A DNA stretch of 64,000 bases from Neocallimastix sp. 'constans' (lineage: Eukaryota). Positions 1-64,000 of this stretch are shown here, piece by piece. Both the position numbers and the translations under genes were made by a program. The stretch lies in the NCBI GenBank assembly GCA_050613775.1, contig JBODTK010000015.1, forward strand, positions 558,001-622,000, read 5' to 3'. The notes under the pieces were generated by a model. The model did no database searches, had not been told where the DNA came from, and saw nothing but the letters and a program-made list of their open reading frames with translations. Numbering within the stretch: the first letter of the stretch is position 1; every line of letters begins with the position of its first letter.

Positions 1-13900: not shown

Positions 13901-15118
13901 AGTAATTTTAAAACTATTCTTTTTACCGATCATAAACCCCTAGTCGGGTTATTTAACAATAACAAAGAACCCAATAACGCTAGACAAATGAGATGGGTTG
14001 TTACCTTGAGCATGCTAAATGTCATTGTCAAATATGGACCTGGAAAGAAAAATGTGGTCGCCGATGCTCTTTCATGACTACTATTAAATAAAAAGGAAAA
14101 TCAAAAAATCCCAATTACGAATTCCATTGATACAAATAATAATGAAATAAACTTAAGCAAATCAATTAAAGAATTCTTTAAAAGAAAAATTGTAACTATT
14201 GATGATGTAAAATATTATAAAGAAAACAATAAATTAAGGAAAGTTATTGACGATAAAGAAGAAAAAATTGAACTATTATTATCTGCACATAACGAAGGAC
14301 ATGAAGGTTCTCATAAAACCTATAACAGATTGAAGAAGAATTACTATTGGGAAAATATGAGTAAGGATGTTGAAATTCTAGTTAAAACATGCCATCAGTG
14401 CCAGTTAAATAGACCTTAACCAGCAAATATAGGAATTGAAAATCATGCTACTATACCAGAATCCCCTTTTCGTCGAGTTGGTTTAGATATTGTTGGTCCC
14501 CTACCAGAAATCAAATCAAAAAATAAATATATTATAGCACTTGTTGATTACTTCACTAAGTTGGTGGAAGCTGAACCACTTATAACGGGAAACAATCAGA
14601 AAGATTGGGATGAAATTCTACCAAGTGTACTTTGGGCTCTTTGAACATGCAAAAGTGAAGTTACAAAATTCAGTAGTTTCGAACTTCTTTATGGTAGAAC
14701 CGATCTTCAACCTTTCGAGTTATCGTTAAGTATAAATGATAGACATATTCATGAAACAACAGAAAAATATATAATTAGGAAATTTACTAATCATTGGAGA
14801 TGGATTTTAGAAGATACCAATAATATTAATAATGCTAATAAATTATGGGAAAATAGACGAAGACAAAAAGATTCAATGAAATCTACTTTTGAAAAAGGAG
14901 ACTTAGTTTTAATCAGGAATTTCTCACGCAAAAAACTCGATCCTTATTATATTGGATCTATGAAAATTATCAAGATGGAATTTAATACAGCAATATTATG
15001 TGACCCAATTACTGGTGAAATTGCTGATAGAAATATCCATAAGAAAACCCTAATTCATTATTACACATGATACAATGAGACTTCAGTGGACGAAGTCCAT
15101 AGTTAAACTGGGAAATTC
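10951..15118 (+). pseudogene. Degenerate Ty3/gypsy element (Asn-rich gag end, protease, RT, RNase H, internally deleted integrase)
   Basis: Fragments MCVDYQKLN, LDLFSGFHQI, MPFGLCNAP, YMDD, YSVTDIEG, AHNEGH..CHQCQ, and the KLDPYYIG C-terminus. Many stops. The integrase core is deleted at ~14580. A purine-rich tract is followed by TG at 15119. Confidence 0.9.
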
Positions 15119-17146
15119 TGATCCGAAACTTGCTTATTTATTTTAAATGAGTATATATATATATAAAATTATAAAGACAAATAATAAAATATTTATAATA
15201 ATAAAATTATTTAAAATAAAATAGTTATAATATAATTATTAGTAATAAAAATTATTTATTATAAATTGTTTTAATAAAATTAATACAGAAATATCCAATT
15301 CTGTATAAGGTTAGGATTTAATATTTTATAAAAAACAACTTTTATTTTATAAAAAACAACTTTTATTATTTCGATAAATTAAAGTATTTGATACAATACT
15401 AACTATCATTTTTATTGTTTTCTCTAAATAGATTATTATTTTCTAAATTTTTTTTTATATAATTATAAATTTTATGAAATTTGATATTAATAATCTATTA
15501 GAATACTAAGTTATTTATTAATTGATAAATTAAAATATTATTAGAATAGATAATTAAAATTTTAAATACAAATAAATCATTAATAATTATAACTATATTT
15601 TTAGATAGATACTTTAGAATAGGTTAATTTTTAAAATATATTAATATTAAAATAACATTCAGAATAGAATAAATTCATATGTTTATATCTAAGGCTCATG
15701 TGAAAAAATATAAATGGAAGAAATTTTCTTTCTTTTGAAAGGGGGACAATAAAATAAAATAAAAATTAATAAAATATTTTTATTTAAACTAATAAAAATT
15801 TATTTATAATATTTAATATTGTGTATATAAAATATTGTGTGTGATCTGTGCCCATATCATGTGATAAGAAATTATAAATAACATGCTTTTGTTTATTAAT
15901 AACTCTTTATCAAAGAGATAAATTCTAAAATAATTAAAATATGTTTTATTATAAAGCTTTTTAAAATTGATTTATTAGAAACACTAACGTTATTTTTATA
16001 TATAAATTTTATTTTAATTTTTAAATATTAATTTTTATTAAGTTTTAGATTTATAATATTAAATAAATACTTTTAAATTTAAATAAATAAAAATAAAATA
16101 AGTATTTATTGAACAAATTTTAGCAAACAAAAATGTTAACAAAAATGTTGTTCTTTTAAATAAGAATTATTACATGTTTTAATAATTTTCGTTAAGATTA
16201 AACTATATAATTAACTATTTAATTTAATTACTATTTATATCTTTTATAAATATTTAAAATAAAAAATATTACTATTTTAATTCTATTTTAAGTCTTATTT
16301 TCTATTTTTAAAATAAGAATTGGTTTTAAGCCTTTAAAATAAAATAACTATTTACTATTTATATCAAATAATAACAAATTTTTATATAATTAAATATATT
16401 TTACATAATAAAATTATTTAAATTTAATTTCTATATTAATTATTTAAATTTAAATTGTTGTTTTATTAATCTTAAAATTTTATTTGAAAATACTAACTTT
16501 TTATAATAATTATTTATGATTTTATAATTTAGTAAATTATTATAAATTGTTAAATTTAGTTTATTAATTAATTTTAAATTATAAATTTCATCTTTTATCA
16601 GTTTCTCCGCCGTTAAGATGTAACTTCGTCTCCTGAAGTTAATAAGGTTTCTCCTCTAATTGTGTACGGATATATGTTCTTTAAATGTACATTTCTTGAG
16701 AAAAGTTTTCCTGTATTCGGGTCCTCTAATACGACTGTATTGTATTTTGGTTCCTTTACAACTTTGAACGGTCCATAAAAATAAGGGTCCAATTTAGATC
16801 TATTAAAAAGTCTAATTAAAACATAGTATCCAACTTTATACTTCTTTTTAAGTGCTTTTGAAAATCTCATTCTTTGTTCCCAATATCTTTTTGCATGTTC
16901 GGAATATTATTTGTAGTGCCTCACTCCTATTCGTTTTCAATTAATAACATCAACATTTTTCCAATTTCACGATTCCTGTTTTCTATCATTCCGTTTGATT
17001 GGATGGTGTGTAACAAAATGAATCCAAGATTCGTATAAGTCCACCATTATTTTTGCTATTTCTGAGATAAAGGAGCTTCCATTATCTGTAATTATTATTT
17101 CTGGAGACCCATGTCTCGAAAATACTTCTGTTAAGAATAATTCAAC

Positions 17147-17894
17147 TATAAAGAGTTTTATGTCAAAACAGATTATAATAATACAAAACACTCTATTATA
17201 AAATAAATTCTTTTATTAAAAATAATTTTATAAAAAATCTTTTATTAAATAGTTCTTATTATGTTATGAACTATAAAATCATAAAATAACAATTACTTTC
17301 TTTCAATTAAAGAAAATTTACAATATTTATATTTTTTCTTAATAATATTCTAATATATTAAATTAATTTAATTTACATATATTCAATTTAAATATTAATA
17401 ATAATTAATTTTATAAAATAATAAAATATTTAAACTAAAACTAATTAAAGTATAATTTTTTAATCAACTATTTTTTATTATAACTATTTAAATATTTTAA
17501 CTAATTTAAAATTAAACTAAAAACTATTAATAATAATAAACTATACTATTTAAATAAATAAAAAATTTTCAATAACAGATTTGACGAATTTTTTGTGACT
17601 AAATTATTTAATTTCATATTTAATAAATATAAATTTAAATAATTTAAGTTCTAATTTATAATTTTAAATTTCAATTATTAATTTAAGGAGAAGTAATTAT
17701 TTAAAGTATTTAATTCATGTATGTAAATTTGATGTATGATTTTTCGTTTACATAATTTATTGAAATATGTTTTAATTCATAAATTAATGTAAATTACATA
17801 ATTTTATTCAAGATATCGTGACAAAAATTTCAAACATAAATTAATGTAATAATGTATTACATAAATTTATTAAAGATATAAAGATATCTTTACA
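17147..17894 (-). mobile_element. Solo LTR related to the chromovirus LTR
   Basis: Ends ...ATATCTTTACA and shares blocks with 1896-2625 (ATAACAATTAC at 17286-17296; TATTTATATTTTTTCTTAAT). The left end and TSD are decayed (TCAAC/ATAAC). Removal restores the integrase EEV.LFLTEVFSRHG. Confidence 0.8.
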
Positions 17895-18576
17895 ATAACT
17901 TCTTCCGATGTAGCATTTGGAATTGCTTTGGCTTCTGGCCATTTAGTAAAATAATCTACTAATGTAATTGTATATTTATTTCCTTTTTTTGTTTCCTGTA
18001 GCGAACCAATAATGTCCAATCCGACTCTGGTAAAAGGCATTTCCACTGGTGTAGTGTTACTTTCGGTATTATTGGGTAGAGGTTTTGGCCTGAACAGCTG
18101 GCACTAGTGGCAGGACTTTACCAACATCTTGACATCACTCCAAATTCCCGGCCAATAGTATGATTGCATAATTCTTTGGGTGGTTTTTTCAGCTCCCTCA
18201 TGGCCTACATTATGTGTTCTAATTATTATGTCTTTTTTATCCTCTTCTTTGTATATAACTTTCAAATATAAATCATTCTTTTTATAATATAATGTATTAT
18301 CTATTATTTGGTAATTTTTACTAAAATACTTTATTATACCTTCTGGAAAGTCTAAATCTTTTGGTTTAAATTCATTTAATATTGTATTTATTGATAGTAT
18401 TATTCTTTCATTGTTACTGGATGGTAGTCTGGATAACGCGTCTTCAAAAATGTTTTTCTCTCCTTTCTCATATTTTATTATGACATTATATTTATTAAAT
18501 TCTTCCATCCATCTTAAATGTCTTCTTTTAACTGATAAGCTTTTATTGAAAAATCCAATTAGAGGCTCATGGTCAG

Positions 18577-19225
18577 TGTAACGAAATCTTCAGTTAGTAA
18601 AATTAGAACTTTGGTTCAATGGTTAGTTACATTGACCATGACCAATACTTCATGGGTTCGACTCACACCTCAACCCATTTTGCATAAATAATTATTTTAT
18701 TAATTATTTTATTAATTATTAATAATATCTTCTTGAATATTCTTTCTGTATAAAATTATAGAAAGTTAAAGATTCTTTCGGTTCGTAATTCAACCGAAAT
18801 GAATTTAGAAATTCTTATTATATAAATTATTTTATTCTTTTTTGATAAGATTCATTTTCATCAATTAAAATCTATATTCTAGAAACTTTACATTATTAAT
18901 TATTACAAACATGTTTCTAAATATTTCTTTAAAATTATTTTTACATGTTAAAACTGTTTTTCCGTTAAAAGTATAAATAGTGCGAACTTCACGAATGAAA
19001 ATATTTTTCTTCGTGCTTTTATTAATAATAATTAACGTATAAGTAATTCGAAATATTACCTTGTTGATTAATATTAATAATTACTTTAAATTTTATAATT
19101 AATAAAAAAAAAAATATTTTTAATAAAACGAATTATTTATACAGATAGTGTAAACCTATTGAGTTTTCTCCTTTCTGTGTTTCTATACCACGTCCCGCCG
19201 TTACTATAGAAGCACCTCCGTTACA
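18577..19225 (+). mobile_element. Solo LTR of a second family, with tRNA-like A/B boxes
   Basis: TGTAACG...CGTTACA termini, perfect 5-bp TSD GTCAG (18572-18576, 19226-19230). Removal restores RNase H FITDHEPL. TATAAATAG at 18972-18980. Confidence 0.88.
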
Positions 19226-20308
19226 GTCAGTAATAAATTTATTTTTATTTTTGTTGCTAATTATATATTGTCTAAATTTCTTTAATGTATAAATAGAGCT
19301 AAACCTTCTAAATCTGTTATTGAATAATTTCTCTCTGCTGGTTTCAGAGATCTACTTACACATGTAACTGGTAGTTCCAAATTGTCTTTACCTATCTGCA
19401 ATAGTACTCTACCAATACCTTTATTTGAGGCATCTGTTCGTACAATGAATAGTTTGTTAAAGTCAGGATAAATTAAAATTGGATCGGATAATAACATTTT
19501 CTTAAATCCTCAAAAGTATAGTTAGAGTTCTCATCCCAAATAAATTTTGTATCCTTTTTAAGTAATTTGTATAATGGATTGGCTCTAATAGAATAATTTT
19601 TAATGAATTTTCTGTAATAACTGGTTAGTCCAAGAAATGACCGTAGTTCGTTTATATTATTGGGTCTTTCCTATAGTGTTATTGATTGAACCTTTGATGG
19701 TGCAGTTTTTAACCCATCAGTAGTCAGAACATGTCCAAGAACTTCTACCTCTTCTTTAAAGAATTTACATTTTTGTAAGTTAATAGATAAATTATATTTT
19801 GTAAATATTTCAAATACTTTCTTTAAATATTTTATGTGATCTTCAAGATTTTTCGAATATACAACTATGTCATCAATATAAACAAATAGACATTCCTCTA
19901 TTAATAGTAATAATATACTGTTCATTTCTCTTTGAAATGATGCTGGTGCGTTGGCTAAACCAAAGGGCATCACTAAAAAATTATAATTTCCATATTTCGT
20001 TGTAAAGGCTGTTTTTTCCACATCTCTTTCATTCATTGGTATTTGGTAGTAGCCTGAAAATAAGTCCAATGCTGAGAATATTTTTGCCCCTTTTACTGAT
20101 GTTATTAATTTGTCAATATATTTTCAAAAAAATTTTGTAATCATAATCAAAATAATATTAAAATTTTTTCTAAAAATTTAATTATAATATTAATATTAAT
20201 AAAAATTGTATTAAAAATTTTTCTAAAAATTTTTATGAAAATAATTATGATAAAAATTCTTACAGTAATAATTTTAATACATGTAATTATAAAATTAATT
20301 ATAACTAT

Positions 20309-22835
20309 TGTAACAAATCTTAAAGTTACTTAAGATTGTTATAAGGTTTTTTACACAAAAGGTTCTCGACACTAAAGTAATTCAAAATATGTTTTATTAA
20401 AATAAGTTTTTTTATTAGTAAAAATATAAATTATTATTTAATTAATTAATCATTGTAATATTTTAAATTACTTTAAAATTAATTAATAAAAGCACAAGTA
20501 AAAATATTTTATTATGAAATTTTACACCTATTTATAGTTTTTCAGGAAAATTAATTATTTTAAGTTATCAGTTGTTATTAGTAATTATTAGAAATAAAAG
20601 AAAATTAAAGAAAATTAAAGAAAACAAGTTTTCTTTCTAGAAAATGAATCTTAGATAAAAAATGATAAAAAATATTAATAAAATAGATTTTTCTAGTTTT
20701 ATCGGTTCAATTGTTTAACCGATAAACACTAGTAATTTCTTTAATATTCTAGTTATAATAAATAAAAATTTATTAAATTTTGGAAAAAGTGGGTGTCGAA
20801 TCCTAAGGGTTCAGCCCGATGGTTATGGTAACTTACCATTGAACCATAGTTACTAATTTACTAGTTATGGTAAAGAATGAATTAATAACCTTTATTTTAT
20901 TATTAATAATTCTTTACTAAATTGTACTTTCCTATATTCTTCATAACCTAAACCTCATTGTAAATTTAATTTATTTTGATATAAATTAATTTTAACTTGT
21001 AAATAATGTAAATAATGTAAATAAATTTTAATTAATTACTTTATTGTTATATTATTAAATATATGTATATATTAAAATACAATTGTAAATATTAAAATTA
21101 TACTTTTAAGATACTAAATTATTAAAACTATTAATTAAATATTATTATAAAAATTATTATAAAATTATTAAAATTATTAATTAAATATTATTATAAAAAT
21201 TATTATAAATTATTAATATTATAAAATTATTAAAATTATTAAATATTATTATAAAAATTTATTTATTATAACTATTAAATATTATTATAAAATTATTAAG
21301 ATTATTAATTAAATTTATTATTAAAAATTATTATTAAAAATTATTACTTATTATAAAAATTATTATTTAAATATTATCAAATTTATTAATTAAATATTAT
21401 AAAAATTTTATTTTATTTTGAAAATAATTACAAGTATTATTTAAAATAATTAAAGATTATTAAATTTATTATATTAATCTTTAAAAACAATTTATTTAAC
21501 TTAAAAATATCAAAGAAAATAGTAAAAACTATTTTCTATATATTTATTTTATAATTATTTTTAATTAAATTATATTTGAATATTATATTATTATATTTAT
21601 AAAAATTAAAACAAAAATGAATTATTGATATAAAATTAATTCAATAATTCTATAAAATTACTTAAATTATAAACAATTAATTATACTTTAAATTTATAAA
21701 AAAATATAAATATTGTAACAATTTCTTAAAAATTAAATATGTGTACTTTAAATAATAAAATTTTATATTAATAAAAAAAATAAATAACTTTTAATAAAGA
21801 AATAATTTTTTTTTTATTTAAAATCAAAGCAGGGTAATACCCGTCCCCCCCTGCTTGATTTTAAATATCTAAGTGTCAACCCCGAGTCTACCAGTTATGA
21901 TTTATACCTAATATTCTTAATCTACAAAAATTAAATTTTGTAGAAGTGAATAAAAGGATAAATACTGAATAAAATTGATTTAAGAAATTTAAAAAAAATA
22001 AATATGTTTTATTATTAAACACAAAAATGTTTTATTAAAAAAATTTATTTTTATTTTAATATTAATCTTTATTTATTTAATAATTAATTTTGTTTAAATT
22101 AATAAAATAATTGTTAAAACTAATAAAATAATAAAATGAAATATTTATTATTTATACTAATTTATTTTAAATTTTAATAATAAAATTGATTATTAATAAC
22201 TAATAAAATATTTATAATAATTTATTAACTAATTAATAATAAAGAATAATTTATAAGAAATATTTACATGTTTTTATATTTTTCTTTGATTTTAAACTAT
22301 TTACATTAAAAATAATAAAATTAATAAAAGAGAAATAAAGAATAATTTATTATTAAATTAAACAATATTTACAATTAAAATGTTAATAAAGATGAGTTTT
22401 AAAATGTTATTTTAATTACAATTTGTTTATAAAAGTTGAGTTATAAAATAAATAAAATAATCATTATTTTAAATAAAAGTAACTTAAAAAATTATTTAAC
22501 TATTTAATTTTAATTTTGCGTTGTTTATAAGTTTGTTTATTTGTTGTTTATAATTTATTAAATATGTTTATTATTTTGTTTATTTGTTGTTTTAGAAAAA
22601 TATTATTTATTAATTTATTTTAGTTTTTAATTAAAATTATTAATGATTAATTAATTTATTATTATTTTATTTTAATTATCTTTATTTAATTAATTTTTCT
22701 TAAATATGGATTTAATTTTTTTTTTAGAATGGATTAATTTTTGGATTAAGCTAGAAAACTTTAACAAGAATTTGTTTTTTATTATTTATTTTAATTTAAT
22801 AATTTTGTTATTTATCAGTTATGAGTTTCGTTACA
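20309..22835 (-). mobile_element. Second, inverted solo LTR of the A/B-box family, interrupted by a 1.95-kb insertion
   Basis: TGTAACA...CGTTACA termini, TSD ACTAT (20304-20308, 22836-22840). The reverse complement aligns by eye with 18577-19225 once 20868-22821 is removed. Confidence 0.8.
20868..22817. mobile_element. 1.95-kb AT-rich insertion, probably a long solo LTR
   Basis: TGGTAAA...TTTATCA ends, 4-bp TSD GTTA (20864-20867, 22818-22821). Its start resembles the TGATAAAAGATGAA LTR start at 16600. Confidence 0.65.
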
Positions 22836-22986
22836 ACTATAATAAAAATAATATTAATTTAAACAAAAGTAAAGATAATAATAATTAGGAAAATTATTAT
22901 ATTTTAAATAAAGATTCTCTTGAAAATAATTTAATGAAAATGAAATAACTTTTGTTACAACTAACAATGATGATAATAATACTAAC

Positions 22987-23615
22987 GTGGAAGAATTTAA
23001 TAATAGTATTGCTATTAAAGAATATTTGAAAAAGAAAGTAATTATAGATAATATTAAATATTTTAAAGATGGTGAAAATATTCGTAAATTTGTCGAAGAC
23101 AAAGAGGAGAAAATAGAATTATTATTAGCTACGCATAGTGTTGGACATGAAGGCTATTATAAAACATACGATAGACTTAAAAGGAAATATTATTGGGAAA
23201 ACATGTCCAAAGATGTAGAATTACTTGTTAAAACTTGCCATGATTGTCAAATGAACAGGCCACAACCAATTAATAGAGGTACTGAATCATTTGCTACTAA
23301 ACCAGGTTTACCCTTTACTCGAGTTTGTTTGGACATTATAGGTCCCTTACCTATCACTAAATCAAATAATAAATACATAATTGTTTTAGTTAATTATTTT
23401 ACAAAATGGGTGGAAGCCGAACCATTTCCTACAATTGAATCTAAAGACGTTATCAAGTTTCTTACTAATGTATTTTCTCGACATGGCATTCCTTAAATTT
23501 TAATCACTGATAATGATCCGCAATTTACTTCCAATGCCACAAAAGGATTTTTAGATTTATATAATGTTTATGTTTATTACATCAGTACTTAACATCCTGA
23601 AAGTAATGGCCAAAT
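22987..23615 (+). pseudogene. Gypsy integrase fragment (HHCC zinc finger plus part of the rve core)
   Basis: THSVGH..CHDCQ, LDIIGPLP, FSRHGIP*ILITDN, HPESNG. Shares KEEKIELLL with the 10951-15118 element. Confidence 0.9.
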
Positions 23616-24084
23616 TGATCAATTTAATTTAAATTGATCAACTTTAAAAAAAAAAAAAAAAAAAAGGTAATCTAGAGTCTAAAGAGGGAAGAAAAAGAAA
23701 TAAACAAGCTAAATAAAAATTAAATATACTAGAGTAAAGTGTAACAAGAGGACATAAATACAGAGGTTTTATATAAAAAAAAAAAAAGCATACTATTTTA
23801 AAATGCAAACAAGGATTTGAAATTTTAAAAGAAAAATTAAATTACTCTTAAAGAATAATAATATAAAATTAGAAATATGTATTAGGAATTCAAGTTAATA
23901 TTTTAGTGTAAATGACGTAAATCCAAATGGGTAGTCATACTTTAAAGGGACGTAAAAACCATAGAGGTTAAGTCATGAGTTGTCTATATAAGAGAACGTA
24001 AAACCAAGAGGTAAACCATGAGTTGTCGTTTTAGTTGCAAATAATTAATACCTTGTTTATATTATCAACAGAAAATACAGATTG

Positions 24085-24622
24085 AATAAAATAAAATAAA
24101 ATAAAATAAAATAAAATAAAATAAAATAAAATAAAATAAAATAAAATAAAATAAAATAAAATAAATAGTAGAATATTAAATAAAAAGTACAGATTAAATA
24201 AAATAAAATAAAATAAAATAAAATAAAATAAAATAAAATAAAATAAAATAAATAGTAGAATATTAAATAAAAAGTACAGATTAAATAAAATAAAATAAAA
24301 TAAAATAAAATAAAATAAAATAAAATAAAATAAAATAAATAGTAGAATATTAAATAAAAAGTACAGATTAAATAAAATAAAATAAAATAAAATAAATAGT
24401 AGAATATTAAATAAAAAGTACAGATTAAATAAAATAAAATAAAATAAAATAAAATAAAATAAAATAAAATAAAATAAAATAAAATAAAATAAAATAAAAT
24501 AAAATAAAATAAAATAAAATAAAATAAAATAAAATAAAATAAAATAAAATAAAATAAAATAAAATAAAATAAAATAAAATAAAATAAAATAAAATAAAAT
24601 AAAATAAAATAAAATAAAATAA
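24085..24622. repeat. (AAATA)n satellite with a recurring GTAGAATATTAAATAAAAAGTACAGATT spacer
   Basis: Direct inspection; four spacer copies. Confidence 0.95.
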
Positions 24623-25049
24623 AAAAAGTATAATAATTATTTTATATATATAGGAATCTTATATATTTTAATTTTTTTTCATTTATTTTTCTAAAAAAAA
24701 AAATTTAGTTATAATACCGTTTGTCTTTTAATTATTATATTTTATTATAGTAAATAAAAAAATTTAAATGAAAAGTAAATAATTTTAATTATTTATAATT
24801 CATATTTTCATAAACGATATATATATATATTAATTTAAATGATATAAGAATTAAAAATTAAATCAATAAGAGTTGAATAATTGATCCTATTAAAATAATT
24901 AATTATTTACATAGTAATATTTATAATGTTTGATCAATATGAATCAATTATTATTAAAATATAATAATAACAATTATAATTTTAATAAAATAATAAAAAT
25001 CTTTTTTTGAATTTAATATTTTTAATAACATAATTAATTTTGAAAAGTA

Positions 25050-25295
25050 TATTGATATTAATAAAATTTATAATTATATAATATTGATATTGATATTAAT
25101 AAAATTTATAATTATATAATATTGATATTGATATTAATAAAATTTATAATTATATAATATTGATATTGATATTAATAAAATTTATAATTATATAATATTG
25201 ATATTGATATTAATAAAATTTTTAATTATATAATATTGATATTGATATTAATAAAATTTATAATTATATAATATTGATATTGATAGTAATAAAAT
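25050..25295. repeat. 38-bp tandem repeat, ~6 copies
   Basis: Unit ATTGATATTGATATTAATAAAATTTATAATTATATAAT. Confidence 0.9.
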
Positions 25296-25522
25296 TTTAA
25301 CTAGTATCAAATAAATCGGTTTTAGTTATAAATTACTTAATAAAAATAACTAAAACATAATTTCTATTAAGATTATTAAATAAACACAATAGGTAAATAA
25401 ATTTGTATTTTTCTAGCATTTTTTTAAATTAAGATTATTTAATTATTATTTAAACGATTATAAATATAAATATAAAATAAATAAGTTTTTATTTTTCTAG
25501 CATTTTTTTAAATTAAGATTAT

Positions 25523-26959
25523 TTATTTTAAATTAATATTTATATCGTTTAAATCAATTAAACATTCTTTCCATAATTTAATTAATTCATTTCTGTTGCA
25601 TCCATTATAAAATAAATTTATTTCCTTACTTTTGTAATTTTCAATTAAAATTTTAATTTCATCAGTTGCACTAAATATTTTTTGCTTTTTTTTCCAAGTT
25701 CCTTTAGTTCTCCTTTGATAATCATTATAAGATAAGTTTTCTTCTTCTTTTAATATATATATTAATTTATAAAATAAAGGTTTATTTGGAAATATATTAT
25801 TTAAGTAGCTATTATAAGATTCTGATGCATTGTTTGTTAAATGCTCTATATTTTCATAATAATTCCAATTATTAACATTATACTTAAGTAAATAATTTTT
25901 ATTAAAATATTCTTAAAATTGTAGAAAATTATTGTACTTTTTTTTTGACAAATTCTTTTTATTATAATATAAAAATCAAATATATAGTTAGGGTTTATAA
26001 ACGGTAAGTTCGAAATAGCTTTATAATAAATATATATATCATTATTATTCTTCACTTCATGATAACATAATATATTTTTTTGTTTTTCTAATGATCTTTT
26101 GTAATGCCAAACACAATATTTAATATTTATATTGGGAAAAACTTTTTTTGCGGCATTAGATATACCTTGTTCAAAATCACAATGAAAATTAATTGTAGTA
26201 ATTAATGTATTACTCCTAAATTTATTTGCATTTTTTTTTTATTTCTTTAAATAATGTTTCATATGTAGATTGTTTTTTATTTTTTAATATAGAAATGGAA
26301 GTAGTGTAAAACATATTAAATTCGCCAACATAAGTTCTTGTTATAAATAACTGATAACTAAATTTCGGTGCTGCATAAAACGTACCGTCCGCAAATATAT
26401 TTTTATGATAATTCGAAAATAAATATGCTTGGAATGGTGATTGAAAGATTATTAGATCAGTATTATTAAATATCATAAAATTTTCATTTCTTTTCGTTTT
26501 ATAATATTCTGATTCAATGGGAATATCATCAAAACTTTTTATGTTTGGAGGAAATTGTTTATTTATATTTCTTATTATTTGGGATCTAATTGTACTATAT
26601 TCGGGACATATAAGTCCCATTTCTTGAGAAACGGCATTAAATATATGTTTAGGTTTTATATCCATAAGAATTGATTTTTTCTTAATTTCTTCCTTAATTT
26701 TATGCTTTGCTACTAATATAGACACATCAATTTCTTTTTCGAGATGGTTATGTAAACTTTCATATTTTAAAACCTCCTTTTTATCATTTAAAATAATTAA
26801 AGATTTACATTTATTTAAAGTCTTATATTCAGTGCATCTATAAATTTTTGATTTATCTTTCCTTTGAAATGAAAAATTAAATTTGTGTTTTTTATTAATA
26901 ATAATTTGTTCATTTTTTCGATTTTTTTCACTTATTTCAATTTCTATATTGTCTTTCAT
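25523..26959 (-). pseudogene. Frameshifted MULE (Mutator-like) transposase
   Basis: FLYWCH-like N-terminus (YRCTEYK..CKS..HNH), ADGTF, HCDFE, YCVWHYK, TNNASESYN. Frameshifts fall in poly-A runs. Paralog of 31578-32999. Confidence 0.9.
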
Positions 26960-27323
26960 TAATAATTAAAATTTTTCAATAAAATATTTTAATAAATATA
27001 CTTTTAAATGCTTTGAAACTTTTTTTTTTGTAATATTTAAAATAATAAACCTTTTTTTTAATTAATTATATAATTATTTAAATAATTATTTAATTATTAA
27101 TTATTTATTATTTCTTTATTTACTATTTTATTTATTTATTTTTATTTTTATTTTTTTTTTTATTTTTTATTTTTTATTTTTTTTTTATTTTTTTTATTTT
27201 TTAATGCTTAAAAATTTAATTTTTATTTATTTTTATTTTATTTTTCAATGTTTAAAAAAAAAGTTTTCTTATTTCTTATTTTTATTTTATTTTTTAAGCA
27301 TTAAAAAATAAAATGTTTATTTA

Positions 27324-27720
27324 GGGAGAGTTGCATTTCCCCAAATTGCATTTCGCCAGGTTGTATTTCGACAAGTGGCGTAGTATTAAAATGTTGCATT
27401 TCCCCAAGTTGCATTTCCCCATGTTGCTTTTCGCCAGGTTGCATTTCGACAAGTATAGTATTGATATAAATAAATGAATAAATAAATAAATATTAATTCA
27501 AAATATATTTTTTTTTAAAATTGTTTTTATGTGATATTAATAATATTTAATTTTATTTATTGATTATTATTTATATTTAATAATTTTCAATTTGGCGAAA
27601 TGCAACTTGGCGAATTGCAATTTGGCGAAATGCCACATTTTTTTAATACGCCACATGCTTTCAAAAAAATTGGCGAAATGCAATCTGGCGAAATGCAATT
27701 TGGCGAAATGCCCCACACCC
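27324..27720. mobile_element. MULE-type MITE, copy 1
   Basis: GGGAGAGTTGCATTTC...GAAATGCCCCACACCC ends, repeated subterminal GCATTTCGCCA motifs, perfect 9-bp TSD GTTTATTTA. Confidence 0.92.
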
Positions 27721-29028
27721 GTTTATTTATTTTTATTTTATTTTTCAATGTTAAATAGAAATACCTAACCTAATTATTATTTATTGAAGTGTTGTATTTC
27801 GCCAAAAGTTGAATTTCGTCTTCTTATTTCTTATTTTTTTTTTTTTTTTTTTTTTTTTAAGCATTAAAAAATAAAATGTTAATTTATTTTTATTTTATTT
27901 TTCAATGTTTAAAAAAAAAGTTTTCTTATTTCTTATTTTTATATTATTTTTCAATGTTTAAAAAAAAAGTTTTCTTATTTCTTATTTTTATTTTATTTTT
28001 CAATGTTTAAAAAAAAAAGTTTTCTTATTTCTTATTTTTATTTTATTTTTTAAGCATTAAAAAATAAAATGTTTATTTATTTTTTATTTTATTTTTCAAT
28101 GTTAAATAGAAATACCTAACCTAATTATTATTTATTGAAGTGTTGTATTTCGCCAAAAGTTGAATTTCGTCCAGTTAAATTTCGCCAAATTCTTGGTGGC
28201 TTATAAATTTTCGTCATAAAATATCACCACATTTATTATTCACGTCATATTGTGAATATATGGCTTTTTAAAAAATGTAGAAAAAAGCCATAAATTTATG
28301 ATACAATTAGATATACGCCCCACGTAAGATTACGTGTTTGAAAATTTTTGAGAATTGTAATTTTATTTATTTAATTAATTAATTATTATTCATTAAATTT
28401 TTAATAAAATTAAGTGGCTTAAAATTAAAATTATTTAAGCCATACAACAAAATACAAGTTTATGTAATAAAAATTTTCGAAATGCACTCCCCACAACAAA
28501 ATACAAATTTATGTAATAAAAATTTTCGAAATGACACACCCCCTTTCTAACAAATATTATGTAAAAAAATTCATGTATTTTATTTTCATCTATTTAATAA
28601 AGTTTATTCCTACTCTAAAAAAAAAAAAAAAAAAATTATTATTTATTATTTATTATTTATTATTTATTAATAAATACTCTTTTTATTATTCATTATTTAT
28701 TTATAAATACTCTTTTTATTATTTATTATTTATTATTTATTAATAAATACTCTTTTTATTATTTTTATTTATTATTTATTATTTATTAATAAATACTCTT
28801 TTTATTATTTATTATTTATTATTTATTAATAAATACTCTTTTTATTATTTATTATTTATTATTTATTATTTATTATTTATTTATTGTTATTTATTATTTA
28901 TTATTTATTAGCTTTATTAATATTATAATAAATTTATTATACAGTAATTGTATAAAAGGTTAACAGAGAGTAAAATCATACACTAAACATAACCTTTATA
29001 TGGAGTATTTCATTTCGACATAATTTAT

Positions 29029-29420
29029 GGGTGTGGGGCATTTCGCCAAATTGCATTTCGCCAGATTGCATTTCGCCAATTTTTTTAAAAGCATGTGGCG
29101 TATTAAAAAAATGTGGCATTTCGCCAAATTGCAATTCGCCAAGTTGCATTTCGCCAAATTGAAAATTATTAAATAAATAAATCAATAAATAAAATGAAAT
29201 ATTATTAATATCACATAAAAACAATTTTAAAAAAAATATATTTTGAATTAATATTTATTTATTTATTCATTTATTTATATCAATACTATACTTGTCGAAA
29301 TGCAACCTGGCGAAAAGCAACTTGGGGAAATGCAACTTGGGGAAATGCAACATTTTAATACTACGCCACTTGGCGAAATGCAACCTGGCGAAATGCAATT
29401 TGGGGAAATGCAACTCTCCC
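29029..29420. mobile_element. MULE-type MITE, copy 2 (inverted relative to copy 1)
   Basis: Near-identical reverse complement of 27324-27720 with its own 9-bp TSD ATAATTTAT (29020-29028, 29421-29429). Confidence 0.92.
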
Positions 29421-31577
29421 ATAATTTATGTATAATCATTTATTCATATATTACAATGTGGCTTATAAAAATATATGAATAGGATAGGGTTAAATTTTTT
29501 TTTTATAATTTAATTTTATTAACATTTATAGTAAAAAAAAATAAATAATAAAGTAAAATAAAAAAAAAAAAATAATTAAACAAGCACTAAATTTAAAAGT
29601 AATAATTAACTAGAATATATATAGTTTAAATTATATTAATATCAATATCATTATATTTTATTAATATCAATATCAATATTTAAATTTTTTTAATAATAAA
29701 TATTTAATATTAAAATAAATTTTAAAATTTCATTTATTTTATTTAAATAAAATAAAATGAAAAGGTTTTTTTATTAAAATATTTAATAATAAAATATAAT
29801 AATAAAATGAAAATTAATTAAATAATTGAAAATAAATAAAAATAAAATAAAATTCTTAACAGAAAACTTATTTATTCTTTTATTTATTATTTTTTTAGTT
29901 TTTATTTTATTTTTTTAATGCTAAAATACAATAAATAAAAATATACGTTGAACGTTGTGGCACATTACATCATTTATACGAATTGTACAAATATATATAC
30001 TGATTATACATAAATTATGTCGAAATGCACCACATTGAATGTGGTCCATTTCGCCAATTTTTTTTTGAAATTTTAATAAGCCATCTATTTATTTGTGGCT
30101 TTTAAAATTTATATTATTACGCCATAAAATTTAATATAATTTTAAGTAAAAAAGAAATAAATGTATAAATAAATAAGTAAATAAATAAATAAATAAAAAT
30201 TAAAAAGGTCAATAAAAAATAAAATATTTTTATATAATTTTTTTTTTTTTGACAATCATGTTATAAGGAAAATGATAAATAATTATTTTCCTTATAACCT
30301 TATTTTTTATATTTTATTATTAATATTTATATTATATTTTTATATTTTATATTTTATTATTGATATTATATTTTTATATTTTTCTATTAATATTATATTT
30401 TTATATTTTTATATTTTTATATTTTATTATTAATATCAATATAATATTTTTATATTTTATTATTAAAAAATTTTATTTTATAAATTTATATTTAAATTAA
30501 TATTATTTAAAATATTAATTTTTCATATTATAACTAAAACTTTAGTTGTTATTATAACATCTTAATAATAGAATTAAACCTTTTATTTTATATATAATTT
30601 ATAAATAAAATATTAAATAATAATAAAAATTACAAAATAATATTTTTATAAGACTTAAATTATAGCTGTAAATTGAAATTTCAAAAATTAAAATTTGTTG
30701 TTCACATTTCAATTACTATTTATATATTACAGCAACCGTTTTGTAGAGATATATAAATAGGTTTTTTACACATATGAATTCACATGTCTATCACATATTA
30801 TATATATGGGCTTGTAAAGAACATATATACTTTGGTATATATATCTTATACTATATCAGTACGACGTCAGCGCTCAAAATTCCTAAGCAGAGGTAGCTCC
30901 AGTAGACATGTCTTGCCAAATAACATCCGTGTTATCCTATAGAAATTGAACTCGTAACCCTCACAGTATAGGCTATACAACTACACTAAGATGCCATGGG
31001 TGATCAAATATAGAAATTAAATACGTGGCAATCCAATAATGGTAGGAGCGGAATTAATACTTACCTGAAATTGTGCCATTATAACCCCTTTACCCTTTCT
31101 CCAAACCCTATCGGGAAAATCAGATAAAGAATAGATACCAAATGATTATTAAGTCCGCCACATAACAACCAGTAGAAAGCCCAGTTCTACTTTATATGCT
31201 AAAAAATGCTATATATATTTGTTGTTTTAAAAAGACTTAAAAGTTAATAATTTAATTAGATTATAATATAAATAAAATAATTAATTAATTCATAAATTCT
31301 GTATTAGTATATATTAAAAAAAATAATTAATATTAATTTAGAATAAATAAATAATTAAATTTTTTTTATATACATTAAATAAATAATTTATTTTTCTTTA
31401 TGTATCTGTTTTTTTTTTAAAAAAAATTAAAAGAAAAAGAAATAATTAAAATACTTTTTATCTTTTAAAAAAAATTGAATATTTAATTGTTCAGAATTAA
31501 TATTAAAAAATAATATTTAGATAATTAATATAATAATTTAAAAGATATAATTAAAAACTATATATTAAAATTTATAA

Positions 31578-32999
31578 ATGGAAGAAAACATAACTATTTA
31601 TATAAGTGAGTCTAATAAAGGAGAAGAACAAATCATTATTAATAAACAATATAAATTTAATTTTTCACATTCAAGGAAAGATAATTCAAGAGTTTATAAA
31701 TGTACCAAATATAAAAAAAATAATAAATGTAAATCTTTTATTATTTTAAATAATGAGAAAGAAATCTTAAAATATGAGAGTTTACATAATCATCCTGGAA
31801 ACGAATACAGTGTATCCCTATCTGTAATGAAACATAAAATTAAAGATGAAATTAAAAAACATTCAAATCCTTTTGATATAAAACGAAAAAGACCATATAA
31901 TGAAATTTCTAAAGAAATGGGATTTATATATCCGTGTCCAGAATATATTTCAGTTAAAACTCTAATATTAAGAAGTATTAATAAAAAACTACCATCCAAT
32001 GTAACAACTTTTAATGAAATTCCTAATGAATCTGAATATTATAAAACTGAACGAAATGAAGATTTTATGATATTCAAAAATTCTGATTTAGTAATTTTTC
32101 AATCCCCTTTTCAAGCAAAATTATTTAAGAAATATAATAATGATATATTTGTGGATGGTACTTTTTATATCGCACCTAAATTTAGTCAACAAGTGTTTAT
32201 TACTAGAACTTACGTTAAAGAATTGAATAGTTTTTATACTACTTCTTATGCAATATTAAGAAATAAAAAGCAAAAAACATATAAAATGTTATTCAATAAA
32301 TTAAAACAAAATTCTAATAATAATATTATAACTGAACCAAAAAATGTACATTGCGATTTTGAAAAAGGCATATCTAAAGCAGTTAAAAAAATATTTCCTA
32401 ATATAAATATTAAATACTGTATTTGGCATTATAAAAATTTATTAGAAATTAAAAAAAATGAATTGTGCCGTAATGAAGTGAACGATGATGAAAAAATATT
32501 TAATTATTACAAAGGAATTTCAAACTTACCATTTATCAACCCTGAATACATAATGGATATTTTTTCATTAATTAAAACTAAATCCATTGAAAAAAATTCT
32601 TGTCAATTTTTAAAATTTTTAGAATATTTTTATGAAACATATTTAATTGGTTACGATATGAAAAGTTGGAATTATTATAATAATATTGAACATATAACCA
32701 ATAATGCTTCAGAATCACTCAATAATTCTTTAAATAAACTATTTCCAATGAAACCAAATTTTTATGAATTAATAAATAAATTAAAAGAACAGGAACATTT
32801 ATTATATTATGATTACCAAATGAAAATAAAAGGAATTTGGAGAATGAAAAAAAAAATAAAAACAAAAACTGATGAAATTAATATCTTAATTGATAAATAC
32901 AAAAATAAAGAAGCCAAGTTAATTAATATTAAATATGATAGAAGTGATCTTACTAAATTGTGGTTTGAATGTTTAACTAATTTAAATAATATTTTATAA
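31578..32999 (+). CDS. MULE transposase, 473 aa (FLYWCH-like zinc finger plus DDE domain)
   Basis: Uninterrupted ORF with YKC..C..HNH, VDGTF, HCDFE, YCIWHYK (CxxH) and TNNASESLN. Confidence 0.93.
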   Translation: MEENITIYISESNKGEEQIIINKQYKFNFSHSRKDNSRVYKCTKYKKNNKCKSFIILNNEKEILKYESLHNHPGNEYSVSLSVMKHKIKDEIKKHSNPFDIKRKRPYNEISKEMGFIYPCPEYISVKTLILRSINKKLPSNVTTFNEIPNESEYYKTERNEDFMIFKNSDLVIFQSPFQAKLFKKYNNDIFVDGTFYIAPKFSQQVFITRTYVKELNSFYTTSYAILRNKKQKTYKMLFNKLKQNSNNNIITEPKNVHCDFEKGISKAVKKIFPNINIKYCIWHYKNLLEIKKNELCRNEVNDDEKIFNYYKGISNLPFINPEYIMDIFSLIKTKSIEKNSCQFLKFLEYFYETYLIGYDMKSWNYYNNIEHITNNASESLNNSLNKLFPMKPNFYELINKLKEQEHLLYYDYQMKIKGIWRMKKKIKTKTDEINILIDKYKNKEAKLINIKYDRSDLTKLWFECLTNLNNIL

Positions 33000-33364
33000 A
33001 TATTATTTAATAATAAATAATTATGAAATGACAGAGGAATTTCCAAAAGAAAAAATCATTAAAATTCTTTCATACAAAAACTTATAATTAAATTTATTAA
33101 TTAAAATTATTAAAAAGTTAAAATGTTTATATACTTGATAAAATTTATGTAGTTTAAATAAATATTCTATAATTTTATTATTATAATTTATTTTATTAAT
33201 AATTGTTTAAATATTTTATTAATATTTTTTTTAAAATAAATAATCCTATATTTTTATACTTTATTATTAATATCAATAATATATTTTTATATTTTTATAT
33301 TTTATTATTAATGTTTATAATTAATTTTATTAATAATTGTTTAAATATTTTATTAATTTTTTTT

Positions 33365-34065
33365 TAAAATAAATAAATCTATATAATTGTTAAAGTATTT
33401 TATTCATATTTTTTTTAAATAAATAAATCTATATAATTGTTAAAGTATTTTATTAATATTTTTTTTAAATAAATAAATCTATATAATTGCTAAAGTATTT
33501 TATTAATAGTTGTTTAAATATTTTATTAATATTTTTTAAATAAATAAATCTATATAATTGTTAAAGTATTTTATTAATATTTTTTTTAAATAAATAAATC
33601 TATATAATTGTTAAAGTATTTTATTAATATTTTTTTTTAAATAAATAAATCTATATAATTGTTAAAGTATTTTATTAATATTTTTTTTAAATAAATAAAT
33701 CTATATAATTGTTAAAGTATTTTATTAATATTTTTTTTAAATAAATAAATCTATATAATTGTTAAAGTATTTTATTAATATTTTTTTTAAATAAATAAAT
33801 CTATATAATTGTTAAAGTATTTTATTAATATTTTTTTTAAATAAATAAATCTATATAATTGTTAAAGTATTTTATTAATTTTTTTTTTTAAATAAATAAA
33901 TCTATATAATTGTTAAAATATTTTATTAATATTTTTTTTAAATAAATAAATCTATATAATTGCTAAAGTATTTTATTAATAGTTGTTTAAATATTTTATT
34001 AATATTTTTTAAATAAATAAATCTATATAATTGTTAAAGTATTTTATTAATATTTTTTTTTTTTA
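33365..34065. repeat. ~50-60-bp AT-rich tandem repeat, about a dozen copies, inside the MULE
   Basis: Core AAATAAATCTATATAATTGTTAAAGTATTTTATTAATATTTTTTT. Confidence 0.9.
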
Positions 34066-34351
34066 AAATAAACCTTTTAATTGTTTGAATATTTTATTTT
34101 ATTTTTTTTTTTTGTAAAAAAATATTTATTTTTATCTAACCATTATAATTTATTTAATTATTCACTTAATAAATTTTATGAAAAAAATTACAAATTAATA
34201 ATACAACAAAATAGTATCATATAACTATTAATTTAAAAAGCCTCAAAATTTGATATATCACGTGAAAAATTTGGCGATTTGGACCTCTCCCCACCACATT
34301 CATTCCCTTTATATAATACATCATGTGATTTATAAATGTGATATAATTTAC

Positions 34352-36833
34352 GAATGTGAAGCATTTTGACATAATTTATGTATAATCATCATAAAATTTT
34401 GTACAATGTGTATAATATATGTAATACGCCACTATTTTCAATTTATATTTTTATTTATTGTTTTTTAGCATTAAAAAAATAAAATAAAAACAAAAAAAAA
34501 GAATAAATAAATGAATAAATGTATTTTAGCATTAAAAAAATAAAATAAAAACAAAAAAAGAATAAATTTTCTGTTGAGAATTTTATTTTATTTTTATTTT
34601 TTTTTAATTTTATTTTATTATTATATTTTATTATTAAATATTTTAATAATAAAACCTTTCCATTTTATTTTATTCAAATAAAATAAATAAAATTATATAT
34701 TTTATTATTAAATTAATTAAATAATAAAATAAAATTTATTATAATATTAAATATTTATTATTAATAAAATTTAAATATTGATATTGATATTAATAAAATA
34801 TTTTGATATTGATATTAATGAAATATTTTGATATTGATATTAATGAAATATTTTGACATTGATATTAATAAAATATATTGATATTGATATAAATATAATT
34901 TAAACTATATATATTCTAATTAATTATTATTCATATATTTAGAGTGTATTTAATTCTATTAAACATTTATACCATAAATCAATGATATCATTTTTTCACA
35001 TTTTTTATCAATTAATCGGATTCCTTTTTTTTTGTATTTTTTAATGAAATCATTGATTTCATCAGTTTTTGTTAATATTCTTTTTTTTTTTTTCCAAACT
35101 CCTTCAATTTTCCTTTTGTAATTATTGTAAGATAAAGATTCTTCTCTTTTTAAATGATAAATCAATTCATAGAAAGAAGGTTTTTTGTAAAACAATTTTT
35201 TTAAGTAATTGTTAAAAGATTCTGAAGCATTATTTGTTATGTGGTTTACATCGTTATAATAATTCCAATATTGAATATCATATTTATATAAATAAGTCTT
35301 ATTAAAATATTCCAAAAAATTTAAAAAATTGAAATAATTATATATTTGACATATAATTTTAATATAATTATAAATATCAAATATATATTCAGGATTTATA
35401 AAAGGAAAATTTGTAATAGCTTTATATAACAAATAAATTTTATGATTATTTTCAACTTCATTATAACAAAATTTATTTTTTTGAACTTCAAACGATCTTT
35501 TATAATGCCATACACAATATTTAATAGTAATATTATGAAATATTTTAATGGAAGCATTGGATATACTCTTTTCAAAATCACAAAGCAAAATTTTTGGTAT
35601 AACTATAATATTATTAATATAATTACTTATAATATTATTATTATAATTACTTTCATTCTTTTTTAATTCTTCAAATAACAATTCATAGGTTGCTTGTTCT
35701 TTATTATTTAATATAGATAGTGATGTAGTATAAAAACTATTTATTTCTGGAGCAAATACTCTTGTTATAAACACTTGATAACCAAATATTGGTGCAATAT
35801 AAAATGTACCATCAGCAAACATATGTTCGTTGTATTTTATAGACAATTCTGTTTGGAATGGGGAATGATGATTGAAAAATTATAATATTAGAATTTTTGT
35901 ATATCATAAAATTTTCATCTCTTTCGTTTATATAATATTCAGATTTATCTGGAATTTCATTAAATTTTGATATATATCAGGAGGTAGTTGTTTTTTAATA
36001 TATCTTGATATTTGGGATTTAATTGAAATATATTCAGGGCATATCAATCCAATTTCTTCAAATATTTCATTATATATGTTTTGGATTTATATCAAATGGG
36101 AATGAGGTTTTTCTTATTTCATTTTTCATTTTATGTTTTACTATTGATACAGATGCTTCATATTTTTTTCCTGGATGAGTATGTTTGTTTTCATATTTTA
36201 TTACTTTATTATTATCATTTAGAATAATGTAAGATTTATATTTTTTAACTGTTTTACATTTAGTATATTGGAATATTTTTGTATTATTCGTTATATACCA
36301 TAAATTAAATTTATATTTTCTATTTACAATGATTTGGTTTTTTTCTTTATTAGTTTCACTTATTTCTAATTGATCATCCATTTATTATAAATATTTTAAA
36401 TTAAAAGTTTTATTTTTTATATTTTAATTTTTTTTGTTTTAATCTATTTTTTTTTATCTTTTATTTTATTCTTTTTTTTTTTTTTTTTTTTTTTATTTTT
36501 TATTTTACTTTATTATTTATTTTTTTATTTTATATTTTACTTTTTTTTATATATTTTATATTTTATAATTTACTTTTATTTATTTTTTTTTTATTTTTTA
36601 TTTTACTTTATTCTTTATTTTTTTTATTTTTTATTTATTTTTTATTTACTTTATTATATATATATATATTTTTTTTACTGTAAATGTTTTTAAAATTAAA
36701 AAAAAAAAAAATAAAAATAAAAATAAAAATAAAAATAAATTTAACCCTATTCCTATTCATTTATTTTTACAAGCCACATTGTAATACATGAATAAATGAT
36801 CAAACATAAATTATGTCGAAATGCAATACTCCC
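34352..36833 (-). mobile_element. MULE DNA transposon with a defective transposase
   Basis: TIRs GAATGTGAAGCATTTTGACATAATTTATG / CATAAATTATGTCGAAATGCAATACTCCC, perfect 9-bp TSD ATAATTTAC (34343-34351, 36834-36842). Confidence 0.9.
34939..36381 (-). pseudogene. Disrupted MULE transposase
   Basis: ORFs 36070-36381 and 34959-35846: ADGTF, CDFE, YCVWHYK, TNNASESFN. Confidence 0.9.
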
Positions 36834-37106
36834 ATAATTTACATAAAATAAATTAAAAAGCATTAAAATAGATTTATGTGGGGAGAGCGCGTTTCGGAAC
36901 CGCACGTTAATATATATAAGCCACATACTTTTTGAGATGGCGTATTATATATAAATTTTTTTATATAAATAAATAATTAAATAATAATTAAATAAATACT
37001 TTATTATATAATAATTTCATAATTTAATATATATATATTTGATAATAAAAAGTAAAAAAATAAAAAAAAAAAAAAAAATAAAAATATAAAATAAAAAATA
37101 AAAAAA

Positions 37107-38750
37107 TTAAATATTATCAAATCTCATAATTTGTAAATATTCTTTAATAATTTTCTGGATGTTATTGTTCTTTTCTTCAATTTCACTCAAACATTTCAAT
37201 AATTTGTTCAATTTACAATTTGTTTTATTTATTTTATCTTGAAATGATTCAATTATATATTTATCTGTCGTAACAGGATTTTCATTTTCATAATTTTGGT
37301 AATTATTCGAAATATTATTTTTATTCATACTTGCTATTTCATTATTATGTATATTATTATTCATACTTGCTATTTCATTATTGCGTATGTTACTATTTAT
37401 ACCTAAATTCTTATAGTTACTGTTATTATATTCATTGCTATCATAAATTCCATTAATAAAATAATTATTTAAATCATAATTAATATTATTTTCTTTTTGA
37501 AAAATATTTGTGTTTTCTGTTTTATTCGGTGTGTTATTATTTTTATTACAATGATTTGTGTCATAATTGAATTTTCTTGTATCATCTATAGTTTTAAATA
37601 TTAAATATTGATTATCATTATTATCTTCTTTTTCTTCTTCTGAAGTGGTGCTTATTTCATATAAATTTATTTCTTTGATACTATTTTCAGGTTCAATTAA
37701 ATTTGTTTCCATTATACTATTTTCAGTTTCAATTAAATTTATTTCTTTTATCTTAACTATACTACTATCGCTATCCGAATCACTGTCGTAACATAATTCA
37801 ATGTCATTTATCTCATCAACTGAAATATTTAATTTTTGGAATTGTTCTGCTATGTGTTTAATATTGTTATGAGGATTCTTAGGGTTAAAGGGGCAGTTGT
37901 AAACTAAATGGTTTTCACTATCACATAAATAACAGCGCTTTTTCTTATTATTTATACTTCTTTTATTATTGAATTTCTCGCAGATATCGTCTTCATCACA
38001 ACTTTCGTAATTATTGCCTTTGTCTTTATTTTTATTCTTATTTTTTCCTTTAGATATTTGTGATATTTCTTTTTCTTTTTCTTTATTTTTTCCTAGGATA
38101 AAGGTTCTACTATTTCTAATTTACTTCTTCATATCTTCTAATATTTCATTGACGTCTTCTGAGATACTGTATCTTATTTCTAAGAAATTTAATTGTTTCT
38201 CTGGTAGTCCTTTAAACAAGTGGTTTAATTTTTCCCTATTGCTAAGTTTATTATTTAATTTTCCTAACTTTTGCGTGATTTCTAAAAATTCTTCGATGTA
38301 TTCTAAAGTTTCTTTATCGCTTCCGGCCCTCATATTTTCTAATCTTCTGTAGAGTTTTGATATTTCATTGAATTCTTCTTCGTGGTATTTCTTCTTGAGT
38401 ACCTTTAATATTAAGTATGCTGAATTTTTTTCTTCTTCCTTACTTCTAATAAAGAATTTTATTTTTGCATCAACAGATTTTCTTAAAAAACTCATAACTT
38501 TGAAGTTGTTTATTTTATGTTCCTTAATTTTGTTTTCACCTTCTTCAGATAAGATATCATTTCCCTTTTTATCTTTGGTTGTATATTTCTTCTCTACTTC
38601 TTTTACTATATCATCTATGTTTTTTTCTACGTATTCACTTAATCCAACGCCTTGGAGTTCGAGGATAAAGTCTTCATACCATTCATCGTAGTTATCTTCT
38701 GTTAGGACATATTCCATCCTATTAAGAACTATTCTAGTTGTTCCGGTCAT
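37107..38750 (-). pseudogene. Ty1/copia-like gag with one in-frame stop (38121-38123); no pol follows
   Basis: LTEDNYDEW..L...GLSEYV is a copia gag-type N-terminus. The same frame continues to CYLCDSENHLVYNC (CCHC, ~37895-37937) and into ORF 37107-37712. Confidence 0.8.
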
Positions 38751-39066
38751 TTTATAAATGTATTAATATATTACTAATTACTATTTCTAAATACTAATTA
38801 CTAAATTATATAAGAAACATTCAAATACTAATTTCCTAATTCTGATGTGTTTCTTATTTACTTATATGTATATTTAAGTGTTGTTAATCTTAAATATCCT
38901 AATTATACTATGTTGCTAAATTACTAAATTACTAAATTACTAAATTGCTAAATGCTAAATTACTAAATTACTAAATTAATAAGTTACTAAGTTATTAAAT
39001 TACTAAATTACTAAATTTCCTAATTAACTAAGTATTCTAAATTTCTATACAAACTTATCCAGTCAA

Positions 39067-39081
39067 ATGAGACTCTTAATC
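39067..39081 (-). promoter_or_regulatory. PBS complementary to the anticodon arm of tRNA-Lys(CTT)
   Basis: Minus strand GATTAAGAGTCTCAT directly after the LTR-terminal CA. The plus strand ATGAGACTCTTAATC matches the eukaryotic tRNA-Lys(CTT) anticodon stem-loop as I recall it. Confidence 0.75.
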
Positions 39082-39440
39082 TGCTAAAAATCTCAATATT
39101 TATTTATTTATTAACTTTATTTATTTGAAGCAAAAGGCTTATTTTTTAAGAATACATAATTTAATGTTATTTATACATACAAAATACATTTGATGGATCA
39201 TACATATTTTAATACATTAAATACATGCTTTAATATTAACTATATAAAAGAGGTTTATAAAAATAAAAATTTTTAAAACTATATTCATAAACTATATAAA
39301 CTATATATTAATATAATATATTCTATTTATTTATTATAAACTATTTAATATTTAAAATTAAAATAAAAGTTGTAATAAAATAAAAATATTAATTAAAATG
39401 TTAATTAAATTTATAAACTAAAAATACTAATTTTCTAACA
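39082..39440 (-). repeat. Probable 5' LTR of the copia element
   Basis: TGCTAAAAA...TTTTCTAACA imperfect inverted ends next to the PBS. No partner LTR in the window. Confidence 0.65.
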
Positions 39441-39886
39441 TTTTTCAACACAATTATATTAATTTTTTATATAATTTATTATTTTTATTACTATTACTAA
39501 TATTCATAACCCCTAACCATGTTTATATATATATATATAAATATATTACTTTTAGTTAAAAAATTCCAAATAAGGAAGTATCAAAACTTTAAAATGAATG
39601 TGTGATTTTAGTCGACTATTAGCCAATAAAATGCAAAGATCTTTTATAAATTTTTTTGAAAATATTACATAATTTCCAGTATTTGTTAAATTGTTGACAT
39701 TTTACAAATAGGAATAGTTACACAAAATTTAAACCAAAGATTTTTTTTTTTTTTTAATTATAAATATTACAGAATGGATTTAAAGTTTTAAGAATGCTTC
39801 AAAGAAAATAATAGAATACAGAATATATAGAATAACTATAAATTATATTATAAATTGATTTTAATACATTACGGTGTATTGAAAAA

Positions 39887-39921
<35 letters not shown>

Positions 39922-40571
39922 ATAGATAAATAAATAAATAAATAAATAGATAAATAAATAAATAGATAAATAAATAAATAATATTTTTAATTATTCATCA
40001 CCAAACAAAAAAAAAAATATTTAGTATTTGTAATTAATAATTAATTTAACTTTTATATTGTTTTTAATTTCATTTTTCATTTTATTTTTCATTTTATTTT
40101 TCTTCCTACAAAAATATTTAATACTATTCATGTTCATATTTATATTTATATTCATATTTATATTCATATTCATATTCATGTTCATATTTATATTTATATT
40201 ATTAATAAAATAATGTTATATATTGAAAAATAAATATTTAAATACTATTTTTATTATTAAAGTCATATAATATTATTGTATATAAATATAATATTTTTAT
40301 TATACTCTTATTTATTATTATTATTTATTTATTTATCAATTTATTAATTTATTAATTTATTAATTTATTTATTTATTATATATTTTTTTTCCTCTTTTCT
40401 TTTTATTATAAAAATTCTCTCTTTTATATAATATAAAATAATAATAATAATATTAATTTATAATTTTTACAATAAAAGTTTTATTTAAAATTAATAACTT
40501 TATAATATTTAAACTAAAATATAAATTTCGTTATTTTTTAATTTTTTTTTTTAATTGTTACTTAACTTAAT

Positions 40572-40770
40572 TTTTAGTAAAATCATTATCTGTTTCTCAG
40601 TATTTTTTTATCTTTCCATTTATATCTAATTTTAATAATTTTAGTAAAATCATTATCTGTTTCTCAGTATTTTTTTATCTTTCCATTTATATCTAATTTT
40701 AATAATTTTAGTAAAATCATTATCTGTTTCTCAGTATTTTTTTATCTTTCCATTTATATCTAATTTTAAT
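40572..40770. repeat. ~66-bp tandem repeat, 3 copies
   Basis: Unit TTTAGTAAAATCATTATCTGTTTCTCAGTATTTTTTATCTTTCCATTTATATCTAATTTTAATAA. Confidence 0.9.
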
Positions 40771-42414
40771 AATATTATTATAATAACATAAAAAAATAAC
40801 TAAAAATAGTAGAAAAAATTGATGAAATAAACATTATAATTGAAAATTATAAAAATTTGAAATTCTAGTTAATTAATAATGGAAGTCATAAAAGTAATAT
40901 TTTTGAATTATGGTTTAATTTCTTGATATAGAAAAATTCTCAACAATAAAATATAATTATACTGAACACTCAGTAAGACCGTCCAGTAGTGACAATTCTT
41001 CCAAAATGGAAGTGTGTGATAACCTCAATATTTTCACTGCCATTTAGGGGGGCTGAAACCAAGTACAGTAAACATTGGAAACAAACAAACAAACAAACAA
41101 AAAAAAAAAAAAAAAAAAAATTAAAATTCATAATATTTTTGTTTAAAAAAAGAATAATAATAATCTTTATAATTAAATTTTATTAGTTATTTATTTACTT
41201 ATAATTATTAGTTTTAAATTGTCACTTACAACTATATGCTTTGCTTTACTATTTTTCTTTATAGTATCATTTAATAATAAACTTTTTAATTAAATAAATA
41301 AATAAATTTTTATTAATAAAATTAAAAAAAAATTTTTTTAAATCACAAAATATTATTCCATACAAAGATAAAATTAATTAAATAATAAAATAATATATTA
41401 TTATTAATCATTATTATCTTATTATTATATAAATTATTATCCATATAAGGATAAAATTAAATGTTTAGTGGTAAATTTTAACATGGTTATTAACTCATGA
41501 TATAAAATGAAATATTCAAACCTTAATTAATATAAAATAGTTTTTATTATTCAAACATAAATTAATGTCATAAATCAAATTTAAATCTAATGATTTTACA
41601 ACAATTTCAATATGTGGCTTGATTTCTATATATTAATTATATTTATAATTAATGATAAATTTTATAGCATAAATCAATGTTTTAATTATATTCTTATTAT
41701 TTTATATTTTCTATTTATATAGCTATTAAACATTTCCTTAAATAATAATTATTAATAGTTTGTTCTAATAACAAGAGCAATTAATTAAATAGTTAATTAT
41801 AACTAAATAACATAAAAATAAAGCATTTCTCTGAATTAAGAGAAGTGTTGTGTTAAGATTAAAAATTATATTGTGTTTAGAAATGTTAAGTTAGTTTGTA
41901 ATTAAAAGTATAAGAAAGTTGTTAAATAGCCTTTTTAAATATATGTAGTTTTTAAATAAAAATAAATAAATAAATAAATAAATAATAAAATAATAAATTT
42001 AATAAATAAATCTCAACAAAAGTACATCGAACTTTTGAGTTGTATATCACTCATTATTATTAATTATTATTAGAATAAATTAAATATATTTAAATTAATA
42101 TTTAAATTTTTTTTTTATTTTAATTAAAACAAAATTATTAAAAATAATTTGATTTTGAAATTATTAAATATATATATATATTAGTTTTAAAATTAAAAAA
42201 TTTGGAAGTGAAAATGTCGATTTATTAATTTAAATCTTAAAAAGAGAAAAATAAAGTTTTTTAATTAATATGGAGTTAACGTTTTTTTTTTTTTTTTGTA
42301 CAAATGATGAAATATAAATATATAAAATTGACATTGCCACATATTTTTATGATTAATTGAAAATCTTTTTAATTAATTCAAAATTAATTAATCGAAACTC
42401 ATATATAATTTTTT

Positions 42415-42447
<33 letters not shown>

Positions 42448-42621
42448 AATTTATTATTTAATTAATGCATCAGTAATTCACTATAATACTTTATTATGAA
42501 TTATATTTCAATTAAATTTTAACCTTAAAAAAAATATATAAATATATATAAAATGGAAATATATTCTTTTTTTTTCATTTTTATTCAACGTTTCTTTTAA
42601 TACTTTTAATATTATAATAAA

Positions 42622-45600
42622 ATGCTACTGAAATATTTTAAGTAATATATATATATTAATGCATAATTTAGTTGTTAAAGATATAATGTTTTACATAATT
42701 TTCTAAATTATTTAAATTTAATTTATAATTTCTTAATAAAAATATAGAATACTATATATTGTTTTATTTCAAGAATTTTTAATAAATTTTGTAAAAGCCC
42801 AGAGTAAATTACCTATAATTAAAATTTCAAATTTCATTATTTTATTTATTTTAAATATAAAAATAATTTAATAAATTATTATTTATTATTATTATTATTA
42901 TTTTAAAAATATGAATATGACTTAAATAACTAAAATTTATCATTAAATAACATATCGATATTATTTTATGCATAAATAATAAATATTTAATGTTAATATA
43001 TTTATTATTTCAATATATTTTTTAATTTTATTCCTTTTTTTATTTAAATAAAAATACAATAATTTAGATTTTAAGGAAGGTATGAAAAAATAATATATTT
43101 TAAAAAAATATATCAGTGATTTTTTTTTTTTTTACTTTGTAGTTTAGAGATAAAAATTATAAAGATATTTTTTATTTTTGTTATAGATATAGCTAATTTT
43201 TTAAATGGTTAAAAATAAATCATTTAAAAAATTAACTACAAAGAAATTTGAAATATTAGGTTTAATAAATTATATTTGTATTTAATTTTTGAGTTTATAA
43301 ATTTTATACTGAAATACTAAAAAAAAAAAAACTAATATATTTATAATATTTCTTTAGTTTGTTCTGCTGGTAAATTGGATAAATATATATATATATATAT
43401 ATACATTTAGTATATAATAAATTTAAAATAATTATATATATTAAAGTTATTGCCTTTTTTTACAATATTACTATATATTTAAATATATATATGTAAATAT
43501 TATTAATACAATATTTATGAATAGGGGTGGATACATGTACCGAGTGTAAATATCATTTATAATATATTGATATAATAAAATATATTATTATAATTAAATT
43601 ATTGTTAGAAAATGTTAAAGTTGCCTTTTTTATTATAATAATAATCTACTTATTAATATTTAACATTTCTTTTTAAATAATTTATTTGTAATTTTATAAA
43701 ATATTTGAAAAATATTGTAAAATAATAATAAAAATAAAGCCTGCAAGAGTTTTTGTAAGTCTTTCTTAATTATAAAATTTTATTTATTATTATTAATAAT
43801 ATTATATTTAATATAATAATATTATAAATTTTATCATTTTTAATTATATTTTTTATTAACACTATATATAATGCTTTTATTATAAAATATATTTAATAAT
43901 TTAATAAAAATTACATTTAATATTATTATTTTTTAAACACTTTAAAAAACATAAAATTTATTATTTAATATTAAAAATGGTTATTATATATATCATAAAA
44001 TTTATAATTTTATATTATAAACTATTTTACATATATGTAGTCGGTAAGTAAAACAACATAATTAAAAATATTTAATCATTATTTAAATTATTCTATTTAC
44101 TTCAATATTAAATGTATTTATTATATTTGGGCTAACTATATATATTTTCTATTTTATTTGCTTATTTAGAAGGTAGATATATATAAGTATTATTAAATAA
44201 TGTTCAATACATTTTTAATACATTCAGATTAATTATATATTAAATATATTAAATGTATTTTAAAATTTATTTGTTTAAATTCATTTATTTAAATAGTTCG
44301 TAAGTATAATTATATATTTAAATATATTATTAAAAAATAGTAATAATAAAAAAAAAACTAAAAATATTTGTTGAATAATACTTATTATAAATACTTTAAA
44401 TAAATAATTATTATAAAATTTTATATAAAAAAATATTTTATATAAATAGATCGTAAGTATAAATATATATTTAAATATACTATAAAATTTTTTTGAACGT
44501 TATTGTAAATAACATAAATTTATTATAAATATTTTTAAATATTTAAATATTATAAAATTTATACTACAAATTATTTTATATAAATAGCCTGTAAATATCA
44601 ATTTATGTTAAGTTATTAAATTAAATATTATTGAAATTAATTTGAAAAAACCATACATTTATTATAAATATTATAAATATTTAAATATTATTAATTATAT
44701 ACCACAAATTATTTCATATAAATAGGGAGTAAGTATAAATTTATGTTTAGTTATTATTAATAATTTTTGAAATTAATTGTAAAAAATATGTACTTACTAT
44801 CAATCAATCAAATATTTATTTATTAATTATTATCAATCATCCAAATATTTAATTATTATAAATTTTATAACACAAATTATTTCATATAAATAGCCTGTAA
44901 GTATAAATATACATTTAGATATTATTAAAATTTTTTGAATAATTTGTAAATAACATATAACTATTTTCAATTATTCATATAATTAATTAATATATATTTT
45001 ATATTACAAATCATTTTATTTAAATAGCCTGTAAGTATAAATATACATTTAGATATTATTAAAATTTTTTGAATAATTTGTAAATAACATATAACTATTT
45101 TCAATTATTCATATAATTAATTAATATATATTTTATATTACAAATCATTTTATTTAAATAGACGGTAAGTATGAATATATATTTAAATAGATCATTAAAA
45201 TTTTTTTTGAAGAAAACTGATTTATAGATAGCATATATTAATTATCAATCATGCAAATATTCGATTATAATAAATTTTATAATACAAATTATTCCATATA
45301 AATAGTCCGTAAGTATAAATATATATTTAGATATTATTAAAATTTTTTGAATAATTTGTAAATAACATATATCTATTTTCAATTATTCATATAATTAATT
45401 AACATATATTTTATATTCCATATCATTTTATTTAAATAGACGGTAAGTATAAATATAAATTTAAATGTATTATTAAAATTTTTTTAAAAACTAATTTTAG
45501 ACAACATATATTTATTATAAATATATTAAATTTTAACTACAAATTACTTTATCTAAATAGGCAGTAAGTATAAATATATATTTAAATGTATCATTAAAAT

Positions 45601-48600
45601 TTTTTTAAAAACTAATTTTAGACAACATATATTTATTATGAATATTTTAAATATTGAATAATTGTAAATTTTATAATACAAATTATTTCATATCAGTAGG
45701 GGGTAAATATGAATTTATGTTTAGTTATTATTAAATATTATTGAAATTAATATGTAAATAACATATACTTATTATCAATCATTCAAATATTTGATTATTA
45801 TAAATTTTGTTTTATAAATTCTTTTATATAAATAGGATGTAAGTATAAATTTATGCTTAAATATATTATTAAAATTTTTTAAAATTAATTGTAAAATAAT
45901 ATATAGATTATTAATCATTAAAGTATTTAATCCTTAAAATATTTAATTATTATAAAATAAAAGTAAATGACATATATTTATTATTAATCATTCATATATA
46001 TTCGATTATTATAAATTTTGCATTATAAATTGTTTTATATAAACAGGGAGTAAGTATAAATATAAAATTAAATTTATTATTAGTTTTTTTTGAAATTAAT
46101 TTGTAAATTATACTCATTTATCAACCATTCGAATATTTAATTATTAATAATTTTATAATATAACTGGTTTAATGTAAATAGCTCGTAAGTACAAATATAT
46201 ATTTAATTTTATTATTAAAAAATTTTTTAAATGAATTTTTAATAACATATATTTATTATCAATAATTCAAACATTTAATTATAAATTTTATATTAATAAT
46301 AATATATAAATAGCATGTAAGTATATTTATTTAAGTAGATTAATAAAATTTTTTTTAAAATTATATATATTTATAATTAATCATTTAAATATTTAACTAT
46401 TATAAAATTTATATTATAAATCATTTCATTAAAAATCATTTATATAATTTGATTATTATTATTAATATTCTATTACAAATTATTTCATATAAATAGGGCG
46501 TAAGTATAAATATATAATTAAATTTATTATTAGTACTTTTTTGAAATTAATTGTAAATAACCTAAATTTTTTATCAATCATTTAAATATTTAATTATTAT
46601 ATATTTTATATTATTAATTATACTATTTAAATTTAAATAGCTATTAGTAAGTATAAATGTTTATTTAACTTTATTATTAAAAATTGTCAAATATAATCAT
46701 AAATAACATATATTTATTATACATATCTTCAATATTTAATTATCTAAAAATTATTTCATATTAATAGATAGTAAGTATAAATATATTCTAATTTAATATA
46801 AATAATTTATTGAAATTAATGATAAATAAAAAATATTTATAATAAATTTTTTAAAATATTTAATTATTATAATATTTATTCAAAAATTTAATTATATAAA
46901 TAGGCCGTAAGTATAAATATATAATTAAATTTATTATTAATATTTTTTTTTTTTGAAAATAATAATAAATAACCTATATTTATTATAAATATTTTAAATA
47001 TGTAATTATTATAATTTTTATAAAAAAATATTTAAATAAATAGTAGGTAAGTATAAGTTTATACTAAAATGATATTAAAAATTTTTGAAATGCTATTGTC
47101 AATAAACATATATTTATTATCAATTAAATTAAAATATTTAATTATTATCAAATTTTTATTATAAATTATTTCATATAATAGCTAGTAAGTATAAGTATAA
47201 ATATATATATAAGTATATTATAAAAAATTTTAAAACTAATTGTATTAACATATATTTATTATAAATATTTTTAATATTTAATAATTATACAATTTATACT
47301 ACAAATTGTTTTATATAAATAGGCCGTAAGTTTAAATACATATATTAAGTATACTTTAAAAAATTTTTGAAACTAATTGTATTAACATATATTTATTATT
47401 AATTAAATTAAAATATTTAATTATCAAATTTTTATTATAAATTATTTCATATAATAGTTAGTAAGTATAAATATATATATAAGTATATTATAAAATTTTT
47501 TTGAAACTAATTGTATTAACATATATTTATTATAAATATTTTTAATATTTAATAATTATACAATTTATACTACAAATTGTTTTATATAAATAGGAAGTAA
47601 GTTTAAATATATATATATTAAGTATACTTTAAAAAATTTTTGAAACTAATTGTATTAACATATATTTATTATAAATATTTTTAATATTTAATAATTATAC
47701 AATTTATACTACAAATTACTTTATCTAAATAGACTGTAGGTTTTAAATATATATTTAAATGGATTATTAGAATTTTTTAAAATTAATTTTATAATAATAT
47801 TTATTATCAATCGTTCAAATATTTAATTATTATAAATTTTATAATATAAATTGTTTCATATAATTAGATTATAAAGTATAAATAATATACTTTAAAATAT
47901 TTATAAAAATTTAAAATTTTTTGAAATTAATTTTAAATATCATATATTTATAATAATTTTTTTATATATTAATTATTATAAATTTTTTTTTTACTATAAA
48001 TTATATAAATAAATAGGCAGTAAATATAAATAAATAATTAATTATATTAAAAATAACATTTGAAATTGTAAATAACAAATATTTTAATAATATTAATAAT
48101 ATTATATTACAAATTATTTCATATAAAAAGATGGTAAGATTAATTTTTTGTTTAATTGTTATTAAAAAATTTTAAAAATAATTGAAAATAACATATATTT
48201 ATTATAAATATTTTTAATATTTAATAATTATAAAATTTTAACTACAAATTACTTTATCTAAATAGGCAGTAAGTATAAATATATATTTAAATGTATCATT
48301 AAAATTTTTTTAAAAACTAATTTTAGACAACATATATTTATTATAAATATTTTAAATATTGAATAATTGTAAATTTTATAATACAAATTATTTCATATCA
48401 ATAGGGGGTAAATATGAATTTTATGTTTAGTTATTATTAAATATTATTAAAATTAATATGTAAATAATATATACTTATTATCAATCATTCAAATATTTGA
48501 TTATTATAAATTTTGTATTATAAATTCTTTTATATAAATAGGCCGTAAGTATAAATAATATACTTTAATATTATATTAAAAAATTAAAAATTTATAATAA

Positions 48601-51600
48601 ATAACATATATTTATCAAAAATATTTTCAATATTTGTTTTTATTAATACTATACTACAAATTATTTTATTATAAACAGCGTGTAAGTAAATATATAATTA
48701 AATATATAATAATTTTTTTTGGAATTAATTGTATAATATATATTACATATATTTATTTTCAATCATTCAAATATTTGATTATTATTAATTTTATGCTGCA
48801 AAATATTACATGTAAATAGGCGGTAAGTATAAATATATAATTAAATATTTTATTAATAGTTTTTAAAACTAATTATAAATAATTAATATCTATTATCAAT
48901 TATTCAAAAATTTAATTATTGTAAATTTTTTAAACTGTTTCATACAAATAGTTAGTAAGTATAAATAATATAATTAAATGTATTAATAAAATTTTTTAAA
49001 AATTAATTGTAAATAACATATATTTATTATAAATATTATAAATATTAAATAATTGTAATTTTTAAAATACAAATTATTTCATATCAATAGGAGGTAAATA
49101 TGAATTTTATGTTTAGTTATTATTAAATATTATTAAAATTAATATGTAAATAATATATACTTATTATCAATCATTCAAATATTTGATTATTATAAATTTT
49201 GTATTATAAATTCTTTTATATAAATAGGCCGTAAGTATAAATTTATCCTAAAAGATATTATTAAAAAATTTTGAAATTAATTGTATGTTGCATTTATTTA
49301 TTATTTATATTCTAAATATTTGATTATTAAAAAATTATGATACAAAATATTTTGAATAAATAGCCTGTAAGTATAAATTTATGTTTAAATATATTATTAA
49401 AATTTTTTAAAATTAATTGTAAAATAATATATAGATTATTAATCATTAAAGTATTTAATTCTTAAAATATTTAATTATTATAAATTAATATTATAAATTA
49501 TTTCATATAAATAGATAGTAAGTATAAATATATAGTTTAATATATATATAAAATATTATAAAATTAATTATTAATAAACTCTATTTGTTATAAATCATTT
49601 ATATAATTTGATTATTATTAATATTATACTACAAATTATTTCATATAAATAGAAAGTAAGTTTAAATATATATTTAAATATATTGTAAAAAAAAAAAAAG
49701 AAAATTAAAATAAATTGTAAATAAACATATATTTAATATAAATATTTTAAATATTTAAATATTATTAATATTATACTACAAATTATTTTGTATAAATAGA
49801 AAGTAAGTATAAATTTATATTTTTATATATTTTTGAAATTAATTGAAAATAACTAATGTTTATTATAAATATGTTAAATATTTAATTATTATTAATTTTA
49901 TACTACAAAATTATTTCATATAAATAGGTGGTATGTATAAATATATATTTAATTTTTATTATTAAAATTTTTTGGATGTAATTGTAAATAACAAAATATT
50001 TATTTATTATTAATTTTATACTACAAAATATTTCATATAAAATAGTTGGTATGTATAAATTTATGCCTGGATATTATTAAAAATTTTTGAAATTATTAAA
50101 ATTAATTTAATAAACATATATTTATATATAAATATATATAATTAATGTTTGATAATTTTATATTTTTAATTTTATATTGCTAATTGTTTCAAATGAAAAG
50201 AACGTGAGCATATATATAAATATAAATTTAAAAATATATTAAATAATTATATATGAGTATTAAAAAATATATTTAAAATATTTAATAAATTTTAATATTA
50301 TATAATTAATAATTCTGTATAAAATAGTCAGTAAGTATAAATAAATATATATTACTTTGTTAATAAAATTATTTAAATTATAATAATTAAAATACATTTT
50401 AAAAAAAAATTTAAAAAAATTATATATTAATTTATATATTTTATTTATTGTTACTCATAAATAGTATGTAAGTATAAATATATAGTAAATACATTATAAA
50501 TGCATTTAAATTTATTATAATTAATTTATTTATAAATTATATCTTAATAAATATTTTAAATAATAATATATATTTTTAATTTTTATTTAAAAATTTATTT
50601 TATATAAATAGTTGGAACGGATGGTAAATATGAAATAATGAAATTATATGAATTAATAATAAAAAAATTTTTTTTTAATAAAAGTGCTTAAAAAATATTA
50701 ATAATATTTAAATTAAATTGTACATAAAATATATCTAATTTATTTTAAAAAAAATAAAATAATTTAAAATAAAATTATTTTATTTTATTTTTTTTTTTAA
50801 ATAAAATGGTATATTTAAATAGAAGTAAAGATAATTATAAAGTTAAATTTATTTTATAAGTTTATAGAATATTTTAATAATATCTTATATATATTTAATT
50901 TTTACTTATTTTTATGATAATTTTAATTATTCCCAAATAAAAAATGTCAATAAAATATATCATAAAACTTTAAATATTAATATATTATAAAAGGTATATA
51001 TATTTATATAAATTTATTATAATTAATAATTCATAAAATATACATTTACTAATTATATTTATATTTAAATTTATTCAATACAATACAATATAAATATAAA
51101 TAGGATGTAAGTATAAATTATCATATTGAAATGTTAATTTAAACGTTATTAAATATAAATAAATCAAATATTCAAATCTTTAAAATTGATTTTTATAAAA
51201 TTAATATTATATCATAAATTAAATTTACTTTAATAGTAGGTAAATACTGAATATTAGAAAATTATCAAAATTAATAAAATTAAATATATATAAATTCATA
51301 TTTTAAATATTTTATCTATAAAAAAAATATTTTTTCTTATAAGATAACAAAAGTGGTAAGTATATTATAATATTATTATAAATAAATAAATATATATATA
51401 ATATTAATTAAAGCTATAAAAAATTAAAATAGAATTATTTTTTTTACTAACTTAATTCAATATTTTAAAAATAATTAATATTTATATTAATGTAAAGGAT
51501 ATAATGATTGTGTTAATCGTAAGTAAAATTAAAGTTTTTAAATAATAATAATTATTAAATAAAAAAAAATTAATATGAATAATATATTTAAATAATTATT

Positions 51601-54600
51601 TTAAAAACTAATTAAATTAAATAATATTAAATTATATATTATAAATGTTAAAATTTATTGAATTTTGATATTTAAATTGATACGAACATTTTTTTTTTCA
51701 TAAATTATATAATATAATTCTTAAAATATTATTTAAAGAATGCACTGGTAAGTATTAAAAAAATAATATATATATGTATATATATTTATTTATTTAAAAG
51801 TATTATAAATTCATCAAAATTAAAATTTTAAATAATATTTTTATCAATATATCAAATTTATATTACATAAATAATTCATATAATTAAATAATAATAATAT
51901 TTTATTATTATTATTATTATTATTATTATAATTATTATTATTATTATAATTATTATTATTATTATTATTTATAAATTAAAAATTTATTTTTTTGCTTCTA
52001 CTTTGTTGAATTTTTAAATATTTAATTATTTAGATATTTGTGGTAAGTAATTTTACTATAAATTTTTTTTCTTTTTAAAATAAATATATATATATATATT
52101 ATATATATATATAATTATTAATGATTTCATATAAAAATATTAGAAATATAAAAAAATAATTTTTAAGCATTAAAAATATTTTATTAATAATATTTTTTTA
52201 ATTAATTTACTATTTATTTTTATTATTTTTTATAATTTATAAATTATCATTAATAGAAACGGATAATAATTGTCAAACATGTAATTATAATAAATAATTT
52301 TTTATTTTTTTAATTAAAATATTTATATTAAATTCAATTAGAATTTTATATATTAAATTAATAAATATTTCTTTATATATTTTAAAAAAAATTCACTTTT
52401 AAAATGTGAATAGGTTGTAAATCTGGTAATTAAATATATATATATATACAAAATAAAATAAAAAAAAATTCTTTTTAAAGTTTTATATTTATAAGGATTA
52501 ACAATAAGAAAATAATTTTTTTTATTTTAATAAAAATTTTTTATTAAATTAAATGAAACATATAAAAAAAAATATATTTTAAAAATTTATAAAAAAATAT
52601 ACAACTCGATTAAAAATATTAAATAATTTAAAAAAAAAATTTAATTATTTAAAAAATTTATTTTAACATATATGTATCGAAAATAAAAATATATAATTTT
52701 TTTTTATAATTTAATATTTTTACATTTCTAATTTAAATTATAAGCTTGTGAAGAAGGTAAATAAAATTTTAATAATAAATTAATCATAATAATATGATAA
52801 TATAATATAATATAATGTGATATAATATGATAAAATTATTAAACATTTATTTTATTTTAATTTCTTTTCTATATGATTTATAAATTATCAATATTATTTA
52901 TCATTATATCTACAAATTTTAAAATATATTTTAACAAATAATTTTTAGGTCTTAAATCATTTAATAAAGGTATAAATAAATAATAGTATGATAAATATAA
53001 AATGAATCCAAAAAATAATATTTAAAATTTTTATAATTTTTATAATTTTTATTACAAAAAATAAATGTATTTTTTATGTTAATAAATATAATATATATAT
53101 ATTATATTATATATATTGTTTAATTTGATAAAATATAAAAATTAAAACATTTATATATTAAATTTTGAATCAATAAAAATAAAAAAAAAACTTAAATGAA
53201 TAAAATATAACAGATAATAATTCCAGAATAACAATAAAACCAAATTACTGCGAAACTTGTAAGTATTATTAATATATATTAAAATTAAGGATTAATCGTC
53301 AAAAATAAAAAAAAATAATAATAAAAGTAATAGTAATTCCTATTCCAAAATACCTAATAATATAATAATAATAATATAAATTTAAAGAAAAAAATATGAA
53401 AATATAAAAATGTAAAAATTAGTAATAAAGTTAAAAAATATACAAATATGTATTAATTAAAAATTATATAAGATTCATTAATGTAAAGAAAAAATTTAAA
53501 AATTTCTTTACATTAATGAAAGTTTTTTCTTTTATCATCAATATTTAAAAAAAAATATGTATATTTATTTAATTATTTAGATATAAAATATTTTTTTGAA
53601 ATTATAATTTTATTATTGAAATATATAATTATCTTTATATATATTTAGTTTATTTTAATGGATAAAAATATAAGAATTTAAATAATTAAACTATTTGTTA
53701 TTAATATATATTTTTATAATTAATATTAATAAACTTGAAAAATAATAATAATTATAATAATAAAAAACATAAATAAAATAAAATGAAAAGGTAAGCTATT
53801 TATTGAATGAATATAATAATAAATTAAAATTATAAAAATAATAATTAAATATTTTATATTAAGACATAATAATATTGAAATTCTTTAATAAATAATTAAA
53901 ATATTGATGTTTTTAACAAATATATTCTATTAATATATAAAATAAAACTCTATTATTTTATAATAATAAAATAATTTATATGATTAAATATTTTTTTTTA
54001 AAAAATAATAGTTTGTACAGAAGGTAAAAATATTAAATATAATTGAATGGTATTTTTATATTTTAAATATATTACAAAGAAGCTTTTCTAAAAATATATT
54101 AACTTGTTTCCTTTTTTATAATTAATTAATTAATTAATTATTTATTTATTTATAATAAAAGAATGGAATGGATGTGAAAACTATTTTAATGGTAAATAAA
54201 TATTATTGCTTAATTAAAATAAATAAACAAAAAATAATAATAGCATTAAAAATAATTATTAATATCTTTAATATTAATATTTATAAATATTATTATTTAA
54301 TGGAAAAATAATTATTAAATAAAATTTTAAATATATTTCAAAATATTTTAATTAATATATATTCGAAAATAAAAATATTTCAATTATATAAATGAATAAA
54401 AATATACTTATATATATTTTAATTTAATTAATAATTTATTTATTCATTGTTGATATTATATCCATTATTATTTGTAATGTATCATTAATTAATAAATGAT
54501 TTTATTCAAAGAAAATGATTGCGAAAAGGGTAAAATAAAATTATATTATTATATTTTAATTTTTTATTGAAATATTTATAATTTTTTTATTAGTAATAAA

Positions 54601-57600
54601 TATAAATTTATTTATTAGAAATTTATGAATAATTAATATATTTTTTTATAATAAATATTTTATTAAAATTAATTGATAAAATAGAAGAAGAAGAAAATGA
54701 AGAAGAGAATGAAGAAGAAGAAGAAGAAGAAGAGAATGAAGAGGAAGAAGAGGAAGAAGAAGAAAATGAAGAAGAAGAAGAAGAGAATGAAGGAGAAGAA
54801 GAAAATGAAGAGGAAGAAGAACAAGAGAATGAAGAGGAAGAAGAAGAAGAAGAAGAGAATGAAGAAGAAGAAGAAGAAGAAAATGAAGAAGAAGAAGAAG
54901 AGAATGAAGAAGAAGAAGAAGAAGAAGAGAATGAAGAAGAAGAAGAAGAAGAAGAGAATGAAGAAGAAGAAGAGAATGAGGAAGAAGAAAATGAAGAAGA
55001 AAATGAAGAAGAAGAAGAAGAAGAAGAAAATGATGAGGAAGAAAATGAGGAAGAAGAAGAGAATGAGGAAGAAGACGAGAATGAAGAGGAAGAAGAAGAA
55101 GAGAATGAAGAAGAAGAAGAAGAAGAAGAAAATGAAGAAGAAAATGAAGAAGAAGAAGAAGAAGAGAATGAAAAGGAAGAAGAAGAAGAAAATGAAGAAG
55201 AAAATGATGAGGAAGAAAATGAGGAAGAAGAAGAGAATGATGAAGAAGAAGAAGAGGAGAATGAAGAAGAAGAAGAAAATGATGAGGAAGAAAATGAGGA
55301 AGAAGAAGAGAATGAGGAAGAAGACGAGAATGAAGAGGAAGAAGAAGAAGAAAATGAAGAAGAAGAAGAAGAAGAGAATGAGGAAGAAGAAGAGAATGAA
55401 GAGGAAGAAGAAGAAGAGAATGAAGAAGAAGAAGAAGAAGAAGAAAATGAAGAAGAAAATGAAGAAGAAAATGAAGAAGAAGAAGAAAAAGAAGAAGAAG
55501 AAGAAAATGAAGAAGAAGAAGAAAAAGAAGAAGAAGAAGAAAATGAAGAAGAAAATGAAGAAGAAGAAGAAGAAGAAGAAAATGATGAGGAAGAAAATGA
55601 GGAAGAAGAAGAGAATGAGGAAGAAGACGAGAATGAAGAGGAAGAAGAAGAAGAGAATGAAGAAGAAGAAGAAGAAGAAGAAAATGAAGAAGAAAATGAA
55701 GAAGAAGAAGAAGAAGAGAATGAAAAGGAAGAAGAAGAAGAAAATGAAGAAGAAAATGATGAGGAAGAAAATGAGGAAGAAGAAGAGAATGATGAAGAAG
55801 AAGAAGAGGAGAATGAAGAAGAAGAAGAGAATGAGGAAGAAGAAAATGAAGAAGAAAATGAAGAAGAAGAAGAAGAAGAAGAAGAAGAAGAAAATGATGA
55901 GGAAGAAAATGAGGAAGAAGAAGAGAATGAGGAAGAAGACGAGAATGAAGAGGAAGAAGAAGAAGAAAATGAAGAAGAAGAAGAAGAAGAGAATGAGGAA
56001 GAAGAAGAGAATGAAGAGGAAGAAGAAGAAGAGAATGAAGAAGAAGAAGAAAAAGAAGAAGAAGAAGAAAATGAAGAAGAAGAAGAAGAAGAAGAAAATG
56101 ATGAGGAAGAAAATGAGGAAGAAGAAAATGAAGAAGAAGAAGAAGAAGAAGAAGAGAATGAAGAAGAAGAGAATGAAGAAGAAGAAGAAAATGAGGAAGA
56201 AGAAAATGAAGAAGAAAATGAGGAAGAAGAAAATGAAGAAGAAAATGAAGAAGAAGAAGAAGAAGAGAATGAAAAGGAAGAAGAAGAAGAAGAAGAGAAT
56301 GAAAAGGAAGAAGAAGAAGAAAATGAAGAAGAAAATGATGAGGAAGAAAATGAGGAAGAAGAAGAGAATGATGAAGAAGAAGAAGAGGAGAATGAAGAAG
56401 AAGAAGAGAATGAGGAAGAAGAAAATGAAGAAGAAAATGAAGAAGAAGAAGAAGAAGAAGAAGAAGAAGAAAATGATGAGGAAGAAAATGAGGAAGAAGA
56501 AGAGAATGAGGAAGAAGACGAGAATGAAGAGGAAGAAGAAGAAGAAAATGAAGAAGAAGAAGAAGAAGAGAATGAGGAAGAAGAAGAGAATGAAGAGGAA
56601 GAAGAAGAAGAGAATGAAGAAGAAGAAGAAAATGAAGAAGAAAATGAAGAAGAAGAAGAAAAAGAAGAAGAAGAAGAAAATGAAGAAGAAGAAGAAAATG
56701 AAGAAGAAGAAGAAAAAGAAGAAGAAGAAGAAAATGAAGAAGAAAATGAAGAAGAAGAAGAAGAAGAAGAAAATGAAGAGGAAGAAGAAGAAGAAGAAGA
56801 GAATGAAGAAGAAGAAGAAGAGAATAAAGAAGAAGAAGAAGAAGAAAATGAAGAAGAAGAGAATGAAGAAGAAGAAGAAGAGAATGAAGAAGAAAATGAA
56901 GAAGAAAATGAAGAAGAAGAGAATGAAGAAGAAGAAGAAGAAGAAAATGAAGAAGAAAATGAAGAAGAAGAAGAAGAAGAAGAAAATGAAGAAGAAAATG
57001 AAGAAGAAGAAGAAAAAGAAGAAGAAGAAGAAAATGAAGAGGAAGAAGAAGAAGAGAATGAGGAAGAAGAAGAGAATGAAGAGGAAGAAGAAGAAGAAGA
57101 AGAAGAGAATGAGGAAGAAGAAGAGAATGAAGAGGAAGAAGAAGAAGAAGAAGAAGAGAATGAAGAAGAAGAAGAAGAAGAAGAAAATGAAGAGGAAGAA
57201 GAAGAAGAAGAAGAGAATGAAGAGGAAGAAGAAGAAGAAAATGAAGAAGAAGAAGAAGAAGAAAATGAAGAAGAAGAAGAAGAAGAGGAGGAGAATGAAG
57301 AAGAAGAAGAGAATGAGGAAGAAGAAGAGAATGAGGAAGAAGAAGAAGAAGAAGAAAATGAAGAAGAAAATGAAAAAGAAGAAGAAAAAGAAGAAAATGA
57401 AGAAGAAGAAGAAGAAGAAGAAGAAAATGAAGAAGAAGAAGGAGAGAATGAAGAAGAAGAAGAAAATGAAGAGGAAGAAGAACAAGAGAATGAGGAAGAA
57501 GAAGAGAATGAAGAAGAAGAAGAAAATGAAGAGGAAGAAGAACAAGAGAATGAGGAAGAAGAAGAGAATGAAGAAGAAAATGAAGAAGAAAATGAAGAAG

Positions 57601-60600
57601 AAGAAGAAAATGAAGAAGAAGAAGAAAATGAAGAAGATGAAGAAGAAGAAAATGAAGAAGATGAAGAAGAAGAAAATGAAGAAGAAAATGATGAGGAAGA
57701 AAATGAGGAAGAAGAAGAAAATGAAGAAGAAGAAGAAGAAGAAGAAGAGAATGAAGAGGAAGAAGAAGAAGAAAATGAGGAAGAAAAGAATGAAGAAGAA
57801 GAAGAAGAAGAAGAAAATGAAGAAGAAGAAAATGAGGAAGAAGAAGAAAATGAAGAAGAAGAAGAAGAAGAGAATGAGGAAGAAGAAGAAGAAAATGAGG
57901 AAGAAGAGAATGAAGAAGAAGAAGAAGAAGAAGAAAATGAGGAAGAAGAGAATGAAGAAGAAGAAGAAGAAGAAGAAAATGAAGAAGAAGAAGAAGAAGA
58001 AGAGAATGAAGAGGAAGAAGAGGAAGAAGAAGAAAATGAAGAAGAAGAAGAAGAGAATGAAGGAGAAGAAGAAAATGAAGAGGAAGAAGAACAAGAGAAT
58101 GAAGAGGAAGAAGAAGAAGAAGAAGAGAATGAAGAAGAAGAAGAAGAAGAAAATGAAGAAGAAGAAGAAGAGAATGAGGAAGAAGAAGAGAATGAAGAGG
58201 AAGAAGAAGAAGAAGAAGAAGAAGAGAATGAAGAGGAAGAAGAAGAGAATGAAGAAGAAGAAGAAGAAGAGGAGAATGAAGAAGAAGAAGAAAATGAAGA
58301 AGAAAATGAAGAAAATGAGGAAGAAGAAAATGAGGAAGAAGAAAATGAGGAAGAAAATGAAGAGGAAGAAGAAGAAGAAGAAGAGAATGAGGAAGTAGAA
58401 AATGAGGAAGAAGAAAATGAGGAAGAAGAAAATGAAGAAGAAGAAAATGAAGAAGAAGAAGAAGAAGAAGAAAATGATGAGGAAGAAAATGAGGAAGAAG
58501 AAAATGAAGAAGAAGAAGAAGAAGAAGAAGAGAATGAAGAAGAAGAGAATGAAGAAGAAGAAGAAAATGAGGAAGAAGAAAATGAAGAAGAAGAGAATGA
58601 AGAGGAAGAAGAAGAAGAAAATGAAGAAGATGAAGAAGAAGAAAATGAAGAAGAAAATGATGAGGAAGAAAATGAGGAAGAAGAAGAAAATGAAGAAGAA
58701 GAAGAAGAAGAAGAAGAGAATGAAGAGGAAGAAGAAGAAGAAAATGAGGAAGAAAATGAAGAGGAAGAAGAACAAGAAGAAGAGAATGAGGAAGAACTAA
58801 ATGAGGAAGAAGAAGAAGAAAATGAGGAAGAAGAAGAAGAAGAAGAGAATGAAGAGGAAGAAGAAGAAGAAAATGAAGAAGAAGAAGAAGAGAATGAGGA
58901 AGAAGAAGAGAATGAAGAGGAAGAAGAAGAAGAAGAAGAAGAAGAGAATGAAGAGGAAGAAGAAGAGAATGAAGAAGAAGAAGAAGAAGAGGAGAATGAA
59001 GAAGAAGAAGAAAATGAAGAAGAAAATGAAGAAAATGAGGAAGAAGAAAATGAGGAAGAAAATGAAGAGGAAGAAGAAGAAGAAGAAGAGAATGAGGAAG
59101 AAGAAAATGAAGAAGAAGAAAATGAAGAAGAAGAAGAAGAAGAAGAAAATGATGAGGAAGAAAATGAGGAAGAAGAAAATGAAGAAGAAGAAGAAGAAGA
59201 AGAAGAGAATGAGGAAGAAGTAAATGAGGAAGAAGAAGAAAATGAAGAAGAAGAAAATGAAGAAGAAGAGAATGAAGAGGAAGAAGAAGAAGAAAATGAA
59301 GAAGATGAAGAAGAAGAAAATGAAGAAGAAAATGATGAGGAAGAAAATGAGGAAGAAGAAGAAAATGAAGAAGAAGAAGAAGAAGAAGAAGAGAATGAAG
59401 AGGAAGAAGAAGAAGAAAATGAGGAAGAAAAGAATGAAGAAGAAGAAGAAGAAGAAGAAGAAGAGAATGAAGAGGAAGAAGAAGAAGAAAATGAGGAAGA
59501 AAAGAATGAAGAAGAAGAAGAAGAAGAAGAAAATGAGGAAGAAAATGAAGAGGAAGAAGAACAAGAAGAAGAGAATGAGGAAGAACTAAATGAGGAAGAA
59601 GAAGAAGAAAATGAGGAAGAAGAAGAAGAAGAAGAGAATGAAGAGGAAGAAGAAAATGAGGAAGAAGAAGAAAATGAAGAAGAAGAAAATGAAGAAGAAG
59701 AAAATGAAGAAGAAGAAGAAGAAGAGAATGAAGAAGAAGAAGAAAATGAAGAAGAAGAAGAAGAAGAAAATAAAGAAGAAGAAGAAGAAGAAGAAGAAGA
59801 GAATGAGGAAGAAGAAGAAGAAGAAAATAAAGAAGAAGAAAATGAAGAAGAAGAAGAAGAGAATGAAGAGGAAGAAGAAGAAAATGAGGAAGAAGAAGAA
59901 GAAGAAGAAAATGAAGAAGAAGAAGCTGTTGAAGAAGAAGAAGAGAATGAAGAAGAAGAAGAAAATGAGGAAGAAGAAGAAGAAAATGAAGAAGAAGAAG
60001 AAGAGAATGAAGAAGAAGAAGAAGAAAATGAGGAAGAAGAAAATGAAGAACAAGAAAATGAAGAAGAAGAAAATGATGAAGAAGAAAATGATGAAGAAGA
60101 AAATGAAGAAGAAGAAGAAGAAGAAAATGAGGAAGAAGAAAATGAAGAAGAAGAAGAAAATGAAGAAGAAGAAGAAAATGAAGAAGAAGAAGAAAATGAG
60201 GAAGAAGAAGTAGAAAATGAAGAAGAAGAAGAAGAAGAAGAAAATGATGAAGAAGTGAATAAAGAAGAAGAAGAAAATGAAGAAAAAGAGAATGAAGAGG
60301 AAGAAGAAGAAGAAAATGAGGAAGAAGAAAATGAGGAAGAAAATGAAGAGGAAGAAGAAGAAGAAGAAGAGAATGAAGAAGAAGTAAATGAGGAAGAAGA
60401 AGAAAATGAAGAAGAAGAAAATGAAGAAGAAGAAGAAGAGAATGAAGAAGAAGAAGAAAATGAAGAAGAAGAAGAAGAAGAAGAAAATGAAGAAGAAGAA
60501 GAAGAAGAAAATGAGGAAGAAGAAGAAGAAGAAGAAAATGAAGAAGAAGAAGAAGAAGAAAATGAGGAAGAAGAAAATGAGGAAGAAAATGAAGAGGAAG

Positions 60601-63600
60601 AAGAAGAAGAAGAAGAGAATAAGGAAGAAGAAAATGAGGAAGAAGAAAATGAGGAAGAAAATGAAGAGGAAGAAGAAGAAGAAGAAGAGAATGAGGAAGA
60701 AGAAAATGAAGAAGAAGAAAATGATGAAGAAGAAGAAGAAGAAGAAAATGAGGAAGAAGAAAATGAAGAAGAAGAAAATGAAGAAGAAGAAAATGAAAAA
60801 GAAGAAAATGAAGAAGAAGAAAATGAAAAAGAAGAAGAAGAGAATGAGGAAGAAAATGATGAAGAAGAAAATGAGGAAGACAATGAAAAAGAAAATGAAG
60901 AAGAAAATGAAGAAGAAGAAGAAGAAGAGAATGAAAAGGAAGAAGAAGAAGAAAATGAAGAAGAAAATGATGAGGAAGAAAAAGAAGAAGAAGAAGAAAA
61001 TGAAGAGGAAGAAGAACAAGAGAATGAAGAGGAAGAAGAAGAAGAAGAAGAAGAGAATGAAGAAGAAGAAGAAGAAGAAGAAGAGAATGAAGAAGAAGAA
61101 GAAGAGAATGAAGAAGAAAATGAAGAAGAAGAAAATGAAGAGGAAGAAGAAGTAGAAAATGAAGAGGAAGAAGATGTAGAAAATGAAGAGGAAGAAGAAG
61201 AAGAAGAAGAGAATGAGGAAGAAGAAAATGAAGAAGAAGAAAATGATGAAGAAGAAGAAGAAGAAGAAAATGAGGAAGAAGAAAATGAAGAAGAAGAAAA
61301 TGAAGAAGAAGAAAATGAAAAAGAAGAAAATGAAGAAGAAGAAAATGAAAAAGAAGAAGAAGAGAATGAGGAAGAAAATGATGAAGAAGAAAATGAGGAA
61401 GACAATGAAAAAGAAAATGAAGAAGAAAATGAAGAAGAAGAAGAAGAAGAGAATGAAAAGGAAGAAGAAGAAGAAAATGAAGAAGAAAATGATGAGGAAG
61501 AAAAAGAAGAAGAAGAAGAAAATGAAGAGGAAGAAGAACAAGAGAATGAAGAGGAAGAAGAAGAAGAAGAAGAAGAGAATGAAGAAGAAGAAGAAGAAGA
61601 AGAAGAGAATGAAGAAGAAGAAGAAGAGAATGAAGAAGAAAATGAAGAAGAAGAAAATGAAGAGGAAGAAGAAGTAGAAAATGAAGAGGAAGAAGAAGTA
61701 GAAAATGAAGAGGAAGAAGAAGTAGAAAATGAAGAGGAAGAAGAAGTAGAAAATGAAGAGGAAGAAGAAGTAGAAAATGAAGAGGAAGAAGAAGTAGAAA
61801 ATGAAGAGGAAGAAGAAGTAGAAAATGAAGAGGAAGAAGAAGTAGAAAATGAAGAGGAAGAAAATGAAGAAGAAGAAGAAGAAAATGAGGAAGAAGAAAA
61901 TGAAGAAGAAGAAGAAGAAAATGAGGAAGAAGAAAATGAAGAAGAAGAAGAAGAAAATGAAGAAGAAGAAGAAGAAATTGAAGAGAATGAAGAAGAAGAA
62001 GAGAATGAAGAAGAAGAAGAGAATGAAGAGGAAGAAGAAGAAGAAAATGAAGAAGAAAAAAAAGAAGAGGAAGAAAATGAAGAAGAAGAAGAAGAGGAAG
62101 AAAATGATGAGGAAGAAAATGAGGAAGAAGAAGAAGAAGAAGAAGAAAATGAGGAAGAAGAAAATGAAGAAGAAGAAGAAGAAATTGAAGAGAATGAAGA
62201 AGAAGAAGAGAATGAAGAAGAAGAAGAGAATGAAGAGGAAGAAGAAGAAGAAAATAAAGAAGAAGAAGTAGAAAATGAAGAAGAAGAAGCTGTTGAAGAA
62301 GAAGAAGAAGAAACTGTTGAAGAAGAAGAAGAAAAAGAAGAAGAAGAAGAAAATGATGAAGAAGAAAATGAAGAAGAAAATGAAGAAGAAGAAGAAGAAG
62401 AGAATGAGGAAGAAAATGAAGAGGAAGAAGAAAATGAGGAAGAAGTGAATGAAGAAGAAAATGAAGAAGAAGAAGAAGAAGAGAATGATGAAGAAGAAAA
62501 TGAAGAAGAAGAAGAAGAAGAGAATGATGAAGAAGAAAATGAAGAAGAAGAAGAAGAAGAAGAGAATGATGAAGAAGAAAATGAAGAAAAAGAAGAAGAA
62601 GAGAATGATGAAGAAGAAGAAGAAGAAGAAGAGAATGAAGAGGTAGAAGAAGAGAATGAGGAAGAAGAAGAAGAAAATGAGGAAGTAGAAGAAGAGAATG
62701 AGGAAGAAGAAGAAGAAAATGATGAAGAAGAAAATGAAGAAGAAGAAGAAGAAGAGAATGAAAAGGAAGAAGAAGAAGAAAATGAAGAAGAAAATGATGA
62801 GGAAGAAAATGAGGAAGAAGAAGAGAATGAAGAAGAAGAAGAAGAAGAAGAAAATGAAGAAGAAAATGAAGAAGAAGAAGAAGAAGAGAATGAAAAGGAA
62901 GAAGAAGAAGAGAATGAGGAAGAAAATGATGAAGAAGAAAATGAGGAAGACAATGAAGAAGAAAATGAAGAAGAAAATGATGAAGAAGAAAATGAAGAAG
63001 AAGAAGAAGAAAATGAAGAGAATGAAGAAGAAGAAGAGAATGAAGAGGAAGAAGAAGAAGAAAATGAAGAAGAAGAAGCTGTTGAAGAAGAAGAAGAAGA
63101 AACTGTTGAAGAAGAAGAAGAAAATGAAGAAGAAGAAAATGAGGAAGAAGAAGAAGAGAATGAGGAAGAAGAAGAAGAAAATGATGAGGAAAATGAAGAA
63201 GAAGAAAAAGAGAATGAAGAAGAAAATGATGAGGAAGAAAATGAAGAAGAAGAAGAGAATGAAGAGGAAGAAGAAGAAGAAAATGAAGAAGAAGAGTGTG
63301 TTGGTTGTAATGAAGAAGAAGAGAATGAAGAAGAAGAAAATGAAGAAGAAGAAGAAGAAAATGAGAAAGAAGAAAATGAAGAAGTAAAAGAAGAAAATGA
63401 AGAAGAGAATGAAGAGGAAGAAGAAGAAAATGAAGAAGAAAATGAAGAAGAAAATGAAGAAGAAGAAAATATTGAAGAAGAGTGTGCTGGTTGTAATGAA
63501 GAAGAAAATGAAGAAGAAGAAGAAGAAGAGAATGATGAAGAAGAGAATGATGAAGAAGAAAATGATGAAGAAGAAAATGAAGAAGAAGTAATTGAAACGG

Positions 63601-64000
63601 AAGAAAGAGATATTGAAGGAGAAGAAGAAAATGATAAAGAAGAAAATGATGAAGAAGAAGAAGAAGAAGAAGAAAATAAAGAAGAAGAAGAAGAAGAAGA
63701 AGAGAATAAGGAAGAAGAAGAAGAGAATGATGAAGAAGAAAATGATGAAGAAGAAGAAGAGAATGAAGAAGAAGAAGAAAATGAAGAAGAAGAAGAACAA
63801 GAGAATGAAGAGGAAGAAGAAGAAGAAGAAGAAAATGAAGAAGAAGAAGAAGAAGAAGAAAATGAAGAAGAAGAAGCTGTTGAAGAAGAAGAAGAAGAAA
63901 CTGTTGAAGAAGAAGAAGAAAATGAGGAAGAAGAAAATGAAGAAGAGAATGAAGAAGAAGAAGAAGAAGAGAATGAGGAAGAAAATGAAGAGGAAGAAGA
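42622..64000 (+). CDS. Predicted ~68-exon micro-exon gene: secreted Cys-rich head with a 3-nt-exon array plus a giant Glu/Asn stalk (3' end outside the window)
   Basis: Exons read by hand (AG|exon|GT): 42622-42641, 42748-42803, 43068-79, 43358-69, 43525-45, 43740-54; 46 array exons from 44041 to 50467; then 50612-23, 51104-06, 51237-39, 51344-55, 51498-518, 51739-47, 52034-42, 52257-80, 52414-25, 52745-56, 52949-69, 53214-58, 54012-23, 54162-91, 54512-29, 54685-end. All-exon splicing is stop-free: MLLKYFKILYIVLFQEFLINFVKAQNFKEVCSAGVDTCTESCKSF-FEVHPWTSYVHGRGWTPWPINSLASLRNCNGRGPCVRGPYKKSVELI-FGTDGLDNKSGYNDCVNQCTDICETDNNCQTCCKSACEEGLKSFNKDNNSRITIKPNYCETFCTEEWNGCENYFNENDCEK-EEEENEEENE... Confidence 0.82.
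44030..50480 (+). repeat. Tandem array of ~135-bp intron/micro-exon cassettes (46 intact, 1 with a broken donor)
   Basis: Consensus ...TACAAATTATTTCATATAAATAG|NNN|GTAAGTATAAAT... Exons: 44041 TCG, 44170 AAG, 44297 TTC, 44450 ATC, 44588 CCT, 44726 GGA, 44894 CCT, 45028 CCT, 45162 ACG, 45306 TCC, 45440 ACG, 45561 GCA, 45700 GGG, 45836 GAT, 46047 GGA, 46182 CTC, 46314 CAT, 46497 GGC, 46641 CTATTA, 46768 ATA, 46904 GCC, 47044 TAG, 47182 CTA, 47323 GCC, 47458 TTA, 47594 GAA, 47733 ACT, 48017 GCA, 48131 ATG, 48266 GCA, 48405 GGG, 48542 GCC, 48679 CGT, 48820 GCG, 48952 TTA, 49091 GAG, 49228 GCC, 49364 CCT, 49515 ATA, 49653 AAA, 49800 AAA, 49928 GTG, 50046 TTG, 50201 AAC, 50328 TCA, 50465 TAT. Confidence 0.92.
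54685..64000 (+). repeat. Coding (GAA)n/AAT low-complexity repeat: ~3100 codons, mostly Glu with interspersed Asn
   Basis: Preceded by a TAG acceptor (54682-54684) in phase with the upstream exon. The in-register antisense Phe/Ile ORFs (54669, 58797, 59586) share one frame, so there is no frameshift. No sense stop seen. Confidence 0.9.

Follow-up and report, generated by a model that had tools for sequence, protein, structure and literature searches.

Codon-sized exons have been described before in fungi, and short symmetric exons in flatworms. The NLR-like nank (NACHT-ankyrin) genes of the truffle Tuber melanosporum contain tens of codon-sized (3-bp) mini-exons, and alternative splicing of these arrays has been reported (Iotti et al. 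2012, Fungal Biol 116:261, as cited in PMC4986451, PMC10197012, PMC3689799, PMC9815663 and PMC13449251). Schistosoma micro-exon genes (MEGs) have 10–20 exons, mostly of 15 bp, with introns of 0.1–5 kb and many spliced isoforms (bioRxiv 10.1101/2023.06.21.545858). In Coprinopsis cinerea, a genome-wide account gives 27 exons of 3 nt across 26 genes (PMC12230235); they are thus scattered, whereas the Neocallimastix gene described here has 46 by itself.

The window analysed is a stretch of 64,000 nt from Neocallimastix sp. 'constans' (contig JBODTK010000015.1, positions 558,001 to 622,000). Within it, 68 exons form a single open frame that starts with the ATG at 42622, enters a Glu/Asn exon at 54685 and is still open where the window ends, as an earlier note on this DNA had proposed for about 68 exons. 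The first intron is in phase 2 and every other intron in phase 1, and each of the 65 internal exons has a length divisible by 3, which bears out the same note for the short exons flanking the array. The features are listed below; P0121 is a database protein, the ORF of a 1,132-nt contig.

42622..42641, + strand: coding part of exon 1, with the ATG (joint 42641 to 42748, GT..AG, in 4/4 runs; P0121)
42748..42803, + strand: exon 2, 56 nt, a hydrophobic signal-peptide-like stretch (contig joint; hydropathy)
43068..43754, + strand: exons 3–6 (12, 12, 21 and 15 nt), Cys-rich head part 1 with 3 Cys (loose ends of contigs in 4/4 runs; P0121)
44041..50467, + strand: micro-exon array, 46 consecutive exons, 44 of 3 nt and two of 6 nt (motif counts, P0121, repeat analysis)
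45697..45702, + strand: 6-nt array exon with an extra upstream CAG acceptor (P0121)
46641..46646, + strand: the other 6-nt array exon (sequence; P0121)
47736..48016, + strand: 281-nt intron spanning two repeat units, with a dead micro-exon between them (repeat units; absent from P0121)
50612..54529, + strand: 15 more short phase-1 exons (3–45 nt, two of them 3 nt), Cys-rich head part 2 with 11 Cys (sequence; P0121; fold prediction)
54685..64000, + strand: giant Glu/Asn exon with 3,104 codons inside the window, the gene ending beyond it (frame; first ~57 codons in P0121)

The gene is real, expressed and spliced. P0121 is identical to the spliced model over 231 consecutive residues and holds all 46 array exons in genomic order, so that the frame and the order of the triplets are shown; its strain is not on record, and its match to the model throughout the array counts against a fast-evolving segment. 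In addition, each of four runs yielded one contig with the joint between exons 1 and 2 and a loose end consisting of exon 3, exon 4 and the first 6 nt of exon 5. This run evidence consists of assembled contigs rather than raw reads, extends over the gene's first 611 bases and comes from runs that carry no RNA label on record. The transcript reaches upstream at least to 42587. Downstream, the run contigs extend 476–503 nt beyond exon 2. In a model with all exons, the first repeat-caused branch lies at 476 (444-nt array) or 479 (447-nt), while an mRNA lacking the array would need to pass 27–43 branch points to reach the same extent. This reach therefore requires the array in the transcript. Contig extents alone cannot tell lengths of 444, 447 and 459 nt apart; P0121 gives 447. 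At tandem NAGNAG acceptors the first AG is used in 5/5 cases in P0121. P0121 also uses the upstream CAG at 45696, which makes exon 45697–45702 6 nt long. Further candidate exons, one of 8 nt at 47868, one of 2 nt at 50823 and one before the donor at 53791, were dismissed because of their frame and because P0121 does not contain them. A search of metagenome contigs with the spliced-anchor pattern gave 0 stretches, which carries no weight either way. The hidden, spliced protein-coding gene and the in-order joining of triplets foreseen from the letters alone are thus supported, and the gene is fungal, as had been guessed.

The array of AG|NNN|GT units lies where it had been claimed. Between 44001 and 50500 there are 36 copies of the strict motif YAG-NNN-GTA[AT]G on the + strand and 0 on the - strand, against a chance level of 0.044 on average (maximum 1 in 500 Markov-1 simulations). 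When spacer lengths of 0–15 nt were compared, only 3 nt was enriched (36; lengths 0, 6 and 7 occurred once each), and a three-unit array pattern matched 11 times versus 0 in 100 shuffles. The count of 46 exons predicted earlier stands; the predicted sizes (45 of 3 nt and one of 6 nt) do not, as P0121 contains two exons of 6 nt. Together the array exons amount to 144 nt over 6,427 bp and encode residues 46–94, a basic and aromatic, Gly-Pro-rich segment of 49 residues with 2 Cys. As all 46 are in phase 1, almost every residue of this segment straddles a splice junction. The 45 array introns measure 111–281 nt (median 134), with a strong GTAAGT donor after 35 of the 46 exons; no branch-point consensus was prominent in them (CTRAY in 13/45).

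The earlier note had likened this gene to MEGs, whose exons are skipped to vary the protein. Optional skipping, as reported for Tuber nank and schistosome MEGs, would yield many loop variants of which P0121 is merely the commonest. The exons would permit it: all internal ones share a phase and a length in multiples of 3, the frame stays open after 44 of 46 single skips, 31 of 46 skips would also alter a residue, and the published Tuber case is described, in the papers that cite it, as alternatively spliced. However, every array exon is present in P0121, the sole transcript across the array, and the four runs each give one unbroken contig of full extent. Single skips create stops in 2/46 cases, where shuffled arrays free of stops give 1.5 on average (P = 0.84), so that tolerance of skipping is not above expectation, and the donors are mostly strong. 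We therefore consider such a cassette unlikely and the MEG-like part of the claim unsupported by these data. There is likely a single main isoform with at most minor skipping; assemblies drop minor isoforms, so low-level skipping would be invisible in contigs.

As in MEGs, the gene has runs of short exons in multiples of 3. MEGs also have a signal peptide and a secreted product, to which the signal-peptide-like stretch suggested by hydropathy and the predicted secretion would correspond here. Unlike MEGs, it has 67 short exons, 46 of them of 3 nt, paralogous introns of ~135 nt and a giant Glu exon. Coding by short symmetric exons holds for the 174-residue head, whereas a single exon elsewhere has more than 3,100 codons. 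Sequence kinship with MEGs was neither expected nor detected; the host is not a flatworm, and P0121 has no relative at all among 1.84 billion protein representatives.

The introns of the array are paralogous, with a period of ~135 bp (a 137-bp repeat in ~26 copies); some pairs of intron units are 96–100% identical, and two-unit blocks were copied 5, 18 and 23 units apart. Introners, or self-copying intron elements, are near-identical introns scattered in unrelated genes genome-wide; within the window, the intron copies are in tandem only. This repeat structure makes it likely that the array expanded as a unit of one intron plus one codon was duplicated in tandem. Two units illustrate changes at splice sites. 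In exon 45697–45702 an A>G change made the upstream CAG acceptor and added 3 nt, and the related units at 48405 and 49091 are without this CAG and have 3-nt exons. The middle unit near 47868 kept its acceptor and lost its donor, which left the dead micro-exon. Among five unit pairs whose 60-nt flanks both lie within 15% of each other, triplets differ at 6/15 bases versus 30/604 in the flanks, a comparison that rests on 15 triplet bases from pairs that are not independent.

The head of the protein has 174 residues with 16 Cys in all and is followed by an acidic tail. Its N-terminus is hydrophobic by hydropathy, in line with the signal-peptide-like start noted earlier, and the product is predicted to be secreted. 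No anchor is visible because the C-terminus lies outside the window. The giant exon encodes 80% Glu and 15% Asn, with two CxxC motifs near 63297 and 63483. P0121 matched no Pfam family, NACHT, ankyrin and HET domains included (Glu/Asn repeat makes up what else the window holds of the gene), gave no usable match in the Atlas and had no match below E 0.9 among PDB sequences. Among 1.84 billion protein representatives its one match was P0121 itself, which agrees with the expectation that ordinary annotation misses the gene. No orthologue or allele was found among these representatives, and no Neocallimastix-like locus among the metagenome matches listed; none of 7,978 candidates matched the CxxC-bearing portion of the Glu exon. 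Folding from the single sequence gave poor models (mean pLDDT 41 and 58), with head part 2 predicted as a helical hairpin. With the predicted fold, Foldseek returned nothing at E<=0.001, and VIA-align generic helical matches only (best Z 6.2). A likeness of loop parts to ChW or tenascin-type EGF repeats was dropped for want of Pfam support.

Neutral proliferation, in which a self-copying intron-plus-triplet satellite riddled a tolerant linker and the peptide is only a stop-free spacer, would account for paralogous introns, one dead unit, the missing homologues and a poorly ordered array segment (pLDDT 27–40); the open frame of the array is by itself weak evidence, since 16% of order shuffles are stop-free. 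However, the triplets hold 51% GC amid introns of 9% GC and diverge more quickly than the sequence beside them, Trp, Tyr, His, Pro and Gly abound in the segment, which also has a Cys pair and is not linker-like, and 45 extra introns were retained with strong sites; we regard this explanation as quite improbable. A non-coding satellite that mimics splice sites is hardly credible: the array is a tandem repeat, and bacterial repeats with a fixed triplet yield similar motifs (42/44 prokaryote matches), but P0121 and the spliced contigs of 4/4 runs refute it unless P0121 is not RNA-derived, and even a retrocopy would reveal splicing.

We thus favour, as the probable explanation, an expressed gene in which 46 ordered exons of 3 or 6 nt encode 49 residues of a protein predicted to be secreted, with an array likely grown by tandem duplication and a loop likely evolving one codon at a time. 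Each ~135-nt intron would be recognised singly, by intron definition, and neighbours removed in succession, because a 3-nt exon is too small for two spliceosomes; the first AG of an acceptor would be used. Near-identical units could undergo unequal crossing-over and conversion, by which single codons would be added, swapped or dropped with the frame intact, and splice-site mutations could gain or delete a residue. The product may be an extracellular surface or matrix protein for binding or recognition, a role that we only infer. Its basic and aromatic loop might be clamped between helices stapled by disulfides and sit at the end of a very long polyanionic stalk.

The layout was thought to be undescribed, which the Tuber arrays, as cited, contradict: there too, a single fungal gene has tens of 3-nt exons that are spliced into a protein segment. 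Unlike Tuber nank, the Neocallimastix gene belongs to an early-diverging anaerobic gut fungus, is a single gene in the window, encodes a predicted secreted orphan without a NACHT, ANK or HET domain (its C-terminus lying beyond the window) and shows one full-inclusion isoform rather than the reported alternative splicing. Its phase 1 also means that its exons, in contrast to those of Tuber nank, are not codons. What is new here is the early-diverging host, the predicted secreted orphan with a 16-Cys head and a Glu tail of more than 3,100 residues, the phase, and the proof of complete in-order inclusion. The spliceosome is able to join 46 successive exons of 3–6 nt in the correct order, and exon-size limits and splicing order become directly testable in one transcript. 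The layout published for one truffle gene family thereby reaches a distant phylum of fungi, as well as a different phase and a different class of protein. If the loop is polymorphic, this would be a means by which rumen fungi diversify a surface protein.

Among the metagenome matches listed, intron-plus-codon arrays were found in 72 of 119 loci. None of the loci listed is below 20% GC, so no gut-fungus relative is among them. In three (L027, L035 and L015), arrays with ~70-bp units adjoin HET/NACHT genes. Like the Neocallimastix array, these consist of paralogous intron units parted by variable triplets; unlike it, they are mostly in phase 0, with ~70-bp units, clear CTRAY branch sites and 20–53% GC. 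BLASTN found no match between them and the Neocallimastix array, and their origins are therefore likely independent. Together with our gene, the 72 arrays suggest a common blind spot, where genes resemble AT-rich satellites and their proteins go unannotated. A wider proposal, which we offer tentatively and with less than even confidence, is that intron-plus-triplet arrays are a recurrent, largely unannotated eukaryotic device that evolves a binding loop residue by residue. The present gene would be an independent extracellular version, in which a giant acidic stalk carries a disulfide scaffold with a hypervariable segment resembling an antibody loop, and it would have the longest transcript-proven run of sub-7-nt exons found in our searches. 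As a point against the reading favoured for this gene, third codon positions are G or C in 24/49 codons of the array versus 20/101 in the other head exons, a level that protein-level selection alone does not explain.

The array of codon-sized exons in the window belongs to a gene that is transcribed and spliced. A search with the exon-2 reading frame led, from three candidates, to one protein, P0121 (JGI/IMG; 248 aa, single-member cluster), encoded on a 1,132-nt contig. As 1,132 nt is too short for the 12-kb locus, we infer that this contig is a spliced copy of it. P0121 agrees with the exon model of the earlier note over 57 residues and then has one residue more; with an upstream CAG acceptor, which makes exon 45697–45702 6 nt long, the two are identical over 231 consecutive residues of the 240 counted from Met, and the three remaining differences lie at the end, within the repeat of the Glu-rich tail. 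P0121 also carries 8 additional N-terminal residues, the last three of which agree with the window. In the window, a stop sits five codons ahead of the ATG, and the extension is likely a strain difference or a misassembly. As P0121 matches the model over 231 residues, at least one transcript contains every one of the 46 array exons, together with all other short exons, in genomic order.

Fifteen runs under the same species label were kept as contigs, with the RNA type guessed, and four of them were compared with 42500–43110. In each of the four, a single contig carries the 42641–42748 splice (GT..AG), leaving out 106 nt, and its next 30 letters, unaligned there, are those of exons 3 and 4 plus the first 6 nt of exon 5. 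Beyond exon 2, these contigs extend for 503, 491, 478 and 476 nt. When the modelled mRNA is drawn as a de Bruijn graph, the first branch lies 32 nt inside the Glu repeat, which is 476 nt past exon 2 for an internal-exon total of 444 nt. If the mRNA lacked the array (303 nt), contigs of these lengths would need to cross 27–43 branch points, and a crude likelihood over internal-exon totals ranks 444, 447 and 459 nt among the best values, with 303 nt far lower. The four lengths fit full inclusion as the main form. The earlier note had proposed a hidden, spliced gene whose triplets are joined in genomic order between the flanking exons: P0121 bears out both, and the spliced contigs of all four runs bear out the first.

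The array was found where that note had placed it, and its in-frame chain held with two small corrections: exon 45697–45702 has 6 nt, and exon 1 ends at 42641, before an intron in phase 2. Between 44001 and 50500, YAG-NNN-GTA[AT]G occurs 36 times on the forward strand and never on the reverse, against an expected 0.044 (500 Markov-1 simulations, maximum 1), and 3 nt is the only enriched spacing between AG and GT. In the 68-exon model, 65 of 65 internal exons are divisible by 3 in length and in phase 1, and the spliced model runs for 3,278 codons without a stop as far as the window end. The open frame alone is weak evidence, as the array stays free of stops in 16% of trials with shuffled exon order (2.4% for all internal exons). 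GC content is 51% in array exons and 9% in array introns. Donors are GTAAGT in 35/46 cases and acceptors AATAG in 39/46, and P0121 uses the first AG at five of five tandem NAGNAG acceptors. CTRAY is present in only 13/45 array introns, and no clear branch-point consensus emerges. GC3 is higher in the array than in the other head exons (24/49 vs 20/101, P=0.0005), beyond what protein-level selection alone would account for; at fourfold sites, GC is 12/22 vs 7/27 (P=0.08). Downstream, an AG|GTAAGC site at 53788–53796, within a 753-nt intron and with no usable upstream exon, may serve as a zero-length, recursive splice site; a 480-nt intron holds a weaker AG|GTATAT at 50993.

For short introns, recognition works across the intron, and exon size is of little weight if neighbouring introns are removed in turn. 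Array splicing most likely proceeds in this manner, by intron definition and one neighbouring intron after another. With exactly three coding bases in each unit, unit duplication, deletion or conversion would retain the frame, and in phase 1 such a change would usually alter a neighbouring residue too. Single-exon skips leave the frame open in 44/46 cases, and 31/46 delete one residue and substitute another. Skipping of array exons was not seen in P0121, the one transcript read across the array, and the two single-skip stops compare with a mean of 1.5 among stop-free shuffled arrays (P=0.84). RNA-level skipping is possible, with no sign of selection for it; the protein variation through skipping suggested by analogy with Schistosoma micro-exon genes (MEGs) was not observed.

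The 45 array introns have a mean identity of 0.69, vs 0.58 in shuffled controls and 0.60 when compared with introns of similar size beyond the array, and by this similarity are judged paralogues. Tandem Repeats Finder (TRF) reports a period of 137 bp, repeated about 26 times. Intron pairs 12/13 and 36/41 are 100% identical, and two-unit blocks recur at distances of 5, 18 and 23 units, matching the repeated Gly-x-Gly motifs of the peptide. The unit at 45697 gained a codon via a new acceptor, compared with its sister units at 48405 and 49091, and a unit near 47868 lost its donor and is now intronic (281-nt intron). In the five unit pairs, of 1,035, with both 60-nt flanks within 15%, triplets differ at 6/15 bases and flanks at 30/604; as these pairs are not independent, the greater divergence of triplets is suggestive only.

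A generic three-unit pattern matched at least 125 stretches in metagenome contigs. From the matches listed, 122 loci were taken and three duplicates dropped; the remaining 119 comprise 72 arrays with 9–80 variable triplets, 19 shorter ones, 14 with a fixed triplet and 14 short satellites. The 72 listed arrays, most with units of about 70 bp, contain 21 phase-0 stops in 1,537 triplets vs 107 expected from composition, and 60 have none; at 1,300 junctions, phases 1 and 2 give 194 and 44 stops. CTRAY precedes 1,305/1,779 acceptors in listed arrays, fixed-triplet and duplicate loci included. Among 101 flanking ORFs from 32 larger listed loci, 10 have Pfam matches and 91 have none. A HET domain lies directly downstream of the 3-nt exon array in L027 and L035, and NACHT lies upstream in L015, like the truffle (Tuber) case. 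The hosts of these arrays are likely fungi. None of the metagenome loci listed gave a BLASTN match to the window array. The arrays in L018:4055–9823 (+), L064, L074, L070 and L047, with about 80, 72, 57, 51 and 49 variable triplets in intron units of about 70 bp, are mostly open in phase 0; flanking ORFs of L018, L064, L074 and L047 have no Pfam match. L029, L036, L076, L077 and L093, on short, marine-looking contigs with one assembly prefix, form a family: their intron-like units are 128–129 bp long, their triplets vary, and phases 0 and 2 are open.

In the prokaryote-genome control, the same pattern gave 44 stretches, 42 with a fixed triplet and two satellites, and no variable-triplet array. 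The fixed-triplet matches are mostly one cyanobacterial repeat-spacer array, presumably CRISPR-like, which is a false-positive class for splice-pattern scans. Its repeat, with TAG-GGA-GTAAGT mimicking the splice pattern, accounts for most of L124–L166 and for L002, L041 and L085.

The earlier note knew of no description of such an architecture, which does not stand. Passages in five papers (PMC4986451, PMC3689799, PMC10197012, PMC9815663, PMC13449251) cite Iotti et al. 2012 for NACHT-ankyrin (nank) genes of Tuber melanosporum with 'tens' or 'dozens' of mini-exons that are codon-sized and alternatively spliced. Any record claim for the present array depends on exon counts and phase in Iotti et al. 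2012, known here via these citing papers. Isolated fungal 3-nt exons are described in PMC12230235, and MEG features in bioRxiv 10.1101/2023.06.21.545858. The window gene resembles the nank and MEG families in build and is a member of neither. A literature search found no publication on microexons in Neocallimastix and, at the level of titles and listings, no microexon array described for a gut fungus or for secreted fungal proteins. The architecture is a variant of a rare type that was already known, rather than a new category.

The predicted protein begins with a hydrophobic N-terminus, followed by a head of 150 residues that contains 16 Cys and then by at least 3,104 residues that are 80% Glu. 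The array-coded segment (6 basic, 2 acidic, 9 aromatic or His, 10 Gly/Pro and 2 Cys by a 48-residue count) is flanked on both sides by acidic Cys-rich parts; its fold prediction has low confidence, and the second Cys-rich part is predicted to form a helical hairpin (pLDDT 73–76). Family, sequence and structure searches returned no family, relative or fold. From this anatomy, our best guess is that the product may be a surface or matrix protein in which an acidic stalk displays a variable loop for binding. The giant exon (54685–64000), a single exon of more than 9.3 kb with GC skew near 1 and 80% Glu, has its start duplicated about 3.3 kb downstream; longer internal blocks are also repeated. 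It further contains:
near 63297 and 63483, forward strand: two CxxC motifs

The first 39 kb of the window contain retroelement- and transposase-like ORFs, named from motifs apart from the MULE-type transposase ORF at 31578–32996, which was named by search. The best named matches of the latter are Neocallimastix lanati (96%), N. californiae and N. 'constans' (up to 99% over part). Because this ORF matches best there, its sequence assigns the host to Neocallimastix, an anaerobic gut fungus, in agreement with the earlier attribution as 'probably fungal'. Positions 1–38800 are a transposon nest, densely packed with gypsy-like, copia-like and MULE/FLYWCH ORFs, many of which are broken. Two features lie in and beyond this nest:
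2636–7534, reverse strand: intact-looking gag-pol within the transposon nest (1–38800)
40556–40770: three near-identical copies of a unit of about 79 bp, in the upstream intergenic region

Follow-up and report, generated by a model that had tools for sequence, protein, structure and literature searches.

In Neocallimastix sp. 'constans', an anaerobic gut fungus of a culturable and harmless genus, we found an array of codon-sized exons that probably makes one loop of a predicted cysteine-rich domain differ between transcripts. These phase-1 micro-exons appear to have expanded by duplication of units, their triplets change fast, and their inclusion is probably variable. The array works like the codon-sized exon arrays of truffles, outside that gene family. 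The window analyzed is a 64,000-nucleotide stretch of contig JBODTK010000015.1, and all positions below are counted from its first base.

The array (44041..50467, forward strand) consists of 46 intact units with paralogous introns between them, and each unit is flanked by a canonical AG before and GT after it. The initial annotation had described 46 triplets. The count of intact units stands, with the correction that 45 are triplets and one is a six-base exon, and a dead 47th unit has to be added (Table 1). There are 31 distinct triplets among the 45 three-base exons. We scanned for the pattern (A/C/T)AG, followed by k bases and a donor. At k=3, the interval 44000-50500 gave 45 matches on the forward strand and none on the minus strand, and the 42.5 kb left of the array gave only 5, on par with other values of k. 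A pattern spanning three units matched 17 times in the window versus 0 times in 100 shuffles. Two of the 3-nt exons (47044-47046 in the array and 51237-51239 beyond it) are themselves TAG and thus form tandem acceptors. Use of the second acceptor would leave an exon of zero length, which would be a second route to skipping.

Table 1. Exons and related features of the host gene, by position in the window. The flanking exons are predicted from splice signals.
Feature	Position	Strand	Remarks
Possible 6-nt exon, upstream	42798..42803	+	Predicted; least certain
12-nt exon, upstream	43068..43079	+	Predicted
12-nt exon, upstream	43358..43369	+	Predicted; with Cys
21-nt exon, upstream	43525..43545	+	Predicted; with Cys
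15-nt exon adjoining the array on its 5' side	43740..43754	+	Predicted; final base T
Only 6-nt exon of the array	46641..46646	+	AG precedes, GTAAGT follows
Dead 47th unit	47869..47871	+	Donor GT lost, acceptor retained; occupies the 281-nt gap of the scan
12-nt exon adjoining the array on its 3' side	50612..50623	+	Predicted
Two 3-nt exons beyond the main array	51104-51106, 51237-51239	+	Predicted
Twelve symmetric exons, 9-45 nt	51344..54529	+	Predicted; Cys-rich with C-x3-C; starts at 51344, 51498, 51739, 52034, 52257, 52414, 52745, 52949, 53214, 54012, 54162, 54512
Glu-rich exon	54685..64000	+	No stop before the window end; at least 3,104 codons

All array introns are in phase 1, as had been claimed initially. 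Phase 1 is the only frame that stays open through the 20 flanking exons, the array and the glutamate-rich exon, and phases 0 and 2 are ruled out for the gene by stops. All 20 predicted flanking exons are multiples of three (3-45 nt) and free of stops in phase 1, and gaps of 480 and 753 nt between them may hide more. Together they encode 102 residues with 14 cysteines and six C-x3-C motifs, so the cysteine-rich flanks described earlier are borne out. Including every array exon would add 47 residues whose composition looks random (5 Pro, 5 Gly, 4 Arg and 3 Trp), unlike that of the flanks; the path that skips the array entirely is also open in frame. We considered a 2-nt exon at 50823-50824, within the 480-nt intron, and rejected it because the frame shift would force phase 2 upstream, with stops. 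The 753-nt intron contains a strong donor at 53791 that lacks a fitting acceptor. Each site could be either a dead exon or a point of recursive splicing.

Over its at least 3,104 codons the last exon encodes 2,479 Glu (80%) and 456 Asn (15%). It also carries two short cysteine-containing motifs, near 63297 and 63483, and the C-terminus of the protein lies outside the window. The cysteine pattern and the acidic stalk suggest that the protein is extracellular. Neither a start exon nor a signal peptide was found: in 40900-43350 a single ATG leads to an open phase-1 donor, and it gives three residues. A hydrophobic stretch that begins with an ATG (42553-42642) resembles a broken signal-peptide exon, and no frame through it reaches a phase-1 donor. 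A segment of the Glu-rich exon scored against nothing in a weak protein search (8,000 candidates of 229-2,000 aa), and the exact 21-nt upstream exon had no match in metagenome_contigs. The neighbouring FLYWCH protein (36073-36381) belongs to a 90% cluster with 12 of its 24 members named, all of them Neocallimastix among the 15 rows listed, which points to a Neocallimastix-like lineage. Of four proteins looked up, two had a cluster, and the cluster of the second has no named organism. Further to the left, positions 1-38760 are dense in transposon remnants, namely LTR-retrotransposon-like gag/pol frames and several FLYWCH/MULE-like transposase pieces, labeled partly by eye from their translations.

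The array region has a GC content of about 10%, and its introns, 111-208 nt long and typically about 134 nt, contain 457 G or C among 5,881 bases. Pairwise identity between them has a median of 0.74 and reaches 1.0 in the best matches; for 12 other introns of this gene it is 0.58. The array introns are tandem duplicates. Introner-type mobile introns are similar introns dispersed across unrelated genes; within the window, the similar intron copies are confined to the single array and have been duplicated in multi-unit blocks, with their triplets included. Rfam gave no match in 42000-55000. An assembly artefact is improbable here: of the 24 sequencing runs listed, 11 contain half or more of the words in 43300-53290. 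These runs come from 10 studies, of which one may be the source of the assembly and eight are same-year feces metagenomes that may represent a single campaign. A run share of 0.77 of the locus words means that at least 64% of the words of the array are present.

AG and GT are both retained in 46 of 47 units. In comparison, agreement with the consensus is only 82.5% over 22 nearby intron columns (binomial P 1e-14, or 0.002 using the best intron column). The units were originally located by their AG/GT signals, but their regular spacing has no room for a dead unit beyond the one at 47869. The three exon columns vary by 1.93, 1.90 and 1.98 bits, versus 0.26-1.7 bits in the flanking columns. In the four closest non-redundant pairs of units, differences affect 4 of 12 bases in exons and 46 of 1,060 in introns (P about 0.001), so that the triplets have diverged about eight times as much as the introns; the test is approximate, as it uses four pairs with common introns. 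These results support a diversifying signature on the triplets.

GC is 49-56% at the three triplet positions. At the wobble base it is about 50% in the array versus 20% in the flanking exons, and the third-position GC of the long frames in the window is 13-29%. The wobble C:T ratio is 18:11 in the array (9:9 over the 31 distinct triplets) versus 11:51 in the flanking exons (Fisher P 6e-5 and 0.011, respectively). Selection at the protein level cannot explain the C-rich wobble base because C and T are silent there in any join. Part of the excess of C may reflect common descent of a few triplets. More speculatively, and we consider this rather improbable, a process may target the bases of the micro-exons regardless of codon position, whether by targeted mutation, by RNA-templated conversion between splice sites or through a splicing code by which each triplet sets its own rate of inclusion, and feed a combinatorial library of split-codon loops on an extracellular protein. 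If true, micro-exon-targeted diversification would constitute an antibody-like repertoire outside animals and NLRs, in an early-diverging fungus.

Any subset of the array exons stays in frame, as the initial annotation had stated, and 55.3% of all 2^46 subsets are free of stops (about 45% carry one). For subsets of one and two exons the stop-free share is 85%. The potential repertoire is large, since subsets of one, two and three exons give 19, 258 and 2,685 distinct stop-free peptides. Skipping had also been expected to rewrite amino acids; the gain in amino-acid types would be only two, from 17 on the all-exon path to 19 via any join. The statement that no neighbouring exons join into a stop is correct (0 of 47 joins) but has no value as evidence, because 16% of 20,000 shuffles of the exon order do likewise (P=0.16). 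Stop-making joins number 46 among the 1,128 ordered exon pairs, and the mean of the shuffles is 38. No avoidance of stops was detected for joins up to two, three or five exons apart or for all pairs (P 0.40, 0.53, 0.08 and 0.83). We therefore rejected stop avoidance as support for skipping.

In the mechanism that we propose, unequal crossing-over would multiply the unit of intron plus triplet, and selection would retain the splice signals and favor new triplets. The sequence itself directly supports these two steps. Each intron would be recognized singly (intron definition), and among near-identical introns the spliceosome would pair a donor with a near or a distant acceptor, producing order-preserving subsets of the exons. 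A junction codon would then combine one base from the preceding exon used and two from the next. Because the introns are in phase 1, each skip would shorten the protein by one residue and rewrite the junction codon. Isoforms that contain a stop, about 15-45% according to how many exons are used, would disappear or yield short products. The remaining products would expose a variable loop in a head with disulphide bonds, held out by a long acidic stalk, and the protein would act outside the cell in non-self recognition or adhesion. Diversity would thus have two layers: a DNA-level one of duplication and selection for new triplets, which has left its signature in the array, and an RNA-level one of skipping. 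Combinatorial splicing of the array is plausible by analogy with the nank genes of Tuber.

The same locus could be diverse solely at the DNA level, through unequal crossing-over and selection on triplets between isolates, if all 46 exons were included constitutively in a single 47-residue loop. The block duplications in the array agree with such a history, the dead unit would cost only one codon, and fungi are described, in the accessible part of the source, as splicing exons of 1-3 nt whose omission often leads to stops (PMC12230235). The open all-exon path is a weak fit, as a stop-free order of the exons is within chance (P=0.16). Constitutive inclusion would also mean that 46 splicing events are spent on 141 nt, to no gain if nothing is skipped, and the Tuber precedent is alternatively spliced as far as the available reports describe it. 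We consider constitutive inclusion unlikely, if the most credible of the alternatives. A Dscam-like choice of exactly one array exon, which would change two residues, seems very improbable. The units are paralogous, as in the mutually exclusive clusters of Dscam, but 7 of the 46 single choices give an immediate stop, which is about the random rate and led us to reject the one-of-46 model. It would also yield just 19 distinct stop-free peptides, and neighbouring exons could be joined, given that the introns (111-208 nt) have sufficient length for it.

It is also conceivable that the array is mostly spliced out as a block, or that it is a selfish or neutral expansion of intron units, in which case the triplets would either have no role or act in the RNA, through the strength of splice sites or a delay of transcription. 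The no-exon path is in frame, the wobble GC is not shaped by codon bias, and the window is full of repeats and transposon remnants. Under neutral expansion, however, decay should have destroyed about half of the splice signals, where 46 of 47 units are intact, and the triplets should be as AT-rich as the introns, where about 50% GC is found. We consider this reading improbable. Variable inclusion of duplicated, fast-changing phase-1 exons remains our preferred explanation.

Similar arrays occur in metagenomes. A generic three-unit pattern matched at least 124 stretches in metagenome_contigs, which represent at least 123 loci (L025 and L026 lie on one contig), and some loci are the same array in related samples. 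Arrays of at least 10 units occur at 57 of the 123 listed loci with five or more distinct triplets and at a further 10 with fewer. None of the 123 is an allele of the Neocallimastix array because none is equally AT-rich (lowest GC 0.22). Flanking frames were listed for 28 loci, and 52 frames were scanned in Pfam. Four loci (L079, L050, L058 and L025) have a frame with NACHT-type and ankyrin domains directly upstream of the array, and at L019 an array of 19 triplet units (L019:1438-2698) lies directly upstream of a frame with a HET domain. Most of the other scanned loci gave no informative Pfam match. In L058 and L025 the array is in phase 0, in the loop just before an ankyrin repeat; no donor was located for L079 and L050. 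At L058:9935-11056 and L025:9466-11006 (array-strand), the flanking exons leave the loop about two residues short of the usual consensus length of ankyrin loops. This shortfall suggests that a transcript of either locus uses just a small number of its 16-21 codon exons.

Introns are about 70 nt long in most metagenome arrays versus about 134 nt in Neocallimastix. Among the 31 long variable arrays that we tabulated, most are AT-rich at the third base and free of stops in phase 0, whereas the Neocallimastix array is near-uniform at its three bases. In L065, L111 and L123, GC is lowest at the second base; going by composition only, these arrays may be in phase 1, and split codons may not be unique to the Neocallimastix locus. 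Very long variable arrays with no recognized host gene include L045 (71 units), L035 (51), L123 (47), L065 (45), L111 (43) and L077 (42). Four further loci (L006, L030, L053 and L114) have 33-51 units of near-invariant GGA at 72-nt spacing and are either poly-Gly micro-exon arrays or plain satellites. In viral_contigs the three-unit pattern matched five loci. All have an identical set of three triplets and none extends into a longer array, so we dismissed them as a single chance event. The 57 variable arrays among the 123 loci listed suggest widespread, mostly unannotated diversification of recognition loops, which gene finders read as satellite DNA.

The initial annotation saw the closest likeness in CDR3 loops or Dscam, and we disagree: the nearest precedent is a published fungal system of codon-sized exons. 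In Dscam a cluster of paralogous exons diversifies a surface protein, the exons are half or whole domains, and one is chosen. The array shares with it the cluster of paralogous exons, and a one-of-46 rule fits the array badly. The micro-exon genes (MEGs) of Schistosoma, as far as the accessible text of the sources describes them, have exons mostly of 15 nt and introns of 0.1-5 kb, are made of micro-exons over most of their coding sequence, begin with a signal peptide and are restricted to flatworms (10.1101/2023.06.21.545858, PMC4350168, PMC4015677). They resemble the present gene in their runs of small symmetric exons, and its 20 flanking exons look MEG-like; exon-skipping variants and fast evolution are described for them, and the triplets here also change fast. 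Unlike the MEGs, the Neocallimastix gene has about 450 nt in micro-exons versus more than 9,300 nt in a single exon, its array consists almost purely of 3-nt exons, and its lineage is fungal. In Coprinopsis cinerea, the available part of one report gives 27 exons of 3 nt in 26 genes, and exons no longer than 3 nt in 89 gene models (PMC12230235). Fungal spliceosomes can thus handle 3-nt exons, although those of C. cinerea are scattered singly and form no tandem hypervariable array.

The closest counterpart is found in the NACHT-ANK (nank) genes of Tuber, in which tens of 3-bp exons are alternatively spliced, according to the accessible passages of five papers that all cite Iotti et al. 2012 (PMC4986451, PMC3689799, PMC9815663, PMC10197012, PMC13449251). 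No paper among the best 20 of 357 treated micro-exons together with both anaerobic fungi and Neocallimastix, and none was found that joins micro-exons with Neocallimastix or its relatives (most subscription papers lay outside the search); the literature found on codon-sized or mini-exons in fungi consists of citations of the truffle case or unrelated work. By this literature, codon-sized exon arrays are in print for just one truffle gene family. The concept is thus already known. What the Neocallimastix locus adds is another lineage, a host gene that is not an NLR and codons split between exons: it carries the design into an early-diverging phylum and into a protein predicted to be extracellular. 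As in the nank genes, 3-nt exons stand in tandem by the tens in a fungal coding region, here between canonical splice signals, and the nank arrays have been proposed, in the text available, to diversify a recognition surface, as we propose here. The differences lie in the host, the phase and the lineage. No reading frame of at least 100 aa lies between 38762 and 54623, and none for NACHT or ankyrin domains was seen in the host, which is a predicted cysteine-rich domain built from micro-exons on a glutamate stalk. Its array is in phase 1, whereas the nank-type metagenome loci L058 and L025, which stand in for Tuber in this comparison, are in phase 0. Finally, the nank genes belong to Ascomycota and the present array to Neocallimastigomycota.

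Follow-up and report, generated by a model that had tools for sequence, protein, structure and literature searches.

The nank genes of the truffle Tuber melanosporum were reportedly described by Iotti et al. (2012), a report that we know through papers citing it. In the portions of later papers available to us, these NACHT-ANK genes carry tens of codon-sized micro-exons and undergo extensive alternative splicing (PMC4986451, PMC3689799, PMC13449251). Schistosome MEGs, as characterized in excerpts of three further papers, have 10-20 exons per gene, mostly of about 15 nt (6-36 or 6-81 nt), with introns of up to 5 kb, and are described as restricted to flatworms (PMC5825161, PMC10526429, PMC4350168). 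MEG products are reported to be secreted or exposed at the surface, with protein variants produced through exon skipping and an elevated dN/dS among orthologues. For the whole genome of the mushroom Coprinopsis cinerea, the accessible part of a preprint counts 27 three-nt exons in 26 genes (bioRxiv 10.1101/2024.05.10.593147). Fungal NLR repeat domains (WD, ANK, TPR) are reported, in the part of one paper that concerns them, to show concerted evolution and positively selected sites (PMC4986451). A search for earlier findings returned nothing on the genome or sequence examined herein, and the micro-exon reports it yielded concern exons of 21-82 nt in animals and a phage.

Within a 64-kb window, the whole stretch of DNA that we analyzed, 68 exons belong to one Neocallimastix gene with a genomic span of more than 12 kb:

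42622..42641, + strand: exon 1 with the ATG, 20 nt coding, which opens the likely signal peptide and equals the start of the N. californiae model P0123
42748..42803, + strand: exon 2, 56 nt, the remainder of the hydrophobic leader, from the joined-exon model
43068..43754, + strand: exons 3-6 (12, 12, 21 and 15 nt), residues 26-46 with three Cys, present in P0122 and P0123
44041..51239, + strand: micro-exon array of 49 exons, 162 coding nt, residues 46-100, matched by P0122
44170..44172, + strand: 3-nt exon with a non-consensus donor, demanded by P0122 and overlooked in an initial scan
45697..45702, + strand: 6-nt exon with one added residue, its upstream acceptor made by one intron base that differs from sister copies
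47841..47895, + strand: likely dead cassette with intact acceptor and degenerate donor, not in P0122
51344..54529, + strand: 12 constant exons, each 9-45 nt and a multiple of 3 in length, encoding residues 100-175 with eleven Cys, matched by P0122
54685..64000, + strand: giant exon, its frame open up to the window end, its first codons found in P0122

Exon 2 fixes phase 1 for every later intron. The array exons (46 phase-1 exons of 3 nt, two of 6 nt and one of 12 nt) encode an insert of 54 amino acids, and the longest run comprises 27 consecutive 3-nt exons. With a median array intron of 134 nt, about 7 kb of introns accompany the 162 coding nt, and the likely dead cassette sits inside a double-length intron of 281 nt. 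The neighborhood of the gene is rich in repeats and transposons.

A strict scan for AG-NNN-GT found 44 cassettes in 44000-51300, compared to a mean of 0.26 (maximum 2) in 300 Markov resamples, and elsewhere in the window only two on the + strand and one on the - strand. Most donors of the array introns fit the consensus. We did not count the open frame as evidence for exons, given that absence of stops has p 0.15 under order shuffling. The product match comes from P0122, a 248-aa protein from a 1,132-nt JGI/IMG contig, which equals the gene model over its first 174 residues (174/174) and first differs at model residue 232. Because this contig is too short for the introns, P0122 indicates joined (spliced) exons. 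Its sequence corresponds to full inclusion of all 49 array exons, in order: 54 of 54 array residues agree, whereas the best of 2000 exon-order shuffles reaches 11. It also implied two changes to the model, both of which were then borne out by the window sequence. Independent agreement over exons 1-6 comes from P0123, the public N. californiae model, which ends just before the array. Judged by these matches, the cassettes are true coding exons that are joined in one product. One might still hold that the triplets belong to a repeat that only resembles splice sites, since the support for splicing is a match at the protein level. However, the residue agreement and the two upheld corrections refute this reading, unless P0122 is a computed gene model instead of a sequenced molecule, and we consider it scarcely credible.

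The closest precedent, as far as the available accounts go, is Tuber nank, with which the gene shares a fungal host, tens of codon-sized exons (here 46 three-nt exons matched by P0122) and a protein proposed for recognition. The two differ in phylum, in the nature of the product (likely secreted here, an intracellular receptor in Tuber) and, as far as the protein searches and the window show, in number (one copy seen, compared to an expanded family). NACHT and ankyrin domains are present neither in P0122, whose 248 residues gave no Pfam match to them at E up to 10, nor in the frame within the window, beyond which the C-terminus lies. With schistosome MEGs, on the same partial footing, the gene shares a leader followed by many small symmetric exons, and exons of at most 36 nt hold 81% of its first 523 coding nt. 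However, about 80% of MEG coding sequence lies in short symmetric exons, a proportion that is matched here in the head (81%) whereas in the frame within the window such exons account for 4.3% or less; the giant Glu-rich exon reduces micro-exons to less than 5% of coding length. In addition, MEG exons of 6-36 nt and introns of several kb contrast with 67 small exons of mode 3 nt (46 of all 68 exons) and introns of about 134 nt. With Coprinopsis cinerea, as quoted from the preprint, the common feature is internal 3-nt exons in fungi that annotation overlooks, although this gene alone has 46 compared to 27 in that genome. Fungal NLR repeats likewise draw protein variation from the shuffling or exchange of repeats, but in the published description the NLR repeat is a whole protein module with positive selection, whereas in Neocallimastix the repeated unit consists of one intron and three coding bases.

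The product likely begins with a signal peptide, continues with a Cys-rich head that carries the variable insert, and extends into a stalk of more than 3,100 residues, mostly Glu. There is a hydrophobic leader (the signal peptide was assessed by eye), followed by 16 Cys in residues 25-174. Within the window, the giant exon has 3104 codons, including 2479 Glu and 456 Asn, and the open frame that remains beyond the P0122-matched part is Glu repeat. These sequence features suggest that the product is probably a secreted, surface protein. It might serve as a variable recognition or adhesion head that is held off the cell by a very long acidic spacer, a role that we regard as possible and just short of probable. 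Pfam, atlas and PDB searches identified no protein family, fold or anchor: Pfam gave four weak matches to P0122 below the cut-off, all on the Glu tail; the PDB sequence search gave two chance matches (E 0.94 and 4.6); and the atlas, searched twice, gave no usable match. Single-sequence fold prediction yielded no usable fold (mean pLDDT 50, below 50 over the insert).

Searches for relatives mostly returned the same protein. A search with the exon-2 frame retained one of three candidates, P0122 (lengths 77-2000 only), and a search with P0122 residues 9-182 retained one of 13, P0122 itself (lengths 136-434 only). Among 1.84 billion protein representatives there were four matches, P0122, P0123, P0124 and P0125, none of which relates this Neocallimastix gene to flatworm MEG proteins; P0124 and P0125 were discarded as acidic-repeat matches. 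Scans of metagenome contigs gave no matches with the cassette pattern and, when protein-guided, 76 pattern matches with none confirmed. None of these protein and metagenome-contig searches turned up an allele or paralogue whose array differs, and no paralogue was found in the protein searches or elsewhere in the window. The variability described here is therefore that among copies within one sequence.

An earlier note on this DNA had proposed that cassettes are copied in blocks, and the triplets and coordinates it quoted all proved correct. Block copying, both tandem and dispersed, is evident at 92-100% identity:

45528..45850, + strand: block copy 1, made up of three cassettes, with 97.5% identity to 48233-48556 over 324 nt
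48233..48556, + strand: block copy 2, 97.5% identical to 45528-45850
48954..49484, + strand: block copy 3, partial, with 150 nt identical to copy 2, plus a segment matching 45828-45956
47105..47672, + strand: two-cassette block duplicated in tandem, CTA-GCC / TTA-GAA (47105-47399 vs 47384-47672, 93%)
44887..45161, + strand: recent tandem duplication of exon and intron, 141 nt identical, by sequence comparison
44300..50200, + strand: core in which about 40 introns are homologous to one another, as one expanded unit, by intron comparison against shuffled sequence

Further copies are 48268-48556 and 48954-49242 (95% identity) and 44829-45070 and 45241-45484 (92%). The duplicated unit is an exon with its downstream intron. 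Thus, 45028 CCT and 45162 ACG, which had been presented as a pair, are not sisters; the true sister of each is an identical triplet, 44894 CCT and 45440 ACG, respectively. The recurrence of GCA-GGG-GAT as GCA-GGG-GCC stands as a block (97.5%), but GAT 45836 and GCC 48542 do not form a valid pair, as they lie on the block edge: the upstream flank of GAT 45836 resembles GCC cassettes, whereas its downstream flank follows CCT 49364 (97%). Similarly, the triplet at 45700 was correctly placed, but it is spliced as part of a 6-nt exon from 45697. Both the tandem and dispersed blocks and the confinement of intron homology to the array center support the proposed growth by unequal crossover; scores close to the shuffled level are found for introns around the constant exons and at the array edges. 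Block edges lie close to exons in 6 of 14 cases (p 0.07), which is only suggestive given that edges are not independent. We set aside short-patch conversion between cassettes as a source of changed triplets: exact spans of at least 20 nt are already present at 37% of 141 exon positions, which makes the 20-26-nt matches uninformative. Intron gain by a transposable intron (terminal repeats were inspected by eye only) is disfavored, since exons are copied along with introns.

The triplets are indeed about half G/C (52% G+C) and the introns A/T (9% G+C). The claim that triplets diverge faster survives as a raw excess among true sister cassettes, in which 6/24 exon sites differ compared to 34/1212 intron sites (p 7e-5); in a strict two-flank sister set, 6/18 exon sites differ (p 1e-5). 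However, most of this excess reflects base composition. Intron columns containing G/C differ in 23 of 112 cases and A/T-only columns in 11 of 1100, an approximately 20-fold contrast. All six exon differences fall in G/C-containing columns, where 6/20 against the intron 23/112 gives p 0.38 (p 0.11 in the strict set). A class-rate model expects 1.9-3.4 exon differences where 6-8 are observed (p 0.012-0.10 per site, 0.06-0.25 per exon), corresponding to a corrected excess of about 2-3-fold (p 0.01-0.25). The faster triplet change is likely to be mostly ordinary G/C-to-A/T mutation, and exon-versus-intron rate contrasts in A/T-rich genomes require base-composition control. In the giant Glu exon, whose repeats are not independent, single-base neighbors of GAA (2125) include AAA (31), GTA (19), CAA (10) and TAA (0).

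Each triplet straddles two codons, contributing two bases to one and one to the next, and consequently the loss of one cassette, with no mutation, creates a new residue at the junction in 29 of 46 cases, leaves one of the two original residues in 15 and introduces a stop in two. Likewise, the two identical triplets of the tandem duplication at 44887..45161 yield different residues. We propose that a unit of intron plus triplet can be copied or lost without a frame break, such that unequal crossover would likely expand and contract the array. Changes in cassette number or order would then create new residues mainly via re-paired split codons, with no point mutation, while single residues could be gained through a new acceptor or lost with a donor. 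Most of the faster triplet change may come from A/T-biased mutation of the G/C-rich exons. The explanation that we favor, with somewhat better than even confidence, is that 46 phase-1 3-nt exons of one gene encode most of a 54-residue insert in the Cys-rich head of a probably secreted surface protein with a Glu stalk, and that array turnover through unequal crossover would likely rewrite the residues of this insert.

Diversifying selection or a targeted mutational process acting on the triplets, as the earlier note held, is not established. The 2-3-fold residual is what such a process might leave, and there are 31 distinct triplets among the 46, but the residual comes from only four changed exons among 6-9 sister pairs (p 0.06-0.25), the two invalid pairs were register or edge effects, and the like-for-like column test shows no significant difference. 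Five of the six exon differences alter the residue and one is synonymous, yet by reasoning at least about two-thirds of random changes would be expected to be non-synonymous in any case. Wobble G+C is 46% in the array compared to 18% in the constant exons (p 4e-4; C:T 18:15 vs 11:57), including when each distinct triplet is counted once (C:T 9:9 vs 11:57, p 0.005), and mutation bias alone does not predict this. We therefore keep the idea open, while considering it doubtful. About equally unlikely, in our judgment, is a neutral minisatellite in which a 135-bp repeat expands because splicing leaves each copy as a single additional residue in a loop that tolerates it, without any diversity being selected. 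The unit does not shift the frame, a dead cassette is tolerated, the surroundings are repetitive, and the lack of stops is not itself significant. However, neutral decay should lead the triplets toward about 9% G+C, the splice dinucleotides and donor positions show no differences in 80 aligned columns among copies, and such an intron load would presumably be costly.

A third possibility, which is compatible with the favored explanation, is that the array serves mainly as an isoform library through combinatorial exon skipping. Every array exon preserves the frame, in simulations 94%, 75% and 51% of products remain free of stops when each exon is skipped at a rate of 2%, 10% and 30%, respectively, and truffle NACHT-ANK genes and schistosome MEGs offer precedent in the excerpts cited above. 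Against this, the sole product found includes every array exon, the consensus fit of most donors does not suggest frequent skipping, and 55 of 1176 possible skip junctions in the first gene model are stops. The protein searches also revealed no skipped form, although in the search of representatives forms more than 50% identical would hide behind one representative. We consider skipping as the main purpose improbable, if slightly less so than the neutral and selective readings.

More speculatively, and in our view with little likelihood, the array could generate diversity one residue at a time in a recognition protein of anaerobic gut fungi, with an origin separate from that of the truffle system. 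Split-codon exons would be recombined in the genome and skipped in RNA to give a library of binding loops on a stalk of up to about 1 micrometer, and selection or a targeted process would hold the near-even triplet composition in a 9% G+C setting. By the count in the available part of the preprint, this one gene has more 3-nt exons than an entire mushroom genome annotated with long reads. The array has a corresponding product and is missing from public annotation. The locus offers a test case for how the spliceosome joins 27 consecutive three-base exons and for the expansion of exon arrays. Because the triplets are in phase 1, a change in copy number is enough to alter the protein, so that variation can arise in the absence of point mutation. 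Should strains or transcripts prove to differ, this would reveal a variable surface protein not yet described from anaerobic gut fungi and at least two origins of codon-sized exon arrays among fungi.

A strict scan found 44 cassettes at 44000-51300 in which a 3-nucleotide triplet lies directly between an intron acceptor and an intron donor (AG-NNN-GT), whereas 300 resamples averaged 0.26. Spacers of every other length from 0 to 9 nucleotides gave three matches altogether in the same interval. The gene model, as corrected below, has its ATG at 42622 and extends to a giant exon beginning at 54685; it comprises 68 exons, with all lengths past exon 2 being multiples of three in phase 1. An open frame is by itself weak evidence for splicing (p = 0.15 by order shuffling). 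A protein search with the exon 2 region in its natural reading frame retrieved P0122, a 248-residue database protein from a 1,132-nucleotide JGI/IMG contig. Its two disagreements with our first gene model are each accounted for by the window sequence: a 3-nucleotide exon at 44170 had been overlooked, and the upstream acceptor at 45697 is the one used. The corrected model and P0122 are identical over their first 174 residues (174 of 174) and continue to agree up to residue 231. All 54 array residues match, and the best of 2000 shuffles matched 11. Because the genomic span exceeds 12 kb, the P0122 contig has no room for introns, and we infer that it is cDNA. The cassettes are exons, and the alternative that they are not exons at all is exceedingly improbable.

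Some details of the splice sites and of P0122 deserve mention. The first eight residues of P0122 are encoded within an array intron (45251-45274) and are joined to the ATG of the gene through a shared 11-nucleotide word (42611-42621), which is likely a reverse-transcriptase template switch or an assembly chimera. The exons at 47044 and 51237 read TAG, which places a further acceptor immediately next to the donor; its use would leave a zero-length exon. P0122 takes the upstream acceptor at both. Within the 753-nucleotide intron, an ATG at about 53780-53800 is closely followed by a donor-like site, unused by P0122.

The encoded protein begins with what looks by eye like a signal peptide (residues 1-24). 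Residues 25-174 include 16 cysteines, of which three precede the array-coded insert, two lie inside it, and 11 follow it. Gly, Pro, and Trp are abundant in the insert. The frame of the giant exon stays open from 54685 to the window end (64000), giving 3104 codons, of which 80% specify Glu and 15% specify Asn. Short Cys-pair motifs occur at two places, near 63290 and near 63480. Single-base neighbors of the 2125 GAA codons of this exon include 31 AAA, 19 GTA, and 10 CAA, and no TAA. The protein is likely a small disulfide-bonded head borne by a very long, acidic stalk. Its architecture hints at adhesion or recognition, a use we hold to be possible, at slightly less than even chances.

Searches of Pfam, PDB, and Atlas, and a single-sequence fold, gave no usable match. 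Among 1.84 billion representatives, the only true matches were P0122 and P0123 (two of the four listed), behind which relatives more than 50% identical would be hidden. P0123 is the Neocallimastix californiae model ORX99082.1, which consists of exons 1-6 plus read-through into the following intron (65 of 65 residues). It corresponds to 42622-43816 and ends inside intron 6, just before the array, and therefore this gene type is invisible in the N. californiae annotation. Elsewhere in the window, a MULE transposase (31578-32999) has close relatives, 96-99% identical, from Neocallimastix lanati, N. californiae, and N. sp. 'constans'. Together with P0123, these matches assign the window to Neocallimastix, likely N. 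californiae or a very close relative. Other neighboring features are as follows.

26222-26965 and 34959-35879: MULE-transposase-like frames similar to 31578-32999
Throughout 80-38762, e.g., 2636-7534 (minus strand): LTR-retrotransposon-like frames, recognized by eye
About 40570-40770: a unit of approximately 66 bp present in three head-to-tail copies, upstream of the gene

An earlier note on this DNA had described cassettes duplicated in blocks, with triplets diverging faster than introns; its observations are partly confirmed, and its interpretation is supported in part. All the triplets and coordinates it quoted are correct, block copies are 92-100% identical, and triplets are indeed about half G/C (52%, versus 9% in introns). 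Approximately 40 central introns (44300-50200) score against one another at about twice the shuffled level, whereas introns near the ends of the array, and those flanking the constant exons outside it, score close to that level. Tandem copies span one unit (141 nucleotides, identical) or two, and dispersed copies span three, with mosaic edges. By analogy with known tandem arrays, this pattern is what would be expected of unequal crossover, the process proposed in the note, combined with conversion.

Every triplet provides the last two bases of one codon and the first base of the following codon, and therefore the two identical CCT copies encode different residues. Loss of any one cassette would place a new residue at the junction in 29 of the 46 cases and introduce a stop in two. 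Such re-pairing of split codons is a further route of change beside acceptor gain, which at 45697 added one residue, and donor loss, which is likely at 47868, where P0122 skips the cassette.

The claim of faster exon change fared less well. Among 1081 pairs of 47 cassettes, both 60-nucleotide flanks were within 15% distance in eight. The note's pair CCT (45028) and ACG (45162) has only one flank in common, and the true sisters of these two have identical triplets. GAT (45836) and GCC (48542) lie at a block edge; if GAT is a hybrid of GCC and CCT, a single synonymous change suffices. In six hand-chosen blocks, 6 of 24 exon sites differ compared to 34 of 1212 intron sites (p = 7e-5). Two identical edge pairs are part of this set, and two other edge pairs, one identical and one differing, are left out of it; for this reason a strict set (18 sites) and wider sets (27 and 30) were also run. 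Intron columns containing G/C differ far more often (23 of 112) than A/T-only columns (11 of 1100), and every one of the six exon differences falls in a G/C column. A like-for-like column test gives p = 0.38 (strict set, 0.11), but over-corrects because gains of G/C are counted. A class-rate model yields six observed versus 1.9-2.0 expected for the strict set (p = 0.012-0.018), and 6 versus 2.8-3.1 (p = 0.07-0.10) and 8 versus 3.2-3.4 (p = 0.02-0.03) for the further sets; per-exon counting gives p = 0.06-0.25. Thus, the raw excess of 9- to 12-fold shrinks to 2- to 3-fold after composition correction and rests on four exons.

Several rival readings are partly compatible with our main view. One is the note's proposal that triplets are under diversifying selection or targeted change, which we consider unlikely. 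In its favor, wobble G+C in the array (46%, 25 of 54) is far above that of constant exons (18%, 22 of 119) and three transposon frames (13-19%), a contrast that persists with distinct triplets only (p = 0.005); five of the six changes alter a residue. A neutral minisatellite that is spliced out is equally doubtful. Somewhat less improbable is an isoform library generated by exon skipping. Non-consensus donors at 44173 (GTAGAT) and 50204 (GTGAGC) mark candidates for skipping; the 3-nucleotide exons bearing them are included in P0122, which represents one product with 49 of 49 array exons in order (a single database protein whose strain may differ). We lean modestly toward a frame-neutral unit of intron plus triplet that would turn over through unequal crossover, and thereby rewrite a surface-exposed insert chiefly via re-paired split codons.

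Arrays of codon-sized exons are already known in fungi. Three papers describe NACHT-ANK genes of Tuber melanosporum as drawing their diversity from codon-sized micro-exons, multiple or tens in number, that are alternatively spliced (PMC4986451, PMC3689799, PMC13449251). Schistosome MEGs carry symmetric exons of 6-36 nucleotides, mostly 15 (PMC5825161, PMC10526429, PMC4350168). Coprinopsis is reported to have 27 three-nucleotide exons across 26 genes (bioRxiv 2024.05.10.593147). As the truffle genes and the MEGs are characterized in these sources, the present gene resembles the truffle genes in build but belongs neither with them nor with the MEGs. Among the papers listed by our literature searches, whose coverage largely excludes subscription journals, none describes such an array for anaerobic fungi. 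The value of the locus lies in a gene structure supported by a product and in the shuffling of split codons, rather than in the rate contrast.
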